Origin: Candidatus Sumerlaeia bacterium | GTDB taxonomy: Bacteria; Sumerlaeota; Sumerlaeia; SLMS01 | DNA length: 11,188 nt | Assembly (NCBI GenBank): GCA_038208905.1 | Contig: JBBQYG010000135.1 | Span: 1-11,188 of the forward strand | Direction: 5' to 3' | Part shown: positions 1 through 11,188 of the stretch, piece by piece | How the letters are laid out: every line of letters begins with the position of its first letter | How positions within the stretch are numbered: position 1 is the first letter of the stretch | Translations under genes and position numbers: made by a program | The notes under the pieces: generated by a model | Databases searched by the model: none | What the model was told of the DNA's origin: nothing | Seen by the model: only the letters and a program-made list of their open reading frames with translations

Positions 1-1227
1 GCGGAAACGAAGGTTGCCGCCAAGGTTGCCCTCGGATGCGCCGTCGTCCACCGCGTTGAGGTCGCCCGGGGCGACGCCGACATAGCTGACGGAGTCGATC
101 GGGTACACCACGCGGACGCCGAAGCCGAAGGGCTCGACGCCAGGGAGATTGCTGTCCACTTCCACCCGAACCGTGAACTGCGTGTTCGGCTGGCTGGGAT
201 CGCCCGCGATCACGCGACCAGCGACAACGGCGCGAAGGTCGGGAGTTGCGGTCGGAGAAGGCGTCGGCGTCGCCGTGGCAGTTGCCGTCGGAGAAGGCGA
301 GGGAGTCGGTGACGGGGTCGGGGTTGGCGCGATGCCAAGGCCCGCGACCGCGGTTGCGTCGAACGCGGAACCGATCTCTTCGCTGGAAAGACGGAAGAGC
401 GGGAAGTCCGTGATCGAAACGTCCCAACCGAGGCCGAGGTTGAAGGGAGCCGTAAATCCGGCGTTGCCCGTTTCGAACGTGATGTCGAAAAGGACGGGCG
501 TCGGGTCCACGTTGGTTTCGTTGAGGGGGAAGTTCGTGATGTCGCGGAAGCGGATGTTGCCGCCGCCGTTGCCTTCGACCGCGCCGTCGTCCACCGCGTT
601 CAGGTCTCCGGCGGCCACGCTGACGTAGCTGACGGAGTCGATCGGGTAGAACACGCGGACGCCGAAGCCGAAGGGCGTGACGCCGCCCACATTGTCGCTC
701 ACCTGAACTCGCACGGTGAACTGGCTGTTGGGGGCGCTGGGATCGCCGCTCAGGACGCTGGCGCTGATGATGGCCGGGGGCGCAAGGCCAAGGCCGGTCA
801 CCGCGGAAGCGTCGAACGTGGAGGCAATCTCCTCGTCCGAGAGCATGAACAGCGGGAAGTCCGTGATGGAAATATCCCACGTCATGCCAAGGTTGAACGG
901 AGCCGTGAAGCCCGCGTTGCCCGTCTCGAACGTGATGTCCATCAGCGTCGGCGTCAGGTCGACGTTGGTTTCATTGAGGGGGAAATTCGTGAAATCGCGG
1001 AAACGGACGTTGCCGCCGAGGGTGCCCTCGCTGGGTCCGTCGCCGACCGCGTTCAGATCTCCCGGCGCCACAGAGACGTAGGAAACTGAATCGATCGGGT
1101 AGGTGACCCTGATTCCAAATCCGAAGGGCGCAAGGCCCGTCGGGTTGCTGTCAACCGCTACGCGCACCGTGAACTGGCTGTTCGGTGCGGAAGGGTCGCC
1201 ACTGACTACGGAAGCGCCTATTGTCGC
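1..1227 (-). repeat. Intragenic tandem domain repeats: module 1 781-1227, module 2 328-774, module 3 (partial) 1-231
   Basis: The Gly codon of GDP lies at 1198-1200, 745-747 and 202-204, giving spacings of 453 nt (151 aa) and 543 nt (181 aa, including the linker). Hand alignment of modules 1 and 2 is gap-free with about 33 differences in 150 aa (~78% identity). Confidence 0.95.
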
Positions 1228-1308
1228 TTGTGAGTACGCCTGGCCCGTGAAGACGAGGGCCAGGAGCAGACTCCAAGCGAGGTAAAGGCTTCTTGGGAAG
1301 ACTCCCAT
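1..1308 (-). CDS. Secreted multi-cohesin-like (scaffoldin-like) protein, 3' end truncated by the window (at least 436 aa)
   Basis: Not in the ORF track; translated by hand. ATG at 1308 with GGAG 9 nt upstream, and the frame stays open to position 1. Signal peptide MGVFPRSLYLAWSLLLALVFTGQAYS|QA. Two complete ~150-aa modules follow, plus the start of a third (each GDPSxPNxQFTVRV..PFGFGxRVxYPIDSVSYV..GDLNAV..RFR), with a Pro/Thr linker between modules 2 and 3. The beta-strand pattern and module size fit cohesins. The CDS is well supported; the cohesin label is motif-based inference. Confidence 0.85.
   Translation of the reverse strand, partial: MGVFPRSLYLAWSLLLALVFTGQAYSQATIGASVVSGDPSAPNSQFTVRVAVDSNPTGLAPFGFGIRVTYPIDSVSYVSVAPGDLNAVGDGPSEGTLGGNVRFRDFTNFPLNETNVDLTPTLMDITFETGNAGFTAPFNLGMTWDISITDFPLFMLSDEEIASTFDASAVTGLGLAPPAIISASVLSGDPSAPNSQFTVRVQVSDNVGGVTPFGFGVRVFYPIDSVSYVSVAAGDLNAVDDGAVEGNGGGNIRFRDITNFPLNETNVDPTPVLFDITFETGNAGFTAPFNLGLGWDVSITDFPLFRLSSEEIGSAFDATAVAGLGIAPTPTPSPTPSPSPTATATATPTPSPTATPDLRAVVAGRVIAGDPSQPNTQFTVRVEVDSNLPGVEPFGFGVRVVYPIDSVSYVGVAPGDLNAVDDGASEGNLGGNLRFR
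241..327 (-). repeat. Pro/Thr/Ser-rich inter-module linker
   Basis: Encodes PTPTPSPTPSPSPTATATATPTPSPTATP (29 aa) between modules 2 and 3. Confidence 0.95.
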
Positions 1309-1347
1309 GGGCTTTTTCTCCAAGATATTCAGTTACATCGCGCAGGA

Positions 1348-1371
1348 CGGGCCCCGATCCATTGGGGCCCG
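1348..1371 (-). promoter_or_regulatory. Intergenic GC-rich stem-loop (mRNA stabiliser or weak terminator candidate)
   Basis: CGGGCCCC (1348-1355) / GGGGCCCG (1364-1371), an 8-bp perfect stem with an 8-nt loop, 9 nt after the stop at 1381. No U-tract follows on the minus strand. Confidence 0.55.
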
Positions 1372-1380
1372 CTTAAGGGG

Positions 1381-2073
1381 TCAGTCGGACAACATCATCC
1401 AGTCGTTGACCGCCGTCACGTTGACCGTGGCGCCGGAGAGGGTAAGGCTACCAACTTCTCCCGCGCCGGGCGGGACGATCGTCGTCCAGGGAAGGATCTT
1501 GCCGTCGTCGGCATTGCCGATCGTCTCATCCGGACCTGGGTCCAAATGGATCGAAATCGTGTAGGGCGCGGAGACCGTGGCCTGCACGACGAAGTGAAGG
1601 TCGACAAGGACCGGGTTGGTAATCGTTCCGGGGAACGTGTTTGCGGGAAAGGTCGCAGCGGCTGGCGCCACGAGGGGGTACTGGGCAAACAGCGGGTTGT
1701 TGATTGTTGCGTCGCCGATGGGGCCAAGCGTGGCCACATCGCGGAACTTGCCGGGCGTGGCCCCGTTGTCATCCTCGTCCGCGGGAGAGACTCCCACGAT
1801 GCCAAGTTCCGCTTCGGTTGCGAACGTGGCGGCAGGCAGGACCTGCGTCTCGTCGAAGCGAACGCGGAAGCTGGTGGACGACGGATTCCTGCCGGAGGTG
1901 TTGTTTGTGACGGCAACGCGAATAATGAGTGTGTCGCCAACGACGACGTTGGTTCCGCTGCCGGACATGGCGTACTCGGTCGCGACGATGTCGGCCTGTG
2001 AGAAGCCGGTCTGCGCCAGACCAAGGAGGGCTGCGACACAGCCCGTTGTTACGAAGTTATGCAATGACGGCAT
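1381..2073 (-). CDS. Secreted single cohesin-like domain protein with short C-terminal VNDWMMLSD tail
   Basis: AGGAGA 7 nt before the ATG. Signal peptide ending GFS|QA. Cohesin-like strands VVVGDTLIIRVAV, SFRVRFDETQV, LVDLHFVV, TLSGATVNV. Shares ordered motifs with the modules of 1-1308 (RVAVxxNxxGxxP, [RK]FRD, PxLxDxxF, AP[FY]). Confidence 0.8.
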   Translation of the reverse strand: MPSLHNFVTTGCVAALLGLAQTGFSQADIVATEYAMSGSGTNVVVGDTLIIRVAVTNNTSGRNPSSTSFRVRFDETQVLPAATFATEAELGIVGVSPADEDDNGATPGKFRDVATLGPIGDATINNPLFAQYPLVAPAAATFPANTFPGTITNPVLVDLHFVVQATVSAPYTISIHLDPGPDETIGNADDGKILPWTTIVPPGAGEVGSLTLSGATVNVTAVNDWMMLSD

Positions 2074-2145
2074 TGTGGGATCTCCTGTGTGGGGAAAGGC
2101 TGCTCCGGGTCAGGGTTGCAACCGGGGAGCGAGTGAAGTGGGAAG

Positions 2146-2177
2146 ACCGGGGCGGCCCATGTGGGGGCCGCCCCGGT
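2146..2177 (-). promoter_or_regulatory. Intergenic strong stem-loop (partial terminator or mRNA stabiliser candidate)
   Basis: ACCGGGGCGGCCC (2146-2158) / GGGCCGCCCCGGT (2165-2177), a 13-bp perfect stem with a 6-nt loop, ~30 nt after the stop at 2207. Followed on the minus strand by CTTCCCACTTC, which is not a real U-tract. Confidence 0.65.
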
Positions 2178-2206
2178 TCATCCGGGATTGCGTACTGCCG
2201 TTCCGA

Positions 2207-4960
2207 TTAGGGGAACGGAATGTAGGGGATGTTCCCCTGGAGCCTCTGGTAGAGGAACGTGGCGTCGATGGCGGTAACGTTGCCGTCGCGGTTGATGTCC
2301 ACACGGTCCCTGTCGGTTTCGTTAAGGGTGTTCAGGTTGAGGAAGGCCTCGAGGATGCGGATCGCGTCGGAGACGTTGATGACCCCGTTGCCATTGGCCT
2401 CGCCGAAGTTCGAGATCGAGAGGATGTCGCTCGGATCAGAGCCGGTCAGCAGCTCGTAGTCATCGCGCAGCCCGTCGGCATCGGAATCGGCGTTGTTCGG
2501 GTCGGTGCCGATGATAGCCTCGACGCTGGACGGGATGCGATCGCCATCGGGATCGTTGGCGGCGGTAAGGCCACCGCTGATCGGGCTGTTGGCGTTGAGC
2601 GGGAGGGAACCGATACGAAGCTCCGTGCCGTCGGGGATGCCGTCGCCGTCGGAATCGGCGTTGTTCGGGTTGGTACCCAGCACGCCTTCTGCAACGTCGG
2701 AGATGCCGTCGCCGTCTGTGTCAAGGTTGGGATAAACGGTGTCGAACTGACCGGGGGCCTCGCCGATGATTCCGCCGGCCGTGACCGTGGAGGAACCGCT
2801 GACCGTGCCGCCCGCGCCGACGAGAGAGCCCGGGACGCCAACGTTGAGGGTAAAGGTCGTGCCCCCGGGGGTCGTCAGGACGTCGTAGGAATTGCCGTTC
2901 AGGTCGGCGCGAAGCGAGCCCGTGATGGTCACGTTCATGCCGACGGAGAAGGGATGGTTAACCGAGGTGGTCACCTGCGGATTTGCGGCAGCGGTGATCG
3001 CCGTGATGTTGAAGGTGGGTGCGCTGGCGGGAACGATGATTGCCGCGCCCGTTCCGCCGCCAATGCCGCCGGGGCCGGAGACGTCGCCGAAGAAGTTGCC
3101 CTGAACGTCGAGGGAGGGTGCCGGTACCTCGGGCGCCGTGCCCGCGTTGTTGCCGAAAGCGATGCCGGCGAGCACATCCGTGCCAGCTCCGGCGCCGATG
3201 CCCGTTCCCAGGGGATCGTCGCTGGGCGAGGTGAAGACGTTGTCAACCACCGTCCAGGAGATGGACGTGATCACTGAGTCGAAAAGGTATATGCCCGTGC
3301 GGTTGTTGATGAAGGTGTTGCCTTCGACGATACCGGCGGGGATGTACTTCTGCGCGGCGGGGGGATCGATGGCGATGCCCTGCTGGCAGGAGTCGAACAG
3401 GTTGCCCCTGATCGATGCCGTCGTGCGGTCAACGCCAGTCCAGTTTGGGACAATCGGGACGTCGGAGCGACGGAAGTCGCGGATCAGCATGCCGGCACCC
3501 ATGGGGATGAAGCCAGCGACGCCCGGGGGAACCTTGGTGGCGTTAGGCTTGGTGAACCAGTCCTGCATGATATTCACGCGGGTGATGGTGTTGTTGGTGA
3601 AGTTCACGTTGCGGACGTTGAACAGCTTGAACGCGGCGCCCGAGTTCGGCGCGTGATCGGCAAGGTAGGCATAGGGAGCGGGATCGACGGCGGGGTCGGC
3701 CTTCACATAGGCGCCGGCATTGATCTTGTAGACTTCCAAGACCTGCTCGCCCATGTTGCGGACGGTGTTGCTGACGACATTGGCCGTTGCCGAGTAGCCG
3801 GCGGTCGGCTGGGTGCCGGTAGCGCCGGGATCTTCCCCGCGGATGGCAAAGTTGCCCCACGTGTCGATGATTGTGTTCTGCTCGATATTCATCGTCGTCC
3901 AGGTGGAATCGCCGTTTGTGGAGCGATTGGAGTCGAAGGTCCAGAAGCTGCGGATACCGACGAACTCGTTGCCGATGATATTGATCGTTCCGCGCTCGCC
4001 GCGAAGGATCGTGCCGCCGCGGCCGCCGCTGGTGCTGACGATGTTATTCTGGGCGGGGAGCGTCGTGTAGGTCGGGAATGCCGTGAGGTTGAGCGGCTGC
4101 TTTTGTGCGAAAGGAAGGCGGTTCTTGAGGCCGTCGAAGACGCAGTTGACGATGCTGAGGTCCTTGCGGTAGCCGACGCTGTTGGAGGCCGTTCCCGGAT
4201 CGACGAAGGCGGTGTTGCCGCCCGTCATCGCGAGGATCACCGCGCTGGTCGAGTTGACGCCGTTGCCGTTGGTGCCGGGGACGCCGGCGAGACGGATGTT
4301 CTCGAGCGTGAAGCCATCCGTCGTCTCGTTGACGAAGGAAGCGCCGCGCGTAAACGTGGGCTTGTTGAGCGGGTCGCCGATGATCGTGAAGTTGTCGCGC
4401 ATCTTGGTGAAGAAGGCGGTATTGGTCAGGGGCGTGTAGTAGGCGTTAACCGTGGCGTTGTTCAGGTTATTCTGGGGGAACATGATCGCTTCGTAGTACG
4501 TGCCGGCCAGCACGACGATCGTGTCTGTTCCGGGAGTGGCCGTGCCTGCGCCGATCGCCGCAATGGCGTCCCTCATCGTGCCGAAGGCATTCACGCCGAG
4601 AACGGCGCCGTTCACCGTAGAGCCATCGGTCGGGTCTGTGAAGCTTGCCGGGACGACGACGTTGTAGGCGCCCGCCAGGGGGAAGTACTCGATGTTCTCG
4701 AGGCCCGTGATGACGCTGTCGATGCCGTTGGCAAGGTTGCCGTCATCGGGGAAAGCGGTGGTGGAGAAGGCATTGGTATGGGGGTTGAAGTGGATGCGCG
4801 TCTCGACGGCGTCCTCAACTGGGGTGGTTGCGGCACTACGCGTGGGGGTGGGGCCCCAGTTGTCGTTCACGTAAATCGAAACGGCGTGGGAAAGGCCCGT
4901 GGTCGCGACGGTCATCGCGACAAGGGCCAAGCTCAGGTGGACTGCGCTTACTTTCTTCAT
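2207..4960 (-). CDS. Secreted modular protein (917 aa): right-handed parallel beta-helix region, E1-FCCH-like beta domain, bacterial TSP3 Ca-binding repeats, C-terminal dockerin
   Basis: Start moved from 5026 to the ATG at 4960 (AAGGA upstream; MKKVSAVHLSLALVAMTVATTGLSHA|VS is a typical signal peptide). Beta-helix cap FGTMRDAIAA..DTIVVLAGTYYE, rungs such as IVNCVFDG, IIGNEFVG, IEQNTIID, FTNNTIT, IRGNLFDS, VEGNTFIN, and terminal LDVQGNFFGDVSGP. DxDGDGxxD repeats at 2426-2722. Dockerin at 2210-2407. Confidence 0.9.
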   Translation of the reverse strand: MKKVSAVHLSLALVAMTVATTGLSHAVSIYVNDNWGPTPTRSAATTPVEDAVETRIHFNPHTNAFSTTAFPDDGNLANGIDSVITGLENIEYFPLAGAYNVVVPASFTDPTDGSTVNGAVLGVNAFGTMRDAIAAIGAGTATPGTDTIVVLAGTYYEAIMFPQNNLNNATVNAYYTPLTNTAFFTKMRDNFTIIGDPLNKPTFTRGASFVNETTDGFTLENIRLAGVPGTNGNGVNSTSAVILAMTGGNTAFVDPGTASNSVGYRKDLSIVNCVFDGLKNRLPFAQKQPLNLTAFPTYTTLPAQNNIVSTSGGRGGTILRGERGTINIIGNEFVGIRSFWTFDSNRSTNGDSTWTTMNIEQNTIIDTWGNFAIRGEDPGATGTQPTAGYSATANVVSNTVRNMGEQVLEVYKINAGAYVKADPAVDPAPYAYLADHAPNSGAAFKLFNVRNVNFTNNTITRVNIMQDWFTKPNATKVPPGVAGFIPMGAGMLIRDFRRSDVPIVPNWTGVDRTTASIRGNLFDSCQQGIAIDPPAAQKYIPAGIVEGNTFINNRTGIYLFDSVITSISWTVVDNVFTSPSDDPLGTGIGAGAGTDVLAGIAFGNNAGTAPEVPAPSLDVQGNFFGDVSGPGGIGGGTGAAIIVPASAPTFNITAITAAANPQVTTSVNHPFSVGMNVTITGSLRADLNGNSYDVLTTPGGTTFTLNVGVPGSLVGAGGTVSGSSTVTAGGIIGEAPGQFDTVYPNLDTDGDGISDVAEGVLGTNPNNADSDGDGIPDGTELRIGSLPLNANSPISGGLTAANDPDGDRIPSSVEAIIGTDPNNADSDADGLRDDYELLTGSDPSDILSISNFGEANGNGVINVSDAIRILEAFLNLNTLNETDRDRVDINRDGNVTAIDATFLYQRLQGNIPYIPFP
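2210..2407 (-). other. Dockerin-like domain (two F-hand Ca-binding loop + helix segments)
   Basis: FG-EANGNGVINVSD-AIRILEAFL..linker..DINRDGNVTAID-ATFLYQRLQG-NIPYIPFP at the extreme C-terminus. This matches the type I dockerin pattern GDxNxDGxxxxxD-helix repeated twice. Confidence 0.85.
2426..2722 (-). repeat. Four bacterial thrombospondin type 3-like (TSP3) repeats
   Basis: DTDGDGISDVAEGVLGTNPNNA, DSDGDGIPDGTELRIGSLPLNA, DPDGDRIPSSVEAIIGTDPNNA, DSDADGLRDDYELLTGSDPSD. Confidence 0.85.
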
Positions 4961-5334
4961 GCGTCTGTCTTCCTTTCTTCGTCTTTGTGGGTCGGGGGGA
5001 TGCCGCGTGGGCTCCCCTTTGTTCACTGGGGTTATTTTACAGCAACGGCGATGCGGCGAAATCTAAGGACGGCTGAACTGGCTTGCTTGGACTCTCCTTT
5101 CGGGCGTTTCCCGCCTTGTCGCTACTGCCTGCGGCCCGCCGTTTCCCGTTTGGATGCACAAGTTGCCGAAAGCGGCAAGCCGGGCCCGTGAGAGGCGCGC
5201 GACAAAGTGGGGGAAACCGGTGGTGGTAGGTGTTACAATTGCCAACATGAGAGCGGGCGCAAGCCAAAAGTCGCCGCTGGGCCGATTCCGGGATGTGGAG
5301 GAGGATTTCGGGCGTTGAACTTGGAGCCTTGCTT

Positions 5335-6072
5335 TCAGGTAATCTCGATTCCCAGCCGAATGGCTTCCTCGAAGGCGGCAGCGGTCATCGTGGTCCCCGA
5401 GGATACCGTCATCCTTGTCGCACCCTCTCGGGAGGCTTTCCTGACATCGTCAACGGTGAGAAAGTTCCGCTGGATTGCAGGGGAATCAGGTTTCTCACCG
5501 CCCGATTCGCTGGCCTGAACGGAGGGCGTTGCTTCGGTGACGACTCCCCATGCGGCCAGCTCCTGAATGGCTCGCTCCAGCTTCTCCCCCAGGCTGCCCA
5601 TCCCCCGCCGAAACGGCGCGGGGGATTCGGGCGAAAAGGTGGGGACGGTGGCGAGGTGGACGTCCCTTCCAGCGGCGAGTGCTTCGAAAATAAATTCGAG
5701 TTCCGGCGTGGGAGCGACGCCGTGGGAGAGGGCTATCAACTGCCACGGGGAAAACCCGGCCAGCATGACCCGGCGACGGGTCGCCAGCAGCCGATCGCGA
5801 TCGGAAGCGGCGCCCGGCATCGGCAAGACGCGCGCCTGGGGGGCGGCGGCGGCTAGGACACTTGCCCCATACCGCGAGGCGAAATCGGGGAGCATGATGA
5901 TCGAGACGCCCGGCTCCGTAGCGGCCCCCTCGCGGATCGCAGCGAGCGTCGCCTCCAGCGAAAGGGCGTATCCACCGGCAAGCACGATCGTGGCGCCCGG
6001 GGCCGATGGGGCCGGGGAGAGAAGCTCCGCGACGACCTTCGCCACGATGGCGCGAAGCTGGGACTCATCCAC
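5335..6072 (-). CDS. Bacterial microcompartment-associated flavoprotein/PduM-like protein with N-terminal encapsulation-peptide-like helix
   Basis: GTG start with an in-frame TAA shortly upstream and no clear RBS. N-terminus MDESQLRAIVAKVVAELL followed by a Pro/Ala linker. Core IVLAGG..LIALSHGVAPTPELEFIFEALAAGRDV..LAAWGV. C-terminal FLTVDDVRKA..MTVSSGTTMTAAAFEEAIRLGIEI resembles the C-terminal module of PduM and BMC-locus flavoproteins. Recognised from memory of these families. Confidence 0.65.
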   Translation of the reverse strand: MDESQLRAIVAKVVAELLSPAPSAPGATIVLAGGYALSLEATLAAIREGAATEPGVSIIMLPDFASRYGASVLAAAAPQARVLPMPGAASDRDRLLATRRRVMLAGFSPWQLIALSHGVAPTPELEFIFEALAAGRDVHLATVPTFSPESPAPFRRGMGSLGEKLERAIQELAAWGVVTEATPSVQASESGGEKPDSPAIQRNFLTVDDVRKASREGATRMTVSSGTTMTAAAFEEAIRLGIEIT

Positions 6073-6141
6073 TTGGCTTGGCCCCGCTCGAGCAGTTTTC
6101 GATATGCCGTACCCGATTCGGCCCCTGAAAAAAGGGGCTTA

Positions 6142-6230
6142 CCACAGAGAACACCGAGGACACAGAAACGAAAGCGGGGAGGTTATGGAGGGGATTTGCA
6201 CAGAATCCGTGAAATCTGCGCAATCTGTGG
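6142..6230. repeat. Intergenic element of two inverted arms, each three 9-bp tandem units
   Basis: Left arm CACAGAGAA/CACCGAGGA/CACAGAAAC (6143-6169). Right arm AATCCGTGA/AATCTGCGC/AATCTGTGG (6204-6230). Outer ends CCACAGA (6142-6148) and TCTGTGG (6224-6230) are perfect reverse complements. Confidence 0.75.
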
Positions 6231-6294
6231 ATCATCAGTACTGGCTCCTCCTGCTGGCATCCGGGATTCGGCTACAGGAAAAAAAGAAGGTCCC

Positions 6295-6519
6295 CTAGAA
6301 ATAGGGATAAACGATGGGAGCGGGGGGAACGTAGCGCTCCTCGGTGGTGGGAACGCGGGTATCGCCGAGGGGCTTGGCGACGAGGATGGAAGCCTCCTGC
6401 GCGCGGTCGGCGAGAACCTGGCGGCGGGTCTCGCTGTAGGAATCGGCCACATAGAGAAGGCCGCCGAGAATCGTCACGGCGTAGAGGAGGGCAAACAGCC
6501 TGGCGCGGGATTCATGCAC
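6295..6519 (-). CDS. Small hypothetical single-pass membrane protein (74 aa)
   Basis: GTG start 39 nt after the mrp stop, co-oriented. Hydrophobic segment LFALLYAVTILGGLLYVA, GC-rich third codon positions, and a T-rich tract after the stop. RBS is weak. Confidence 0.5.
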   Translation of the reverse strand: MHESRARLFALLYAVTILGGLLYVADSYSETRRQVLADRAQEASILVAKPLGDTRVPTTEERYVPPAPIVYPYF

Positions 6520-6558
6520 TCGGGGGGCGGGGGCTCCGGCGGGATGGTGCGGCGACGG

Positions 6559-7659
6559 CTACTTTGGGGCTCCGGGGGGCGCCACGTCGAAGCTCTGTCC
6601 CGGGGCGATGGGGCTGGTGGCATTCACAAGGCTAACCTGCTGGGCCAGCTTCTGGGCGATCTCGCGATAGACGAGGGCGAATTCGGAGCCATCGATCGTG
6701 GAGACGGGGACGCCGGTGTCCATGCCTTCCCTGATCTGGGTGTTGAGGGGTACGCGGCCAAGGAAGGGAACGCCAAACTTCCGGGCGGCGTTCTCTCCCC
6801 CGGCGTTGGAGAATATCTCGTCCCGGTGACCGCACTTGGGGCACAGGTAGTAGGACATGTTCTCGACGAGGCCAAGGATCGGAACCTTGACCTTCTGGAA
6901 CATCGCGATGCCTTTCTTGGCGTCCTGCAGGGCGATGTTCTGGGGCGTGGTGACGATGACGGTGCCTGTGAGGGGGACCGTTTGGGAGAGGGAAAGCTGC
7001 ACGTCTCCGGTGCCCGGGGGAAGGTCGATGATGAGGTAGTCGCGCGTGCCCCAGTTGACGTCCTGGAGGAGCTGCTTGAGCACGCCGTGGAGCATCGGTC
7101 CGCGCCAGACAAGGGGCTGATCGTCGCTTACCATGAAGCCCATGGACATGATGGCGATGCCATAGGCCTCGATGGGGATGATGCGGTTGTCCACGACCTT
7201 GGGACGGCCTGTGGCGCCAAGCATGGAGGGCACGTTTGGCCCGTAGATATCGGCATCGAGAATCGCGGTCCGCGCGCCGAGGCGGGCGAGGGAGACGGCG
7301 ATGTTGACGGCGGTGGTGGACTTGCCGACGCCGCCCTTTCCAGAGCCCACCGCGATGATATTGCGAACCCCCGCGATAGCGGTTTTTCCCGCGTCCACCC
7401 GGCCGGCCTTAACCTCTGATGACATGGAGATCCGGATTTCCTTGATCTCTGGAATCCGCCGGATGGCAGCGATGCAATCGCCCTCGATTTTTTCCTTCAT
7501 CGGGCATGCGGGCGTGGTCAGCACCACCGTCAGGGAAACGTTCCCTCCGGCGTCGACCTCGATGTTGCGGATCATGCCGAGGGTGACAAGGTCTTTGTGG
7601 ATATCCGGATCCTCGACGGTGCGAAGCGCGTCGAGGACTTGGTCTTTAAGATCGGGCAT
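6559..7659 (-). CDS. mrp: Mrp/NBP35 family ATP-binding protein (Fe-S cluster carrier, ApbC)
   Basis: N-terminal DUF59/FeS-assembly domain (LRTVEDPDIHKDLVTLGMI, TTPACP), deviant Walker A GKGGVGKST, DADIYGP, WRGPM, DLPPGTGD, ENMSYYLCPKC. GGAG upstream. Confidence 0.97.
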   Translation of the reverse strand: MPDLKDQVLDALRTVEDPDIHKDLVTLGMIRNIEVDAGGNVSLTVVLTTPACPMKEKIEGDCIAAIRRIPEIKEIRISMSSEVKAGRVDAGKTAIAGVRNIIAVGSGKGGVGKSTTAVNIAVSLARLGARTAILDADIYGPNVPSMLGATGRPKVVDNRIIPIEAYGIAIMSMGFMVSDDQPLVWRGPMLHGVLKQLLQDVNWGTRDYLIIDLPPGTGDVQLSLSQTVPLTGTVIVTTPQNIALQDAKKGIAMFQKVKVPILGLVENMSYYLCPKCGHRDEIFSNAGGENAARKFGVPFLGRVPLNTQIREGMDTGVPVSTIDGSEFALVYREIAQKLAQQVSLVNATSPIAPGQSFDVAPPGAPK

Positions 7660-7689
7660 GTGACTCCGGCTTGCGGCCTTGGGCGGTGG

Positions 7690-9399
7690 TTACTTTCCGG
7701 CGTCCTTCTTGAAGCTGACGTGGCGGGCTTCCATGATGCCGAAAAGGAGCTTGGGCTTTCTCTCGGTGATCACGTTGACGGAGCCGCGGTCGGGGGCGTC
7801 CTGCTTGATGGTGAGCAGGCGGCGTGCGGCGCGATCGTTGATGTCGAGCGTGGCCGGCGTGCTGCTTTCCTCCGTGGCGCCAATGTAGTCGGCGCGGAAT
7901 TCGTAGCTGCCGGGCTTGAGCGTCACCTGAAACACGTCCTTGGGCTCGATCACGGTTTCGAGGACGAGTTGGAAGCGGTCCTCCCCCATCGTGGTATCGA
8001 AGGCGCGGAGGAGGATCGGGTCGGAGAGTTCGTTGAAAACCTCGGACTCGTTCCAGATGGGCGTGTAGTCGCTATAGTACTGGTCGGCGGCGCCCTCCCT
8101 CACGGGATGGCGGACCTTGTCCTTGTCCATGGTTCCGGAAAACAGGTCCGACTTGAGCACGATGATAGCGCGCGACTCGGCCCGGAGAGCGCCAAGATTA
8201 ACGGGGCCCTTGGAGGGGGCTGTGGGGGCGTAGGCGAGGACGACGAGGTTGCGCTCGCGCGGGAGGCTGACGTTGCGATAGGTCATGGCAGGGAGTGGTT
8301 CCTTGTACTTGTAAACCAATTCCTCGTCGGGGCCGATGAAGGTCAGGTGCATGGGGAAGGGGGTGTAGTTGATGAACTGGGTATCCTCGAAGCCCTTGCT
8401 CATGTAGGCTTTGCTGGCAAGAAGCTCCGCTTCGAGCTTCGGGGTGTCGGCCTCGAAGTAGGGAATCAGGAGTTGGGTGAGGCCGTTAATGACCTCTTCG
8501 CGCGTGGGCGGGGGAACCGGGGAGGGAGACGGGGTGGCGGCCACTTCGTTGGACGGGGGTGTGGGGATCCAGATCGTGCGGAAGCCAATGTCGTCGCGGG
8601 TTAGGGTGGGCGGATTGGCGTCGCGGGCGGTGGCGCGGAGGGCGTTGAGGCGGCTGAAATAGCTTCCGCCGCGGATGACGCGGGTCTCGCCGTCGCCGGG
8701 CCCCGGGGGATTGTCGCTGGGTGCCTGGGCATAGTACTCGCGGCCAAACCAGTCGGCGACCCATTCGCTGACGTTGCCACTCATATTGAAGATGCCATAG
8801 CCGGAAACGTCTCCAGTGGCTTCCTTCACGGGGGCAGTCAGGCCCTTGGGGCCGCGCTCGGCGACCACTTGTTGGGCCGTGGGGCGGGTGCTTCCCGTGA
8901 CATAAACCGAGTTGCTGGGGCCGCGCGCGGCCTTCTCCCACATGGCCTCCGTGGGGAGCGCCTTGTCGGCCCAGTTGGCGTAGGCGGCGGCGGCGGTCCA
9001 GGGAATCGCGCAGACAGGGCGATCCTCCTCCAGCAGCTTTTCATTGCCGGCGGGGCGGGGGCGCTGGGCCGTGCCGCCGTCGCGGAGGAACGCTGTGTAC
9101 TGCGCATTGGAGATTTCGTACTTGTCGATGTAGAAGGAGCGGAGCGTGACCTCGCGCTCTGGACCCTCGTTGGGCGCCCCGCCGTTGTCGGCGTTCAGGC
9201 CCATCTTGAACGTGCCGTGGGGGATAAGAACCATGACCGAGCCGTCCTTCTCCCAAACGATCTCCTTGGGGAAGGTTGATCCGTGCTCGTTGGGAACCTG
9301 CTCGGTGCCCTCCACGGGCTTGGGCTGGCCGAACGCTGCGCCCGCGAGGACGAGGGTGGCCAGACTGGAGATAATCCCGGCTTTGGCGGAACGCATCAT
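7690..9399 (-). CDS. Secreted formylglycine-generating-enzyme (FGE-sulfatase/SUMF1) domain protein with uncharacterised C-terminal region
   Basis: Preferred start is the ATG at 9399 (AAGGA 8 nt upstream; signal peptide MMRSAKAGIISSLATLVLAGAAFG|QP); the ORF track start at 9483 is an alternative. Motifs MVLIPHGTFKMG, FYIDKYEISNAQY, LPTEAMWEKAARG, YGIFNMSGNVSEWVADW, RVIRGGS, DIGFR, then a Pro-rich linker. Confidence 0.9.
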   Translation of the reverse strand: MMRSAKAGIISSLATLVLAGAAFGQPKPVEGTEQVPNEHGSTFPKEIVWEKDGSVMVLIPHGTFKMGLNADNGGAPNEGPEREVTLRSFYIDKYEISNAQYTAFLRDGGTAQRPRPAGNEKLLEEDRPVCAIPWTAAAAYANWADKALPTEAMWEKAARGPSNSVYVTGSTRPTAQQVVAERGPKGLTAPVKEATGDVSGYGIFNMSGNVSEWVADWFGREYYAQAPSDNPPGPGDGETRVIRGGSYFSRLNALRATARDANPPTLTRDDIGFRTIWIPTPPSNEVAATPSPSPVPPPTREEVINGLTQLLIPYFEADTPKLEAELLASKAYMSKGFEDTQFINYTPFPMHLTFIGPDEELVYKYKEPLPAMTYRNVSLPRERNLVVLAYAPTAPSKGPVNLGALRAESRAIIVLKSDLFSGTMDKDKVRHPVREGAADQYYSDYTPIWNESEVFNELSDPILLRAFDTTMGEDRFQLVLETVIEPKDVFQVTLKPGSYEFRADYIGATEESSTPATLDINDRAARRLLTIKQDAPDRGSVNVITERKPKLLFGIMEARHVSFKKDAGK

Positions 9400-9717
9400 T
9401 GAACGAATCCTTGCTGGCGGATAACCCATGTTGCTACCCCGTCGGATAGAAGAAATCCTCCACGGAGGCAAGCGGCTCTTCATCCCTATTTATACTCGCC
9501 CTGTTGTCTGCCCCACCCAAAGAGGAGAGCAACAGGTTTCAGCCCCCCGGCCCGCGCATCAGACCGGGGCCGACCCGGCAGGGTTGGGCGGGGAAACCGC
9601 GCGAGAGGCGATTTTCCCAAGTTTCCCCTCTGGTGCGAGGTTGAGTTATTGACCGCGTGAGGCTATTCGAGGCAACGTGGTGTCGATTGACAATCTTTCA
9701 CCCCGGAGGGTCCCGCC

Positions 9718-10734
9718 ATGAAGCCCGTGGCGCCGCATCAGGCGCGCTTCTATGAAAAAGCCCCCTGGGACACGGTGATCTGCAAGCTGTGCCCCCACGA
9801 GTGCGTCATCGCGCCCTCGCGGACGGGCGTGTGCGGCGTTCGGACGAATCGCGACGGCGAGTTAACTGTGGACAACTATGGCCGCGTGACGAGCGAGGAC
9901 TTCCTATCATCCGAGGATCTTCCCCTCTATCATTTCAAGCCCTCCATGACCTGGGTGCAGTATTCGGGGCGCGGATGCACGATGCGGTGCCCTTTCTGCA
10001 ATACCTACAACTACAGCCAGGTCGGTGGCGTCCGCTCGTTTGCCATGACGCCCGGCCAGCTCGTCGCTACGGCGATCGAAAAGCGTTGCGGGGGAATTGC
10101 CTTTGGCGTTAACGAGCCAGCCACCATGCACGAGTTCATTTGCGATGTGTTCATGGAAGCGCGGGACGCCGGCCTCCAGACCCATGTCGCCACAGGCGGC
10201 ATGTGGAGCCCCGACGCCCTGCGCGAAGTGGCGCCGATGCTCAGCGCCGCCACCTTCGGCCTCAAGGGCCTGAAGTCCAGCTTCCTTCAGACGATCCTCG
10301 GCGCGGACCTCGATGCGATCCTTGGGAATATCGACCTGCTCATGACGATGGGGGTCCACGTCGAGTTCTCTTGGCTCGTAATCCCCGGGGAGACGGACGA
10401 CCCAGCACAGGCGGAGCCGTTGGCCCGCATTGTGGGCCAATTCGATCAGGTGCCCCCGATCGTCTTGCTCCCGTACCAACCTGCCTTTACATGGAATCGC
10501 GAAGGCGCCGAACTCGGGCACCTGCAAGCGTTTCGCGCCGCGCTGAAGAACGTGTACCCGGGGACGATCTACGAGGCCCACCCGGAAAGCCTCGCCCAGA
10601 ACACCTGCTGCCCCAAGTGCGCCCGCCCCCTCGTCCGCCGCGGCCTCGCCGGCCTGATCGTCACCTCGCATGACGGGGGGCGCGCCAAGGAAAACTGCCC
10701 GGGGTGTGGGACTCCGGTGCCGTATGTAGCGTAG
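9718..10734 (+). CDS. Radical SAM enzyme, AmmeMemoRadiSam (AmrS)/PFL-activase-like, divergent
   Basis: GGAGG RBS. N-terminal CKLCPHEC..GVCGVR, PLYHFKP, radical SAM motif CTMRCPFC (CxxxCxxC), NEP, C-terminal CPKC..CPGC. Confidence 0.88.
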   Translation: MKPVAPHQARFYEKAPWDTVICKLCPHECVIAPSRTGVCGVRTNRDGELTVDNYGRVTSEDFLSSEDLPLYHFKPSMTWVQYSGRGCTMRCPFCNTYNYSQVGGVRSFAMTPGQLVATAIEKRCGGIAFGVNEPATMHEFICDVFMEARDAGLQTHVATGGMWSPDALREVAPMLSAATFGLKGLKSSFLQTILGADLDAILGNIDLLMTMGVHVEFSWLVIPGETDDPAQAEPLARIVGQFDQVPPIVLLPYQPAFTWNREGAELGHLQAFRAALKNVYPGTIYEAHPESLAQNTCCPKCARPLVRRGLAGLIVTSHDGGRAKENCPGCGTPVPYVA

Positions 10735-10836
10735 GGGGGAAAGGCAGGGGGAAGTAGGGAGTGGCAGGAAGAGCACCGCCTTTGCCGTTTCCTGCTTTTC
10801 CCTGCCGTTCCCCGCCTTTTCCTGCCTTTCCCTGCA
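10735..10836. repeat. Intergenic inverted array of 10-bp tandem repeats between convergent genes (possible bidirectional terminator)
   Basis: Right arm CGTTTCCTGC/TTTTCCCTGC/CGTTCCCCGC/CTTTTCCTGC/CTTTCCCTGC (10786-10835). Left arm GCAGGGGGAA/GTAGGGAGTG/GCAGGAAGAG (10744-10773) plus a degenerate unit before it. Consensus GCAGGGAAAG and its reverse complement. Confidence 0.8.
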
Positions 10837-11187
10837 TTACTCCTCAATCGGCTCCACATCAACGCCAACCACCATCCGCTGCTTGCCGCCACCGACGAGG
10901 ACGCCGCGGACAGGGGAGACGTCGTCGTAGTCGCGGCCCCAGGCGAGGGTGATGTGGCTGGCGGAGGGAACGCGGTTATTGGTGGGATCGAAGTCGAGCC
11001 AGCCGAAGCCGGGGAAGTAGACTGACACCCAGGCGTGGGATGCGTCGGCGCCGATGAGGCGCGGCTTGCCGGGGGGCGGGAGCGTGCGCAGGTAGCCGCT
11101 GACGTAGCGCGCCGCGAGTCCCATCGAGCGCAGGCACCCGATCTGAAGATGCGCGAAGTCCTGACAGACGCCCTTGCGCATCCGCAT
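10837..11187 (-). CDS. Transglutaminase-like cysteine protease family protein, C-terminal part (5' end outside window)
   Basis: Catalytic triad motifs GVCQDFAH (Cys), ASHAW (His), DFDPTN (Asp), followed by GRDYDDVSPVRG. Confidence 0.93.
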   Translation of the reverse strand: MRMRKGVCQDFAHLQIGCLRSMGLAARYVSGYLRTLPPPGKPRLIGADASHAWVSVYFPGFGWLDFDPTNNRVPSASHITLAWGRDYDDVSPVRGVLVGGGKQRMVVGVDVEPIEE

Positions 11188-11188
11188 G

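What the first reader, a model, noticed from the sequence alone, without database searches (positions are those of the whole stretch)
1..4960. Cellulosome-like cohesin-dockerin operon with no visible glycoside hydrolase, probably outside the classical cellulosome producers
Seen in sequence: three adjacent co-oriented genes, each with an RBS and signal peptide, encoding a C-terminal dockerin protein, a one-module cohesin-like protein and a multi-module cohesin-like protein with a Pro/Thr linker. Established: scaffoldin plus dockerin-bearing subunits plus an anchoring cohesin is the cellulosome architecture of clostridia and ruminococci. Inference: this locus encodes a modular extracellular complex whose cargo here is a beta-helix/TSP3 protein rather than a cellulase. 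No SLH or LPxTG anchor is visible, and the cohesin-like modules are divergent (YPIDSV where cohesins usually have YDPxxL). It could be an undescribed surface assembly system for polymer degradation, adhesion or envelope structure.
Basis: partly seen in the sequence, partly recalled or inferred. Interest (0 to 1): 0.9.

Follow-up and report, generated by a model that had tools for sequence, protein, structure and literature searches.

The report
Cohesin-dockerin surface scaffold in Sumerlaeota
An uncultured Sumerlaeota bacterium carries a conserved three-gene set for a plug-and-socket protein scaffold like a cellulosome, but its plug-bearing partner is a sugar-polymer-enzyme-like beta-helix protein and not a cellulase.

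Summary
Three co-oriented minus-strand genes encode:
- gA (2207-4960): signal peptide, parallel beta-helix, TSP3 repeats and a C-terminal dockerin. Pfam Dockerin_1 scores 33.1 bits against a cut-off of 22.9.
- gB (1381-2073): one cohesin-like module.
- gC (1-1309/1323): at least three ~150-aa modules and a Pro/Thr linker. It is cut by the contig end.

Pfam Cohesin misses the modules. Four results still place them in the cohesin superfamily:
- An AlphaFold2 model has pLDDT 93.6.
- Its listed Foldseek matches are nearly all solved cohesins.
- A profile of the modules reaches proteins that Pfam does call Cohesin.
- gB matches that profile (hhalign 97.7%).

The gene trio recurs, whole or in part, in 6 of 6 related loci examined. 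There the scaffoldins carry 5-9 modules. Four of the six end in an unannotated ~330-aa C-terminal domain, which is also found on many other large proteins of this lineage and is the likely missing anchor.

A predicted dockerin-cohesin complex gave only weak support (0.52; best control 0.01).

RpoB points to Candidatus Sumerlaeota. This genome has only 3 dockerin proteins and none has a Pfam glycoside hydrolase domain, so this is not a cellulosome. It is a new variant of the known non-cellulosomal cohesin-dockerin assemblies. This scan has noted similar systems in other phyla, on other DNA.

The parts
2207..4960 (-). gA: secreted beta-helix / TSP3 / dockerin protein (917 aa from ATG 4960; the stop-to-stop frame reaches 5062)
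   Evidence: ORF. Start and RBS. Pfam TSP3_bac and Dockerin_1. Ten full-length homologues at 34-54% identity, all from metagenomes.
4883..4960 (-). gA signal peptide (26 aa, ends SHA)
   Evidence: Judged by eye from the translation. Model pLDDT is under 50 over residues 1-25. No predictor was run.
3041..4882 (-). gA right-handed parallel beta-helix region (about residues 27-640 of 917)
   Evidence: AF2 model: pLDDT is mostly 80-95 here. VIA-align gives Z 20.2 (rmsd 3.3, 316 aligned) to polysaccharide lyase RbmB 9ozl, and Z 19.5-19.7 to AlgE4/AlgE6 epimerases. PL6 lyases, polygalacturonases and tailspikes score Z 16-18. Foldseek top hits are PL6, GH87 and GH110.
2795..3025 (-). gA inserted small domain (residues 646-722), fold unresolved
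   Evidence: pLDDT is under 50. Among the 14 aligned homologues only P0131 shares it at this position.
2426..2728 (-). gA TSP3-type calcium-binding repeats
   Evidence: Pfam TSP3_bac, 2 stretches. Four DxDxDG-like motifs seen by eye, with invariant Asp columns in alignment A3.
2210..2425 (-). gA dockerin (72 aa) with two F-hand loops and a conserved GNIPYIPFP tail
   Evidence: Pfam Dockerin_1, 33.1 bits. Family search in the own genome, 39.4 bits. Alignment of 23 dockerins. Own HMM, 98 bits.
2147..2176 (-). 12-bp GC-rich hairpin just after the gA stop, no U tract
   Evidence: Fold of 2074-2209: MFE -57.6 kcal/mol, z -4.30, 0 of 200 shuffles as good. Not listed by the terminator scan.
1381..2073 (-). 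gB: secreted single divergent cohesin (230 aa), no dockerin and no anchor
   Evidence: hhalign against the 67-row module profile gives probability 97.7%, E 1.8e-12, 137 columns, with a ~28-aa insertion. Own HMM, E 2e-15. Only 1 other homologue (87% identity) was found among the similar-length proteins of the 5.8-billion-protein set. A positional counterpart of 213 aa sits between the dockerin gene and the scaffoldin in G003.
1347..1372 (-). 9-bp GC-rich hairpin just after the gB stop
   Evidence: Fold of 1310-1386: MFE -27.4 kcal/mol, z -3.03, 1 of 200 shuffles as good.
1..1323 (-). gC: scaffoldin, N-terminal part (signal peptide plus at least 3 cohesin modules), cut by the contig end
   Evidence: ORF open at base 1. 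Three profile matches. Public contigs carry on beyond base 1.
769..1236 (-). gC cohesin module 1
   Evidence: AF2 model: pLDDT 93.6, pTM 0.89, all-beta. Foldseek gives 37 PDB matches at E<=1e-3, and the listed ones are nearly all cohesins, e.g. 5nrm_A at 4.7e-5 and 2xdh.
316..780 (-). gC cohesin module 2
   Evidence: 75% identical to module 1. Profile match at 2.9e-79.
229..327 (-). gC Pro/Thr linker
   Evidence: Translation. A 12-base insertion variant at 261 in one public run.
1..240 (-). gC cohesin module 3, first ~80 residues only
   Evidence: 70% identical to module 1. Contigs of 4 of 4 runs laid continue with a diverged copy of the rest of a module and then linker-like sequence.

Best explanation
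The locus encodes the core of a non-cellulosomal cohesin-dockerin assembly of a Candidatus Sumerlaeota bacterium.

Proposed mechanism:
- gC is a secreted scaffoldin with tandem divergent cohesin modules joined by Pro/Thr linkers.
- By analogy with its counterparts in relatives, gC most likely ends in a lineage-specific ~330-aa C-terminal domain that holds it on the cell envelope or on a glycan.
- gA is a secreted parallel beta-helix protein, probably a polysaccharide-cleaving or polysaccharide-modifying enzyme. It plugs into the scaffold through its calcium-binding TSP3 repeats and C-terminal dockerin.
- gB is a free single cohesin of the same family. It probably binds a dockerin as an adaptor, cap or regulator.

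Shown: domain identities, cohesin fold, conserved gene order, co-occurrence with dockerins.
Inferred: actual binding, who binds whom, anchoring by the C-terminal domain, and gA's substrate.
For: Dockerin: Pfam 33.1 bits against cut-off 22.9.

Cohesin fold:
- The AF2 model of module 1 has pLDDT 93.6.
- The listed Foldseek PDB matches are nearly all cohesins of types I-III and non-cellulosomal ones, with TM 0.44-0.62.

Homology bridge:
- Of the 92 hits of <=1000 aa (out of the 120 profile hits), 14 of 92 carry Pfam Cohesin over its cut-off. Another 11 of 92 match at E<=0.01.
- Scaffoldins of relatives hit Pfam Cohesin at 55.8, 66.9 and 36.3 bits.
- The 67-row profile's two best PDB sequence hits are cohesins, 4ums and 5lxv, but only at E about 0.1.
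- gB matches the module profile by hhalign at 97.7%.

Synteny:
- A small cohesin gene lies next to a 5-9-module scaffoldin in 6 of 6 related loci.
- A gA-like dockerin protein is adjacent in 4 of them (in G005 only its dockerin end, at the contig start). In G011 the small cohesin itself carries TSP3 repeats and a dockerin. The sixth contig (G014) ends there.

Co-occurrence:
- 8 of 40 related genomes have a dockerin match at E<=1e-14, and all 8 are among the 10 of 40 with a module match.
- Five of those eight supplied rows to the dockerin query, so those five match by construction. Kin are also not independent.

Anchor candidate:
- The C-terminal domain ends 4 of the 6 scaffoldins, the C113 fragment and 12 other large proteins of this genome.

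Predicted complex of module 1 with the gA dockerin:
- Verdict: weak support. Score 0.52 (runs 0.52, 0.55, 0.34); best of 3 controls 0.01.
- The runs agree in at least 96% of contacts, and the partner's pLDDT is at least 63.
- The mark was reached by 116 of 157 solved complexes and 2 of 215 mismatched pairs. At 0.60 or under it was reached by only 18 of the 157 solved complexes and by both mismatches that passed.
- Cohesin-dockerin complexes are solved, so the pass may reflect likeness only.
Against: - Pfam Cohesin does not hit the window's modules at E<=0.1. No PDB cohesin is reached by sequence at a significant E-value.
- Structural TM-scores are moderate, 0.44-0.62.
- The complex prediction is only 'weak support'. 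gB was neither folded nor docked.
- The tail of the profile search includes unrelated beta-sandwich repeat proteins, such as HYR_4C and Flg_new.
- This genome has only 3 dockerin ORFs for at least 6 modules, few for an enzyme-display machine.
- gC is truncated, so its anchor is inferred from relatives and from an unlinked fragment on C113.
- Hairpins between the genes leave co-transcription open.
- The C-terminal domain has no known fold or family. 'Anchor' rests on its position and spread only.
Confidence: 0.7

Rival explanations
1. Giant adhesin reading. The tandem modules are structural or adhesive beta-sandwich repeats of a large surface protein and recruit nothing. The dockerin and TSP3 repeats of gA are only calcium-binding stabilisers, or they bind something else.
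For: There are few dockerin proteins in this genome, 3 ORFs. Giant proteins with dockerin or cohesin-type repeats have been read as adhesins in Omnitrophota (PMC10066038, passage read). The complex prediction gave only weak support. Some relatives' scaffoldins also carry BACON and Ig-like repeats.
Against: The dockerin gene stays adjacent to the scaffoldin across families. Strong dockerin matches occur only in genomes that have the modules, 8 of 8. Relatives have 19-29 dockerin matches on enzymes such as GH57, S8 and M8. The fold matches are to dockerin-binding cohesins.
Confidence: 0.15
2. Matrix-remodelling reading, a narrower form of the main explanation. The complex does not feed the cell. 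It displays a glycan lyase (gA) that trims the cell's own exopolysaccharide or biofilm matrix, as RbmB does in Vibrio cholerae.
For: The best structural neighbour of gA is the Vibrio polysaccharide lyase RbmB, at Z 20.2. gA-like proteins are the conserved partner in the trio. The holders found are mat, biofilm, sediment and freshwater metagenomes: 20 runs of 15 studies, of which four runs were laid.
Against: Z falls smoothly from 20 to 16 across many beta-helix families, so no family is singled out. No catalytic residues were checked. Dockerin cargo in relative G012 includes peptidases and a starch-type GH57, which suggests nutrient polymers.
Confidence: 0.2
3. Chance or assembly artefact. The repeats and the gene order are products of metagenome mis-assembly.
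For: The window is a contig that ends inside a repeat. Public contigs are fragmented here and show joints between repeat copies.
Against: Four of four independent runs laid carry the same sequence at 90% or better. Seven of the 20 holders have at least half of the sampled words. The same architecture is found in 6 other genomes, including one of 10 contigs.
Confidence: 0.02

Closest known systems
Cellulosome-like system of Ca. Stygibacter (Cloacimonadota), Williams et al. 2021, PMC8542988 (abstract and passages read)
   Same: A candidate-phylum bacterium outside Bacillota. It has a very large non-catalytic scaffoldin-like protein with tandem cohesins and a C-terminal domain proposed for cell attachment. 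Its dockerins sit on GH57, S8 and other enzymes. Relative G012 here also has GH57 and S8 dockerin proteins.
   Different: The Stygibacter C-terminal domain is the one reviewed by the paper's citation of Lasica et al. 2017; that this is the type IX secretion CTD is my recollection, not in the passages read. Its scaffoldin has CBM2/CBM3. Here the end domain is an unannotated ~330-aa domain. No CBM was found on the scaffoldin. The modules escape Pfam in this window. A free single cohesin and a beta-helix dockerin protein form a conserved trio with the scaffoldin.
'Planctosome' hypothesis in freshwater Planctomycetes (Nemodlikiaceae), Andrei et al. 2019, PMC6461901 (passages read)
   Same: Cohesin and dockerin modules with thrombospondin type 3 repeats in proteins unrelated to cellulose breakdown. 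A non-cellulosomal assembly is proposed from sequence alone.
   Different: There the proteins have single cohesins, a lamin-tail-domain anchor and peptidase cargo. Here there are multi-cohesin scaffoldins (5-9 modules in relatives), a different end domain and a beta-helix partner.
Clostridial and ruminococcal cellulosomes (CipA/ScaA type scaffoldins, type I-III cohesin-dockerin pairs). General knowledge; solved examples listed.
   Same: Tandem cohesins on a non-catalytic scaffoldin, a C-terminal two-loop dockerin on the partner, and Pro/Thr linkers. Free single-cohesin proteins also exist there: R. flavefaciens autonomous cohesins 4n2o and 4wkz are among the fold matches.
   Different: None of this genome's 3 dockerin proteins has a Pfam glycoside hydrolase or cellulase domain. 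No CBM3, SLH or sortase signal was found in the parts seen. The phylum is different. Sequence identity to solved cohesins is 8-17%.
Non-cellulosomal cohesin- and dockerin-like modules, Peer et al. 2009 (seen only in reference lists; the paper itself is not held)
   Same: The general notion that cohesin and dockerin modules occur widely outside cellulosome producers. The A. fulgidus non-cellulosomal cohesin 2xdh is among the fold matches.
   Different: I could not read the paper. Whether it covers multi-cohesin scaffoldins of this lineage is unknown to me.

Membership tests
Cohesin (PF00963; cohesin superfamily) | Direct match to the Pfam Cohesin model over its cut-off (an operational criterion) | tested here: not met
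   No hit at E<=0.1 for gB or gC. In the whole genome the best hit is 22.3 bits, on another contig. So the modules are filed as a divergent branch of the superfamily, not as PF00963 members by the curated score.
Cohesin (PF00963; cohesin superfamily) | Homology to recognised cohesins through intermediate sequences | tested here: met
   14 of 92 scanned profile hits carry Cohesin over the cut-off, in the region matched by the profile in those compared (P0012, P0021, P0022, P0058, P0062, P0101). Orthologous scaffoldins score 36-67 bits.
Cohesin (PF00963; cohesin superfamily) | Beta-sandwich jelly-roll fold of cohesins | tested here: met
   The model has pLDDT 93.6. 37 PDB matches at E<=1e-3, the listed ones nearly all cohesins, TM 0.44-0.62. 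Tested for gC module 1 only. gB is linked to it by hhalign only.
Cohesin (PF00963; cohesin superfamily) | Calcium-dependent binding of a dockerin | tested here: inconclusive
   The predicted complex gave weak support: 0.52 against a best control of 0.01. It may reflect likeness to solved complexes.
Dockerin_1 (PF00404) | Match over the curated cut-off | tested here: met
   33.1 bits against 22.9. 39.4 bits in the genome search.
Dockerin_1 (PF00404) | Two duplicated calcium-binding loop-helix (F-hand) segments | tested here: met
   The alignment of 23 sequences shows GDANxDGxxxxxD and DINRDGxVDNVD segments. gA has EANGNGVINVSD and DINRDGNVTAID. That these are the canonical loop positions is recalled knowledge.
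Cellulosome in the strict sense | Dockerin-borne cellulases or other plant-cell-wall glycoside hydrolases | tested here: not met
   0 of 3 dockerin ORFs of this genome have a Pfam GH domain. One has only a weak pectinesterase-like match at 21.2 bits, under the cut-off. The genome is 94% complete.
Cellulosome in the strict sense | Scaffoldin with several cohesins | tested here: met
   At least 3 modules in gC. 5-9 modules in relatives.
Cellulosome in the strict sense | Cellulose-binding CBM3 and an SLH or sortase anchor | tested here: inconclusive
   None was found in gC, in the C113 fragment or in five relatives' scaffoldins scanned by Pfam. gC is incomplete.
Type IX secretion cargo (scaffoldins of the Stygibacter kind) | C-terminal Por_Secre_tail domain (TIGR04183) and T9SS core genes | tested here: inconclusive
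   One 26-bit Por_Secre_tail match in the genome, inside a subtilase and not on a cohesin protein. SprA was not found, but no control genome rang either. The end domain has no NCBIfam hit.
Pectin-lyase-fold carbohydrate-active enzymes (PL6, GH28, AlgE-type epimerases, RbmB) | Right-handed parallel beta-helix | tested here: met
   Z 16-20, rmsd 2.8-4.0, about 300-350 residues aligned. Weak TIGR03804 beta-helix repeat and DUF4957 matches.
Pectin-lyase-fold carbohydrate-active enzymes (PL6, GH28, AlgE-type epimerases, RbmB) | Family-level sequence match or conserved catalytic residues | not tested
   No Pfam or NCBIfam catalytic family passes its cut-off. Active-site residues were not compared.

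The most novel reading that the evidence does not exclude
Sumerlaeota and their kin have their own way of holding exported proteins at the surface. It is defined by an undescribed ~330-aa, two-lobed C-terminal domain found on up to dozens of large proteins per genome. The cohesin scaffoldin is one client of it. On top of that, the conserved trio (beta-helix dockerin enzyme, free cohesin, scaffoldin) forms a regulated plug-in layer in which the free cohesin controls loading of the scaffold.
Probability: 0.3. Interest if true: 0.75.

Novelty: new variant of a known kind. Interest (0 to 1): 0.55.

Why it matters
- Multi-cohesin scaffoldins are counted with Pfam-type models. The 2024 genome survey I read passages of (PMC11557425) names, among four borderline 'scaffoldin-containing' genomes with at most two cohesins, three Bacillota and one PVC species. 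The modules here escape the Pfam model, yet they form 5-9-module scaffoldins in a candidate phylum, so such systems are probably undercounted.
- The locus gives a compact, testable set: one dockerin, one free cohesin and one repeated cohesin. It could show how cohesin-dockerin assemblies work in likely diderm bacteria, and what replaces the SLH, sortase or type IX anchors.
- The shared C-terminal domain may be a new sorting or anchoring signal for much of this lineage's exoproteome.
- Divergent cohesin-dockerin pairs are also useful as orthogonal parts for designer protein scaffolds.

Tried and rejected
- PDB sequence search with the 5-row profile found no cohesin. Its top hits were MccC proteins at E 0.4.
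With A1 it found no confirmed relative. With A3 it returned 29 loci, which matched mostly the TSP3 and dockerin parts in many phyla and were of no use for synteny.
- ApbC identity (41-46%) did not separate phyla, so RpoB was used instead.
- Alignment A6 held one row in a wrong frame (L072). It was rebuilt as A7 without that row.
- C-terminal domain: no PDB sequence hit at E<=10. Pfam matched 1 of 16 members, to CBM_4_9 at E 0.033. NCBIfam gave nothing meaningful. ESM Atlas features point weakly to galactose-binding-like, CBM_4_9 and DUF642 families (0.90-0.92, low recognition 1746), a lead only.
- Tree of 57 modules: only the quick tree finished. Six of the 7 small cohesins fall in one weakly supported group (SH-aLRT 81) together with first scaffoldin modules, and their branches are long. 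So a separate 'small cohesin type' is not established.
- T9SS: SprA was not found and the controls were silent, so this is uninformative.
- No RNA holder was listed among the public runs, so nothing can be said on expression.
- Public contigs do not bridge from the window to C113. That C113 is the end of gC stays an inference.
- The terminator scan found nothing above chance (4 found, 4.4 expected) and the promoter scan found 0.
- Paper searches: 'Sumerlaeota' with 'dockerin' gave 0 papers. 'Sumerlae' with 'cohesin' gave 0 papers. A broader four-term search was swamped by cellulosome papers, and none of the 15 listed held 'sumerlae'.
- Peer et al. 2009 is not held.

Full report
**What is there**

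The window is a whole 11,188-base contig (C135) of a 4.24-Mb genome in 301 contigs, 93.9% complete. Three ORFs lie head to tail on the minus strand.

gA:
- It runs from ATG 4960 to the stop at 2207-2209, with GAAAGGAAG upstream.
- gA opens with a signal-peptide-like N-terminus (by eye).
- Pfam finds TSP3_bac (2.3e-13) and Dockerin_1 (6.5e-8; 33.1 bits against a cut-off of 22.9) at its C-terminus.

gB:
- It spans 2073 to 1381, has AGGAG upstream, and is 230 aa.

gC:
- It starts at ATG 1309 or TTG 1323 and runs off base 1.
- It has three copies of a ~150-aa module (75% and 70% identical to the first) and a Pro/Thr linker.

Neither gB nor gC hits any Pfam family at E<=0.1. NCBIfam gave only sub-threshold linker-type matches. 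GC-rich hairpins without U tracts follow the stops of gA and gB (z -4.3 and -3.0), so co-transcription is open.

**Are the modules cohesins?**

Directly by Pfam, no. Several independent results say they belong to the cohesin superfamily.

- A profile of the five modules of this genome (A1) found 120 cluster representatives at E<=1e-3 among 1.84 billion. Many are proteins of 1,500-2,700 aa with up to nine or more matched stretches.
- I scanned the 92 of those 120 that are <=1000 aa. Fourteen of the 92 carry Pfam Cohesin over its cut-off and 11 more match at E<=0.01. The tail of the list also holds unrelated repeat proteins such as HYR_4C and Flg_new.
- A 67-row alignment (A2) gave an AlphaFold2 model of module 1 with pLDDT 93.6 and pTM 0.89.
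- Foldseek against the PDB returned 37 matches at E<=1e-3. The listed rows are almost all cohesins: types I, II and III, the C. perfringens cohesin-like module and the A. fulgidus non-cellulosomal cohesin. TM-scores are 0.44-0.62 and identity 8-17%.
- The A2 profile's two best PDB sequence hits are cohesins (4ums, 5lxv), but only at E about 0.1.
- gB aligns to A2 by hhalign at 97.7% probability (E 1.8e-12) with a ~28-residue insertion. gB itself was not folded.

**The partner protein**

- gA has ten full-length homologues at 34-54% identity. All come from metagenomes, and all carry TSP3 repeats, a dockerin or both.
- Its model (pLDDT 73.8, good over about residues 27-640) is a right-handed parallel beta-helix.
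- VIA-align gives Z 20.2 (rmsd 3.3 A, 316 residues) to the Vibrio polysaccharide lyase RbmB and Z 19.5-19.7 to AlgE4/AlgE6 epimerases. NosD, PL6 lyases, polygalacturonases and phage depolymerases score Z 16-18. Foldseek agrees.
- The Z-scores fall smoothly, so only the fold is established, not a family. That fold is typical of enzymes acting on polysaccharides.

**Genome-wide inventory**

- Own HMMs over all stop-to-stop frames of the genome find 3 dockerin ORFs:
  - gA;
  - a 933-aa protein on C16 with Laminin_G_3, Cadherin_3, TSP3 and a weak pectinesterase-like start;
  - a 295-aa protein on C43.
- The same search finds cohesin-family modules in gC (3), gB (1), a 499-aa protein on C11 (1) and a 734-aa fragment on C113 (1).
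- None of the three dockerin proteins has a Pfam glycoside hydrolase domain. This is not a cellulosome.

**Relatives and synteny**

- The module profile matches 10 of 40 related genomes, with large open frames of 1,418-2,582 aa.
- I mapped six such loci with my own HMMs. In 6 of 6 a small single-cohesin gene lies next to a scaffoldin of 5-9 modules.
- A gA-like dockerin protein is adjacent in G003, G012, G007 (order permuted) and G005 (only its dockerin end is left at the contig start).
- In G011 the small cohesin is fused to TSP3 repeats and a dockerin.
- In G014 the contig ends there.
- gB's best match outside its genome is the small gene in G003, which sits between the dockerin gene and the scaffoldin.
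- Dockerin matches at E<=1e-14 occur in 8 of 40 related genomes, all of them among the 10 with modules. Five of those eight supplied rows to the dockerin query, and kin are not independent.
- In the best-assembled relative (G012) I examined 17 dockerin ORFs:
  - a GH57 with CBM25/CBM53;
  - an S8 subtilase;
  - an M8-like peptidase;
  - two C39-like giants;
  - three with FG-GAP repeats, one of them the S8 subtilase;
  - a cohesin-plus-dockerin adaptor.
- So elsewhere in the lineage the system carries mixed cargo.

**The missing anchor**

- The last ~340 residues of the C113 fragment match the extreme C-termini of four of the six relatives' scaffoldins (G005, G007, G003, G012; E 1e-39 to 1e-87).
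- The same domain ends 12 other large proteins of this genome. Their other domains are varied: two S8 subtilases, CHRD, GH115_C, BACON, DUF5666 and an InlB-type repeat. Weaker, partial copies lie at the C-terminal end of further proteins, including another subtilase.
- It is found in 28 of 41 related genomes at E<=1e-5, in 10 of 10 of the same family, and with up to 44-67 matches per genome. That includes genomes without the cohesin family.
- It has no Pfam, NCBIfam or PDB-sequence match. Language-model features hint weakly at CBM-like folds.
- I read it as the lineage's general end domain for surface retention or sorting, and as the likely end of gC.
- Public contigs from 4 of 4 runs laid continue past base 1 with the rest of a module and another linker. 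So the gene does go on, but nothing links it to C113.

**Binding**

One complex prediction (module 1 with the gA dockerin, both given as alignments) returned 'weak support'.
- The score was 0.52 (runs 0.52, 0.55, 0.34) and the best of 3 controls was 0.01.
- The runs agreed in at least 96% of contacts, and the partner's pLDDT was at least 63.
- The mark was reached by 116 of 157 solved complexes and by 2 of 215 mismatched pairs. At 0.60 or under it was reached by only 18 of the 157 solved complexes and by both mismatches that passed.
- Cohesin-dockerin complexes are solved, so this may show likeness only.

**Organism**

- Earlier notes of this scan call the genome Candidatus Sumerlaeota.
- I checked this in part. 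Its RpoB is 69% identical over residues 2-955 to a genome titled uncultured Candidatus Sumerlaeota. It is 52-59% identical over the longest matched segments to Hydrogenedentota, Chloroflexi and Puniceicoccaceae genomes.
- Holders of the sequence are labelled freshwater, microbial mat, sediment and biofilm metagenomes. Four runs were laid.

**Comparison with what is known**

- Cellulosome-like cohesin-dockerin assemblies outside Bacillota are already proposed in print:
  - the 'planctosome' of freshwater Planctomycetes, with TSP3 repeats and peptidase cargo (PMC6461901, passages read);
  - the Ca. [quoted passage not shown]
- This scan has also noted such systems in other phyla, on other DNA.
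- No paper in the library holds 'Sumerlae' together with 'cohesin', or 'Sumerlaeota' together with 'dockerin'.
- The new points are:
  - the lineage;
  - a cohesin branch invisible to Pfam in this window;
  - the conserved trio with a free cohesin;
  - the unannotated end domain.

**Verdict**

- The system is a new variant of a known kind, of moderate interest.
- Binding, the anchor and gA's substrate remain to be tested.

Noticed in passing
L005:1157-2203 (G000 contig C113) and 12 other contigs of the genome: An unannotated ~330-aa, internally duplicated C-terminal domain ends at least 13 large proteins of this genome (subtilases, CHRD, GH115_C, BACON and others). It gives up to 44-67 matches per genome in relatives, including genomes without cohesins. 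It has no Pfam, NCBIfam or PDB-sequence match. It is a candidate lineage-specific sorting or anchoring domain.
   Followed up: partly
L006:2998-4494 (G000 contig C11): A 499-aa protein with a signal peptide, a single dockerin-like calcium loop (DLNGDRRIDAGD), a Pro/Thr/Ser linker of about 270 aa and one cohesin module. That module keeps the classical LYDPNAV motif, which bridges the window's YPIDSV modules to ordinary cohesins.
   Followed up: partly
L009:1820-3520 (G000 contig C80): A 567-aa ORF with a sub-threshold Pfam Cohesin match (20.6 bits, model positions 9-55). My module HMM did not find it. It may be a further, different cohesin-like protein.
   Followed up: no
L024:4528-5871 (G011): In one relative the small cohesin is fused to TSP3 repeats and a dockerin in a single 448-aa protein next to the scaffoldin. 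Several metagenome proteins have the same cohesin-TSP3-dockerin layout (P0048, P0058, P0070, P0072, P0100). This hints that the small cohesin is an adaptor.
   Followed up: partly
L022, L023, L025 against the window, L024 and L026: In the quick tree, scaffoldin modules of G012, G005 and G014 pair by position (module i with module i). Modules of G000, G011 and G007 cluster within their own genome. So some arrays are old and position-specific, and others are recently homogenised or re-duplicated.
   Followed up: partly
window 7690-9483 (-): A 597-aa protein with an N-terminal FGE-sulfatase domain (171.6 bits), partial likeness to PorK/GldK (90 bits, far under the cut-off) and an unannotated C-terminal half of about 290 aa. 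It lies three genes upstream of gA.
   Followed up: no
window 5335-6072 (-): A 245-aa ORF directly upstream of gA with no Pfam or NCBIfam match at E<=0.1.
   Followed up: no
window 9718-10734 (+): A radical SAM protein that resembles the AmmeMemoRadiSam system enzyme (143 bits, under the 220-bit cut-off). No Memo or AMMECR1 partner was seen in the window.
   Followed up: no
window 2795-3025 (-): gA carries a ~77-residue insert between the beta-helix and the TSP3 repeats (pLDDT under 50). Only one homologue (P0131) shares it at this position. Two others (P0134, P0135) have large inserts of their own elsewhere in the protein.
   Followed up: no
window 261: One public run has a 12-base insertion in the Pro/Thr linker of gC, a length variant of the linker between populations.
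   Followed up: no
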